In this document: positions 1-52,886 of the stretch, piece after piece
Layout: each line of letters begins with the position of its first letter
Position numbering within the stretch: position 1 is the stretch's first letter
Assembly (NCBI GenBank): GCA_964561825.1
Contig: CAZLSB010000002.1
Location: 1 to 52,886, forward strand
DNA: 52,886 nucleotides
DNA from: an uncultured Xanthomonas sp.
Lineage (GTDB): Bacteria; Pseudomonadota; Gammaproteobacteria; Xanthomonadales; SZUA-5
Direction: 5' to 3'
The notes under the pieces: model-generated
The model's database searches: none
Told to the model about the DNA's origin: nothing
The model's input: the letters and a program-made list of their open reading frames with translations, nothing else
Program-made: the position numbers and the translations under genes

Positions 1-87
1 TAGGTGAACTGATCAAAGTCCTGAAAAGTCAAAAGAATCATCGCGTTATGGGTGATGGGAAACGGTCAGCTGAGGTTTCTAGGTTGA
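1..87. repeat. Left copy of an inverted repeat at least 87 bp long; partner at 52143..52229
   Basis: Gapless hand alignment of 1..87 with the reverse complement of 52143..52229 gives 77/87 identical bases. The repeat may continue left of the window. Confidence 0.85.
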
Positions 88-137
88 AGTTGGCATCCCC
101 CAAATAGCGTGCCTCCAAACTAATTGCGCCAGACACT

Positions 138-431
138 GTGGGGACAAAACTGCAGCTCAAACTGGGCAGGTTGATGCCACAAATACCGCTGCCATCCGTG
201 ATCAGAATTTGCCCGGTCGCAGGCCTACGTGACATCGGAGCACTGTCACGTAGCCCTGCGGGCAACGTGACCTACGACTTTCAGCTTTACTGCGCGCGCG
301 CCGGCTTGAACGAGCCCATCCCTGGCGCCACCAAGTCCAAACTGACAGTCACTTCGATGGGCTGGCTGGCCAAAGACGGATCCGGCGTATCGCTGACGAT
401 GGCGACGCTAGTGTTAGCACGATTGACCTGA
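138..431 (+). CDS. Hypothetical ORF, possibly the 3' remnant of a gene
   Basis: 97-aa ORF with a GTG start and no clear Shine-Dalgarno. Only the distal half (about 250..431) shows the G/C-rich third positions seen in the neighbouring genes. It is followed by a strong hairpin at 463..490. I recognised no family. Confidence 0.25.
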   Translation: MGTKLQLKLGRLMPQIPLPSVIRICPVAGLRDIGALSRSPAGNVTYDFQLYCARAGLNEPIPGATKSKLTVTSMGWLAKDGSGVSLTMATLVLARLT

Positions 432-462
432 TGCGGCGCGATGCCGCAAGCACTGACGCAAG

Positions 463-490
463 AAGGCCGGCACCTGGGCCGGCCTTCTGT
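463..490. terminator. Stem-loop between convergent ORFs (11-bp perfect stem, 6-nt loop)
   Basis: AGAAGGCCGGC-acctgg-GCCGGCCTTCT lies between the stop of ORF 138..431 (+) and the stop of prc (-). There is no clear U-tract on either strand. Confidence 0.5.
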
Positions 491-513
491 AGCAAGAATT
501 TACATTGACAAGC

Positions 514-2676
514 TTATGAACCCGGCGGAATCACCAAGGCGTTTTTGTTGGATTTGGGTGCCAATTCGGCGATGCGCGGGTCATCGTGCATCAGGTTCAC
601 CATGTCGGACAACACATGCGCCCCTTCGGTTAACAGCACGTCTGGTTTGTCGTCTTTGGACTTCTCGCTGTCGTCATCGCTGATTGCGCCACGTTCACCT
701 GGATTCAGGCCATCATCTAGTACGGACGCCAGTTTGGGATCGGCCTCACCGCGCGCTTTGGCGCGTTGCGCGATGCGCGCTTCATCGGCCTTGCGTTCCG
801 CGTCACGCCCGGCGTAATTCAGAGAAATGGATTTGCGATCACGCGATTCGCGATACTGTTTGATGTCTTCCTTCAAGAAACCAAACTCGCGATCTTCTTC
901 CACGCGCATTTCGTGGCGGCTGTTCAGCAAAGGTAATAAACGCTCAAAACTGCCGACCGGCGCAAAACTGGCCGCCGCAATTTTGGTCCACGGCAGCGCG
1001 TTATCATAGGTAGATTCGCCGTAATCGGACGACTCCAGGGTTGCCGGGAAAGCCAAATCCGGCAGCACGCCTTTGTGCTGGGTGGAGCCGCCATCCACCC
1101 GGAAAAACTGCGCCATCGTCAATTTGAGCTGGCCCAGCTGCGGCGTGTCCTTATTGGCGATGTAATCCAAATCGACCAATTGTTGGACGGTGCCTTTGCC
1201 AAACGTGGGCTCACCGATGATTAAACCACGACCGTAATCTTGGATTGCTGCGGCAAAAATCTCCGATGCGGATGCCGATGCGCGGTTGACCAACACGGCT
1301 AGAGGGCCGTCATACGCCAGTCCGCGTGCGGTGTCTTCTTCGACCTGCACCCGGCCGCGGCCATCACGGACCTGTACGACCGGACCTTGATCTATGAACA
1401 AACCGGTCAGTTCGGTCGCTTCAGATAAGGATCCGCCGCCGTTGTTGCGCAGATCGATCAGCACGCCGTCGACCCCTTCTTTTTTCAGTTCGCCAAGCAA
1501 TTGACGCACGTCGCGGGTGGAACTGCGGTAATCAGTCTCGCCACGCGAGCGCCCGGCGAAATCCAAATAGAAGGTTGGCAGCTCAATGACGCCCACCTTG
1601 TGCCCTTGGGGACCGCCGGTTTCGATAACCCGTTTGTGCGCTGCCTGCTCTTCCAGTTTCACCTTGTCACGCACAATCTCGACCAGCGTCGGCGTGCCAC
1701 CCATACTCGATTTGGCAGCCAGGACTTCTAGCTTGACCAAGGTGTCTTTCGGGCCACGGATCAAATCGACCACATCTTCCAAGCGCCAACCGATCACATC
1801 GGTCAACTGGCTGTCTTTGGCCTGCCCGACAGCAACGATGCGATCACCTACTTTGACCTTGCCTCCTAATGCGGCAGGACCGCCTTCAACAACCGAACGG
1901 ATGACGACAAATTCACCCTCGCGCTGCAGCACGGCGCCGATGCCTTCGAGCGATAAGCGCATCGAAATAGCGAAGTTTTCGCTAGCCCGCGAACCGAGAT
2001 AATTGGTGTGCGGTTCAATGGACATGGCGTACGCATTCAGGAAAGTTTGAAACACATCCTGGCGATCCAACTGCTCAACCCGCGTCAGATAATCGGCGTA
2101 ACGCTTGTCCAGCGTATCCGCAATCTTGGCATCTTTGCGTTTGGCCAGCTTCAAGCGCAGCCAATCGTTCTTGACGCGTTGCCGCCAATGTTCGTTTAAC
2201 TCGGCCTTTGTGCTCGCCCACGGCGCGTCTTTGCGGTCGTAGGCGTAGTCTTCGTCGACGCCAAAATCGAAGCCCTTGCTGAGCAAGGCGCGCGCATATT
2301 CAGTGCGTTCACGCAGACGCTGCAAATACACCTTGTACATCTCGTACACGGCATCCAATTTGCGACGCTCAATGGCGTTATCCAACTCGGTGGCGTAGCG
2401 CTGCTCGAAGCCCGCGATATCGCTCTTCAGGAAAAACACCTTTTCGCCATCCAGTGCGTCCATGTAGCGCTTGAGGATCTCGCGCGACATCGCGTCGTCC
2501 AGCGGCTTGCTCGCATAATGTAGGCGAGTCAGATACTTAGACACCCAGTCAGCGGCCTCGCCTTGTTCGGGCGTCGGGGTCAAATCAGCCAAGCTGATGG
2601 TTTTCGGCTTCGCAAAAGCTGGCGCTACCACCGCCAACCCGAGTGCCACCAGCAATGCGCTTTTCAACAAGGTCAT
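514..2676 (-). CDS. prc: Tail-specific (C-terminal processing) protease, S41 family
   Basis: 720 aa. Signal peptide MTLLKSALLVALGLAVVAPAFA. The S41 catalytic region has the serine context NRASASASEIFA and the lysine context TFGKGTVQ. Size and layout match Prc/Tsp. Confidence 0.9.
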   Translation of the reverse strand: MTLLKSALLVALGLAVVAPAFAKPKTISLADLTPTPEQGEAADWVSKYLTRLHYASKPLDDAMSREILKRYMDALDGEKVFFLKSDIAGFEQRYATELDNAIERRKLDAVYEMYKVYLQRLRERTEYARALLSKGFDFGVDEDYAYDRKDAPWASTKAELNEHWRQRVKNDWLRLKLAKRKDAKIADTLDKRYADYLTRVEQLDRQDVFQTFLNAYAMSIEPHTNYLGSRASENFAISMRLSLEGIGAVLQREGEFVVIRSVVEGGPAALGGKVKVGDRIVAVGQAKDSQLTDVIGWRLEDVVDLIRGPKDTLVKLEVLAAKSSMGGTPTLVEIVRDKVKLEEQAAHKRVIETGGPQGHKVGVIELPTFYLDFAGRSRGETDYRSSTRDVRQLLGELKKEGVDGVLIDLRNNGGGSLSEATELTGLFIDQGPVVQVRDGRGRVQVEEDTARGLAYDGPLAVLVNRASASASEIFAAAIQDYGRGLIIGEPTFGKGTVQQLVDLDYIANKDTPQLGQLKLTMAQFFRVDGGSTQHKGVLPDLAFPATLESSDYGESTYDNALPWTKIAAASFAPVGSFERLLPLLNSRHEMRVEEDREFGFLKEDIKQYRESRDRKSISLNYAGRDAERKADEARIAQRAKARGEADPKLASVLDDGLNPGERGAISDDDSEKSKDDKPDVLLTEGAHVLSDMVNLMHDDPRIAELAPKSNKNALVIPPGS

Positions 2677-2757
2677 CGTACGTCTCCGCTTAATACCGCC
2701 AAGAGTGCACCCACTACAAACCTAGAACAAGTGACTAAAGCCGCGCTGTTCATGCGC

Positions 2758-3741
2758 TTAACGCGTTACGCCCGCTTCATGCGCCTGCCGGTCAGCATGG
2801 TACGAAGAGCGCACCAACGGGCCGGAGGCGACGTGACTAAATCCCAATTCATCGCCAAAAATACGTAACTCATCGAATTCTTCCGGCGTCCAATAACGAA
2901 TCACCGGGTGATGGTGGGCGGAAGGCTGCAAATACTGCCCGATGGTGACCATGTTCACGTCGTGAGCGCGTAAATCGCGCAAGGCTTGATGGACTTGGCT
3001 TAAGGATTCGCCCAGCCCAAGCATGATGCCGGACTTGGTGGGCACGCCTGGATGCTGTGCTCTGAAGCGCTGCAGCAAGGTCAAAGACCAGTCGTAATCG
3101 GCACCCGGACGCACTTCCAAATAACGCTCACGGACGGTTTCCAAATTGTGGTTGAAGACATCCGGCGGCCCTTCTGCAAATGCTGCCAACGCACGCTCCA
3201 TCCGACCCTTCCCACGAAAGTCGGGGGTCAGTATCTCGACCACGATAGAGGGGCTGAGTTCCCGCGTCTGTCGTATGCAATCGACAAAGTGCTGGGCTCC
3301 GCCATCGCGCAAATCGTCGCGATCCACCGATGTGATCACCACATAACGCAGCGCCATATCGCGAATGGTGCGCGCCAAATTGGCCGGTTCGTTCTGATCT
3401 GGCGGTTTGGGCCGACCGTGGCCGATGTCGCAAAACGCGCAACGGCGCGTGCACACATCGCCCAGAATCATGAAGGTCGCCGTGCCCTTGCTAAAACACT
3501 CGTGAATGTTGGGACAAGAGGCTTCCTCACACACGGTGACCAGCGAATTGGCACGCAGGGTCGCCTTCAAGCGTTCCACCGCATTGCCGGCCGGCAAGCG
3601 CACGCGAATCCAGCTCGGCTTGCGCAACAGCGGCCGATCAGCATCAAAGGTGACTGGGTTGCGGGCGATCTTGCTCTCGCCGAGTTGCTTTTCGCCGACC
3701 AACAAGGTCGGAATGATCCTATCGCTTAACAATTGGGACAT
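2758..3741 (-). CDS. lipA: Lipoyl synthase
   Basis: Contains [13 protein letters not shown] and the radical-SAM motif [11 protein letters not shown] at 3741 (MSQLLSDR...) is preferred over the TTG at 3843 used by the ORF track because it gives the usual LipA length. Confidence 0.93.
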
Positions 3742-3916
3742 TGTGTGCTCGAATCTAAAAGAACGGCGCCGAATAAGATCGTACACTGCGCGCCCCTGCA
3801 CGCGCTGCGCAACGATCGTTAAGGTGCGGCAGATTAGGGGCAATTCAAGTAAAGCTTTTCGAAACCGCGCGGGTTAACTGCTCAGTTATCCGGTGCTCGG
3901 GGCCCAGTCAGGTGGC

Positions 3917-4561
3917 CTAGTCGTCTCGGCATCGTTTCGGCGCGAATGGCTGCATACCAAAGACCCGTGCAAACTGCGCCAAATAGCGCTGGGCGAGTGC
4001 ATGGAGCGGTGGACAATGGCCAAAGTCGGCGATCTGAGTGACTTGCAATCCACGATAGCCGCAGGGATTGATGCGCCCGAAGGGTTCTAGATCCATGTCG
4101 GCGTTCAGCGCAATGCCGTGAAAAGTGCAGCCACGACGCACGCGAATGCCGATCGCCATGATCTTGCGCTCGGCCACATAGAGCCCTGGCGCGCCGCTGC
4201 GACGTTGGGCTTCGATGTCTAATTCCGCCAGAAGATCAATGCCGACTTGCTCTAGTTTATTGACCAATTCGCGCACGCCCAGGCCCAGTCGGCGCAAATC
4301 AAGCAAGGGATACGCGATCAGCTGTCCGGGTCCGTGGTAGGTCACTTGCCCACCGCGGTCCACCTGCAACACCGGAATATCACCTGGCGCCAACACATGC
4401 TCGGGTTTGCCAGCTTGCCCCAGAGTGAAAACCGCAGCGTGCTCCAACAGCCAGATTTGGTCGGCCGTTTGTTCATCGCGCTGATCCGTTAGCGCTTGCA
4501 TCGCGCGCCAAATGGGCTCGTAAGGTTGGCGGGCGAGCCACTGGGAGGTCAGGCTAGCCAT
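3917..4561 (-). CDS. lipB: Octanoyl/lipoyl transferase
   Basis: 214 aa with [14 protein letters not shown] and [23 protein letters not shown]. It lies directly upstream of lipA on the same strand. Confidence 0.92.
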
Positions 4562-4619
4562 GCTAACAATCTCAGTTAACCGCTCTCATCACGCATAGGC
4601 ACTGCGCCTGATGTTTGGT

Positions 4620-6689
4620 TTACTCATCAGCACTTACAACAGCGCCCGGTTTGGCATAACGCTCGATCCACTCATTGACTTGCTGATACCAGAAGATGGA
4701 ATTCTGCGGTTTCAATATCCAATGATTTTCGTTGGGGTAATAAATGAATTTGCTCGGCACATTGCGACGTTTCAGCATTTGGTAAAGCTCAATGCCATGA
4801 TTGACCGGCACACGGAAATCCATTTGACCATGGATGACTAAAGTGGGGGTTTTGAAATTGCCGGCGCCAAAATGGGGCGAAGCGTTTTGGAATAGACTCG
4901 GATCTTCCCAGTAATCAGGAAAGCGCGGTTGCGCGAAACCAAAATCACTGCCAATCTGCGTGTACCAGTTGTACACGGCGGCGTGCGCGATCAGGGCTTT
5001 GAACGGGTGTTCACGGCCTAACAAGGTGGCTGCCAAATAACCGCCATAACTGCCGCCGCCGGCGACCATGCGCTGCGGGTCGGCCCAGGTTTGTGCTGCC
5101 AGCCAGTTTGCTGCTTTAATTGTATCTTCGTACGGCAGTACATCTTGGCGGGGATTGATCGAATCCGTGAACGCTTGGCCGAAACCCGAAGAACCGTGGA
5201 AATTATGCCACGCGACTACATAACCGCGTGCCGCAAAGAGCTGCGCATTCCAGCGCCATTGAAAACCGTTGGTAATCGCGTTATGCGGGCCACCGTGTAA
5301 CAATAAAAACACTGGATAGGGTTTGGTTGGGTCAAAATCCGCCGGGTAATTGACCCACATTTGCACCGGGTCGCCTCTCGCGCCGGCGTAGCTCACGCTT
5401 TCGTATTTGCCTAGGCGAAGTTTGGCTAACGCGTCGCGATTCAACGACGACAACTCGCGTGTTTGCCCGTTCTTGACATCAATGCGCACCAAAGTGGGTG
5501 GCTCGAGGAAGCTCTCTCGCAAGCCAACCAAAACCGGTTTACCGCCACGCGCCAGCGCGATCGAGCCCACACTCGCGCCATCGGTGATCGCCCGTGGTTT
5601 ACCGCGCAGCGGTAACTGGTAAACCCGCACGCGGGCCGCATCGTCCACGGCTGCGTACAGTCCCTCACTATCGGCTTGCCACTGCAGACCATCTGCGGAG
5701 CGATCCCATGCTGGATGCGGCGCGCGCAAAGCCAATTTGCCCTTAGCATCAATGATCATCAAGCGCCGCGTATCACCATAAAAACCTTCGATCGTCTGGC
5801 GCGTGAACGCCAGTAATTTGCCGTTCGGACTAAATAGCGGGCTATTGTCAGATGCCGCATTATCGGCGGTCAGGTTGCGCGCCGTTTTGCCTTCGAGTAA
5901 ATAAACATCCAGATTAATGCGGTTATCCCGCGCATCACTATCGGCGACGAAGGCCAATTGGCCATTGACCGGATTAATATCGAACGATGTGCTATCGGCC
6001 AGACTACGCGGTAATTCCAAGCCGCTGGTGAGGGTCAGCGCTACCGCCTCGCCGCCATTGATGTCAACGCTAAACACATGCGCCTGGCGTTCATCAATCC
6101 ACTGATCCCAATAGGTAACCGGTGTTGCGTCCCACACGCGCGCGGTCATTTTTGACTCGCTGCGCTGTTTGAGTTTTTCACCCATTGCGTCGAAGTCGAG
6201 CTCTGGCCAAACGCGACTGATAAAGGCGAGCTGCCGCGAATCGCCATACCATTTTGGCGTGCCAACGCCGGTCGGTAAGTTTGTTAAGCGCCGTGCTTCG
6301 CCGCTGGCGGTCAGCGGTAGCAAGTACAACTGCGGCGCCTTGTCGTCGTCGCGCTGGGCAATGAACGCCAGCCAACGACCATCGGGGCTGATCACCGGAT
6401 TGCTTTCGTTGGACGCATGGCTAGTCAGGACCCGCTGTTCGCTGCCATCGGTAGCAAAGCGCCAAAGATCGGTGTAAGCCTTGTCCTCAGCAACATCAAA
6501 GCGGGTGACCGCGGCCACTGCAAAACTGCCGTCCGGCGTGACAGCCGGTGACGCGATGCGCTGTAAAGCCCACATCGATTCGGCGGTCAGCGTGCTGTCC
6601 GCGGTGGAGGCCGCGGTGGAGGCTGCGGTGGAGGCCGCGGTGGAGGCCGCGGTGGACATACAAAGGCACAACAAGATGGTGCGCAGCAC
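4620..6689 (-). CDS. Secreted S9 family serine peptidase (beta-propeller plus prolyl oligopeptidase/acylaminoacyl-peptidase type alpha/beta hydrolase)
   Basis: 689 aa. Repeated SPDG/SPNG propeller motifs (ISPDGRWLAF, FSPNGKLLAF). Nucleophile elbow GGSYGGY, and a C-terminal HG..D..V segment. The N-terminal signal region contains an (STAA)n repeat. Confidence 0.85.
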   Translation of the reverse strand: MLRTILLCLCMSTAASTAASTAASTAASTADSTLTAESMWALQRIASPAVTPDGSFAVAAVTRFDVAEDKAYTDLWRFATDGSEQRVLTSHASNESNPVISPDGRWLAFIAQRDDDKAPQLYLLPLTASGEARRLTNLPTGVGTPKWYGDSRQLAFISRVWPELDFDAMGEKLKQRSESKMTARVWDATPVTYWDQWIDERQAHVFSVDINGGEAVALTLTSGLELPRSLADSTSFDINPVNGQLAFVADSDARDNRINLDVYLLEGKTARNLTADNAASDNSPLFSPNGKLLAFTRQTIEGFYGDTRRLMIIDAKGKLALRAPHPAWDRSADGLQWQADSEGLYAAVDDAARVRVYQLPLRGKPRAITDGASVGSIALARGGKPVLVGLRESFLEPPTLVRIDVKNGQTRELSSLNRDALAKLRLGKYESVSYAGARGDPVQMWVNYPADFDPTKPYPVFLLLHGGPHNAITNGFQWRWNAQLFAARGYVVAWHNFHGSSGFGQAFTDSINPRQDVLPYEDTIKAANWLAAQTWADPQRMVAGGGSYGGYLAATLLGREHPFKALIAHAAVYNWYTQIGSDFGFAQPRFPDYWEDPSLFQNASPHFGAGNFKTPTLVIHGQMDFRVPVNHGIELYQMLKRRNVPSKFIYYPNENHWILKPQNSIFWYQQVNEWIERYAKPGAVVSADE
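6600..6656. repeat. Tandem 12-bp repeat (about 4.7 units) inside the signal-peptide region of the S9 peptidase
   Basis: GCGGTGGAGGCC/T is repeated head to tail. On the coding (-) strand this translates as STAASTAASTAASTAASTA. Confidence 0.9.
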
Positions 6690-6768
6690 GGCGGTTTTTC
6701 CTTTTGGATGGTCTGCGGGAATCTAGCAGGCGCAAGGCACGCTTGCTGAACCGGTAAGCAGCCTGACG

Positions 6769-8538
6769 CTATCGCGGGCGCTTGCCCTTCGCGTTTTCAA
6801 TCCACCCACGCACGTGCTCACTCAGTACGGGCAACGGAACTGATCCCAAACCAAGCACCTGATCGTGGAAATCACGGATATCGAATTGCGCACCGAGTGC
6901 GGTTTCTGCCTCGTGGCGCAATTGACGAATGCGGATCATGCCAATCATGTAACTCAGCGCTTGAGCGGGCCAGGAAATGTATCGATCAACTTCGGTATTG
7001 ATCTCATGCTCGCTAAGCGCAGTATTGGCGAGCATGTAATTCACGGCTTGTAGTCGCGTCCAGTCTTTGCTGTGTATACCGGTATCGACCACTAAGCGAC
7101 AGGCGCGCCACATGGCATAGGTGAGTTGCCCGAAACGCTCATACGGCGTGCGGTAAATGCCCATTTCCAAGCCGAGTTCCTCGGCATAGAGCGCCCAGCC
7201 TTCGCCATACGCGGAGATATAACTGTAACGCCGAAAGGCCGGTTGCTCGCCTTGCTCAGATGCCAGCGCGCCCTGTAGATGGTGGCCGGGTACCGCTTCA
7301 TGCAAAGTGAGCGCGGGTAGGGTGTAGAGCGGACGGCTGGGCAAATCGTGGGTATTCACCCAATACCAACCCGGCTCTAGTGTGCCCTGTCCAGGTGGCA
7401 CATAGCGGCCGGCGGTGTAATAAGGGGCAATCGCATCGGGCACCGCTTGCACGCCGTAGGGCAAACGGGGCAACCGACCAAAAAAGCGTGGCAATTGCCC
7501 ATCTGCGCGTTTGGCCACCCAGGATGCCGCGGCCAAAAGTTCATCTGGCGTCCGTGCGTAAAACTGCGGATCGCTGCGCAGGAATTGCAAAAACGCCGGG
7601 AAATCGCCAGCGAATTTCAGCTCGACGATGATCAAATCCATCGCCGCGCGGATGCGTGCTACCTCCGCCAAACCGATTTGGTGAATCTCTTCGGGGCGCA
7701 GTTCCTCGCTGACGTAATCCAGGATTTGCCGCTGATACCACGCTTTGCCGTTTGGCAAACGATAGGCCGCCAGACTGTCACGCGCAGCAGGGATATACCG
7801 TTGGCGCATAAAACGCAGCAGTTTGGCGTGCGCTGGAATCACCGCTGCGCGTATGGCGGCTCGGGCTAGGGTCTGAAATTCACTGGCCTGCTCAGCACTA
7901 ATCGACGCCGGCAAGGTGCGCAGCGGCTGATAAAATCCGCTACGCTCGGGATCGGTTAATTCGGCGACTGCAGAAAGTGGCCCATCGCGACCTTCCAGCA
8001 CCACGCGCGGCAAGGTGCGGCCACTCTTTAAACCCGCGCGCAATAATTCGATATGTTGGTCAAAGTAATCTGGCACCGCGCGTAAACGGGCCAAGTAATT
8101 GCGTACATCAGTGGCGTTCCTAAACGGATGGTTACGTGGCAACATCGCCAAATCTGAATAGAAACTGGAATCTGAATTAAGCGGCATTTCAGTGCTGCCC
8201 AATTCGATATTGGCGATGAAACTGTCGATTTGTGCGCGGTAGATGCGCAGGTCGATGCTTTCTGCCGCAGTCAGCTGCGCTGCGTCCAACTCGTCCAATT
8301 GAGCAAGCACAGCACGCCAATATTCGGCCCGCCGTGCTTGGACTGCAGGACTGACATCGCCGAGCTGGTCATCGTAGTTGTGCACCCCAATGCTGGTGGC
8401 AAACAGCGGCTGCTGTTGCAAACGCCATTGCCACTCGGCGCGCCAGATGTCGGAGAAGCGCGTGGCCGTAGCGGCCAAAGCTAAGCTGGAGTACAGCAAA
8501 CAGCAGGCGGCGACTAAGCAAGTGCGGATCAGAATCAT
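6769..8538 (-). CDS. DUF885 family secreted protein (metallopeptidase-like)
   Basis: HEAVPGHHLQ motif typical of DUF885. ATG at 8538 gives the signal peptide MILIRTCLVAACCLLYSSLALA; the longer track ORF (to 8682) adds a non-signal leader. Confidence 0.75.
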   Translation of the reverse strand: MILIRTCLVAACCLLYSSLALAATATRFSDIWRAEWQWRLQQQPLFATSIGVHNYDDQLGDVSPAVQARRAEYWRAVLAQLDELDAAQLTAAESIDLRIYRAQIDSFIANIELGSTEMPLNSDSSFYSDLAMLPRNHPFRNATDVRNYLARLRAVPDYFDQHIELLRAGLKSGRTLPRVVLEGRDGPLSAVAELTDPERSGFYQPLRTLPASISAEQASEFQTLARAAIRAAVIPAHAKLLRFMRQRYIPAARDSLAAYRLPNGKAWYQRQILDYVSEELRPEEIHQIGLAEVARIRAAMDLIIVELKFAGDFPAFLQFLRSDPQFYARTPDELLAAASWVAKRADGQLPRFFGRLPRLPYGVQAVPDAIAPYYTAGRYVPPGQGTLEPGWYWVNTHDLPSRPLYTLPALTLHEAVPGHHLQGALASEQGEQPAFRRYSYISAYGEGWALYAEELGLEMGIYRTPYERFGQLTYAMWRACRLVVDTGIHSKDWTRLQAVNYMLANTALSEHEINTEVDRYISWPAQALSYMIGMIRIRQLRHEAETALGAQFDIRDFHDQVLGLGSVPLPVLSEHVRGWIENAKGKRPR

Positions 8539-8593
8539 CGTGTTACCTCGCGCGCGAGCGCGCCACAAATTGCGATTTGCTGCCGGCCATCCA

Positions 8594-9079
8594 TCAGTGG
8601 TGGTGACCACCATCGCCATGTACATGACCGTGCGCCAATTCCTCTGTGGTCGCGTCGCGAATCTCGACAATCTCAATGTCAAAATTAAGGTCTAGCCCGG
8701 CCATTGCGTGGTTGAGGTCCACATCAACTACGGTCATCCCGACTTTGAGCACCGTCACTGGCCGCGGGCCCTGCTGGGTTTGCAGCATCACGGTGATGCC
8801 CGGCTGCAGCGCCACTTGGGCGGGGAAATACTTCTTGGGTACGCGCTGAGTCAGCGCCTCATTGCGCTCGCCGTAGGCTTGCGCGGCAGGCACGATCACC
8901 TGAAAACGTTCGCCAACTTGGCGTCCAATCAACGCCTGCTCCAAGCCCGGAATGATATTGCCGGCACCGATCAACGCCGCGATCGGCTCACTGCTGCCAT
9001 GCGAAGACTCCATCGGCGCTTGCCCGACCTGCGCCACACTGTAGTGGAAACGAATAACTTGCGGTGCAGCGTCGCTCAT
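8594..9079 (-). CDS. slyD: FKBP-type peptidyl-prolyl cis-trans isomerase, SlyD-like
   Basis: FKBP core (GAGNIIPGLEQALIGRQVGERFQV), an insert-in-flap region and a His-rich metal-binding tail HGHVHGDGGHHH. Start taken at ATG 9079 (MSDAAPQVIRFHY). Confidence 0.85.
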   Translation of the reverse strand: MSDAAPQVIRFHYSVAQVGQAPMESSHGSSEPIAALIGAGNIIPGLEQALIGRQVGERFQVIVPAAQAYGERNEALTQRVPKKYFPAQVALQPGITVMLQTQQGPRPVTVLKVGMTVVDVDLNHAMAGLDLNFDIEIVEIRDATTEELAHGHVHGDGGHHH

Positions 9080-9174
9080 AAGTGCTCCAGACTGGCCAAA
9101 ACAAAAGGGGACGTACACTAGCTGGAAAGCAGCCGAATTGGGCGATTTGAGTGGGTGCAGGGCCAATAGGGGAA

Positions 9175-9258
9175 AAGCGGCAGCGCACAGCGCCGACCCA
9201 CAACAGCCAGAGCTCGGGCTTTCGGTGGGTTCGATCTGTGATCGAACGCTTCTCCCTC
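9175..9258 (-). repeat. Dispersed intergenic repeat, family R1 (copy 1)
   Basis: The reverse complement contains GAGAAGCGTTCGATCACAGATCGAACCCACC and CGGCGCTGTGCGCTG. The same blocks occur at 23298..23417 on the + strand. Confidence 0.8.
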
Positions 9259-9320
9259 ACGAATCTATCGGTAAAGCGCTAAACTGAGGCTTCAAAGAAT
9301 ATGCCACTCCCACCAAACGC

Positions 9321-10505
9321 ATGAACCCCACCAGTGTACTGCCGTCGCTCTGCGCAGTCGTGGTGGCGCTCGCGTCTACGGCGTACTTGGCGCGTTTCCT
9401 ACGCCTGCCAGACCTTGCGCAACGCTATACCGCCATTGACGGCTTACGTGGTTACCTTGCGTTTTTTGTTTTTCTGCACCACGCCTGCATTTGGTATTTC
9501 TTTTTGCAGTCGGGCGAATGGCGACCGCCGCCATCTAACCTGTACACGCATTTTGGGCAAAGCAGTGTGGCGATGTTCTTCATGATCACCGGATTCTTAT
9601 TTTTTTCTAAGCTGTTGGATGGGCGACAGACCATTGACTGGTTGCGATTATTTGTTTCGCGCTTTTTGCGATTAACGCCCGCATACCTAGTGATGCTGGC
9701 GATCATGTTTGGCGTTGTGATGCTGGTTAGTGACGCTGACATTAGATCGGCCCCTGTTCAGGTATCAAAAGATGCCTTGCGCTGGATGTCGTTTACCATC
9801 CTTGGCGCTCCCGATTTGAATGGTCTTGCAGACACCTGGAGAATAACCGCCGGGGTAACCTGGAGTTTGCCTTATGAGTGGTTTTTCTATTTCTCATTGC
9901 CGCTACTGGCCTTAACTACAGGTTCTGCGGTGCCCTTGAGGTATCTTTTGCCCGCCGCAGCGGCGGTCCTAGGAATGCTTTGGGTATGGGAGCCCTTGCT
10001 ACCGCATTTTTTGTCGTTTTTGACCGGAATTATTGCCGCGCTTTGCGTGCGATCAAGTTATGTTCGCGTGCTCACTGCATCGCGATGGGCGGCCGTTTTC
10101 GCTTTTGCTTGCCTCGCCGTCATGGTAAATTATTTGCCGACCAGCAACGCCTATCTGAAAGCAATACCGCTGGCCTTGGCTTTTATTGTCATTGCGTGCG
10201 GGAATAGTCTATTCGGCCTATTGACGCATCGTTTGTCGCGAATGCTCGGTGAGATGGCCTTTAGCTTGTATTTGATGCACGGAATACTGCTTTATGTGAG
10301 CTTTAGCTTGATCTTTCGCACAGATACCATTGCCGCACTGTCCGCCGTCCAGTATTGGGCGCTGGTCATCAGCTTAATCCCTATACTTCTGGGTATTTGC
10401 GCTATGTCCACGCATTTTGTCGAACAACCCGCCATGCGCCAAACCAGTCGTTTAACCCAATGGTTGCGAGGTTCACTAACGAGGCATAAAGCGGCGCGCG
10501 ATTAG
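9321..10505 (+). CDS. Acyltransferase family 3 (OafA/YrhL-like) integral membrane protein
   Basis: 394 aa and about 10 hydrophobic helices. The N-terminal motif IDGLRGYLAFFVFLHH is typical of acyltransferase_3 O-acyltransferases. Confidence 0.8.
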   Translation: MNPTSVLPSLCAVVVALASTAYLARFLRLPDLAQRYTAIDGLRGYLAFFVFLHHACIWYFFLQSGEWRPPPSNLYTHFGQSSVAMFFMITGFLFFSKLLDGRQTIDWLRLFVSRFLRLTPAYLVMLAIMFGVVMLVSDADIRSAPVQVSKDALRWMSFTILGAPDLNGLADTWRITAGVTWSLPYEWFFYFSLPLLALTTGSAVPLRYLLPAAAAVLGMLWVWEPLLPHFLSFLTGIIAALCVRSSYVRVLTASRWAAVFAFACLAVMVNYLPTSNAYLKAIPLALAFIVIACGNSLFGLLTHRLSRMLGEMAFSLYLMHGILLYVSFSLIFRTDTIAALSAVQYWALVISLIPILLGICAMSTHFVEQPAMRQTSRLTQWLRGSLTRHKAARD

Positions 10506-11246
10506 GTGGACTAACAATGCGATGGTCAAAGCCAGGATGAATGCCGCGCCAATTCCGAGCTCCGGCAGCGTGAGCGCCAACACCGCGCAGAAACAGGCAA
10601 ACCCGAAATAGCCGTACACCATGCCACGCAACAATCGTGTGGCAAATTGCCCGCCTGATTGCCGGTGCGAGAAACCCACCAGCACTGTGCTCATGACCGG
10701 AAACATCGCCAATAGACCGCTTAGACGCGGCCCCAGATGGTTAGCGAGGTAAGTCACCAGCAGCACCAACGTGGCCGCGCTTATCAAACGCCAGGGCAGG
10801 TCGCTGGTCACCGTTTTGCCGGTGACCCAGCGCGGTACCGTCGGAAAAGCCAATGGCACCAACAACAGCGCGGCAATCACGCTCACAAATGACACGATCA
10901 GGCTGGTATCCAATTGGCGCAGCGCCAGCACGGACAGGCCGTACAGGCACAATGCAATCAACATGCAGTCCGGCCAGCTGCGGCGCTGTGCGGCCCAGGC
11001 GTAGGCCAGGCTGAAGGTCAAAATAGCCAGCACGGCGAGCAGCGTGCCGTGCGCGGCGGTCGCGGCAAACGCTGCGCCTTGCTCCAGCGCGATAAACCAC
11101 AAGATGGGTCCAGACAGGATTGGAAAGGCCGATAACCATCCCGCTACCTCCGGACCCCAGCGCCGTCCAGCCAGCGTAACCGCCAAGATCAACGTCGGTA
11201 CGAGCAATAACTTCAGCAACAATAAGGTCATAAAGCGTTCATCCAA
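10476..11246 (-). CDS. Polytopic membrane protein of unknown function with an internal duplication
   Basis: 256 aa, almost entirely hydrophobic. The motif GP-x8-FP recurs at exactly 140-aa spacing (GRRWGPEVAGWLSAFPILS vs ANHLGPRLSGLLAMFPVMS). Its 3' end overlaps the acyltransferase by 30 nt. Confidence 0.6.
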   Translation of the reverse strand: MDERFMTLLLLKLLLVPTLILAVTLAGRRWGPEVAGWLSAFPILSGPILWFIALEQGAAFAATAAHGTLLAVLAILTFSLAYAWAAQRRSWPDCMLIALCLYGLSVLALRQLDTSLIVSFVSVIAALLLVPLAFPTVPRWVTGKTVTSDLPWRLISAATLVLLVTYLANHLGPRLSGLLAMFPVMSTVLVGFSHRQSGGQFATRLLRGMVYGYFGFACFCAVLALTLPELGIGAAFILALTIALLVHLIARRFMPR

Positions 11247-11280
11247 TTGGTTTTATACCGACAGCGCCGGTGAGGCGCGG

Positions 11281-11394
11281 TGTCGATACAGGGGTTCTTC
11301 CTGCGCTTCATCGGTCGAACGCATTTGGCCGCTGCAGCGGAAGAGTCCGCGCACAGCACGGACCTTTCCTTCGATGCTTTGCGCCACTGTCAAT
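11281..11394 (+). repeat. Dispersed intergenic repeat, family R2 (copy A)
   Basis: Shares ..CTGCGCTTCATCGGTCGAACGC.TTTGGCCGCTG..GAAGAGTCCGCGC..CGGACC...GCGCCACTGTCAAT with 51514..51631 and, less closely, 52548..52664. All three are in the same orientation. Confidence 0.8.
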
Positions 11395-11505
11395 CAACAC
11401 CTTACAACTTACAACAGGGGTTCATGGAGAGCGCGACGAAGCAATCCAGACCTTGCCTGGTTTGCTTGGTCGAAGCAAAAGCAGCGGGCAAGCTCCGATT
11501 TAGCG

Positions 11506-12915
11506 CTATTTGCTCTTCTTCGGCCCCAATTTGCGGGTTAGCGTGTTGCGGCCGCAGCCTAGCCGTTTGGCGGCGTGTTGGCGATCACCACCGGTGACTT
11601 TTAGGGCTTCGTCGAACAGCACTTGCTCCAGGCTGGCTTTGGCCGCTTCGAGCAAATCAGGCTGATCGAGTTCCAGTTGTAGACGCGCCCAATCGGCCAG
11701 CGGTTTCAGCCAGCCGGCTTCAGCGGCGGGCGCGGCTGCGGCTTTGCGCACCTCGTCTGGCAAATCGCCACTCAGGATTTGCGAACCCGGCGCCATCAGC
11801 ACCAGTCGCTGGCACAAATTACGCAGCTCGCGCACATTGCCGGGCCAGCCATAGTGGGTCAGTGCGCGCACCGCGTCGACCGACAAATGTTTGGGCGAGA
11901 CGCGCATTTCGCGCGCGGTTTCCGCCAAAAAACGATCGGCTAGTCGTGGCACATCTGCGGCGCGTTCACGTAAGGCGGGCAGATGGATGCGCATGACGTC
12001 CAAACGATGCAACAAATCCGCGCGAAACTCGCCGCGTTCCACTTTGCCGCGCAAATCCTGGTGGGTTGCGGCAATCACCCGCACGTCGGCGCGAATCAAT
12101 TCGCGACCACCGACGCGGTAGAACTCACCCTCGGCCAAAACACGTAACAGACGCGTTTGTAATCCGATCGGCATATCGCCGATCTCATCGAGAAATAAGC
12201 TGCCACGTTCGGCTTGTTCAAAGCGCCCTTGATGGCGCCGCGTGGCGCCGGTGAATGCGCCTTGTTCATGGCCAAATAGTTCGCTTTCCAACAACTCGGG
12301 TGCAATCGCCGCGGTATTGAGCGCGATGAACGGACCCTTCGAGCGTGGACTATGGCGATGCAGCGCGCGGGCGATCAGTTCTTTACCGGTGCCTGTTTCG
12401 CCGGTGATCAGCACCGACAAATCGGCGCGCGACAGTTTGCCAATCGCGCGGAATACTTCGCGCATCGCTGGCGTATCACCGACCAAACCCTCATCCGACC
12501 AATCCGTCTCGGCGGCCGGCGCTTCGCGTGCCGTCGCGCGCCTAGCCATATCAATGGCGCTGTCGATATCAAAAGGCTTGGGCAAATAATCGAATGCACC
12601 GCGGTGAAAGGCCGCGACCGTGCTGGGCAAATCGGTGTAGGCACTCATCACCACCACCGGCACTTGTGGTGCGCGTTGGCTGAGTTTCTCCATGAAGGCC
12701 ATGCCATCCATGCCGGGCATGCGCACATCGGTGAACACCAGATCGGGGGTGCGACTGGCGAGCGCGCGCAGTGCCGGCTCAGCCGCATCAAAACTCTCGA
12801 CCATAAAACCGGCGCCCGCGAAAGCTTTTTCTAGAACAAAGCGGATCGAGCGATCGTCATCGACCAGCCAGACCACGCGACGCGGACCACTGCGGACTTG
12901 CGGTAGCGCACTCAT
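11506..12915 (-). CDS. glnG: Nitrogen regulation protein NR(I), sigma-54-dependent response regulator
   Basis: 469 aa. Receiver domain, AAA+ domain with GETGTGKE and GAFTGA, and a C-terminal HTH. Its start overlaps the ntrB stop (ATGA). Confidence 0.92.
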   Translation of the reverse strand: MSALPQVRSGPRRVVWLVDDDRSIRFVLEKAFAGAGFMVESFDAAEPALRALASRTPDLVFTDVRMPGMDGMAFMEKLSQRAPQVPVVVMSAYTDLPSTVAAFHRGAFDYLPKPFDIDSAIDMARRATAREAPAAETDWSDEGLVGDTPAMREVFRAIGKLSRADLSVLITGETGTGKELIARALHRHSPRSKGPFIALNTAAIAPELLESELFGHEQGAFTGATRRHQGRFEQAERGSLFLDEIGDMPIGLQTRLLRVLAEGEFYRVGGRELIRADVRVIAATHQDLRGKVERGEFRADLLHRLDVMRIHLPALRERAADVPRLADRFLAETAREMRVSPKHLSVDAVRALTHYGWPGNVRELRNLCQRLVLMAPGSQILSGDLPDEVRKAAAAPAAEAGWLKPLADWARLQLELDQPDLLEAAKASLEQVLFDEALKVTGGDRQHAAKRLGCGRNTLTRKLGPKKSK

Positions 12916-14045
12916 GGGGTCACCGGGATCAACAAACTGAAGGTGGTGGCGCCGGGGCGGCTGATAAATGCCAGCGTGCCACCGTGCTCACGGGCAATCG
13001 CCAAGGCCACCGGCAAACCCAAACCCGTGCCCTCATCGCGACCGGTTACAAAGGGCAAAAACAGACTCTCACGCAGGGCGTCCGGCACACCGCCGCCGTC
13101 GTCACACACATCGATGCGCAAGGCGAGTCGACAACTTTTGTCGCCGATGCGCGCGCGCCGCTCGGCACGGGTGCGTAAACGAATGCTGCGAGCGCCCGAT
13201 TGCAAGGCATTGCGGGCCAAATTCAGCAGCGCCTGGGTCAATCGATCCGGGTCGCCGTCGATATCCGGCAGGCTGGGATCGTAATCGCGAATCACTTCGG
13301 TGCGCGCGCCGGCTTCGGCGCCGATCAAGGTACGCACGCGTTCCAAAACCTCGTGTACGTTGAACGACTGACCGGCGTGCGCTACATCGGGCCTTTGCAG
13401 CAGACGATCGACCAAACGCCGGATACGATCGGCCTCGGCGCGGATTACCTGCGTGTATTCCTTCAAGGCTTTACTGGGTAGCTCGCGTTCTAACAATTGC
13501 GCCGCGCCATGCAGCCCGGCGAGTGGATTTTTAATTTCGTGTGCTAAAGCGCGCGCCATTTGCTGGGCCGCCGGTTCCGGGGTGGATACCACGCCTTCAC
13601 CCAGATCTTGATCGTGTTCGGCCAGCGCGTGCAGTTCAATCAGCACGGTACTTTCGCTGCGCCATAGGATCGGCGTCAGCGCGACATCGTAGCGTTTGGG
13701 CGTGTCACGTTTGAGTTCGAGCAATAAGCGGCGGGCGACGATGCGCTCGCGCTGGTCAAATACGCGCTTAACCAAACTGGCCAGGATGTCAGTGCCGAGC
13801 GCCAGATCAGCGACCCGTGTGCCAACGATGCGTCGCTCGCAGTAGGTTTCGATCAGCGCGCCATTGGCGTGCACGATGCGCAGCTGGCGATCGGCAATTG
13901 CCAGCGGCGTGTGTAATTGGTCGAGCAGCGCATCGCCATCGGATGCGCTGCTCGTTTTAGCTTCCAAAGCCGGCGCTGGTGCACGCACCGCGGCGGTCAA
14001 ACCGACCACCCCACGCGCCAGAGCCCGCACCAGTCGCGTGGCCAT
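12912..14045 (-). CDS. glnL: Nitrogen regulation sensor histidine kinase NR(II)
   Basis: 377 aa. N-terminal PAS-like region, H-box HEIKNPLAGLHGAAQLL, and N/G boxes (LNLARNALQ, GTGLGL). It sits between glnA and ntrC. Confidence 0.9.
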   Translation of the reverse strand: MATRLVRALARGVVGLTAAVRAPAPALEAKTSSASDGDALLDQLHTPLAIADRQLRIVHANGALIETYCERRIVGTRVADLALGTDILASLVKRVFDQRERIVARRLLLELKRDTPKRYDVALTPILWRSESTVLIELHALAEHDQDLGEGVVSTPEPAAQQMARALAHEIKNPLAGLHGAAQLLERELPSKALKEYTQVIRAEADRIRRLVDRLLQRPDVAHAGQSFNVHEVLERVRTLIGAEAGARTEVIRDYDPSLPDIDGDPDRLTQALLNLARNALQSGARSIRLRTRAERRARIGDKSCRLALRIDVCDDGGGVPDALRESLFLPFVTGRDEGTGLGLPVALAIAREHGGTLAFISRPGATTFSLLIPVTP

Positions 14046-14052
14046 ATCGGCA

Positions 14053-15462
14053 TCAGATCGAGTAGTACTGCAAAACCTCGACTGGATGCGTGTGCATCCG
14101 CAGCGTGGTGACTTCCTTCATTTTCAGGTCGATATAACCATCAATGAAATCGTCGCTCATCACGCCGCCCGCCTTGAGGAACTCGCGATCCTTATCCAGT
14201 GCTTCCAGGGCCTGGTCCAAGGAATGGCACACGGTCGGGATGAGCTTTTCTTCTTCCGGCGGCAAATCGTACAAATCCTTATCGGACGGCGCGCCCGGAT
14301 CGAGTTTGTTCTTGATGCCATCCAGACCCGCCATCATCAACGCGGTGAAGGTCAAATAACCGGAGTTGATGGCATCCGGGAAGCGCACTTCAATACGACG
14401 CGACTTTGGATTACTGACCCACGGAATCCGGCAGGATGCGGAGCGATTACGCGCCGAATAAGCGAGCAGCACCGGCGCTTCAAAGCCCGGAACTAAGCGC
14501 TTGTAGCTATTGGTACCCGAGTTGGTGAAGGCATTCACGGCGCGCGCGTGTTTGAACACGCCGGCGATGTAATGCAGCGCCATTTTCGACAAACCACCGT
14601 ACTCATTACCGCTGAACAGATTCTTGCCACCCTTGGCAATCGACTGATGCACGTGCATGCCGCTGCCGTTGTCGCCAACCAGCGGCTTGGGCATGAAGGT
14701 CGCGGTATGCCCGTGCTGGTGAGCAATGTTTTTCACCACGTATTTCAGGGTCAGCAGCTCATCGGCTTTTTTGACCAGCGTATTGAACCGCGTGCCGATT
14801 TCGCACTGGCCGCCGGTGGCTACTTCAGAGTGATGCACCTCAACCGGGATGCCCAGAGCTTCTAAGGTCAAACACATCGCCGAACGCAAATCTTGGAAAG
14901 CGTCGACCGGACCGGTGGGGAAATAACCGCCCTTTACCCCTGGGCGATGGCCGGTATTGCCATGTTCGTAGGATTTGCCGCTGTTCCACGCGCCCTGCTC
15001 GGATTCGATCTCATAAAAGCTGCCATTGATTGAGGCATTCGAACGCACGCTGTCGAAGATGAAAAATTCCGGCTCCGGACCAAAAAACGCCGTATCACCC
15101 ACGCCAGCGGCCTTCAAGTACGCCTCGGCGCGTTTGGCAATGCCACGCGGACAACGCGAATACGGCTGCATGGTCGACGGCTCAAGCACGTCGCAGCGTA
15201 AGACCAGCGTCGATTCTTCGGCGAACGGATCGAGGAACACCGTGGAGGCGTCCGGTAACAACACCATGTCCGACTCGTTAATGCCCTTCCAGCCGGCAAT
15301 CGACGAACCGTCAAACATCTTGCCGTCTTCAAATACGGAGTCATCCACGGTGCTAGCCGGGATGCACAAGTGTTGCTCACGACCACTCATATCAGCGAAG
15401 CGCAAATCGGCGAACTTGACGCCATTGTCCTTGATCAGTTTTTTTACTTTTTCGACCGACAT
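14053..15462 (-). CDS. glnA: Glutamine synthetase type I
   Basis: ATG at 15462 ([22 protein letters not shown]) is preceded by GGAGG. GS-I motifs are present (FDGSSI, MHVHQS, and the adenylylation-loop region NLYDLP-like DLYDLPPEE). Confidence 0.95.
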
Positions 15463-15506
15463 CGAGAGCCTCCAAAGGCGATAAGTGGGAAATGCCCAAA
15501 GCACAC

Positions 15507-15522
15507 AGCAATCGCTGTGCCA
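15507..15522 (-). promoter_or_regulatory. Sigma-54 (-24/-12) promoter of glnA (glnAp2 type)
   Basis: The minus strand reads TGGCAC-AGCGA-TTGCT, matching TGGCAC-N5-TTGCW. It lies about 45 nt upstream of the glnA ATG. Confidence 0.85.
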
Positions 15523-15563
15523 AGCACGAAAGCGCCAGAAATCAAGGCCACGCCATCGGCATG

Positions 15564-15580
15564 CGCATCATTAGGGTGCA
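15564..15580. promoter_or_regulatory. NtrC binding site (weaker second site)
   Basis: The minus strand reads TGCACC-CTAAT-GATGCG. One half-site is perfect and the other matches 4 of 6 positions. Confidence 0.45.
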
Positions 15581-15594
15581 AATCATTGAGCAAT

Positions 15595-15611
15595 TGCACC
15601 ACTCGGGTGCT
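15595..15611. promoter_or_regulatory. NtrC binding site (strong)
   Basis: TGCACC-ACTCG-GGTGCT matches the consensus TGCACC-N5-GGTGCA at 11 of 12 positions. It lies about 100 nt upstream of the sigma-54 promoter. Confidence 0.75.
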
Positions 15612-15741
15612 GCGGGCGAACTTCCGCCAACGCGGCTTACAGTGGGTGCGCGATTGCGGTGCAGGCGAGGGCGTGCAATTTAGGAAACATCCGGGCTAGC
15701 TTTGCGCGCTGCGGCCAAACCGGCCCACCAGGAGTTGCGAC

Positions 15742-16401
15742 ATGAGCAAAACGCCAGACGGAACCTCCATTGCTGAGATTTGGCGTATTCGGCTGGCGGA
15801 TGGCTTGCGTCAGCTGGCGTGCCCGCTGGATGCCAGCACGCAGCAGCATTTGCTGGAATACATTGCCCTGCTGGTGCAATGGAACGCCGCTTACAACTTA
15901 ACCGCGGTGCGTGAGCCATTGGCGATGATTGATCGACACTTGATCGATGCGCTGGCGGTGTTGCCGTATGCACTAGAGCGCGATCTGGCTGATATTGGCA
16001 GCGGTCCCGGCATTCCCGGATTGGTGTTGGCCATGGTGCAGCCTTACCAGCGGGTGTGGTTGGTCGACAGTAACGGCAAAAAGGCGCGCTTCCTGCGCGA
16101 ATGTGTGCGGCGCTTGCCGTTGCCGCAGGTCAGCGTTTACGAGCAACGCGCCCAGGCCTTGCCGCAGGGCGCCGGTTTTACCCAGGTAGTCTCGCGCGCC
16201 TACGCTGAGTTGAGCGATTTTGTGCAAAGCACGCGGCAGATCATTGCGCCGGATGGCCGCTGGCTGGCTCTGAAGGGCAAGCGCCCAGACGCCGAAATAG
16301 CGCGCCTGCCAGAGGATATTGAGGTCACCGGCGTGCATCCGCTGCGTGTTCCTGGCGCTGACGGCGAACGCCATCTGGTGCTCATGCGCCTGCGCCAGTA
16401 A
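15742..16401 (+). CDS. rsmG: 16S rRNA (guanine527-N7)-methyltransferase
   Basis: 219 aa. Contains LLVQWNAAYNLTAVREP and the SAM motif DIGSGPGIPGLVLA. Confidence 0.9.
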   Translation: MSKTPDGTSIAEIWRIRLADGLRQLACPLDASTQQHLLEYIALLVQWNAAYNLTAVREPLAMIDRHLIDALAVLPYALERDLADIGSGPGIPGLVLAMVQPYQRVWLVDSNGKKARFLRECVRRLPLPQVSVYEQRAQALPQGAGFTQVVSRAYAELSDFVQSTRQIIAPDGRWLALKGKRPDAEIARLPEDIEVTGVHPLRVPGADGERHLVLMRLRQ

Positions 16402-16427
16402 CCGTAATGCTCCTCAATTGGCTGCGC

Positions 16428-16441
16428 TTTGACGCCGGTCA
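16428..16441. promoter_or_regulatory. FNR/FixK-type palindrome TTGAC-N4-GTCAA
   Basis: TTGACGCCGGTCAA fits TTGA-N6-TCAA. It is located in the rsmG-usp intergenic region, about 200 nt upstream of the usp ATG. Confidence 0.4.
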
Positions 16442-16635
16442 ATGGCTTTCCCTACAGTGTGGGTAGATTGGCGCTGCGCGTCGAAGACTGCCGTTGGAAG
16501 CGCCACACACCGCAGTGAGCGCTCCGAGCGCAACGCGCCCGGAGCGCTTGGAGGCGGAATGTGGCGGTCTACACATGAGCATTTCGAGCCCCGCGCAAGG
16601 CCGCAATCGGACCGCAGGTTTCTGGAGCTTCTGAC

Positions 16636-17082
16636 ATGTACAAGCACATTCTGGTCCCATTAGACGGCGCTACCTTGTCCGAATTGGCAGCCGCACATGC
16701 GGTGCGTCTGGCCAAAGTGCTGGGTTCCAGGATCAGCTTGTTGCATGTCATTAGCCGATTCGATTCAGACACCGACCATGCAGTCCCGCTGCTGGCGTCA
16801 ACTGCGAAGGAAGCTTTCCAATTGAGCGCGATCGGTGAGGCTGAGGCGATTTTGTCGGCCGGTGCGCGGTTAGGGCGCGCGCATGGTGTGGCCATGGAGG
16901 GTTATTTTGTTTTCGCGCGCAATCCCTACGAGGCCATCATCGAGGAAGCCCGGGCCCGCCACTGTGAGCTCATTGTGATGGCCTCGCATGGGCGCCGCGG
17001 TCTGGAGGCGCTGTTATTGGGTAGCGAGACGCAAAAGGTGCTGACCCACTGCCAGATTCCAGTTTTGGTTGTGCGCGGCTGA
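16636..17082 (+). CDS. Universal stress protein (UspA family)
   Basis: 148 aa. Starts MYKHILVPLDGS-like (MYKHILVPLDGAT) and ends with the ATP-binding motif MASHGRRGLEALLLGSETQKVL. Confidence 0.88.
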   Translation: MYKHILVPLDGATLSELAAAHAVRLAKVLGSRISLLHVISRFDSDTDHAVPLLASTAKEAFQLSAIGEAEAILSAGARLGRAHGVAMEGYFVFARNPYEAIIEEARARHCELIVMASHGRRGLEALLLGSETQKVLTHCQIPVLVVRG

Positions 17083-17403
17083 GTGGATCAGCTCATGAAG
17101 CCTCTGGCGAAACTGCAAATCAGCGATTTCCGAGACGCTTTGTTGGCGCGGGAAGCGGTCTTGGCGAAGCTAGAGGCGGATGCACCGCGCACCGGCAGCG
17201 TCGATCTAGTCAGTGCTCTGCGAATTGCCCAACTCCAATGCGCACAACAAGAACTGGCTGCCGTGCATGCTGCGCTGGGTCGTTTGGATCGCGGCAGTTT
17301 TGGACGTTGCCTTAGCTGTGGGGCGCGTTTACCGTTGGAACGCTTGCGCGTTATGCCGGCAGCCCAGCTGTGTGAGGTCTGCCAATCTCGTGAGTCCGGA
17401 TAA
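17083..17403 (+). CDS. TraR/DksA family C4 zinc-finger protein
   Basis: Contains CLSCGARLPLERLRVMPAAQLCEVC (CxxC-N17-CxxC) after a coiled-coil-like N-terminus. The GTG at 17083 abuts the usp stop; an alternative ATG lies at 17095. Confidence 0.75.
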   Translation: MDQLMKPLAKLQISDFRDALLAREAVLAKLEADAPRTGSVDLVSALRIAQLQCAQQELAAVHAALGRLDRGSFGRCLSCGARLPLERLRVMPAAQLCEVCQSRESG

Positions 17404-17492
17404 AAATTAACGCCTGAGCTGCGCAAGTCTTACCTCGGTCTTCGTTTACGGTCACACTCTGTGGCCCAAAAACGCAGGCTCAGTCGTAGCGC

Positions 17493-18209
17493 ATGACTTT
17501 GGCAGCGCAAATTCTGATCGTTGATGATGAAGCCGATATTCGGCAAATGCTGCGGATTTATCTCAGCGCGCAGGGTTTTCGTACCATGGATGCGGACACT
17601 GCGGCGGCAGCACGGCTATCCCTGGAGCGACACTCACCCGACTTGGCGCTCGTCGATTTGGGCTTGCCGGATGAGGATGGCCTGACGCTCATTCGACAAA
17701 TTCGCGAGCGCTATCGATTGCCGATCATCATCTTGACTGGTCGCGGCGACACGATTGATAAAATTGTTGGCCTGGAAATTGGCGCCGACGACTACGTTAC
17801 CAAACCCTTTGACCTGCGCGAACTGCTAGCGCGCATTAAAAGCGTGCTGCGGCGCAGCGAAGAGTTGCCACGCGAGGCGCCGACACCCACGTTGCTGCGC
17901 TTTGATCACTTTGAACTGCACCTCAAAGAACACCGGTTGGCGAACCGCGACGGTGAGCAAATTGCGCTGACCTATGGCGAATTCAAACTGCTGGCAGCGT
18001 TGGCACAACGCCCACAACAAGCGCTAACGCGCGACGATATCTTGGATCTGACCCACGGCCGCGAAGCCGGTGCTTATGACCGTACCGTAGACATGCAGAT
18101 CACCCGACTACGCCGTAAGTTAGGCGACGATCCAAAACTGCCGAGCCTGATTCGATCCGTGCGTGGCGTGGGATATATGTTGGCCTGTGTCGTGACGTCG
18201 CACAACTGA
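17493..18209 (+). CDS. OmpR/PhoB family response regulator
   Basis: 238 aa. Receiver domain (ILIVDDE..., LVDLGLPDEDG, KPF) followed by a winged helix (LTYGEFKLLAAL..., IRSVRGVGYML). Confidence 0.9.
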   Translation: MTLAAQILIVDDEADIRQMLRIYLSAQGFRTMDADTAAAARLSLERHSPDLALVDLGLPDEDGLTLIRQIRERYRLPIIILTGRGDTIDKIVGLEIGADDYVTKPFDLRELLARIKSVLRRSEELPREAPTPTLLRFDHFELHLKEHRLANRDGEQIALTYGEFKLLAALAQRPQQALTRDDILDLTHGREAGAYDRTVDMQITRLRRKLGDDPKLPSLIRSVRGVGYMLACVVTSHN

Positions 18210-18215
18210 GCCCGG

Positions 18216-20228
18216 ATGATGAGCGAGCAGACCACCCAATCGCCGTTATTAGAGGCCTTGGCCGATGCGGCTCCCGACGCGCTGCTGGCGGTTGATCAGG
18301 TCGGCAATATCCAGTTTGCCAATCGGGCGACGCTCCAAATGTTTCAATTCCTGGCCGCTGATCTGCTGGGCAAACCGATCGAAACGCTGATTCCCAAACG
18401 CTATCACGGCAAACACCGCGACGATCGCGCGCACTACGCGAAGAATCCGCACAGTCGACCGATGGGCCTCAATCAGGAATTGGTCGGTCGGCGTTCTGAC
18501 GGTTCTGAATTCCCGGTAGAAGTCAGTTTGAGTCCGCTCATGGTGGCCGGTGCGCACTTGGTGCTTGCCGCGGTGCGCGACGTGACGGACTTGAAGCGTA
18601 CGCGCGAGTTGTTATTGCGAAGTCAGCGCCAGGTGGCACTGACCAAGTTGGCTGAACAAGCCGTCAGCACCGCCGGCATCGAATCCTACTGCCAGGAAAC
18701 GCTGCGGGTTTTGGTTGAGCAACTCAAGCTCAGCCACGCCGGAATTTGTGAGCGCGGCCATCAGGGCCTGCATCTGCGTTTTGTTGGTGTGCATGGCTGG
18801 GCCGACCACGAAGCCTTGCAAGTCATCGAAAAAGCCTTGTCACCGGCGCGCTTACGGCGCTTTCTGGATGGTCACACGCCGCAGTTGCGCGTGGTGCCGC
18901 GGCGCTCCAAGAACGCTTGCGCCTCGCAAGTGTCCGGCTCGATTATTGCGCTGCGCGGACCGTCCAAAGTGCACGGATTTTTATCGGTCTTTCGCCCCAG
19001 TGACGCCCCCTTCAGTGACGATGAATGTCTATACGCACAGGGCGCTGCGCACTTGGCGGCCGCCGTTTTCGAGCGCCAGCACCATCAAGGTTTGTTGTTA
19101 CAGGCGTCCAAAATGGAGGCGCTTGGTCAGTTGACCGGTGGCGTGGCGCACGATTTCAATAATCTGTTGACGGTCATCGCTGGCAATCTACAAATTTTGG
19201 AAGACCTGCTACCCGATCGCCCAGATGCCTTGCAGTTGGTTGAATCGGCCACGCGGGCGGCTAAACGCGGCGCCGAATTGACGGGCAAGCTGCTCGCCTT
19301 CTCGCGCAAACGCCAGCTGACGGCGCAGGCGGTCGATTGCGTGCAACTGCTCACGGGTATGCGCGATTTGCTGCAGCGTACGCTGGGCGAAGGCATCGAA
19401 TTGCGTTATCGAATGGATCCGCAGTTGGCGCAGGCGCTGGCCGACGCCGGTCAATTGGAGAGCGCGGTGCTCAATCTGGCGCTGAACGCCCGCGATGCGA
19501 TGCCGCGTGGCGGCGCGCTGACGCTTTCGGCACACCCAGGCGAAGCAACCCGGTCAGGCCGCGGCGCCGATACCGTAGTCATTGAAGTGAGTGACAATGG
19601 GCACGGCATGAGTCGTGAGGTCATCACGCGTGCGCTGGAGCCCTTTTTTACCACCAAAGCCGCTGGCAAGGGCACCGGACTTGGCCTCAGCATGGTGTAC
19701 GGTTTTGTGCGCCAATGGGGTGGCGACGTGCGCATCTACAGCGAACCGCGCATGGGCACTACTGTGCGTCTGCTGCTGCCTGCCGCGCCGAACGCGCAAA
19801 GCCCAGCGCCAGCGCAGCCGCGCGGCACTCAACTGCGCGGTCGCGAGCATCTGTTGGTGGTTGAAGACGATCCGGAAGTCGCCAACATCGCCCAGACCCA
19901 ATTGCGCTCGCTCGGCTATCGGATCACACCAGCGGCCAATATTGATGGCGCGTTGGCCGCCTTGGCCAAGCACCAGGACATCGTCTTGGTTTTTACTGAC
20001 GTTGTGTTGTTGGGTGGCGAAACCGGTTTCCAGCTGGGCGATCGCTTGCGCAAAGATCGACCCTTGCTGCCCATCTTGTACAGCTCTGGGTATGCGGAGG
20101 CGGCGCTGGAGGACCATTTTGGCAACAACCCCGAGCGCCCCCGCATCCTTGCCAAACCGTATGCGCGCGAAGAGTTGGGCGCGGCGGTGCGCGCGCTGAT
20201 CGACAAGGCAGCCCTGCTGCCGAGCTAG
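18216..20228 (+). CDS. Cytoplasmic PAS-containing hybrid sensor histidine kinase (PAS, central sensor-like region, HisKA, HATPase, receiver)
   Basis: 670 aa with no obvious TM segment. H-box GGVAHDFNNLLTVI, N/G boxes (LNLALNARDAM, GTGLGLSMV) and a C-terminal receiver (LLVVEDD..., FTDVVLLGG, KPY). Confidence 0.88.
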   Translation: MMSEQTTQSPLLEALADAAPDALLAVDQVGNIQFANRATLQMFQFLAADLLGKPIETLIPKRYHGKHRDDRAHYAKNPHSRPMGLNQELVGRRSDGSEFPVEVSLSPLMVAGAHLVLAAVRDVTDLKRTRELLLRSQRQVALTKLAEQAVSTAGIESYCQETLRVLVEQLKLSHAGICERGHQGLHLRFVGVHGWADHEALQVIEKALSPARLRRFLDGHTPQLRVVPRRSKNACASQVSGSIIALRGPSKVHGFLSVFRPSDAPFSDDECLYAQGAAHLAAAVFERQHHQGLLLQASKMEALGQLTGGVAHDFNNLLTVIAGNLQILEDLLPDRPDALQLVESATRAAKRGAELTGKLLAFSRKRQLTAQAVDCVQLLTGMRDLLQRTLGEGIELRYRMDPQLAQALADAGQLESAVLNLALNARDAMPRGGALTLSAHPGEATRSGRGADTVVIEVSDNGHGMSREVITRALEPFFTTKAAGKGTGLGLSMVYGFVRQWGGDVRIYSEPRMGTTVRLLLPAAPNAQSPAPAQPRGTQLRGREHLLVVEDDPEVANIAQTQLRSLGYRITPAANIDGALAALAKHQDIVLVFTDVVLLGGETGFQLGDRLRKDRPLLPILYSSGYAEAALEDHFGNNPERPRILAKPYAREELGAAVRALIDKAALLPS

Positions 20229-20620
20229 GCTTCGGGTCGGGTGCTTTGTTCGATTGAGCGCAAAAAATCACCGACGCGCAGCGGCTTTCTTTGCACGCGG
20301 ATCACTTTGGCGACCACCGCGGCGCGTTGCAGATCGTTGCCTGGATCGGAACTCAATAACATCACCGGCACCGGATTGCGCGACGCGCCGACCCGCCGGG
20401 CGAGTTCCAATCCGTCCATGCCAGGCAAATCGCTATCGGTGACCAAGCAATCAAAATGCATGGTTGTCGCGACGTACTCAAAGCGCTCGGCGCTGACAAA
20501 CGCAGCGCAGCGATAGCCAGCCCGCTGCAATAAGGATTGAATAAACTCGCGCACATCGGCGTCCGGCTCAACCACGCCAATCAAGGGCGCGCACGCCGCT
20601 TGTTCTACGTGATTGCTCAT
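20225..20620 (-). CDS. Single-domain (CheY-like) response regulator receiver
   Basis: 131 aa. Receiver fold motifs are present (VTDSDLPGMDGLEL and QRKPL). It starts 2 nt after the fnr stop. Confidence 0.75.
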   Translation of the reverse strand: MSNHVEQAACAPLIGVVEPDADVREFIQSLLQRAGYRCAAFVSAERFEYVATTMHFDCLVTDSDLPGMDGLELARRVGASRNPVPVMLLSSDPGNDLQRAAVVAKVIRVQRKPLRVGDFLRSIEQSTRPEA

Positions 20621-20622
20621 GA

Positions 20623-21393
20623 TCAGTGCGCCAGCCGTCGCGTGATCGGCGCCGCGGGTCGCACATGCAGGCCTGCCAGCGTCCGCAGTTTATTAACTTC
20701 GCGAATGCGCACGCCCCGTTTGACCACTTCGATCACGCCTTCGCGATGCAGTTTTGACAGCGTTCGACTGACTGTTTCTAACTTCAAGCCCAGATAGCTG
20801 CCAATTTCCTCGCGGGTCATCGGCATGCCGATGGCACTTCCGCAAACGCTGTCGGCGGCGGCGCGTTCGGACAAGTCGATGAGGAATTGCGCAAGCCGTT
20901 CTTCTGCCCGCAAGGAACCGAGCAACAATAGCGTGGACTGTTCGCGACGAATCTGACCGCTCAGCATCCGATACAGCGCGGCTTGGATACGTGGCACTGA
21001 CTGACCATGGCGTTCCAGCACCGAAAATGGCAGTTCGCAGACCACCGTGTCTTCCAGTGCGGTCGATGAACTAGCGTGCTGATGCAAACCCACCGAATCC
21101 AAACCGACCAGATCGCCGGCTAAGAAAAAACCGCTGATCTGTTCGCGACCATCCTCGGTCAGCATAGTGACTTTCAGCATGCCGCTGCGCACCGCAAACA
21201 GAGATTCAAAGGAACCCGAGACATGAAACAAATAGTCACCACGGGCCAGATGTCGCTCTTTCAGGTCAGGGAAATCCCGTAAATCAAGCCGCAAGCCACT
21301 GGTGATCGTACCGAGCACGCACGGCTGTACACAATGACCGCAAACGCCTTCTCCGCACCGTTTCCCTGCTGTGATCGCCATTTTCGTCTCCAA
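20623..21393 (-). CDS. fnr: Crp/Fnr family transcriptional regulator with an N-terminal Cys cluster (FNR/ANR type)
   Basis: 256 aa. N-terminal CGEGVCGHCVQPC plus an internal Cys (VVCELPF), a cNMP-like beta-barrel, and the C-terminal HTH TREEIGSYLGLKLETVSRTLSKL. Confidence 0.8.
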   Translation of the reverse strand: METKMAITAGKRCGEGVCGHCVQPCVLGTITSGLRLDLRDFPDLKERHLARGDYLFHVSGSFESLFAVRSGMLKVTMLTEDGREQISGFFLAGDLVGLDSVGLHQHASSSTALEDTVVCELPFSVLERHGQSVPRIQAALYRMLSGQIRREQSTLLLLGSLRAEERLAQFLIDLSERAAADSVCGSAIGMPMTREEIGSYLGLKLETVSRTLSKLHREGVIEVVKRGVRIREVNKLRTLAGLHVRPAAPITRRLAH

Positions 21394-21698
21394 CGTGAGC
21401 TTGTTGCGCTGTCTAGAAGCCTAGGTAAGTCCGTGCAACAAAGCCGACACCGTTGCGTCACGCTGAGTAACAACAAGTAACAGACGGGTTTGGATCAACA
21501 TTGCATGCAGAGGAATGTGGGTCTGGCCAGCGAGGTGCATTGCGGTTAATTTCCACCCCAGGCGCTCGGCCGCTAATCGAGAGATTCATCTGGGGTGCAA
21601 CCGGGCGTCGGTGCGGCAGCCAACATTGCAGCCGCCTTCACGGAACTTTCATCATGTCTTTGACGCAATTAGCAATCCTGACTTAACGCCCTGACGCC

Positions 21699-23246
21699 AT
21701 GACCGACGCCATCGCTCCGCGTGTGACCGCTGTAGACCGTTTCCTCAATCGCGTTGAACGGATTGGCAATGCGCTGCCTGACCCGACGACGCTATTTGCG
21801 CTGATGGCGCTGGGGGTCATCGCGCTGTCCGCCTTGGTGGCTTGGTTTGATGTGGTAGCTACCCACCCAAAAACTGGCGCGGAAGTGCGTGTGGTCAGTT
21901 TGCTGACCATCGAGGGGTTGCACCGGATCATGACCGGGCTGGTCACCAACTTTACCAATTTCGCGCCGCTGGGTACCGTTCTGGTTGCGCTGATCGGCAT
22001 TGGTGTCGCCGAAGTCAGCGGCTTTATTGGCGCGCTGATGCGGTTACTGGTGTTGAATGCGCCACGCGTGCTGTTGACGCCGATCGTGGTGTTTTGCGGC
22101 GTATTGAGCAACGCCGCCAGTGAAGTCGGCTACGTTTTGCTGGTGCCACTGGCTGGGCTGATTTTTCTGGCCGCGGGACGTCACCCGGTGGTGGGTGTTG
22201 CCGCCGCCTTCGCTGGTGTCTCCGGTGGCTACAGCGCCAATCTGGTGCTCGGCACCATTGACCCTTTGTTGTCCGGGCTGACTCAAGAGGCTGCGCGCAT
22301 CGTCGATCCTGCCTACGTGGTGTCGCCAATGGCCAACTACTACTTCATGTTTGTGTCGACTTTCCTGATTACCGGCCTGGGTTGGTGGGTCACTGAGCGG
22401 ATCGTTGCGCCGCGTTTTGTTGCCTACGATGGCGAACGCAGCGAACAAGATCAGGTGCAGCCGTTGTCGGCTTTGGAGCGCCGTGGATTGAAATGGGCGG
22501 GCAGCGTTGCCGTGCTATTGATTGCGTTGGTGATCTGGGGACTGGTGCCAGAAAACGGTTTCCTGCGCAAAATCGGCGCAACGGGTAACGATGCGGTGTT
22601 GCAGTCGCCATTTCTGGTCGGGATCGTCGCCTTTATCTTCGTGGCCGGCGTTGCGCTTGGTATCGCCTATGGCGCTGCAGCCGGCACCATCAAGAACGAT
22701 CGCGACATCGTGCGCGGCATGAGCCAACAAATGAGCACACTGGGTGGCTACATGGTGCTGGTGTTTTTCGCCGCGCAGTTTGTCGCCTTCTTCAATTGGA
22801 CCAACCTAGGGTTGGTTATTGCCATTGAGGGCGCGGCCTTGTTGGGCGCCATGGGGCTGCATCAGATTCCGCTGATGTTGGCGTTCATCTTGCTGTGCGC
22901 GGCGATCAATCTTGCGATGGGCTCGGCGAGCGCCAAATGGGCGCTGATGGCGCCGGTTTTCGTGCCGATGTTCATGCTGCTCGGCTATCCACCGGAGGTC
23001 ACGCAGAACGCCTATCGCATCGGCGATTCAGTGACCAACATCATCTCGCCGATGATGAGTTACTTTGCGTTGATCATCGCCTTTTTACAGCGCTACATCC
23101 CTAACGCGGGCATTGGCACCCTGGTATCCACCATGTTGCCGTATTCCATCGTCTTTCTGATTGGCTGGTCGGCTCTATTCGTCATTTGGATCACGCTGGG
23201 AATCCCAGTGGGCCCCGGTTCGCCGGTGACGTTGTTGACACCGTAA
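21699..23246 (+). CDS. AbgT family transporter (p-aminobenzoyl-glutamate/MtrF-like)
   Basis: 515 aa and polytopic. The N-terminus ([23 protein letters not shown]) is characteristic of AbgT. Confidence 0.85.
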
Positions 23247-23297
23247 GGGGCGGGGAACGGGCCGGGTGCGAGTCAAACTGATGTGCTGATCCATGGC

Positions 23298-23417
23298 TCT
23301 GGGCCGGCGCTGTGCGCGGACGCTGGTCCTGAATGGTGGGGGAGAAGCGTTCGATCACAGATCGAACCCACCAAAGGCTTAGGTCTGGGCCGGCGCTGTG
23401 CGCTGACGCTGGTCCTG
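23298..23417 (+). repeat. Dispersed intergenic repeat, family R1 (copy 2, composite)
   Basis: A 34-bp direct repeat TCTGGGCCGGCGCTGTGCGC(G/T)GACGCTGGTCCTG (23298..23331 and 23384..23417) flanks the core. The core carries the hairpin GTTCGATC-aca-GATCGAAC (23349..23367). Confidence 0.85.
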
Positions 23418-23476
23418 CCGCGGGCCGCACCCGAACGCCGCGCCTGCCGCACATGGCATCATCGGCGACCCGGTTT

Positions 23477-23507
23477 CCCGTGTCCCGTGTCCCGTGCCCC
23501 GTGCCCC
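23477..23507. repeat. Tandem heptamer repeat (CCCGTGT)2(CCCGTGC)2CCC
   Basis: Four head-to-tail 7-bp units. The GTG used as the start of the carbamoyltransferase ORF (23494) lies inside the third unit. Confidence 0.9.
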
Positions 23508-25395
23508 GATTTCGCTGAACGCGTCGCGTGGCGCGCGCCCCTTGTTCATCCTCGGCATTTCCGCCTATTTCCATGACAGCGCCGCCGCGTTATTGCGCGA
23601 CGGCCAGATCGTGGCTGCCGCGCAGGAAGAGCGTTTCAGTCGCGTCAAACACGATGCGCGTTTTCCCAGCCTAGCGGTGCGCTATTGCTTGCAAGCCGGC
23701 GACGTGGAACTGGCCGATGTTGATCACGTGGTGTTCTTCGAAAAGCCATTTTTGAAGTTCGAACGGCTGCTGGAAACCTACCTAGCGTTTGCGCCACGCG
23801 GGTTTGCCAGCTTTGCGACCGCAATGCCCATCTGGCTGCGCGATAAGTTGTTCCAGAAAAAGCTGATCGCCGATGAGTTGGCACTGATTGGCGCTGAGCG
23901 CGCGGCTCCAGCAAAGCAGCCCTTCGCCCTAAAAAACCCACTGGCCTTTTCCGAACACCATTTGAGCCACGCGGCGAGCGCTTTTTATCCATCGCCGTTC
24001 GATCGCGCTTTGGTGCTGACGATGGATGGTGTGGGCGAATGGGCCACCGGCACCGCGGCAATCGGGCAGGGCAGCCAGCTCGACATCGTGCGCGAAATGC
24101 ACTTCCCGCATTCCTTGGGATTGTTGTACTCGGCGTTCACCACCTATTGCGGCTTTCGGGTTAATTCGGGCGAATACAAATTGATGGGTTTGGCACCCTA
24201 CGGCCAGCCCAAATACGTCAAGCAGATTCGCGAACAGCTCATCGATATCAAGCCAGATGGCAGTTTTCGGCTCAATTTGGATTATTTCGACTATTGCACT
24301 GGGCTGTCGATGACCAGCGCGCGATTCCACGCGCTGTTTGGCGGCCCACCACGCGCAGCGGAGGCATTGATCGAAGCGCGGCATTTGGATCTGGCCGCCT
24401 CGATTCAACAAGTCACTGAAGAAATCGTGCTGCGTTTGGCGACGTCCTTGCGTCAGCAAACCGGCGAACGCAATTTGTGCTTGGCAGGTGGCGTGGCGCT
24501 GAACTGCGTCGCCAATGGCAAATTACTGCGTGAAGCGGGGTTTGAACATATTTGGATTCAGCCCGCCGCTGGTGATGCCGGCGGTGCGCTGGGCGCGGCT
24601 CTGGCGCTTTGGCATCGCGTTTTGCGCGCGCCGCGCAATGCCCTGGGTGTGGGTGGTGATGGCATGGCCGGCGCTTTTCTGGGGCCACAATTTGACGACG
24701 ATACGATCGCGGCGACGCTCGATCGGTTGGGCGCGGTGTACCGACGCTTGTCCGATCAGGAGCTGATCGCCAGCGCCGCGGCCGATCTGGCCGATGGTCA
24801 GGCGCTTGCTTGGTTTCAGGGACGCGCCGAATATGGCCCACGCGCACTGGGCAATCGCTCGATTTTGGCTGATCCACGGCGCGCCGATACGCAATCGGTA
24901 TTAAACCTAAAGGTTAAGTTTCGCGAGTCGTTCCGGCCATTCGCGCCAGCGGTGTTGGCCGAACATGTGCACGACTACTTTGATCTGAGCGCGCCCAGTC
25001 CGTACATGCTGATCGTTGCACCGGTTAAAGCGCAATGCCGATTGCCGGTCGACAGCAGCGCAACCGGCCTGGATCGCCTCAAACAAATCCGTTCAACGAT
25101 CCCCGCGGTCACCCACGTCGATTATTCGGCGCGTGTGCAAACCGTACGCGCCGACAGCCATCCACGCTTCCATGCTTTATTGACCCAGTTTCATGCGTGC
25201 ACCGGATGCGCGGCACTGGTCAATACCAGTTTCAATGTGCGCGGCGAACCGGTGGTCGGCTCCCCCGAAGATGCCTTCCGTTGTTTTATGGGCACCCATT
25301 TGGATCGACTGGCGATCGGCAATTGTTATCTGCGCAAATCCGAGCAAAACGATCAATTGGCCAGCAATTACGCGCATTTGTTGCCGGCGGATTGA
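23494..25395 (+). CDS. Carbamoyltransferase, NodU/CmcH family
   Basis: ILGISAYFHDSAAALLRDGQIVAAAQEERFSRVKHD is the typical N-terminus of the family, and the protein is about 620 aa. The start is uncertain: GTG 23494 lies inside the heptamer repeat, and TTG 23542 immediately precedes the conserved N-terminus. Confidence 0.85.
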   Translation: MPRAPISLNASRGARPLFILGISAYFHDSAAALLRDGQIVAAAQEERFSRVKHDARFPSLAVRYCLQAGDVELADVDHVVFFEKPFLKFERLLETYLAFAPRGFASFATAMPIWLRDKLFQKKLIADELALIGAERAAPAKQPFALKNPLAFSEHHLSHAASAFYPSPFDRALVLTMDGVGEWATGTAAIGQGSQLDIVREMHFPHSLGLLYSAFTTYCGFRVNSGEYKLMGLAPYGQPKYVKQIREQLIDIKPDGSFRLNLDYFDYCTGLSMTSARFHALFGGPPRAAEALIEARHLDLAASIQQVTEEIVLRLATSLRQQTGERNLCLAGGVALNCVANGKLLREAGFEHIWIQPAAGDAGGALGAALALWHRVLRAPRNALGVGGDGMAGAFLGPQFDDDTIAATLDRLGAVYRRLSDQELIASAAADLADGQALAWFQGRAEYGPRALGNRSILADPRRADTQSVLNLKVKFRESFRPFAPAVLAEHVHDYFDLSAPSPYMLIVAPVKAQCRLPVDSSATGLDRLKQIRSTIPAVTHVDYSARVQTVRADSHPRFHALLTQFHACTGCAALVNTSFNVRGEPVVGSPEDAFRCFMGTHLDRLAIGNCYLRKSEQNDQLASNYAHLLPAD

Positions 25396-25414
25396 GCACA
25401 GCGTGCGCTGTAGA

Positions 25415-25433
25415 GGCGGGTTGCAAACCCGCC
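25415..25433. other. Stem-loop downstream of the carbamoyltransferase (8-bp stem, 3-nt loop)
   Basis: GGCGGGTT-gca-AACCCGCC lies 20 nt after the stop. It has no U-tract, so its role as a terminator is uncertain. Confidence 0.4.
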
Positions 25434-25581
25434 CTGGCACCTTGTTACGCGAAAACCCTTGACCGCGCCACGCAGCGCTCGCTAGCGCACGGTGCTCAAG
25501 CTTCCCGCCACTGAGAATGCTGCTGTAAGGATTTGTAAGGGAAACCTGAATTGGGCAGTGCCAAAGGGAACTCTGGAGGCT

Positions 25582-25606
25582 TAGCACTCTCCAAGCGAGA
25601 GTGCTA
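25582..25606. promoter_or_regulatory. Perfect 10+10 palindrome spanning the candidate rpoH promoter
   Basis: TAGCACTCTC-caagc-GAGAGTGCTA. It overlaps a candidate -35 TTAGCA (25581..25586) and -10 TAAAAT (25605..25610), about 60 nt upstream of the rpoH ATG. Confidence 0.4.
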
Positions 25607-25665
25607 AAATGCGCCCATCAGGCACGGGTCACCGACCCCTAGCCCTACCGATTAAGGAGTTAGCG

Positions 25666-26526
25666 ATGACAACGCACGCAATGGTCGCAAACAATCTGCC
25701 GATTCTTGGATCAGTGGGCAGTCTCGATTCGTATATTGGGGCGGTTTACCGTATTCCTATTCTGGCCGTCGAAGACGAGCAGGAACTGGCTCGTCGTTTC
25801 CGTGACGACGCCGATCTGGAAGCGGCGCGCCAGTTGGTGATGTCGCATCTGCGTTTTGTGGTGCACGTGGCGCGTGGTTATGCCGGTTATGGCTTGGGTA
25901 TCTCGGACTTGATTCAGGAAGGCAATATTGGCCTGATGAAAGCGGTCAAACGCTTCGACCCGACTATGGGCGTGCGTCTGGTGTCGTTTGCGGTGCATTG
26001 GATTCGCGCCGAAATTCATGAGTTCATTTTGCGTAATTGGCGCATTGTCAAAGTGGCGACCACCAAAGCACAGCGCAAACTGTTCTTCAATTTGCGCCGC
26101 GCCAAAACGCGTCTGGGTTGGATGAACGCGCAAGAAGTCCAGACAGTTGCCAAGGATTTGGGTGTGGATCCAGCGACGGTGGTGGAGATGGAGGCGCGCT
26201 TGCAAGGTCAAGATGTCGCTTTTGACGCACCCGGTGACGACGATACCGATGCGCGGCCGGCACCAATTGCCTTTTTGATTGATCAAGCGGCTAACCCGTA
26301 TGAAAGCCTGGAAACCTCTGACGCCGGTGAGCGCCATTTAGATTCTTTGGCCGAAGGCCTGGAAAAACTCGACCCGCGCAGCCGTGACATTGTCAGTCGG
26401 CGCTGGTTGGCAGAGCCCAAATCTACGCTGCAAGAACTCGCCGACGAGTACAAAGTATCCGCCGAGCGGATCCGCCAGATCGAAGCTGCGGCGTTTAAAA
26501 AAATGCGCAGCATGTTCGCCGATTGA
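25666..26526 (+). CDS. rpoH: RNA polymerase sigma-32 (heat-shock sigma factor)
   Basis: ATG at 25666 is preceded by AAGGAG. Region 2 reads DLIQEGNIGLMKAVKRFDP, and the RpoH box QRKLFFNLR is present. Confidence 0.93.
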   Translation: MTTHAMVANNLPILGSVGSLDSYIGAVYRIPILAVEDEQELARRFRDDADLEAARQLVMSHLRFVVHVARGYAGYGLGISDLIQEGNIGLMKAVKRFDPTMGVRLVSFAVHWIRAEIHEFILRNWRIVKVATTKAQRKLFFNLRRAKTRLGWMNAQEVQTVAKDLGVDPATVVEMEARLQGQDVAFDAPGDDDTDARPAPIAFLIDQAANPYESLETSDAGERHLDSLAEGLEKLDPRSRDIVSRRWLAEPKSTLQELADEYKVSAERIRQIEAAAFKKMRSMFAD

Positions 26527-26738
26527 TACCCAACGGCTGAGGCTGGCGGGCAGCGCCCTGCTCTTGATTTTTCTCCAGCGCCACCCCACTCGGGGTGTGC
26601 GCTTGCTTGCGGGTTATTCGAAGCGCGCGTAGCCGTGCGATAATCGCCGGCTGCGCGCCGTCATTTGGCGGAATTGCCAATCCAACGCGTTCTAGCGCGC
26701 TCACCAGACACCACACTTCCCCTGAAGGACGATTCAGC

Positions 26739-27221
26739 ATGGCCAACGAAGACAACAACAGCCCAATCGCGAACGGCAACGGCGCGGCCGAAAGCGGCCC
26801 GCAACTCACTGTGCAAAAGGTCTACATTAAAGACGCTTCCTTTGAAGCACCGGGTGCACCGCATATTTTCCAGGAGCAGGGTCAGTCGCGCGTCGAGCTG
26901 AATCTCGGCCAGAAAGCGCAGCAGTTGGGCAACAATGTCTACGAAATCGTGCTCACCGTCACGGTGACCTGCAAAATCGGCGAAAAAACCGCTTACTTGT
27001 CGGAGGTTCAGCAGGCCGGCATTTTCGGTCTGTCGGGTTTTGACGCGCAGCAACTGGACATGGTGATCGGCACCTATTGCCCGCACGTGTTGTTCCCGTA
27101 CGCGCGCCAGGCGATTTCCAGCATGATCGAACAAGGCGGCTTCCCGGCCTTCCTAATGCAGCCGATCAATTTTGAACAGATCCACGCCGACAACGTGCGT
27201 CGCCGCCAGCAAGCCGCTTAG
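26739..27221 (+). CDS. secB: Protein-export chaperone SecB
   Basis: ATG at 26739. Contains QKVYIKDASFEAP, AYLSEVQQAGIF and CPHVLFPYARQAISSMIEQGGFP. Confidence 0.92.
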   Translation: MANEDNNSPIANGNGAAESGPQLTVQKVYIKDASFEAPGAPHIFQEQGQSRVELNLGQKAQQLGNNVYEIVLTVTVTCKIGEKTAYLSEVQQAGIFGLSGFDAQQLDMVIGTYCPHVLFPYARQAISSMIEQGGFPAFLMQPINFEQIHADNVRRRQQAA

Positions 27222-27233
27222 TTCAAGCTTGCC

Positions 27234-28259
27234 ATGAGCGTCGCGCGCATCGCTGTCCTTGGAGCAGGCTCCTGGGGCACCGCATTAGCGACGCTACTGG
27301 CGCGCAATGGGCTCGACGTGCGCCTCTGGGGGCGGCGGGCTCAAGCGCTGATTCGCCACGGCGAAACGCTGGAGAATCCGCAGTATCTGCCGGGCATAGC
27401 CTTGCCCGGCAATATTCAATACGGCACCGATCTGGCCGCAGCGGTCGATCAGGTGGATGCCTTGCTGCTGGTCGTGCCCAGCCATGCATTCGCCGAAACC
27501 TTAGCTTTAGTGCGGGCCTTCTTGCCGGCGCAATTGCGCGGGCTGGCTTGGGCAACCAAGGGCTTTGAGCCGGGCTCTGGCGATTTCCTGCACCAAGTTG
27601 CGGATCGCTTGCTTGGTGTCGAACTGCCCAAAGCGGTCGTGACTGGGCCGAGTTTTGCCAAAGAAGTTGCGCTCGGTTTGCCGAGCGCAGTTACCGTGCA
27701 CTCCGATGACACAGCGTTCGCCCAGCGCATCGCCATCGCGCTGCATGGGCCGAACTTCCGCGCGTATAGCGGCAATGACATTCGCGGTGCTGAACTCGGT
27801 GGCGCGATGAAAAACGTGTTGGCGGTCGCCACCGGCATTTGCGATGGCATGCAGCTTGGCCTGAATGCGCGCGCCGGCCTGATTACCCGCGGCCTGAATG
27901 AAATGCTGCGCTTAAATCTGTGCCTGGGCGGTCGCGCTGAAACGATTATCGGCCTAGCCGGTTTAGGCGATCTGGTGCTGACCTGCACGGGTGATTTGTC
28001 CCGCAATCGACGCCTGGGCTTGGCGCTGGGGCGCGGTATCCCATTGGCGCAAGCAGTGGCTGACATTGGCCAAGTGGTCGAAAGTGTGCAAACCGCCGAC
28101 GAGGTGATGCGACTGGCACAGCGTTTTGCGCTGGATTTGCCGATTTCTTCGCGCGTGCAAGCGGTACTGCATGGCGATACCACGCCAGCCGATGGGCTGA
28201 AATCCTTGCTGGCGCGTGACCAGAAACCCGAATATCCCGCGGGTTTAGGATTAGGGTGA
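27234..28259 (+). CDS. gpsA: NAD(P)H-dependent glycerol-3-phosphate dehydrogenase
   Basis: Contains [14 protein letters not shown] and [13 protein letters not shown]. It shows the classical secB-gpsA adjacency. Confidence 0.93.
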
Positions 28260-28480
28260 GGCGGGATTTCGGGCCACCTGTCGCCGCCGAACGCAGGCCT
28301 AAATTCCCACGGGCCGCCGTAGTAGGCCGGGTCCTCGCGTCAGCCAAGCGCGCTCCCACAGGCTGCTGCTCTCCATGCATTGTCAAAGTGCATTGCCCCA
28401 GGTATCTGGGCAAGGCCTAAGCGAAACACTCAGCCTTCACGCTGCTAACATCCTCCGACCATCCTTGATGATGTTGCCGC

Positions 28481-31400
28481 ATGGAACTGTTCGGTTTGCT
28501 GGCGGTACTGTTGTTCTTCTATCTGCTGATCGCCCCGGCGGTTGCTTGGGTACGCGCCAGCAACCTTCGTGCGGAAAGCAACGAGAACCAGCGTAAGTTT
28601 GATCTACAGACGCGGGAAATTCGCGAACTGGCCAAACAAGTCAGCGCTTTGCGCGAACACCAACTGGTTTTGCTGCAGCGTTTAGACAAGCTGGTGAGCG
28701 GCACGCAGCAAGACGAAGAGCAAGCTGCCCCGCTGCAGCAACCGAGCGCGCAGCAGCCCGCCCCGGTTCAGCAACCGAGCACACGCATTGTCGATGCGCT
28801 GCAGGCGCAGACGCCTAAACCACCGCAGCGCAGTGCCAGCCCAGAAGTTCGCTTTGAGCCTAGTGAATTTGGCATTGCGCCTGCGCAATCGCCCAGCACA
28901 ACGCCACCTGTAAGCAAGCCCAGCGCCGAGCCCGCTAAGGCGCCGCCGGCAACATTGCCCATCACCCCACAAAGCTGGGCGCTGGAACCGCTGGCAAAGC
29001 CCGAGCAGTCGGAAATCATTGAGGTCTCCGCAGCCCCAGTCGCGCCACCGCCCATTAAAGTGGCTGAAACGATCGCTGTCGCGGCGGCACCGCCGCAGCC
29101 CAGGGCCTCCGGCGATGCGCGCACGGCAGAAGCGGTGTGGACGCCCAAACCGCCACGCCGGCCATTTGACGAGCCGCGGCCTGCGCCCAGCGATTTGCAG
29201 GTGCAGATGTCGGCGTTTTTCCAGGCAGCCAAGGGTTGGTTATTTGGTGGCAATCTGGTCGCCAAGATCGGTTTGATGATCTTGTTTATCGGCGTGGCAT
29301 TCCTGCTGCGCTTTGCATCGGCCTATGTAGTAGTGCCGATTGAAGTGCGTCTGGCCGCCATTGCGGCCGGCGCAATCGCGCTGCTCGGCTGGGGCTGGCA
29401 TATCCGCACTAAACGTCCGGGCATTGCCTTGCCGGCGCAAGGCGCAGCTTTGGCAACCTTGATGCTGGTCACCTTCGGTGCCTTCAAGCTGTATCACTTG
29501 TTGCCCAGTGGCGCCGCGTTTGCTTTGCTGTTGCTGCTGGTCGCGTTCACCTGTGTGCTGGCGGTTATGCAAGATGCGCTGTGGTTGGCGGTGTTTGGCA
29601 TCGTCGGCGGTTTTGCGGTGCCCATCTTGACGTCCACCGGCAGCGGCAGTCATGTCGCACTGTTCAGCTATTACGCGCTGCTCAACGCCGGCATTCTGGC
29701 GATCGCTTGGCGGCGCGCGTGGCGTTCGCTCAATCTGCTGGGCTTTTTATTCACCTTTGTGATTGGCACCGCGTGGGGCGCGCAAAACTATTCAGCCGAA
29801 CATTACGCCAGCTCGCAGTTCTTCTTGGCGCTGTTTTTGGTGTTTTACGTGGTCATCGCGGTGCTGTATGCGTGGCGACAAGCGCCGCAATTTAAGTTCT
29901 ACGTCGACGCCACGTTGGTCTTTGGTGTGCCCACCGTGGCCATGGGTTTGCAATACGGCTTGGTCAAAGACATGCCGTTTGGCAGTGCCTTGTCAGCATT
30001 GTCTTTGGGCTTGTTTTACGCCTGCACGGCGATGGTTTTGTGGCGTTGGCGGCAGGGCAGTTTGCGCTTGCTGGTCGAATCATTCCTGGCCCTCGCGGTG
30101 GTGTTTGGCACTCTGGCGATTCCTTTGGCCTTCGATGGTCGATGGACTTCAGCGGTCTGGGCCTTGGAGGGTGCTGGCATCGTGTGGATCGGTTTGCGCC
30201 AGAAACAAGCCTTGGTGTGGCGCTTTGGCATCCTGGTGCAATTCTTCAGTTGGTTGGCCTTCCTGCGCGCATTGACCGGCTTGGACCCGATCGCCGCATT
30301 GGCCAATCACATCAGTTTGGGCTTTGTGGTACTCGGCGCCACTGGCGTGTTCTTGGCATTGACCTTCCGTCGGCATGGTTTACACGACGACGATGCGCCC
30401 GGCGAGCGACAGGGTTTTGGCCGGATGGCCAATGGGTTTATCGCAATCGCCGTGCTTTGGCTGCTGGCTGGGATGTGGGTGGAGGTATGGCTGCGGGTGA
30501 CCGGCGTACATCGCGCCAGCTTGTATGTGTTGACCGCGATTGCCTTGGTGTTTGGATTGCAGTGGTTGGGCCGTCGGGCTAACTGGCGCCTGCCGGATCT
30601 GCTGGCTGGCGCTGTCACTGCGGTAGCCGGACTGACCTTCTTGGCGCTGATGTCGCGCTATATGGATTGGCGCAACATCAGTGTCTATGCACAAAGCAGT
30701 CTGGCGCAGGTGCTGTCGAACAGCGCGCTGATCGGCGGTGCCCTGCTCAGTGCGGCCGCCCTGGTATCCGCTTTTGCCTTCAAACGCCGAGTTGCCGAGT
30801 TAGAGGCTGAGGTACTCGACGCCACTGATGCGCGCCGTTCGGCGACCATCTGGCTCAGTCTGGCGATCTTCTGGTGGTGCGGTTTCGCCTTGCATGGCGC
30901 GGCGCACGCCTTAGCTTGGCTGACCAGTGCCGGTGAGCTGGCCGAGCCCTGGTATCACATCCCGTTTTGGGCTGCTTACAGCGTGGGTCTGGCTTTATCC
31001 GCGTGGGGCACGATGCTCCTTACGCAGGCTTACGCGTTTCCAAATCGGAACTTCGTATTGCGTCTGCTGTGGCCGTCGCTATCGGCATTGGGAACGTGGT
31101 TCTACTTGGTGCAGACCTCGCCCAAGCTGATGATTGAGCAGATGTTGGAGTTCGATGCGCCGCTGGCGCTGCCCGCAGACGGCGTGCAGGATGTGCTGAT
31201 GGCGTTTGCCGGCGGGCCCGTATTGGGCAGCGTGATTTTGCTGCTGCTCGCTTGGATCGGCATGCAAAAGATAAGCAATAGCAAACGAAGCCCCGATCTG
31301 AGCGCCGAACAACGCAGCACCGGCGTGGCGGTTTGGCTGATCGGCTTGGCCGTGGTTTTGTATGTGCCGCTGATCGACAGCCTGTCGGTGTTGAGCACGC

Positions 31401-32536
31401 AGTTGTTGGTCGCGCAAGGGGCCGTGATTGGCAATCTGGGCTGGCTTAGTTATGCCGACGCACGACTGCTGTGGATGAGTTTGGCGGCGCTGGCGCTGTT
31501 GCCGCTCGCCAATAGCAGGGTGCAGGCGCTGCGCTGGGTTACGCTGCCCAGCGCGCTGCAGCAGACGCTGGCTACCCTGGTGATCCTCGGCATGCTCTAT
31601 GCGCAAAGCCGATTGCCAAGCTTTGGCACGGCGATTGCGATGGTGTCGACCTGGGCCGCAATGGCTTGGTGCTTGCGTTATTGGCACGCCCGCTGGGGCG
31701 TATCGGCGGGTGGTGTGAAGGCCCTGCATTTTGCGCGCGTCATTGCACCGTGGGTGATGCTGGCACCGCTGGTGTCGTTAAATCTGATTCCCTTGCTGGC
31801 CGCGCCGGAAGCGTCCAGCGACGATTGGGTGATGGCGGGCATGTGGCCCGATTATTTGGCCGCGTGGGTGTCGATTGGTGCGTTGTTTGTCGGCTTGGCG
31901 CAAGTGCGTCGCGCCGGCTGGCCGCTGAGACCCGTGCACCTGTGGTACGGCGCCACGGTGATTCCCTGCGCGGCGCTTTGGGCGCTGTTGCTGGTGATCT
32001 ACTGGAATCTGCGCCAGGACGGCAGCATGGCGCCGTTGCCGTACCTGCCGATCCTCAATCCACTGGATTTGACCAGCGCATTCGTCGCATTTTTGCTCGC
32101 CGATCTTTGGCGTTTGCACGCGGCCGATGCCAGCGTCGCACAACGGCTCTTCGCGATTCGCGCCGCAATGGCCTTGGTATTTGGCTGGTTCAATTTGATG
32201 TTATTGCGCACGGCCGCGCAGTTCTTGGGTTTGCCTTATCGTTTTGCGCCGCTGTTTGAATCGCAGTTTGTGCAGGCGATGTTGTCCTTGGTTTGGACCT
32301 TGTGCGCATTTGCGCTGATGCGCTACGCAGCGCGCAAACTGTCAAAACCACTGTGGATGGTCGGTGCCGCGTTACTCGGTGTGGTGGTGCTGAAACTTTT
32401 CCTGATCGATTTGAGCAAGGTCGGCAGCGTCGCCCGAATCGTATCGTTCATGGGTGTAGGTGGGCTGATGCTGCTGATTGGTTACCTAGCACCATTACCA
32501 CGTGAAGCAGAGAACGAGGAGGGATCCACTCGATGA
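28481..32536 (+). CDS. DUF2339-like giant polytopic membrane protein
   Basis: 1351 aa. It has an N-terminal TM helix, a charged coiled-coil-like segment, about 170 aa rich in P/A/Q/S, then more than 20 hydrophobic helices. The helices begin with the signature WLFGGNLVAKIGLMILFIGVAFLLRFA, which I associate with DUF2339. Confidence 0.8.
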   Translation: MELFGLLAVLLFFYLLIAPAVAWVRASNLRAESNENQRKFDLQTREIRELAKQVSALREHQLVLLQRLDKLVSGTQQDEEQAAPLQQPSAQQPAPVQQPSTRIVDALQAQTPKPPQRSASPEVRFEPSEFGIAPAQSPSTTPPVSKPSAEPAKAPPATLPITPQSWALEPLAKPEQSEIIEVSAAPVAPPPIKVAETIAVAAAPPQPRASGDARTAEAVWTPKPPRRPFDEPRPAPSDLQVQMSAFFQAAKGWLFGGNLVAKIGLMILFIGVAFLLRFASAYVVVPIEVRLAAIAAGAIALLGWGWHIRTKRPGIALPAQGAALATLMLVTFGAFKLYHLLPSGAAFALLLLLVAFTCVLAVMQDALWLAVFGIVGGFAVPILTSTGSGSHVALFSYYALLNAGILAIAWRRAWRSLNLLGFLFTFVIGTAWGAQNYSAEHYASSQFFLALFLVFYVVIAVLYAWRQAPQFKFYVDATLVFGVPTVAMGLQYGLVKDMPFGSALSALSLGLFYACTAMVLWRWRQGSLRLLVESFLALAVVFGTLAIPLAFDGRWTSAVWALEGAGIVWIGLRQKQALVWRFGILVQFFSWLAFLRALTGLDPIAALANHISLGFVVLGATGVFLALTFRRHGLHDDDAPGERQGFGRMANGFIAIAVLWLLAGMWVEVWLRVTGVHRASLYVLTAIALVFGLQWLGRRANWRLPDLLAGAVTAVAGLTFLALMSRYMDWRNISVYAQSSLAQVLSNSALIGGALLSAAALVSAFAFKRRVAELEAEVLDATDARRSATIWLSLAIFWWCGFALHGAAHALAWLTSAGELAEPWYHIPFWAAYSVGLALSAWGTMLLTQAYAFPNRNFVLRLLWPSLSALGTWFYLVQTSPKLMIEQMLEFDAPLALPADGVQDVLMAFAGGPVLGSVILLLLAWIGMQKISNSKRSPDLSAEQRSTGVAVWLIGLAVVLYVPLIDSLSVLSTQLLVAQGAVIGNLGWLSYADARLLWMSLAALALLPLANSRVQALRWVTLPSALQQTLATLVILGMLYAQSRLPSFGTAIAMVSTWAAMAWCLRYWHARWGVSAGGVKALHFARVIAPWVMLAPLVSLNLIPLLAAPEASSDDWVMAGMWPDYLAAWVSIGALFVGLAQVRRAGWPLRPVHLWYGATVIPCAALWALLLVIYWNLRQDGSMAPLPYLPILNPLDLTSAFVAFLLADLWRLHAADASVAQRLFAIRAAMALVFGWFNLMLLRTAAQFLGLPYRFAPLFESQFVQAMLSLVWTLCAFALMRYAARKLSKPLWMVGAALLGVVVLKLFLIDLSKVGSVARIVSFMGVGGLMLLIGYLAPLPREAENEEGSTR

Positions 32537-33957
32537 AGCGCGTATCGGTTGCACTGCTGAGCTTGCTGCCGTTGTTTGCCAGCGCCGATCCAGCGCCCCT
32601 GCACAAGCCTACGCCAGCTGAGTTTGCGATGCGTTTGCCGGTGGCGGTGAGCGGTGAAAACGGTGTTGTGCAAATGCTGCTGCCGATCGAGGTGTACCTG
32701 CACGCGCGCAGCGCGGAACTGGCCGATTTGCGCGTTTACAACGATGCCGGTCAGCTGTTGCCGTTTGCGTTGCACCGCCCTAGCTATCGCACGCGCATTG
32801 AGTTTCGCGAGCACGCCACCGCGATGTTTCCGATCTACGTGCAAGCCTCCGACGCGCGCGATGACCTGGAATTGCAATTGCGCACCAACATGGATGGCTC
32901 GCTGCTCACCATTAACGCCCGTGGTTCGGAACCGCCCTCCAGCCGCAAGCAGCTAAGTTCGGTGATTGTTGATCTGGGCCCCAGTGACCGGCATGAGTTA
33001 TTGGAAAGCTTGGCTTTCGACCTACCAGAGCAAACCCACGATTACCGCGCGCGTCTGGCGATTGAGCGCAGTGACGATCTACGCCTGTGGGATGGCGTGG
33101 CGCACGGCAGTGTCGATTGGATCAGCGCCGCCGACGCCAGCCGGCGTTTGGTCGTTGACCGGATCGACTTGCCCAATGGCGATGGTCGCTATTTGAAAGT
33201 GCGCTGGTTAGAAGGCGAACCGATGGGCTTTGCGACGATCCGCGCGCGCTGGCGCAGTGCGTCGGTGCCACTTGATCCCACGCTGGAAGTGCAATTGAGC
33301 GGCACGCCAGGACCGATCGATGGCGACTTTGTGTACGCCACCAGCCCCGCCATTGCCGCCACCGCGATTGGACTTGATCTTGCCGACCCCAACTCGGTGA
33401 TGCCGGTGTCGATTGGCTTTTACCGACAAATGCGCCAGCCCAAACCGCAGTTGTGGCTGCTGCCGAGCATCGAAAGCACCTTCTACCGCTTGAACCACAA
33501 TGGCCGCGAACGCCAATCCAGCCGTATTCACATCGGCGCTTTGTCCGGTGCGCAATGGGTAGTCCGGCCGCAGACCGGCGGGCACGCGGCGCCCAAATTG
33601 GTGCTCAGCTGGCAACCGCAAACCTTGGTCTTTAATGCCCAAGGCAGCGGCTTTTATCTGGCCTTTGGCGCCGATGCGCAGGTCCATACGCGCTGGTTAG
33701 GCGGCGTGGCGCAGATGGCGCAAGTGGCGCCTGGATTTAGCCGCGAGGAAATCGAACAATTGGAGCGCGCCAAACCGGGTGTGCTGCAAAGCACGCCAAC
33801 AACCAGCATGAATGCGCCGGTCGAAGTCGTTGCGACAGACGCCGATGCCGCACGCATGCGGCGCTTCGCACTGTGGAGCGTGCTCGGCTTTGGGGTGTTG
33901 GTGCTGGGCTTCATGACTTGGCGTTTGTACGGGCAAATGCAGACATCAAGCAAGTAG
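32533..33957 (+). CDS. DUF3999-like exported protein with a C-terminal membrane anchor
   Basis: 474 aa. Its ATG overlaps the upstream TGA (ATGA). Signal peptide ..LLSLLPLFASA, the motif LADLRVYNDAGQLLPFAL, and a C-terminal TM helix FALWSVLGFGVLVLGFMTWRLY. Confidence 0.75.
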   Translation: MKRVSVALLSLLPLFASADPAPLHKPTPAEFAMRLPVAVSGENGVVQMLLPIEVYLHARSAELADLRVYNDAGQLLPFALHRPSYRTRIEFREHATAMFPIYVQASDARDDLELQLRTNMDGSLLTINARGSEPPSSRKQLSSVIVDLGPSDRHELLESLAFDLPEQTHDYRARLAIERSDDLRLWDGVAHGSVDWISAADASRRLVVDRIDLPNGDGRYLKVRWLEGEPMGFATIRARWRSASVPLDPTLEVQLSGTPGPIDGDFVYATSPAIAATAIGLDLADPNSVMPVSIGFYRQMRQPKPQLWLLPSIESTFYRLNHNGRERQSSRIHIGALSGAQWVVRPQTGGHAAPKLVLSWQPQTLVFNAQGSGFYLAFGADAQVHTRWLGGVAQMAQVAPGFSREEIEQLERAKPGVLQSTPTTSMNAPVEVVATDADAARMRRFALWSVLGFGVLVLGFMTWRLYGQMQTSSK

Positions 33958-34133
33958 AAGAGACGGGATTTCGGGCTCGATCGCCCGGTCGTCGAACCCC
34001 AAAGCGGCTCCGCCGCTGGACTAACCGACAGCGCGCCTGAAGCGCTGCTGGCCGCATGCTGCACTGCGGGTAGAGTGGCAGAGCGGCGAGCGCTATCTTT
34101 ACGCTTCCTTCGCAAATCAGCGACGCTAAAGTC

Positions 34134-37100
34134 ATGAGTGCTGTTCGCAGTTCTGACGCCGGCCCTGGGCTGGCACACGTGCAGGAAGCCCTGAAGTCGA
34201 TCGTCACCGGGCCCAAGCTAAAAGAAGCGCTGGCCTTTGCCGCGCGTTTGTTTGAGCACTTGCCAGAGGACGAGTTCGGCGAACGTCCCGCCGTGGTTTG
34301 GGCGAAGCTGACGCTCGATTTGCTGCGCTTCTTCCGCGAGCGTCCGGCACTAGCGGCGAAGGTGCGCGTTTACAACCCCAGCATTGAAGACCATGGCTGG
34401 GAATGCACCCACACGGTCATTCAGATCGTCAACGACGACATGCCATTTTTGGTCGACACCGTGGCGCTGGCGATCACCCAAGACCACACCTTGACCCACG
34501 TCATCATCCACCCGGTATTCAAAGTTCAGCGTGATCCAGGGGGTCATATCCTCGGTTTTGGTGCCGAAGAGGGTCTACGCGCCGAATCGATCATGCATAT
34601 CGAGGTGGATCGGCAGACCGAGCCGGGACGCCTGGAAGCACTGGCCGAAAGGATCGAACGCGTGCTCGCCGACGTGCGCTCCTGCGTGCGTGACTTTGAC
34701 GCGATGCATCACCGCTTGCTGGCGCTGGCTGAAGGACTCGGTGAGCGCGAATTGCTGCACGATGCCGAACAAGTGGTCGAGTGTGCGGATTTTCTGCGCT
34801 GGGTCGCCGACGACCACTTCACCTTCTTAGGTTATCGCGCCTACGAAACCACCCAAATTGACGGCGTCAATGTGCTGCGCGCGGTGGCCGGCAGCGGGCT
34901 GGGTTTGTTGCGCGGTTCCGAGACGCACTTGCCAGTGCGGCCGCTGGCGTCCCTGGCGGCGCGTGATTTGCCGCCTAACACCTTGCCAGACCTATTGATC
35001 CTGTCGAAAACCAACGCCCGATCAACCGTGCATCACCCCGGCTATATGGATTATATCGGCGTGTTGCGCTTTGACGAAAACGGTCGTGCTATCGGCGAAG
35101 ATCGTTTCCTAGGCTTGTACACATCCACCGCATACACCACGCGGCCCAAGGATATTCCGCTGATCCGCACCAAAGTCGATGCGGTGTTTGCGCTGAGCAA
35201 CCTGCATCGCAGTGGTCATGGCGCCAAACGCTTGCAACATCTGCTAGAAACGCTGCCGCGCGAAGAACTGTTCCAGTCCACCGTCGATGAGTTATTCCAA
35301 ACGGCGATGGGCATTCTTAATTTGCAGGAACGCCAACGCACACGATTATTTGTGCGCCGCGATCGTTACGGTCGCTATTTCTCGTGTTTGGTTTACATCC
35401 CACGCGACCGCTTTACCAGCGAGATTCGTGATCGCATCGAACAAACCTTAAAGCGCGCATTTGAAGGCGAGCGCTTTGATTCTTCAGTGGCGGTTTCCGA
35501 ATCCGTACTGGCGCGTTTGCACGTGGTGGTGCGTCCCAAAGCGGGGGAAAAACCTGAATACGATGTGCGTGAGATTGAGGCCAAACTGGCGCAAATCGTG
35601 CGCAACTGGCAAGACGAACTGCGCGATATTTTGGTGCAAAAACATGGCGAAGAGCGCGGGCTCAAGCTCAGTAATCGCTATGGCAAAGCGCTGCCGATGG
35701 GCTACATCGAAGCGGTCACGCCGTGGATTGCGGCGACCGATGTCGAAGCCGCGGCGCAATTAAAAGACAGCCACGATGTGCGTCTGCAGTTGTATCGACC
35801 GCGCAAAAAGAGTGATGGCGCACTGCGTTTTAAGGTGTTCCGCATGGGCACACCCATCGCTTTGTCCGATGCGCTGCCGATGTTGGAAAACATGGGCCTG
35901 CGGGTCAATTCTGAGCACCCGTATGAAATGCAAATACCCGGCATCAATATCCATATCCAGGATTTTGAAGTGGAATTGTTGGTGCCATTGGGCGAAAACT
36001 TAGACCAGGCGCGCGAGCGTTTCCAGCAAGGTTTCGAGCAAGTTTGGCGCGGTCGGGTTGAGAACGATGGATTCAATCGACTGGTGCTGGCCGCCGATCT
36101 GCATATCCGTGAAGTCACCATGCTGCGCGGCTACTGCAAGTATTTGCTGCAGACCGGCGTGACCTATTCGCAGGCTTATATGGAACGCGCGCTGGCCGCG
36201 CATCCGGCGATTACCCGACTATTGGTCGAATTGTTCAACGCAAGCTTTGATCCAGATCGCGAAGCGCGTAGTCACGCTGACGACGCGCGGCGCCGCATGG
36301 AGCGTGAATTCGGCACGGTCATGACCGATGCCCTGCGCGCCAAATTGCCGGCGCTGGTCGGCAACGTGTTGGATGCCTACATCAAACCGCGCGCTGAGCA
36401 GAGCGCGGTGCTGGTGCACGCACTCGCCGAATTGCTGGAACAAGTTTCCAGCCTGGATGAAGACCGCATTTTGCGGGCTTTCAAAGACTGTATGCATGCC
36501 ACCTTGCGCACCAATCTCTTTCAGCAGCAGGATGGCAAAGCCAAGGACTATCTGTCCTTCAAGTTCGATTCCAGCAAAGTGCCGAATCTGCCCAAACCGG
36601 TGCCGTTCCGCGAGATTTTTGTGTACTCACCGCGCGTTGAAGGTGTGCATCTGCGCATGGGCCTAGTCGCCCGCGGTGGATTGCGCTGGTCCGATCGACG
36701 TGAAGATTTCCGCACCGAAGTGCTGGGCCTGATGAAAGCGCAGCAGGTCAAAAACACGGTCATCGTGCCGGTTGGCTCGAAGGGCGGTTTTTACGTCAAA
36801 CAATCGCCCGTCGGCGGTGATCGGGATGCGGTGCTCGCCGAAGGCGTGGCCTGTTATCGCACTTTCATCCGCGGTTTGCTGGACATTACCGACAACATTG
36901 TCGACGGCGCTGTGGTGCCACCGGAGCGCGTGGTGCGCCGTGATCCCGACGATCCGTACTTGGTGGTTGCGGCTGACAAAGGCACCGCGACCTTCTCCGA
37001 TATTGCCAACGCGCTCAGTCAAGAATATGGCTTCTGGCTGGACGACGCCTTCGCGTCGGGTGGCTCCAAAGGCTACGACCATAAGAAGATGGGCATCACG

Positions 37101-39071
37101 GCAAAAGGCGGCTGGGAAAGCGTCAAACGGCATTTTCGTGCGCTCGGCAAAGATTGCCAAGCAGAGGATTTCACCTGTGTTGGCATCGGCGATATGTCCG
37201 GCGATGTGTTCGGCAACGGCATGTTGTTGTCCCGCAAAATTCGCTTGCTGGCGGCTTTCGATCATCGACATATCTTTTTTGATCCCAATCCGGATTCCGA
37301 GCGCAGTTTCATCGAACGCGAACGCTTATTCGATGTACCACGGTCATCGTGGGCCGATTACGACAGCAGCTTGATCAGTGCAGGTGGTGGCATTTATCCG
37401 CGCAGCGCCAAGTTCATCCCGATCACGCCGGAAGTCGCCAGCTGCCTGGACTTGGACGAGTCAGTGACCCAACTCACGCCCACGGAAACGCTGCGCGCGA
37501 TCCTCAAAGCCAAGTTTGAGTTGTTGTGGAATGGCGGCATCGGCGTGTACGTCAAAGCCAGCAGCGAATCACACGAAGAGTGTGGTGATCGCGCCAACAA
37601 CGGGCTGCGCGTCAACGGCAAAGAGCTGCGCTGCAAAATTGTCGGTGAGGGCGGCAATCTAGGTCTGACCCAGCGTGGGCGCATCGAATTCGCCCAGGCC
37701 GGTGGTTTGTTAAACACGGATTTCATCGACAACTCAGCCGGTGTAGATACCTCCGATCACGAGGTCAACATCAAGATTTTGCTCAACACGGCGATTGAAC
37801 TCGGCCAACTGACGCTATCGCAGCGTGATGAGTTACTGGTGGCGATGACCGATGAGGTCTCGCGGCTGGTGCTGTTTGACAACTATCGGCAGAACTTGGC
37901 GATCAGCCTGATGCAAGCCTTGTCGATTCCAAGGTTAGGCTCCAAACAGCATTTTGTGCGCGTCTTAGAACAGCAAGGTTTGCTTGATCGCGCGCTGGAA
38001 TTTTTGCCTAGCGATGCGGAGTTTGAAGAACGCAAAGCGCGCGGCCAGGGACTCACGCGGCCCGAGCTGTCCATTTTGTTGTCCTATTCAAAAATCGTGT
38101 TGTACAAACAACTACTCGATTCGGATGTGCCAGAAGACGCTTACTTGTCGAAAGAGCTGCAGATTTATTTCCCCACGCCGCTGCGTGAACGTTTTGCGCA
38201 AACCATGGAAAAACATCGGCTGCGTCGCGAGATCATCGCCACCCAGGTGACCAATTCGATCGTCAACCGCATGGGTTCCACCTTTGTGTTGCGAATGGGC
38301 GAAGACACCGGCAAGAGCGCGGCAGAGATCGCCAAAGCGTTCACGATCGCCCGCGAGGTGGTGCGGGCGCGTGAATGGTGGGCGGAAATGGATATCTGCA
38401 CCCATGTGCCGGAAAGCGTTTATTTGGATGTCACACTGGGCATTTGGAATTTGCTGCGCAATCTGACCCGCTGGTTGCTGCAACTGCCCGGCCAGCGTTT
38501 AGAAATCGCCGCCAGCGTCGAGCGTTTCGCACCCGGTTTTGAACAAATGGTCGCCGTGCTCGATGACGTGGTGCCGGAAAGCAATCGATTGCGCTACCGC
38601 GAACAAGAGCTAGAACTGATCAGCGCCGGTTATCCACAATCGATGGCGCGGCGCATCAGCGCACTCAGTGCACTGAACGCGGCCTTTGATGTGATCGACT
38701 TAGCGCACGAACAACGGGTATCCGTGGCCGATGCCGCGCGCGTGTACTTTGAGATCGGCGAGGCACTGCACCTGAAATGGTTCTCCGATTCCATCGAGCA
38801 ACTGCCCGTGCAAGGCCGCTGGCATGCCAATGCGCGGGGCGTTTTGCGCGATGAGTTGTACGCCCAACGCCGCGCCTTGGCTGCACAACTCCTGCAACGC
38901 CCGCAGCCCAGCAGCGGCACCCGCGTGCAAGCCTGGACGACCAGCGCCGATAACACCCTGCGCTACACGCTCAGCATGTTCAACGAGATCCGCGCCCAGA
39001 AAACCCTGGATTACCCAACGATCTCGGTGGCGGTGCGGCGTCTGGCGCAACTGGTGGCCGCGGGTAGCTAA
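34134..39071 (+). CDS. gdhB: NAD-specific glutamate dehydrogenase, large (about 180 kDa) class
   Basis: 1645 aa. The catalytic core reads [27 protein letters not shown]...PVGSKGGF and ...[11 protein letters not shown]...[13 protein letters not shown], typical of the bacterial giant NAD-GDH. Confidence 0.92.
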   Translation: [1645 protein letters not shown]

Positions 39072-39094
39072 GCGGCGCAAAGTTCGACGCAAAG

Positions 39095-39118
39095 AGGCGC
39101 AATGGAATGCGCCTTTTT
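39095..39118 (+). terminator. Rho-independent terminator of gdhB
   Basis: AGGCGCA-atggaa-TGCGCCT followed by TTTT, 24 nt after the stop. Confidence 0.75.
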
Positions 39119-39120
39119 GC

Positions 39121-39720
39121 TGGAAGTCCGAATCTCGTCAGTGCGAGGCATTGCGCCGCGAGAAGCGGCAATGCCACGTTAAGCGCCAGCCAATCGCCAT
39201 CCGGACGGACTTTGCACTGCGCAGCGCGACTGCTAAGCCACGCCGAAAAACTCCCCGTGGGGTCATCCAGCGGCCCCAACGCGCGCAAACTAGGCCCCGG
39301 CCGATACAAACTCAGCACGGCGCCACGCACGATTTGCTCGGGGTTCAGACGCGTCAGGCGGGTGCGCTGCTCGCGGTCCAACAAGCGATCCCGATAGGGC
39401 GCGTAAAAGTCGATCAGTTCGGTCATGCCAGCGCCGTCGGCTAAGGTTTGCAATGGCCCATCCGCGCTGGCCAGTAAGGCATGCAAGGGCACTGCGGCGC
39501 CTTGCGCTCGGGCTCTGTCCTGGGCAGCCAACACCACCACCACGCGCCGCGATGCGCCATCACTCAAGCGCGCCAACGCAGCTTCGGCAGTGGCATTACG
39601 ATGGTCATGTGGCAGTAAAGCCAGCACATCGGTATCGATGCTCAGCGTGCCAGAAACCCATGCCTAGCCCACATGAGTGGCGCAAGCGAGCACCAAGAGC
39701 GCCCAAATCCAGGCCAGCGC
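39121..39720 (-). pseudogene. N-terminal fragment of a predicted-exporter (MMPL/COG4258-like) gene; truncated and frame-disrupted
   Basis: A TM-like leader LQWPALAWIWALLVLACATHVG is followed, after a stop and frame change, by SIDTDVLALLPHDHRN...RRVVVVLAAQD...LIDFYAPYRDRLL. The reading frame then runs into the gdhB terminator and 3' end without any transporter body. The family assignment is from memory of these N-termini. Confidence 0.4.
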
Positions 39721-39844
39721 CGGCCACTGCAAGCCCGGTGTGGCTATTCAAAATCAGCCAACTCAGCGGCGCTCAGCGCGTTCGGCTCCACGCGCAGCGC
39801 AGTGAATTTGATTCTGCTGCTGTCGCCACTGCGTTCGCTGATGT

Positions 39845-40445
39845 CTACGCGCTCGATTTGGCTGTGGCCGGCGACAGCTGCAAGGGCGCCAGACCCGCCG
39901 CTGCCAAACTGCTGGCTGCGCTGGCAGCGCCGTCGCCATCCCACACCTCGCGTTCGCCGCATAACACCGCGGCTACGTAGCTGAGCGGGGTCAGATCGCC
40001 GCTGGCGCCTACCGAACCCTCCGATGGAATGCGCGGCAACAAATCGCTGCAACAATCCACACAATTACCGCAGTAAGCGATAACTCACGCCGGAATAACC
40101 CTGCGCCAACGAGGCCAAGCGCGCCGCCAACACCGCACGCGTGTGCACCCGGCTCAGCAATACGCCGCTGCCGCAGCCATGATAGGTATACAGCCGCTGC
40201 GGCAATTCCAGCGCCAAACCAGACGGGATGCTGACCGTGCAGGATCCCCGTAACCGGTGGTTACCCCATAGATCACGCCATCTTCGGCCAGCACGCGCTC
40301 CAGAAAGTCCGCACCGGCCTGGATGCGCTCGCAAAACGCGTCTTATCGTCCAATTGCGCAACGCGCAGTCGATAGGCCAAGGCCACAACGTCTTCAATGG
40401 TCAACGGGGAGCCGTCAAACAGGACCGGGGGTTGCGCCTTGAGCA
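39845..40445 (-). pseudogene. Aromatic amino acid/histidine ammonia-lyase gene remnant (frameshifted, 3'-truncated)
   Basis: Homology is split over three frames: MLKAQPPVLFDGSPLTIEDVVALA..., then GVTTGYGD / SCTVSIPSGLALELPQRLYTYHGCGSGV...LAQGYSGVS, then IPSEGSVGASGDLTPLSYVAAVLCGEREVW (the MIO-forming ASG motif). Only about 200 of roughly 510 expected residues remain. Confidence 0.75.
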
Positions 40446-40546
40446 TAGTGTGCCGATCCAATGGAATGAGCATGAAAGATACGTGATGACTGCCCGCGCG
40501 CGGAATTGGGTATGGGTTCTTTCTTGTGGGTGGTGCGAGCGCCACA

Positions 40547-41515
40547 CTAAGCGGTGCCGGTCACCGCGTAGCTCGCGGCGATGCCTGCAAATATCGCCGC
40601 ACCCACCCAGTTGTTGTTCAAAAAGGCCCGAAAACAAGCCTCTCGGCCACGCCCACGGGCGTGCCAGAGCTGCCAGCTCATCAATAACGCCGCCACTGCC
40701 AGCGCCGCCCAAAACGGCCAAGCCAATTCACTGCGTAGGCCAATCAGTGCCAAGGTGATCAGCGCGCAGGCGTGCAGGGTACCGACCGCCACCAAGTCCA
40801 CGTCACCGAACATGATGGCCGTCGAACGCGCGCCGGCTTTGATGTCGTCGTCGCGATCCACCATGGCGTAGAGGGTGTCGTAAGCCGTCGTCCACAATAG
40901 GTTTGCGCAGAACAACAACAGGGTAATGGCGCCTAGTTTTGTTTCTAGCGCCGTATAGGCCATCGGAATCGACATGCCGAAGGCCGCACCGAGCACCACT
41001 TGCGGGTAGGAAATCAAGCGCTTTGTGTAGGGATAAACGACCGCCAGCAACGCCGCGATCATCGCCAAATAGACGGTCATTTCATTGGTCAACAGCACCA
41101 AAACCAGGGCTGCACTCATCAGCAGCGTGAAAATAAGCAGCGCCTCGCTGCCGCGCACGCTACCGACGGCCAGCGGACGCGCCCGCGTGCGCTGCACTTT
41201 GGAATCTAACCAGCGATCAGCATAGTCGTTGATCACGCAACCCGCTGAACGGGTGAGCACCACGCCGGCAACGAAAATGGCCAGAGTCCGCAGCGGCGGC
41301 ACGCCGCTAGCCGCCAACCACAAAGCCCAGAGCGTGGGCCAAAGCAGCAGCAAAATGCCAATTGGCCGATCAAGCCGCAGCAATTTCGCGTAGGCCACCA
41401 GCTTGGAGTCGCGCTCAACGCTCGCCGCCGTCACCATTCGCCGACCCGCAGCGTTCTCCACCAACCGATAGTGCGGACGACGTGCAGACTGCGAGGGTGG
41501 TTTTTTGGCTGGCAT
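40547..41515 (-). CDS. ubiA: 4-hydroxybenzoate polyprenyltransferase
   Basis: Contains LLRLDRPIGILLLLWPTLWALWLAASG and CVINDYADRWLD. An alternative ATG lies at 41437. Confidence 0.9.
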   Translation of the reverse strand: MPAKKPPSQSARRPHYRLVENAAGRRMVTAASVERDSKLVAYAKLLRLDRPIGILLLLWPTLWALWLAASGVPPLRTLAIFVAGVVLTRSAGCVINDYADRWLDSKVQRTRARPLAVGSVRGSEALLIFTLLMSAALVLVLLTNEMTVYLAMIAALLAVVYPYTKRLISYPQVVLGAAFGMSIPMAYTALETKLGAITLLLFCANLLWTTAYDTLYAMVDRDDDIKAGARSTAIMFGDVDLVAVGTLHACALITLALIGLRSELAWPFWAALAVAALLMSWQLWHARGRGREACFRAFLNNNWVGAAIFAGIAASYAVTGTA

Positions 41516-41540
41516 GGTTCTGATTCTGCCATGCGCGGTG

Positions 41541-41561
41541 TTGTTGGTTGTTGGTTGTTGG
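41541..41561. repeat. Tandem heptamer (TTGTTGG)x3 in the ubiA/halogenase divergent intergenic region
   Basis: Three perfect head-to-tail units, read directly from the sequence. Confidence 0.85.
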
Positions 41562-41604
41562 CTATCCTATATCTCACCCTGCAACCGAACTGGTACGCCC
41601 CCCC

Positions 41605-43125
41605 ATGACCTACTCGCAAACGCGTCCCTTGCGCATCGTTGTGCTGGGTGGCGGAACGGCAGGATGGATGGCGGCTAGCTTGATGGCCAAGCGCTGGGCG
41701 CAGCAGGGGGTGACGGTCACGGTGTTGGAATCGGCTGAAATCGGCATTATTGGTGTGGGTGAAGGCTCAACGCCGCAGCTGAAGGCTTTTTTCGACAGCC
41801 TGGACATCGCCGAATCCGACTGGATGCCGCGCTGTAACGCTACCTACAAGGCTGGCATTCAGTTTGCTGGCTGGTCGGAAAAACCGGGGTTTACCCAGTA
41901 CTTTCATCCGTTCCCAAATGAAATCGACGAACGCACGGCGCCGGCCTTGTATTTCAACAGTGTGGTGCGCCGGCGCGGTGCCGATGTGGATGCGCACCCA
42001 GATCGTTTTTTCCTCGCCACGCGCTTGGCGCAGCGTAAACTGGCGCCCTTGCCGGCCTACTCTTTCCCGTTTCGCAGCTTTTACGGTTATCACTTCGACG
42101 CTGCGTTAATCGGTCGTTTTTTGCGCGAACACTCGAGCAAACGCGGCGTGCTGCACCTGGAAGGCACCGTGGCACGCGTTGAGCACGCAGAGAACGGCGA
42201 TATCCTCGCGCTGCACACCCATGACGGCCGGCGCATTGACGGCGATTTTTTTGTCGATAGCACGGGCTTTCGATCGATGCTGCTGCAAGGTGCCTTGGGT
42301 GTGCCGTTCCGCTCTTTTGCCGAGAATTTGTACAACGATTCGGCGGTGGTGGCGCCCACGCCCGCCGACACTGATGGCATCCACCCGCAGACCACCGCAA
42401 CCGCCCTGCAAGCCGGCTGGGCGTGGCGCATTCCGCTGCAAAACCGGGTTGGCAATGGCTATGTATACAGTTCGCGATACATCGATAAAGCGGCCGCCGA
42501 GACCGAGTTGCGCGCGCACTTGGGCATTCCAGACAGCGATCCAGCGCTGCGCCACTTGAGTATGAAAGTCGGTCGGGTCGAACAGCACTGGGCACGCAAC
42601 TGTCTGGCCGTGGGCCTGTCGCAAGGATTCATCGAGCCGCTGGAGGCGACCGCGCTGCATCTGGTGCAAGAAACCGTCGAGAACTTCATCAGCGCCTACA
42701 GCGCCGGGGGTTTCACCCACACCCATCAAAGCAGTTTCAACGACGCGATCAACGCGCGTTTTGAAGGCATTCGCGATTACATCGTTTGCCACTACAAGGT
42801 GAACTCGCGCAGCGACACCGACTATTGGCGCGACAACGCGCGCAACGCTGTTTTATCCGATACGCTGCGGCAGATTCTGCATACCTGGACCAGCAGCCAG
42901 GATTTGCTGCCGGAGATTGCGCGTCTGCAGATCGAGCGCTACTACGCGCCTGCATCCTGGCATTGCCTGCTCGCCGGTTATGGCTGTTTCCCCGCTAGCG
43001 AACAATTAATGGCGCCCAACGACAAAGCACGTCGCTACGATGTGGCTCGAATTGACGATTTTCTGGACCGCTGCGCGCTGAATTTTCGTCCGCATGATGA
43101 GGTGTTGGCGGATTACCGACATTAA
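41605..43125 (+). CDS. Flavin-dependent (tryptophan-halogenase family) halogenase
   Basis: Contains GGGTAGWMAA (GxGxxG), GVGEGSTP and the WxWxIP signature (GWAWRIPL). ATG at 41605 is preferred over the upstream TTG. Confidence 0.85.
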   Translation: MTYSQTRPLRIVVLGGGTAGWMAASLMAKRWAQQGVTVTVLESAEIGIIGVGEGSTPQLKAFFDSLDIAESDWMPRCNATYKAGIQFAGWSEKPGFTQYFHPFPNEIDERTAPALYFNSVVRRRGADVDAHPDRFFLATRLAQRKLAPLPAYSFPFRSFYGYHFDAALIGRFLREHSSKRGVLHLEGTVARVEHAENGDILALHTHDGRRIDGDFFVDSTGFRSMLLQGALGVPFRSFAENLYNDSAVVAPTPADTDGIHPQTTATALQAGWAWRIPLQNRVGNGYVYSSRYIDKAAAETELRAHLGIPDSDPALRHLSMKVGRVEQHWARNCLAVGLSQGFIEPLEATALHLVQETVENFISAYSAGGFTHTHQSSFNDAINARFEGIRDYIVCHYKVNSRSDTDYWRDNARNAVLSDTLRQILHTWTSSQDLLPEIARLQIERYYAPASWHCLLAGYGCFPASEQLMAPNDKARRYDVARIDDFLDRCALNFRPHDEVLADYRH

Positions 43126-43141
43126 GTCCCTGCGGGAATGA

Positions 43142-43232
43142 CGTAACGGCGTAACTCATGCGACCAAAGTAGGAACGCGGCTGTCTCGCACTCGGTTACG
43201 CTTGCGGCAAGTTTGATCACGCCATCGTTACG
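43142..43232. promoter_or_regulatory. Array of four CGTAAC/GTTACG hexamers upstream of acs
   Basis: CGTAAC at 43142..43147 and 43150..43155; GTTACG at 43195..43200 and 43227..43232. Four copies in a 117-nt intergenic region compares with roughly 0.06 expected by chance. Confidence 0.5.
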
Positions 43233-43242
43233 GGAGGTCGCC

Positions 43243-45183
43243 ATGGCTACACTGTACCCAGTACCCGCGCAATTTGCCGCTACCGCGCGCTACACCGCCG
43301 CTAGCTATCGTCAGTTGTATGAGGAATCGATGCAGGATCCAAACGGCTTTTGGAAGCGCATTTCCGAGCGCCTGGATTGGTTTAAAGCGCCTACCTTGAT
43401 CCAAGACGTCAGCTTCAACATTGAGGATTTCCACGTTCACTGGTACGCCGATGGCGAGCTGAACGTGTCGGTCAATTGTCTGGATCGACATTTGGCAACC
43501 CGGGGCGACAAAACCGCGCTGCTCTGGGAAGGCGACAACCCGGCCGAAAGTGAAGCGGTCACCTATGCCGACCTGTACGCACGGGTGTGCAAGTTTGCCA
43601 ATGCGCTGCGCGAGCTGGGCGTCAAAAAAGGCGATCGGGTGACCATCTATTTGCCGATGATTCCGGAAGCCGCGGTCGCCATGCTGGCTTGCGCGCGCAT
43701 CGGCGCCGTGCATTCGATTGTGTTTGGCGGTTTTTCGCCGGACTCGCTGGTCAGTCGCATCGATGATTGCCAGTCGACTTTGGTGATCACCTCAGACGAA
43801 AGTCTGCGCGGCGGCCGTATCGTGCCGTTGAAGAGCAATGTCGACGAGGCGCTGAAGAATCCGGCAACCAAGAGTGTGCAGAAGGTTGTCGTGGTCAAGC
43901 GCACCGGTCGACCGGTGGAATGGTTTGACGGTCGCGACCTTTGGTATGACGAACTGATCGCCCATCAGCCGGCCACTTGCGAGCCCGAACGCATGAACGC
44001 CGAAGACCCGCTGTTCATCCTCTACACGTCTGGATCCACGGGCAAACCCAAAGGCGTGCTACACACCACCGGCGGTTATTTGGTGTACGTCAGTTTTACG
44101 CACGAAGCGGTGTTTGATTTGCGTGAGGACGACATTTTTTGGTGCACCGCAGATGTAGGCTGGGTCACCGGCCACAGTTATGTGGTGTATGGCCCGCTGG
44201 CCAACGGCGCCACCTCGTTGATGTTTGAAGGCATCCCCAACTATCCAACGGTGTCGCGCTTCTGGCAGGTGGTCGATAAGCATCAAGTCACCATCATCTA
44301 CACCGCACCGACCGCGATCCGCGCGCTGATGCGCGAAGGCGATGCGCCCGTCAAAGCCTGTTCGCGTGCGTCCTTGCGGCTGCTCGGCACGGTCGGCGAG
44401 CCGATCAATCCCGAAGCCTGGGAGTGGTACCACCGCGTAGTGGGCGATGGGCGTTGTCCGATTGTCGACACCTGGTGGCAAACCGAAACCGGCGGCATGT
44501 TGATCACACCCTTACCCGGCGCCATTGCGCAGAAGCCAGGATCAGCGACACTGCCGTTTTTTGGCGTGCGTCCAGCGATTGTCGATGCCGAAGGCAATCA
44601 GCTGGAAGGCGCAGCCGAGGGAAATCTGGTGTTGCTGGGCAGCTGGCCCGGACAAATGCGCAGCGTGTATGGCGACCATCAGCGCTTTATTGAAACCTAT
44701 TTCAGCACCTTCAAGGGCACCTATTTTACCGGCGATGGCGCGCGTCGCGATGCCGACGGTTACTACTGGATCACCGGTCGGGTGGACGATGTGCTGAACG
44801 TGGCAGGTCACCGCCTGGGCACCGCGGAAATCGAAAGCGCGCTGGTCTCGCACCCCGCGGTTGCCGAGGCCGCCGTGGTTGGCTGCGCGCACGACATCAA
44901 AGGTCAAGGCATCTATGTGTATGTGACGCTCAAGACCGGGATTGAGCCTACAGAAGACTTGCGCAAAGCCTTACGCGATCACGTACGCAAGGAAATCAGC
45001 CCGATCGCCACGCCCGATTACATTCAATGGGCACCAGGACTGCCAAAAACACGTTCCGGCAAAATCATGCGCCGCATCCTGCGCAAAATCGCCGCCAACG
45101 AGCACGAGAATCTCGGTGATATCTCCACGCTGGCCGATCCTTCCGTGGTCGCCAATTTGATTGACGAGCGCTTGGTGCGCTGA
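43243..45183 (+). CDS. acs: Acetyl-CoA synthetase
   Basis: ATG at 43243 follows GGGAGG. The AMP-binding motif is [14 protein letters not shown], with TWWQTETGG and a C-terminal [13 protein letters not shown]. Confidence 0.95.
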
Positions 45184-45190
45184 GGGCCAC

Positions 45191-45850
45191 ATGATCCTGA
45201 TCGCTGATGACCATCCTTTATTTCGCGAGGCGATGCGGCGCGAGGTGGAACGTGCGCAGCCGGGCGCGCGTATTGCTGAGGCAGAAAATGTTGCACAGTT
45301 GCTGTCTTTGATTGATGCGCATCCGGATGCCGACCTGTTGTTGCTCGATCTAACCATGCCCGGCGCGCACGGTTTTTCGGCCTTGGCGCATATCCGCGCC
45401 ACCCGACCGGCGTTGCCGGTCATTGTGGTGTCCGCTCGCGAAGAACCGATGGTGATCCGCCGCTCGCTGGCGCACGGCGCGTCGGGTTTTATTCCTAAAT
45501 CCGCCGACACCGACATGATCCAGCGCGCCTTGCGTACCGTGATTGAAGGCGAAACCTTCGATCCCTTTGCGCATGGCGCGGTGCGTCTGGATGAAGCCGA
45601 ACGCGATCTGGCCAAACGCTTGGCTGATCTGACACCCCAACAATTTCGCGTGTTGACCATGCTCTGCGAAGGCAAGCTCAACAAACAAATCGCCTACGCG
45701 TTGGACGTCACCGAAGCCACCATCAAAGCACACGTCACCGCGATCTTGCGAAAACTCGGCGCACACAACCGCACCATGGCAGTCACGCTGGCCAGCCGCC
45801 TAGCAGTCGATCCGGATGCAGCAAGGTCGGTGAAGGTGGTGGAGGAGTAG
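45191..45850 (+). CDS. NarL/FixJ (LuxR-type HTH) response regulator with no adjacent kinase
   Basis: Receiver domain (ILIADDHPLFREA, LLDLTMPGAHG, GASGFIPKS) followed by a LuxR HTH (LTPQQFRVLTMLCEGKLNKQIAYALDVTEATIKAHV). It starts 8 nt after the acs stop. Confidence 0.88.
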   Translation: MILIADDHPLFREAMRREVERAQPGARIAEAENVAQLLSLIDAHPDADLLLLDLTMPGAHGFSALAHIRATRPALPVIVVSAREEPMVIRRSLAHGASGFIPKSADTDMIQRALRTVIEGETFDPFAHGAVRLDEAERDLAKRLADLTPQQFRVLTMLCEGKLNKQIAYALDVTEATIKAHVTAILRKLGAHNRTMAVTLASRLAVDPDAARSVKVVEE

Positions 45851-45851
45851 G

Positions 45852-46967
45852 CTACGCCGCATACACTGCCCCCAGCACGCGCGGTCCGCGCGCGCCGGTG
45901 ACGGCGATGCAGTTGCCCGGCTTATTGGCCAGCGTCTGTTGGGCGAGCCACGCAAAAGCGGCTGCTTCGACAAAATCTGGGTCTAGTCCATGTTGCGCGG
46001 TGGTTTCCAGCGCGCAGTGCTGTCCCAGACTGATGCTTAAGGTCTGCGCCAAGCGTTCCATCAGCTGCTGGTTATGCACGCCGCCGCCGCAAGCAATAAC
46101 GCGCTTGGTTAACGGTGCGTGCTGGGCCAGCGCATCGGCGATGGTGCGGGCGGATAGTTCGAGCAGCGTGGCTTGCACGTCGGCTGGCGGCAGTTGTGCG
46201 TGCTGCGCTAAGTGCTGGTCTAGCCATTGCAGATGAAAATGCTCGCGTCCGGTGCTTTTGGGCAAGGCACGGGCGAAATAATGGTCTGCCCTTAAAGTAT
46301 TCAGTAAGGCCGCGTTGACCACGCCAGCACGCGCGAATTCGCCATTTTCATCACGCGGCTGTCCCAGGTGACGCTGCGCCCAAGCATCGAGCAGGCAATT
46401 GGCGGGTCCGGTGTCAAAACCCCGCACCGGCAGACCGGCTTGCAGCAGGGTGTAGTTGCCAATACCACCGAGATTGAGAATCGCGCGTGCCTCGTCAGGC
46501 TTGGCAAACAAGTCGGCATGCAGCGCACACACCAACGGCGCACCTTGGCCGCCGGCGGCGATATCGCGCCGGCGAAAATCGGCAACGGTGGTGATGCCGG
46601 TGCGTTCGGCAATGCGATTGGGGTCGCCAATCTGCAGCGTAAACGGATAGTGATTCCACGGCCGATGGCGTACCGTCTGTCCGTGCGAGCCTAGCGCGCG
46701 GATCTGATCTGGCCGAACGCCGGCTTGCCGCAGCAGATCCAGCGCGGCGTCGCCGAAGGCCTCGCCGATCTGCGCATCCAATTCACCGTATGTATCAATA
46801 GGTAATTGATCGGCATGCATTAGGGCTAAAGTGCGTTGCCGCACATCGGCCGGATACGGAAAGGTGCAAGCTGCAAGCAACACGAGCTGCGGCTCAAAAT
46901 GGAGCAAAGCCACATCAATCCCATCTGCACTGGTTCCGGAAATCAGCCCCAGATACAGATCTGTCAT
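45852..46967 (-). CDS. anmK: Anhydro-N-acetylmuramic acid kinase
   Basis: The N-terminus LYLGLISGTSADGIDVAL and the motif NLGGIGN are present. ATG at 46967; the track ORF starts at GTG 46973. Confidence 0.9.
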   Translation of the reverse strand: MTDLYLGLISGTSADGIDVALLHFEPQLVLLAACTFPYPADVRQRTLALMHADQLPIDTYGELDAQIGEAFGDAALDLLRQAGVRPDQIRALGSHGQTVRHRPWNHYPFTLQIGDPNRIAERTGITTVADFRRRDIAAGGQGAPLVCALHADLFAKPDEARAILNLGGIGNYTLLQAGLPVRGFDTGPANCLLDAWAQRHLGQPRDENGEFARAGVVNAALLNTLRADHYFARALPKSTGREHFHLQWLDQHLAQHAQLPPADVQATLLELSARTIADALAQHAPLTKRVIACGGGVHNQQLMERLAQTLSISLGQHCALETTAQHGLDPDFVEAAAFAWLAQQTLANKPGNCIAVTGARGPRVLGAVYAA

Positions 46968-46980
46968 CACCACGCCAAAA

Positions 46981-48441
46981 TCAGCGAGCTACTGCCAGTG
47001 CCTGATCTTCAACCACGCCTAGTGCTAAGGCATAACCACCTTGCGCTTTCTTGAAGGCGGCCAGTTCGCCCCCGGTCAGCGGCTCTGCTTTGGGCAAGGT
47101 CACTGTGAGCGGATCGACGTGCACGCCTTTGACGCGGAATTCGTAGTGCAAATGCGGCCCGGTCGCAAGGCCGCTCATGCCTACGTAACCGATCAGTGCA
47201 CCCTGCTGAATCTTCTCACCACGGGTCACCTTGGCAAATCGCGACATATGGCCATACAGCGTTGAGGTGTCCTTGCCATGCTGGATTTCGACCGTGCGAC
47301 CATAGCCACTCTTGTTCCCTACGAAGGTAATCGTGCCGTTTCCGGCCGCACGAATCGGCGTACCAGTAGGCGCTGCATAGTCGACGCCCTTGTGGGCGCG
47401 CATGCGGCCCAGAATGGGGTGTTTGCGCGCTGACGAGAAGCGGCTGGAAATGCGGGTGAATTCGACCGGCGTGCGAATGAAGGCCTTGCGCAGGCTGCGG
47501 CCGTCGCTGCCATAAAAATCTTGGCGGCCATCACTGCCGGTGTAGCGGAATGCCTCAAAACGTTTGCCCTGATTGACGAATACCGCGGCCAAAATGTCGC
47601 CATCCCGTAGACGCACGCCATCGCGATAAATGGATTCGTAGACCACCGCAAAGCGATCACCCTCACGCAAGTCCTGGGCGAAGTCGATGTCGAAATTGAA
47701 CACCTCCGCGAGTCGCAGAATTTGCAGATCGCTCATGCCCGCCGCGTCACCCGCACCAAACAGAGAACCGGTGATCACCGCGCTGCCATATTGGGTGCGG
47801 CGCTCCAGCTGACGCTCAATGACGCGCTCGGTGAGTTTGTTACCTTGCACTTCGATGAAGATGCGCTGCGTTTCGCTGCGATCGAACTGCATCGCGGTCA
47901 ATTTGCCGGCGCTCGGAATACGGAAAGCGATCTGGTCACCCGGATGAATTTGGGTCAGGGCGCGTACGCTCTCGCTTTGATCGAGTAGCTGATGCATCAC
48001 GGTTGACGCCAAGCCTAAGCGCCCAAAGATATTGCCCAAGGTCTCGTTACGCCGCACGGTAACCACTTGCCAACCGGCTTCCGCGTCACTGGCCAGATAA
48101 AGATCAGATTCTAGGGCGCTCACCGGTTGTTGTTGCGCAGAGACATCTGCTGCGTCATCCGGCGCGGGCAGTTCCAGCGGAATCGACAATTGCTTCGCAA
48201 TCGGATCGGGGCGCGTCACGCTGGCAAATACCGGCAACACCACCATGCCGACCAACGCCACCAATGCGGCTGCGCTGGCCCCTAAAGTGACGCCACGCCG
48301 TTTTGAATTGAATATCGCACCTAGCGTTCGCATTAGACGCGCCAACGGCTTGAGGCGGACCGAACGCTGCTGGTAATGGCGGCGAACGGCCTGTCCGCGC
48401 GCGCCACTTCGTCGATGTTGCCAGTCAGGCTGATAGATCAT
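46981..48441 (-). CDS. M23 family murein endopeptidase (MepM/YebA-like, N-terminal anchor plus OapA/LysM-like region)
   Basis: Contains HKGVDYAAPTGTPIRAAGNGTI....GYGRTVEIQHG....LYGHMS and GPHLHYEF. ATG at 48441; the track uses TTG 48453. Confidence 0.88.
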   Translation of the reverse strand: MIYQPDWQHRRSGARGQAVRRHYQQRSVRLKPLARLMRTLGAIFNSKRRGVTLGASAAALVALVGMVVLPVFASVTRPDPIAKQLSIPLELPAPDDAADVSAQQQPVSALESDLYLASDAEAGWQVVTVRRNETLGNIFGRLGLASTVMHQLLDQSESVRALTQIHPGDQIAFRIPSAGKLTAMQFDRSETQRIFIEVQGNKLTERVIERQLERRTQYGSAVITGSLFGAGDAAGMSDLQILRLAEVFNFDIDFAQDLREGDRFAVVYESIYRDGVRLRDGDILAAVFVNQGKRFEAFRYTGSDGRQDFYGSDGRSLRKAFIRTPVEFTRISSRFSSARKHPILGRMRAHKGVDYAAPTGTPIRAAGNGTITFVGNKSGYGRTVEIQHGKDTSTLYGHMSRFAKVTRGEKIQQGALIGYVGMSGLATGPHLHYEFRVKGVHVDPLTVTLPKAEPLTGGELAAFKKAQGGYALALGVVEDQALAVAR

Positions 48442-48561
48442 GGATGCCGCCAATCGTCGGAAACGGGGCGAACATATCCATTTGCATCGACGGCGTCAAA
48501 GCTTAAATTGGTGTTAATGCCACAGCTGTGGCGTCAGCGCAACAATCCGGCCTAAACGCGC

Positions 48562-49101
48562 TTACCTTTTGAGTGCCGATTCAATGTCCGCGCGCAACTC
48601 AGGTTCGTGATACTCGCCCAGTTTGCGGGTGTGCAAGCGGCCTTGCCGATCGACGATGACGGTAAACGGCAGGGCGTCACGATCGTTGCCAAAGGCGCGC
48701 ATCAGCGCGAAATCGCTAAATGACGCCAGCATGATCGGATAATCAATAGCCATTTCGCCGGCAAATTTGCGCACCGCTTCTGGCTCGTCCAGCGCTACTC
48801 CCAATATTTCGACGTGCTGTGCGCCGAATTCTTTGCCGAGCGCCTGTAGCACGGGGATTTCGCGACGACACGGCGCGCACCACGGCGCCCAAAAGTTAAT
48901 CACTTGCACCCGGCCCAGCGCTTGCGAGCGGCGCTGCATAGCACCGTCCAGCGTAGGTAACTCAAAATCAATCGCAGGCGCGCCGATCGCCAAACTTCCG
49001 GGCGGTGGATTGAGGCCAAACCACGCGTGACTGGCCCACAAACCACCCGCGCCCGCGCCTAGCGCCGCGATCAGGATCAGCGCTTGGGTTTTGCCACTCA
49101 C
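48562..49101 (-). CDS. TlpA/ResA-type periplasmic thiol:disulfide oxidoreductase
   Basis: 179 aa. It has an N-terminal anchor and the thioredoxin motif WAPWCAPCRRE. Its start overlaps the dsbD stop by 4 nt. Confidence 0.85.
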   Translation of the reverse strand: MSGKTQALILIAALGAGAGGLWASHAWFGLNPPPGSLAIGAPAIDFELPTLDGAMQRRSQALGRVQVINFWAPWCAPCRREIPVLQALGKEFGAQHVEILGVALDEPEAVRKFAGEMAIDYPIMLASFSDFALMRAFGNDRDALPFTVIVDRQGRLHTRKLGEYHEPELRADIESALKR

Positions 49102-51305
49102 CGCTTGGCTGCCCAGGCCAATGCCTCACTGACGCGGTTCCTGGTCAACAATGTCGGCAGCACTTTGGGCGCTTCGTCATTGGCCGGAAAGACCACGTAC
49201 AGCGGCACACCGACCGCCTTGTGCGTTTGCAGGAATGCGCTAATCGCCGGATCCTCATTGGTCCAATCACCCTTCAGATAGACCACAGCATACGTCTTCA
49301 GCGCAGCGTGAAAATCGTCTGTCGATAAAACCAGGCGTTCATTGACTTTGCAGGTAGCGCACCAATCGGCGGTCATATTGACAAAAACCGGTTGACCCGC
49401 GGCCTGCAAACTTGCCAGTCGCGCGGCGCTATAGACCTCAGATACATCGTTCGCTGGCCTTCGATTGCCAATCGCCGAAGCATCTAAGCCGGCGATAAAA
49501 CGCAGTGGCCAGAGCGCCACGGCAAGCAGGATCAGCACCAAGCCCCAGCGGCGCAGCGAGGAGTGCGCTCGATGCCGCTCAAACCACCATAAAGCCATCG
49601 CCAACGCCACACCACCTGCCAACACCGCCCCGGCGCCGTCCATGCCCACTTGGTGGCCTAGCACCCACAATAACCAAACGCCGGTCAGGTACATCGGAAA
49701 CGCGAGTGCCTGTTTCAGCGTTTCCATCCACGCGCCGGGGCGCGGCAGGCGCTTGGCCAAACCCGGCACAAAACCAATCAGCAAAAATGGCAAGGCCAAG
49801 CCCAAGCCCAAAGCCAAGAAAATGGACAAGGCCCAGATCGGCGGCTGCGCAATCGCGTAGGCGAGTGCGCCACCCATGAATGGCGCCGTGCACGGACTGG
49901 CAACCACACAGGCCAGCACGCCGGTAAAAAACGCGCCCTTGGCGCCCTCGTCTTCGGTCAGATTTTGGCCAAGTCCGCCCCACGACGCACCAAAGGCGAT
50001 GACGCCCGACATCGATAGTCCAATCGCCAACATCACGTAGACCAGCAAGCCGACAAATGCCGGTTGCTGCAACTGAAAGCCCCAGCCGAGCGCGGCTCCA
50101 CCGCTACGCAGCGCCAATATCGCCATGCCCAACAGCGCGAACGACACCAACACACCCGCCGTGTACCACAGGGCGTGGCGACGCGCGTAACTAGCGTCGT
50201 GGGCGCCCTGCGCCAGGCCCAGCGCCTTTAACGACAGAATGGGCAGCACGCAGGGCATCAGGTTGAGAATGAGCCCGCCAAGTAAGGCGGCCAACAAGGC
50301 TGCCAAGATGCCCATCGGCGCATCGACAGGCGTTTTCGTACCGACTTGCGCGGTGATTGCGGTCGCCTGGGCGCCCTGCCCGGCGGGCAAATCGATTGCC
50401 ACGCTGCGCCGCATGATGGGGTAACAAATGCCATGGTCCTTGCAGCCTTGATATTCGGCATCCAAGGTGAAGGTTTGCGCGGCGCTGCTGTCGCGTACCA
50501 CCGGCACGGGCAGCTCGATGGACTCGAAATAGACCTGCACTTGTCCGAAGTGCGCGTCTTCATGCGCTTGCGCGGCAGGCCATTGCGGTCTGTTGAGCGT
50601 GATGCCAGCAGTGCTGCTGTGCAGACGTGTTTTGTCGCGATACAAATAGTAACCAGGCGCGATGATGAAGCGCGCCAGGATTTGATCGGATGAGGTTGCG
50701 ATCGCCTCGAAGCGAAAGGCCTGATCTTCCGGCAACGCGTCCTGCGTGCCACCGACCAGACCGACCGTTGCGCTCGGCGTGCCAAAATTGAGCGCGCCAA
50801 CCGCAGGCGTCGGGCGGGGCCATGCATCTGGCACCGCGGCGCCGGGATTGTTACTCGGCGGCAGCGGCACACTCAGCCGCGTGCGCTGTGGCGGATAACA
50901 CACACCGACATCCGCGCAACCTTGGAAGCGCACCTCCAGATCCAAACTTTCGATCGCTGCTGGCAACGCTGGCAAGGGCTGGCTGATGCTCAGCGATTGT
51001 CGATAGGTTTCGACCTCACCGAAGAATTCATCGGTCTTTGGTTCACCATCGGGCACCTGGAAGGCCGGCAAGGCCGGTTCACCGCCCACCACGGCCACAC
51101 CCAGTCGATGCCGATACAAATAGTAGCCATCGGCGATTACAAAGCGCAGCTGCAAGCCCTCGCGCGTGGGCGCCTCGACAGACAGCACAAACGCTTGCTC
51201 AACGGGCAGTAATTCGGATTCATCCACCGCGGCCAGCGCGCTAGCGCCGCTCAGCACCAATCCAAAAAATGCCAGGCAACGCCATAGCGAGGAAACAGAA
51301 GTCAT
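49098..51305 (-). CDS. dsbD: Thiol:disulfide interchange protein DsbD with a duplicated N-terminal (alpha) domain
   Basis: Two consecutive alpha-like modules are present: QAFVL..DGYYLYR..DEFFG..FQGCADVGVCYPP and QAFRF..PGYYLYR..DAHFG..YQGCKDHGICYPI. They are followed by a TM core (MPCVLP, ASPCTAP) and a C-terminal thioredoxin domain (ADWCATCK). ATG at 51305. Confidence 0.88.
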   Translation of the reverse strand: MTSVSSLWRCLAFFGLVLSGASALAAVDESELLPVEQAFVLSVEAPTREGLQLRFVIADGYYLYRHRLGVAVVGGEPALPAFQVPDGEPKTDEFFGEVETYRQSLSISQPLPALPAAIESLDLEVRFQGCADVGVCYPPQRTRLSVPLPPSNNPGAAVPDAWPRPTPAVGALNFGTPSATVGLVGGTQDALPEDQAFRFEAIATSSDQILARFIIAPGYYLYRDKTRLHSSTAGITLNRPQWPAAQAHEDAHFGQVQVYFESIELPVPVVRDSSAAQTFTLDAEYQGCKDHGICYPIMRRSVAIDLPAGQGAQATAITAQVGTKTPVDAPMGILAALLAALLGGLILNLMPCVLPILSLKALGLAQGAHDASYARRHALWYTAGVLVSFALLGMAILALRSGGAALGWGFQLQQPAFVGLLVYVMLAIGLSMSGVIAFGASWGGLGQNLTEDEGAKGAFFTGVLACVVASPCTAPFMGGALAYAIAQPPIWALSIFLALGLGLALPFLLIGFVPGLAKRLPRPGAWMETLKQALAFPMYLTGVWLLWVLGHQVGMDGAGAVLAGGVALAMALWWFERHRAHSSLRRWGLVLILLAVALWPLRFIAGLDASAIGNRRPANDVSEVYSAARLASLQAAGQPVFVNMTADWCATCKVNERLVLSTDDFHAALKTYAVVYLKGDWTNEDPAISAFLQTHKAVGVPLYVVFPANDEAPKVLPTLLTRNRVSEALAWAAKR

Positions 51306-51513
51306 AGGCAGCAAACTCGGATGGGCGACGTGCAGCCCGCATCAGACTCGCAAGCGCCTACAAAGGTTCCTGTTGAATAAGGCGCTGCGATGAGCGGTTG
51401 GGTTTCGCGCGCCATCGAATGGCGTCGAACGCCCAAGGGAACCTCTGCACAAGGTCGTCGTTGGGAGCGCTCTTTTTCAGCCCAAAAAAGCACGCGGATG
51501 AATCTCACCACAC

Positions 51514-51631
51514 GGATCGAGCCGAGTGGGTTCGACCTGCGCTTCATCGGTCGACCGCTTTTGGCCGTTGGAGCGTTGAAGAGTCCGCGCGCAGCGCGGA
51601 CCCAGCGTCGAAGCTTCGCGCCACTGTCAAT
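51514..51631 (+). repeat. Dispersed intergenic repeat, family R2 (copy B)
   Basis: This is the best-conserved partner of 11281..11394. It contains the perfect hairpin GTCCGCGC-gca-GCGCGGAC. Confidence 0.8.
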
Positions 51632-52142
51632 AGTTTCTGTCGAATTCGGTACCGCGCCGTTCGACAAATTGCCGGTATTCCTTGACCAATTGGATCGCCC
51701 CTTCAGGACTCCGTCACGCATGGCAAGCCGACCCAGGGCGCTGCGTCCCGTGAGGGGGGAGGCAATATCAGCCCCGCGCTATGCGAGTGGTGTGCTCGGT
51801 CTCGGGAGTCGTAGACCCGTCGCATGGACGGATGTGTTCAGCAGCGCCACAGAATTTGAGTGCCACGCCGGCAACATCATGGCCGGCGTCGCGCTAAAGG
51901 GCACGTAAGCCAAATAGCGTTGCGTTCAGTTTTTGTGGGTTCGGACTTGACCGAACGCTTTTGCGGTTGCGGTGGTTCCTGCCGTGCTTGCAGAACGCAG
52001 GACAAGCCAAAGCAGAAGCGTTTGGACAAGTGTGAACCCAGTGCTCCCGTGAAGGCGTGCACATCGCACGGTTAAGGTCCGTGCCGGTGTCGCAGCGCTG
52101 CGGAACGGTTCAGAGGGCGGGGAGGCGCGAGCCTAACCCCTA

Positions 52143-52229
52143 TCATCCTAGAAACCTCAGTTGACCTCTTCCTATCACCCATAACACCATGATTCTTTGG
52201 ACTTTTCAGCACTTTGATCGGTTCACCTA
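52143..52229. repeat. Right copy of the 87-bp inverted repeat (partner of 1..87)
   Basis: See feature 1..87: 77/87 identity, gapless, opposite orientation. Confidence 0.85.
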
Positions 52230-52547
52230 TTGGGTGAGTCCGCTAGCGGGCAGATTGCACGGTTCTGGGGGGGGTGAGAACCGGCGCCTTGCGCCGCATG
52301 CGGCGCGCCGGTTCGCACGCCAGCTTGCGGGCCGGGGGCCGGGACATGGCTGCGTTGCAACTCGTTGGAATAGCAGAGCTATTCGTCCGGCGACATGGAA
52401 ACCCGATTCATCGCCCGCTTGGGCGCAGTTTGTTGCGGCTTGGGCTGGCGCGCGGGCCAGCGATCGGGAGGCCTTGGTGCAGATATGCGGGTGTTTGACG
52501 CACAACTGCGAAGGTGCGGTGCGTGTTTACCCGGGTCCTCATAGCAT

Positions 52548-52664
52548 GGATCGAGCCGTGGGGGGTTCAACCTGCATTTCATCGGTCGAACGCTTTCGGC
52601 CGCTGGTGCGCTAAAGAGCCCTGCGCGTGACTGACCGCGCTTTGTCCCTCGCTCTGCTAGCAAT
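52548..52664 (+). repeat. Dispersed intergenic repeat, family R2 (copy C, more diverged)
   Basis: GGATCGAGCCGTGGGGGGTTCAACCTGCATTTCATCGGTCGAACGCTTTCGGCCGCTGG... aligns colinearly with copies A and B. Confidence 0.65.
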
Positions 52665-52666
52665 CA

Positions 52667-52697
52667 CCAGTGAGCGCGAGTGCATCGCGCTCACTGG
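52667..52697. terminator. Strong stem-loop downstream of the partial minus-strand gene (13-bp perfect stem, 5-nt loop)
   Basis: CCAGTGAGCGCGA-gtgca-TCGCGCTCACTGG lies 12 nt from the stop at 52709. TTT follows it on the + strand. Confidence 0.6.
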
Positions 52698-52708
52698 TTT
52701 ACCGACAA

Positions 52709-52886
52709 CTACGGATTGCGTGAATCAAACACCACGACATCTTGCGGATTGCGGATCGTGAAGTACTGACCGGTTACGCCATCGCCATAGGTGGGAAAGC
52801 CCAACGTGCGGATTTTCACGTTCTGACTAACCGCCATGCAGAACGACACCTCGGTGGGGTTGTTGCCATCAATGACGCCACCGACC
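52709..52886 (-). CDS. 3' end of an unidentified protein-coding gene (partial; continues beyond the window)
   Basis: The frame is open from the window edge to TAG (complement of 52709..52711) and translates ...VGGVIDGNNPTEVSFCMAVSQNVKIRTLGFPTYGDGVTGQYFTIRNPQDVVVFDSRNP*. Third positions are G/C-rich like the other genes. It is absent from the ORF track because it has no start inside the window. Confidence 0.6.
   Translation of the reverse strand, partial: VGGVIDGNNPTEVSFCMAVSQNVKIRTLGFPTYGDGVTGQYFTIRNPQDVVVFDSRNP

Follow-up and report, generated by a model that had tools for sequence, protein, structure and literature searches.

The closest known counterparts of the gene pair studied here are found in Pseudomonas aeruginosa, where proteins with DUF2339 and DUF3999 domains correspond to Arc3A and Arc3B (PA5114 and PA5113) of the 'antagonism resistance cluster 3' (Ting et al., eLife 2022, PMC8926400). 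[quoted passage not shown] According to the same work, both proteins co-immunoprecipitate in P. aeruginosa, defence in this species can be rescued with homologues taken from P. protegens, P. syringae, B. cenocepacia, and C. rodentium, Arc3B contributes little in pairwise assays, and Arc3A is active alone in a foreign host (PMC8926400). DUF2339 is reported across most phyla, and the authors state that the Gac/Rsm pathway occurs only in Gammaproteobacteria (PMC8926400). Protection by arc3A also covers V. cholerae TseL and A. baylyi Tle1 (bioRxiv 10.1101/2024.10.26.620397).

The window, that is, the whole stretch of 52,886 nucleotides that was analysed, comes from an uncultured Xanthomonadales relative, unlike the P. 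aeruginosa locus, and carries two adjacent genes on the + strand, as do all features given below: an arc3A-like gene A (28481–32536), an ORF encoding a predicted polytopic inner-membrane protein of 1351 aa, and an arc3B-like gene B (32533–33957), an ORF of 474 aa. Pfam profile searches placed A in PF10101 (DUF2339; E 8e-147, 491 bits vs. a cutoff of 33.6) and B in PF13163 (DUF3999; E 1e-65, 223 bits vs. a cutoff of 30, with the full profile covered), confirming far above the cutoffs the two families named in the first-pass annotation, whose coordinates, lengths, strand, and ATGA junction for both ORFs were also found to be correct. Only DUF2339 and DUF3999 were matched by A and B, even at E up to 10; NCBIfam gave no name for the pair, and both families are still labelled as DUFs in Pfam.

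For comparison purposes, the P. aeruginosa arc3 reference locus (L028) was recovered via a published primer sequence. It contained four published PA5113/PA5114 primer sites, with estA downstream and a typA-like gene further upstream, and its Arc3A and Arc3B belonged to PF10101 (558 bits) and PF13163 (490 bits), respectively. Window A was 51% identical to Arc3A over 404 aa (E 1e-98) and 46% over 173 aa (E 6e-21), and window B was 25% identical to Arc3B over 376 aa (E 1e-17). Both loci share the Pfam families, the A-then-B order, and the ATGA junction; they differ in genomic context, with estA downstream of the P. aeruginosa genes and none here, and Gac/Rsm control is not evident for the window pair. 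Since its direct homologues are the published Arc3A/Arc3B, the pair is an ordinary member of that system and not an undescribed one. Its earlier description as a module with no assigned function and a candidate undescribed system is out of date, given the genetics and lipidomics available for its homologues in T6SS phospholipase defence; a characterised function in close homologues, which had been named as grounds for giving up that description, was looked for and found in Arc3A/Arc3B. Judging from the sequence, the pair is quite likely the Arc3A/Arc3B anti-phospholipase membrane defence pair of a Xanthomonadales/Rhodanobacteraceae-like bacterium, and we infer that the window copy has the same role as P. 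aeruginosa Arc3.

The two genes overlap by an ATGA stop/start sequence (32533–32536, tcgATGAag), in which the ATG of B (32533–35) overlaps the TGA of A (32534–36). A Shine-Dalgarno sequence for arc3B, AGGAGG (32517–32522), graded as strong, is situated 10 nt 5' of the B start codon, within the coding sequence of the acidic tail of A, and GGAGG-type sites occupy the equivalent position in L001, L006, L008, and L009. The 4-bp overlap was also present in L007, L008, L009, L010, L011, L014, L015, and P. aeruginosa L028, with B. cenocepacia, Ralstonia, and Enterobacter among the sharers. DUF2339 lay immediately 5' of DUF3999 in all six Xanthomonadales MAG loci, and the same order was found in B. 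cenocepacia, Ralstonia, Enterobacter, P. aeruginosa, and two further metagenomic lineages, so the neighbourhood suggested earlier holds well outside the window, across Xanthomonadales, Burkholderia, Ralstonia, Enterobacterales, and Pseudomonas. At least one credible single-polypeptide A–B fusion (P0317) was identified which, together with the co-immunoprecipitation in P. aeruginosa (PMC8926400), makes the physical complex proposed earlier plausible.

Hydropathy and the AF2 models agreed with the four-part organization of A and the leader, body, and C-terminal helix of B described before. Protein A begins with a transmembrane (TM) helix (aa 1–27, 28481–28561; hydropathy peak 2.63), for which the basic residues that follow it suggest an N-out/C-in orientation. 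Next comes a charged heptad-like helix (aa ~31–75, 28571–28705), delimited by sequence and family comparison, with equivalent segments in the A proteins of Enterobacter, Burkholderiales, and P. aeruginosa; its sole database match was DivIC-like and sub-threshold. It is followed by a P/A/Q/S-rich low-complexity linker (aa 76–~246, 28706–29218; 20% Pro, 17% Ala, 11% Gln), the length of which varies across the family. The polytopic core begins at the AKGWLFGGNLVAKIG motif and opens with a conserved block (aa 247–631, 29219–30373) that bears the AKGWLFGGNLVAK motif at its start, contains densely packed invariant columns in the alignment, and is 51% identical to Arc3A residues 169–569 (E 1e-98) and 54% identical to the B. 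cenocepacia protein. The variable middle (30611–31528) contains a tandem internal repeat (aa ~711–855 vs. ~866–1016; HHalign probability 93%, E 3e-7), and a second conserved block (aa 1176–1344, 32006–32512), with a PLPYLPxxNPLD motif and invariant columns, is 46% identical to Arc3A residues 1021–1193 (173 aa, E 6e-21). Hydropathy gave 31–37 hydrophobic segments depending on the threshold, and the AF2 model contained ~40 helices; under identical settings, 35 peaks were counted in both window A and P. aeruginosa Arc3A, which also share the N-terminal TM helix, the charged helix, the P/A linker, and the AKGWLFGGN core start. In contrast, window A exceeds Arc3A by 150 aa, for the most part through its longer P/A/Q linker, with the core motif at aa 253 vs. 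~175. The A model matched no solved fold or structural relative that would point to an activity.

Protein B carries a Sec-type signal peptide (aa 1–18, 32533–32586) with an AxA-type cleavage site (…LFASA/DP), a predicted all-beta periplasmic body (aa ~30–380, 32620–33672; AF2 mean pLDDT 84.8), and a C-terminal TM anchor (aa 444–463, 33862–33921) detected by hydropathy and modelled as a helix at residues 436–471. Arc3B shares this arrangement of leader, beta body, and C-terminal TM helix, and the C-terminal helix is kept in 133 of 134 DUF3999 family representatives. Unlike P. aeruginosa Arc3B, which has a lipobox (LLLGAC/LS), window B combines a plain, lipobox-free signal peptide with the absence of any cysteine in the whole protein, which excludes the outer-membrane lipoprotein form predicted for the P. 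aeruginosa protein. The lipobox was also absent from the Burkholderia, Ralstonia, and Enterobacter proteins, and a lipobox-like motif occurred in only 12 of the 134 sampled representatives, leaving 122 to which the exclusion likewise applies. The sequence of window B fits the earlier proposal of a protein tethered to the inner membrane and facing the periplasm. In the AF2 model, the body consists of tandem discoidin/galactose-binding-like beta-sandwiches, with Foldseek matches to neuropilin b1b2, factor V/VIII, and discoidin I/II (E 2e-5 to 1e-3), as well as CBM32 (E 1.1e-3).

The pair is flanked by gpsA and the gene of a 1645-aa NAD-glutamate dehydrogenase, gdhB, as annotated before, and the surroundings comprise the housekeeping genes rpoH, secB, gpsA, and gdhB. 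Two further claims of the first-pass annotation were not supported. The sigma-70 promoter regarded as plausible (TTGTCA-N17-TATCTG, 28380–28408) has its hexamers in place and is a poor match, with a weak -10 element (3/6 consensus positions, final T missing); a consensus scan of 28100–34300 called no promoter, with 1.4 expected by chance, and the hexamers were not kept 5' of A in six relatives. An alternative -10 candidate, TAACAT (28446–28451), may be proposed from its alignment with the TAGCAT of GnTAGCATCAnACnTTCACAAtt, a semi-conserved block located 20–45 nt upstream of arc3A in relatives L001–L006; no -35 element was identifiable for it. As for an autonomous operon inserted between gpsA and gdhB, neither intergenic gap flanking the pair contained a terminator-like site, and the GC and GC3 of the pair matched those of the flanks. 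Insertion is hinted at only by a 13-bp direct repeat on either side of the pair, CGGGATTTCGGGC, with exact copies 3 nt past the gpsA stop (28262–28274) and 7 nt past the arc3B stop (33964–33976); these were the only two exact copies in the window, none occurred in 107 other fetched loci, and the repeat may have arisen by chance. The window contained no T6SS, Tle/Tli, or aas/lplT genes, and the leader of the pair lacked a structured GGA hairpin, so that Gac/Rsm control was undetected.

Under the favoured assignment to Arc3A/Arc3B, the working component would be Arc3A, a very large inner-membrane protein (1351 aa, ~35 hydrophobic segments) that would prevent a build-up of lysophospholipids, in P. 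aeruginosa lyso-PE and monolyso-cardiolipin, once a rival has delivered a phospholipase A effector into the periplasm. Its TM array may sequester lysophospholipids or shield the lipid from the enzyme, the two hypotheses of the published authors (PMC8926400). Arc3B would be translated by coupling at the ATGA junction, exported via its normal signal peptide, and anchored in the inner membrane by its C-terminal helix, with its discoidin-like body on the periplasmic side, where it would bind Arc3A as an accessory subunit and could provide the membrane surface with lipid, glycan, or toxin binding. The complex would thus act here wholly at the inner membrane, with no lipid anchor in the outer one.

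Some observations speak against an Arc3 role for the window copy, namely the low identity of B to Arc3B (25%) and its missing lipobox, the lack of T6SS, Tle/Tli, or aas/lplT genes in the window and of any sign of Gac/Rsm control, and the minor part of Arc3B in pairwise assays.

Among the alternatives, a possible but doubtful one is that Arc3A/B recruits, traps, or blocks the incoming phospholipase on the periplasmic side and thereby reduces how much lysophospholipid forms, with the discoidin-like domains of B as the binding module. This is one of the authors' two hypotheses, and it agrees with the finding that LPE turnover in spheroplasts is unaffected by Arc3A (PMC8926400) and with the resemblance of the predicted B domains to modules that bind proteins and membranes, neuropilin b1b2 and the C domains of factor V/VIII. 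However, the Foldseek matches have low TM-scores, Arc3B is mostly dispensable in pairwise assays, with Arc3A alone working in a foreign host, and protection spans the unrelated lipase families Tle3, TseL, and Tle1, which makes specific protein recognition a hard explanation. Somewhat less probable still is a general membrane-lipid homeostasis or envelope-maintenance module, with toxin defence as only one manifestation, targeting lysophospholipids or membrane damage of any origin (endogenous turnover, environmental lipases, detergents, antibiotics). The location of the pair among rpoH, secB, gpsA, and gdhB with no antagonism genes nearby is in line with such a function, as are the family size (4850 DUF3999 representatives at 50% clustering, DUF2339 reported in most phyla), a DUF2339 frameshift that rose to 99% frequency in antibiotic-resistant S. 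maltophilia obtained by experimental evolution, the altered fluoroquinolone susceptibility of an arc1A arc3A aas mutant (bioRxiv 10.1101/2024.10.26.620397), and the naming of environmental and endogenous lysophospholipids as threats by the authors (PMC8926400). [quoted passage not shown]

A trans-envelope tether, in which B bridges the outer membrane (lipidated N-terminus) and the inner membrane (C-terminal helix) and couples both, matches the published prediction for P. aeruginosa Arc3B with its LLLGAC/LS lipobox and TM helix (PMC8926400), but this role cannot apply here and is refuted for the window pair by the B sequence (no cysteine, no lipobox, AxA-type cleavage site); lipoboxes are also scarce in the family. 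Equally improbable is an undescribed envelope complex for sensing, polymer handling, or remodelling, as first proposed, which the missing NCBIfam name, the DUF labels, and the lack of a solved structure or known fold for A would favour, and which the published genetics, lipidomics, and co-immunoprecipitation of direct homologues, with the homology verified here, rule out in its claim of being undescribed.

Compared to other known systems, LplT-Aas (E. coli; PA3267 in P. aeruginosa) also counters lysophospholipids arising from phospholipase attack; a double loss of aas and arc3A did more damage than losing only arc3A, and in many genomes aas is reported next to arc3 (PMC8926400). Nevertheless, LplT-Aas has no sequence or domain relationship with A or B, aas/lplT are not in the window, and Arc3A makes no contribution to LPE-to-PE regeneration (PMC8926400). 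The discoidin or F5/8 type C domains (neuropilin b1b2, factor V/VIII C1-C2, discoidin I/II, CBM32), several of which bind membranes or glycans, gave the B model its best structural matches, to tandem domains and with probability ~1, whereas B had no sequence-level match to those families; with global TM-scores of only 0.13–0.2 and identity of 9–13%, the likeness is therefore one of fold between single sandwiches and not of membership. Tli immunity proteins likewise guard against T6SS lipases that act in the periplasm and are small periplasmic or lipoprotein inhibitors, each directed at one effector and encoded beside it. In contrast, Arc3 is a giant membrane complex, unlinked to any effector gene here, that protects against non-cognate lipases (PMC8926400; bioRxiv 10.1101/2024.10.26.620397).

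The ORF calls and the junction sequence confirmed the two genes proposed in the first-pass annotation, both on the + strand and joined by an ATGA overlap: A, a DUF2339 ORF of 1351 aa at 28481..32536, and B, a DUF3999 ORF of 474 aa at 32533..33957. At the junction (…tcgATGAag…), the ATG of B (32533-35) overlaps the TGA of A (32534-36). According to Pfam, A belongs to PF10101 (DUF2339; 491.2 bits, E 8.4e-147), matched in two stretches of which the best spans 256-847, and B belongs to PF13163 (DUF3999; 222.6 bits, E 1.4e-65), matched over profile positions 2-424 of 424. Both scores far exceed the gathering cutoffs (33.6 bits for PF10101 and 30 bits for PF13163), which confirms the proposed family assignments; NCBIfam had no model for A or B, and the PADLOC anti-phage defence models gave no match for the pair. 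Hydropathy and composition also bore out the anatomy of both proteins. The four parts of A are a TM helix (aa 1-27), a charged heptad-like helix (aa ~31-75), a low-complexity linker reaching to aa ~246 (20% Pro, 17% Ala, and 11% Gln), and a polytopic core that opens with AKGWLFGGNLVAKIG; the protein shows 35 hydropathy peaks (31-37 across thresholds). B is composed of a Sec leader (…LFASA/DP), a beta-rich body, and a single C-terminal TM helix, located at 444-463 by hydropathy and at 436-471 in the AF2 model.

The pair had been regarded as an undescribed system with no assigned function, a description that proved wrong, as the two proteins are homologous to the characterised Arc3A and Arc3B (PA5114 and PA5113) of P. 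aeruginosa (Ting et al., eLife 2022, PMC8926400). A full-text search on DUF2339 led to this paper and to a published primer, ΔPA5113_R1, the genomic half of which (GCAGCCATGACGCGCTCC) was scanned against metagenome contigs. The primer matched 92 loci, and in 6 of these, further published primer sites for PA5113/PA5114 were present and correctly ordered. At the P. aeruginosa arc3 locus (L028), on a 518-kb contig, a 1201-aa ORF (MQWIF…) overlaps a 464-aa ORF by ATGA, the latter starting with MTRS… and ending with …NKP, precisely in agreement with the published primers. A published primer decodes to MQWIS…, in contrast to MQWIF… in Arc3A of this locus, a mismatch that we take to be strain variation. 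The estA gene (MIRMALKPLVAAC…, encoding GDSL and autotransporter domains) is situated downstream, and a typA-like gene is located further upstream. Arc3A from this locus matched PF10101 with 558 bits, and Arc3B matched the full profile of PF13163 with 489.5 bits. The recovered sequences identify PA5114/Arc3A as the polytopic protein and PA5113/Arc3B as the one with a lipobox and a C-terminal helix; the A and B labels are swapped in places in the text and one figure legend of the paper (PMC8926400).

When compared to P. aeruginosa Arc3A, A exhibited 51% identity over 404 aa (E 1e-98) and 46% over 173 aa (E 6e-21), while B shared 25% identity with Arc3B over 376 aa (E 1e-17); against a B. cenocepacia homologue, identities of A were 54% and 45% in the conserved blocks. 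Arc3A has the same layout as A, with a hydrophobic N-terminus, a charged helix, and a P/A linker followed by AAKGWLFGGNTVLRIG, and both proteins gave 35 hydropathy peaks under identical settings, the number of TM segments predicted for PA5114 (PMC8926400). Homology, shared layout, and the 35 peaks together place the window pair, on sequence grounds, in the Arc3 family; the window copy is not unusual in itself. Among the matches listed, neither the homologue searches nor the genome-contig scan gave a Pseudomonas match, and none was named for the A core among the best 120 of 3660; the scan with B returned at least six loci, all from close Xanthomonadales. When 23 DUF3999 sequences were aligned and used as a profile against the word-indexed database, nothing was added to the matches of the single-sequence search. 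DUF3999 was not mentioned in any paper of the literature searched in full text, and Ting et al. (PMC8926400) name only DUF2339. The identification of Arc3B with PF13163 is thus made explicit by this analysis, and DUF2339/DUF3999 pairs, which still carry DUF labels in Pfam and NCBI, should be read as Arc3A/Arc3B.

The linkage and translational coupling of the two families, suggested in the first-pass annotation, were borne out by their adjacency across loci and by the recurrent 4-bp overlap. DUF2339 was directly upstream of DUF3999 in all six close Xanthomonadales/Lysobacterales MAG loci (L001-L006), and the adjacency was also found on a B. cenocepacia secondary replicon, a Ralstonia megaplasmid, and an Enterobacter record, where the genes are annotated as these two DUFs. 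It was kept in the most distant B relatives placed on contigs, and every examined locus with enough sequence showed arc3A and arc3B as neighbours. The 4-bp overlap was present in the B. cenocepacia, Enterobacter, and Ralstonia records (L007, L008, L009), in four metagenomic loci (L010, L011, L014, L015), and in P. aeruginosa L028; in L006 the overlap was 11 nt long, and in L002-L004 the genes were separated by gaps of 95-145 nt. Arc3A and Arc3B orthologues have been reported as neighbours in many bacteria, with some fusions (PMC8926400). An exhaustive HMM search yielded 4850 DUF3999 representatives at 50% clustering, and two of the top matches, P0317 and P0265, carry both domains in one chain. 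The P0317 fusion looks genuine, its chain running from a true A C-terminus through an Arg-rich linker into a hydrophobic B leader; together with the conserved overlap, it lends indirect support to a physical association of A and B. The P0265 fusion was set aside as a probable frameshift artefact, given its Arg-rich, out-of-frame-looking stretch and truncated DUF2339 match.

Other observations concern the surroundings of arc3 in these records. In Enterobacter hormaechei (L008; NZ_CP056156.1, a 361-kb 'plasmid'), arc3AB is situated between malZ and ahpC/acpH, amid the core housekeeping genes brnQ, proY, queA, tgt, yajC, secD, and secF, and the order malZ-A-B-acpH recurs in L010, a metagenomic contig of 902 kb; the plasmid record might represent a chromid or a wrongly assigned piece of chromosome. 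Additionally, P0054 (372 aa) joins a DUF3999 fragment and an AMP-binding domain in one gene call, and an acyl-CoA-synthetase-like ORF, judged by eye from its PLFHVTG motif, lies ~3 kb upstream of the Ralstonia pair (L009:2-1042). The two cases agree with a published observation that genes of the aas type are frequent neighbours of arc3; near the pair in the window there is no such gene.

The window consists of ordinary chromosomal DNA from an uncultured Xanthomonadales relative, and the flanking genes gpsA and gdhB, the latter encoding a 1645-aa NAD-glutamate dehydrogenase, were confirmed. These flanks are not kept even in close relatives, so the flanks change while the pair persists. The suggestion that the pair had been inserted between them was left unsupported, since its GC content and GC3 are in line with those of the flanks, offering no compositional evidence of insertion, and the one candidate boundary element is absent from relatives. 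This 13-mer, CGGGATTTCGGGC, occurs on the + strand at 28262-28274, 3 nt after the gpsA stop, and at 33964-33976, 7 nt after the arc3B stop; these are its only two exact copies in the window, they bracket the pair, and they extend to a 17-mer with one mismatch. The bracket could have been left by recombination or insertion, or it could be due to chance; as a conserved boundary element it was rejected, being absent from all relatives, with repeats of this length common in the window (174 pairs). Genes for a T6SS, for Tle/Tli, or for aas/lplT were absent from the window, and Rfam and tRNA searches of the window gave no matches.

Some further features of the window deserve mention. At ~39848-40397 (-), between gdhB and a UbiA-family gene, an aromatic amino-acid ammonia-lyase gene (PF00221) that carries the GSVGASGDL MIO motif is broken into different frames, with profile positions 53-110 and 120-178 in separate ORFs. 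Either the gene is a pseudogene or the assembly contains a frameshift; it adjoins UbiA prenyltransferase and Trp-halogenase-like genes. A 738-aa DsbD homologue at 49098-51314 (-) has two DsbD_N matches, which suggests a putative duplication of its N-terminal domain, and a redoxin/TlpA-like gene (48565-49101) lies directly downstream on the same strand. Finally, a 256-aa ORF with no Pfam match (10476-11246, -) is located between an Acyl_transf_3 gene and the ntrC/ntrB/glnA cluster.

Regarding regulation, the plausible sigma-70 promoter of the first-pass annotation was not upheld. The motif TTGTCA-N17-TATCTG is present at 28380-28408 with a poor -10 hexamer, a promoter consensus scan of 28100-34300 called 0 sites against 1.4 expected by chance, and neither hexamer is conserved in relatives. 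Terminator-like sites were absent from both intergenic gaps and occurred at chance frequency overall, all within ORFs. A sigma-54 -24/-12 element, sought by eye in the aligned upstream regions, was dismissed for its inconsistent spacing. The relatives L001-L006 share a semi-conserved block, GnTAGCATCAnACnTTCACAAtt, 20-45 nt before arc3A, even though their upstream genes differ, and TAACAT (28446-28451) is the sole part of it kept in the window. No obvious Shine-Dalgarno sequence was seen for arc3A in the window or in L001-L006; arc3B has a strong one (AGGAGG, 32517-32522, + strand), 10 nt before its ATG and within the coding sequence of A. All A genes start with CAUGGAA, in which GGA is forced by the Met-Glu codons, and a search for an RsmA-type GGA hairpin in the arc3A leader showed no significant or conserved structure, with folding z-scores of -0.9 to +1.6, no better than shuffled sequences. 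According to the authors, Gac/Rsm is restricted to Gammaproteobacteria and the arc genes are distributed more broadly (PMC8926400).

The membrane anchoring of Arc3B varies among lineages. P. aeruginosa Arc3B carries the lipobox LLLGAC/LS, consistent with the published prediction that this protein extends to the outer membrane. B contains no Cys and has the cleavage site ASA/D; a convincing lipobox was found in 0 of 65 close B homologues, and it was absent from the Arc3B-like proteins of Burkholderia, Ralstonia, and Enterobacter. Among 134 full-length DUF3999 representatives, a lipobox-like motif was present in 12 and absent in 122, whereas the C-terminal helix was kept in 133, so that outer-membrane tethering looks like a minority trait of some lineages. 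Lipidation is thus not shared by the whole family, and we treat it as a lineage-specific, and not a defining, feature of Arc3B. In the window organism, B must be anchored in the inner membrane and face the periplasm. The lipobox is rare, whereas the overlapping junction and the C-terminal helix are close to universal, which speaks for a core mechanism of Arc3 at the inner membrane.

The AF2 model of B (mean pLDDT 84.8) consists of beta-strands to ~residue 380 and the long C-terminal helix. Its body is predicted with good confidence as tandem discoidin-like sandwiches, and its best PDB matches in Foldseek were tandem domains of that kind, namely neuropilin b1b2, factor V/VIII, discoidin I/II, and CBM32 (E 2e-5 to ~1e-3, probability ~1), with global TM-scores of only 0.13-0.2, identities of 9-13%, and rmsd >13 Å. 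No other Pfam family, including discoidin/F5/8 type C, matched A or B at E up to 10; B thus resembles the discoidin, F5/8 type C, and galactose-binding-like sandwiches only at the level of domain fold, which does not amount to family membership. Membranes, glycans, or peptides are frequent ligands of discoidin-like domains, and an accessory binding role of B at the membrane surface would be compatible with this. The AF2 model of the A core (pLDDT 73.8) contains ~40 helices and had no significant Foldseek match in the PDB (best E 0.03, generic helical repeats), for which reason we draw no analogy to a transporter or an enzyme; PDB sequence searches with A and with the B profile gave no matches. 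Within A, a stretch of TM helices ~145 aa long is repeated in tandem (30611-31045 versus 31076-31528, + strand; aa ~711-855 versus ~866-1016; HHalign 93%, E 3e-7). The repeat sits in the variable middle of the protein, between conserved blocks at aa 247-631 and 1176-1344, which fits the reported variable TM number of the family, and it is a likely source of that variation. The P0317 fusion, with its Arg-rich linker and its intact B leader, suggests that the C-terminus of A would be cytoplasmic; for the positive-inside rule, alternating loops carried 15 versus 9 K+R, a comparison that depends on an uncertain number of helices. The PF13163 identity of Arc3B, the minority status of its lipid anchor, and these structural leads provide concrete constructs and hypotheses on how Arc3 prevents lysophospholipid build-up.

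In P. aeruginosa, arc3A and arc3B form a Gac/Rsm-controlled "antagonism resistance cluster", in which arc3A is the most critical gene for surviving the B. thailandensis T6SS phospholipase Tle3; its loss leads to the accumulation of lyso-PE and monolyso-cardiolipin, and the two proteins co-immunoprecipitate (PMC8926400). Defence in P. aeruginosa was restored by Arc3A homologues from P. protegens, P. syringae, B. cenocepacia, and C. rodentium (PMC8926400), and protection by Arc3A, as a defence/lipid phenotype, was also shown in P. protegens. A 2025 preprint reports that arc3A also counters V. cholerae TseL and A. baylyi Tle1 (bioRxiv 10.1101/2024.10.26.620397). Two further reports concern DUF2339 genes without making a link to Arc3: in antibiotic-resistant S. 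maltophilia obtained by experimental evolution, the frameshift A47fs rose to a frequency of 99%, and a transposon insertion (Tox-19) abolished the apical chlorosis caused by P. syringae pv. tagetis.

The authors put forward two ideas, namely sequestration and turnover of lysophospholipids by the TM array, or recruitment of and interference with the lipase (PMC8926400). The present data do not discriminate between them; a lipid-centred mechanism is mildly favoured, since protection spans three unrelated lipase families. By homology, architecture, and coupled linkage, the window copy would have the same protective role as Arc3, with its complex probably working at the inner membrane and B acting as a putative accessory periplasmic binding subunit. 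A more far-reaching and rather doubtful proposal is that the published, periplasm-spanning complex with an outer-membrane anchor is a Pseudomonas peculiarity and that the bulk of the family, the window pair among them, works as an inner-membrane machine only. A non-lipidated Arc3B of tandem discoidin-like sandwiches would then sit on the periplasmic leaflet, and the ~35-helix Arc3A, whose fold has no solved relative, would be a new kind of buffer of lipid damage that binds or corrals lysophospholipids in its TM array. The coiled coil, conserved on the cytoplasmic side, and the disordered linker would form a further functional module, perhaps for oligomerisation or regulation.

When compared to known systems, the effect of Arc3 is independent of re-acylation by LplT/Aas, and A is sufficient for it (PMC8926400). 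The MFS transporter and/or acyltransferase/AMP-binding domains expected of LplT/Aas were not detected in A or B at Pfam E up to 10. In P. aeruginosa, Arc3B is reported to have a lipidated N-terminus as its predicted outer-membrane anchor, whereas B carries no lipidation signal; the window and P. aeruginosa have in common the ATGA overlap, with arc3B directly downstream of arc3A on the same strand.
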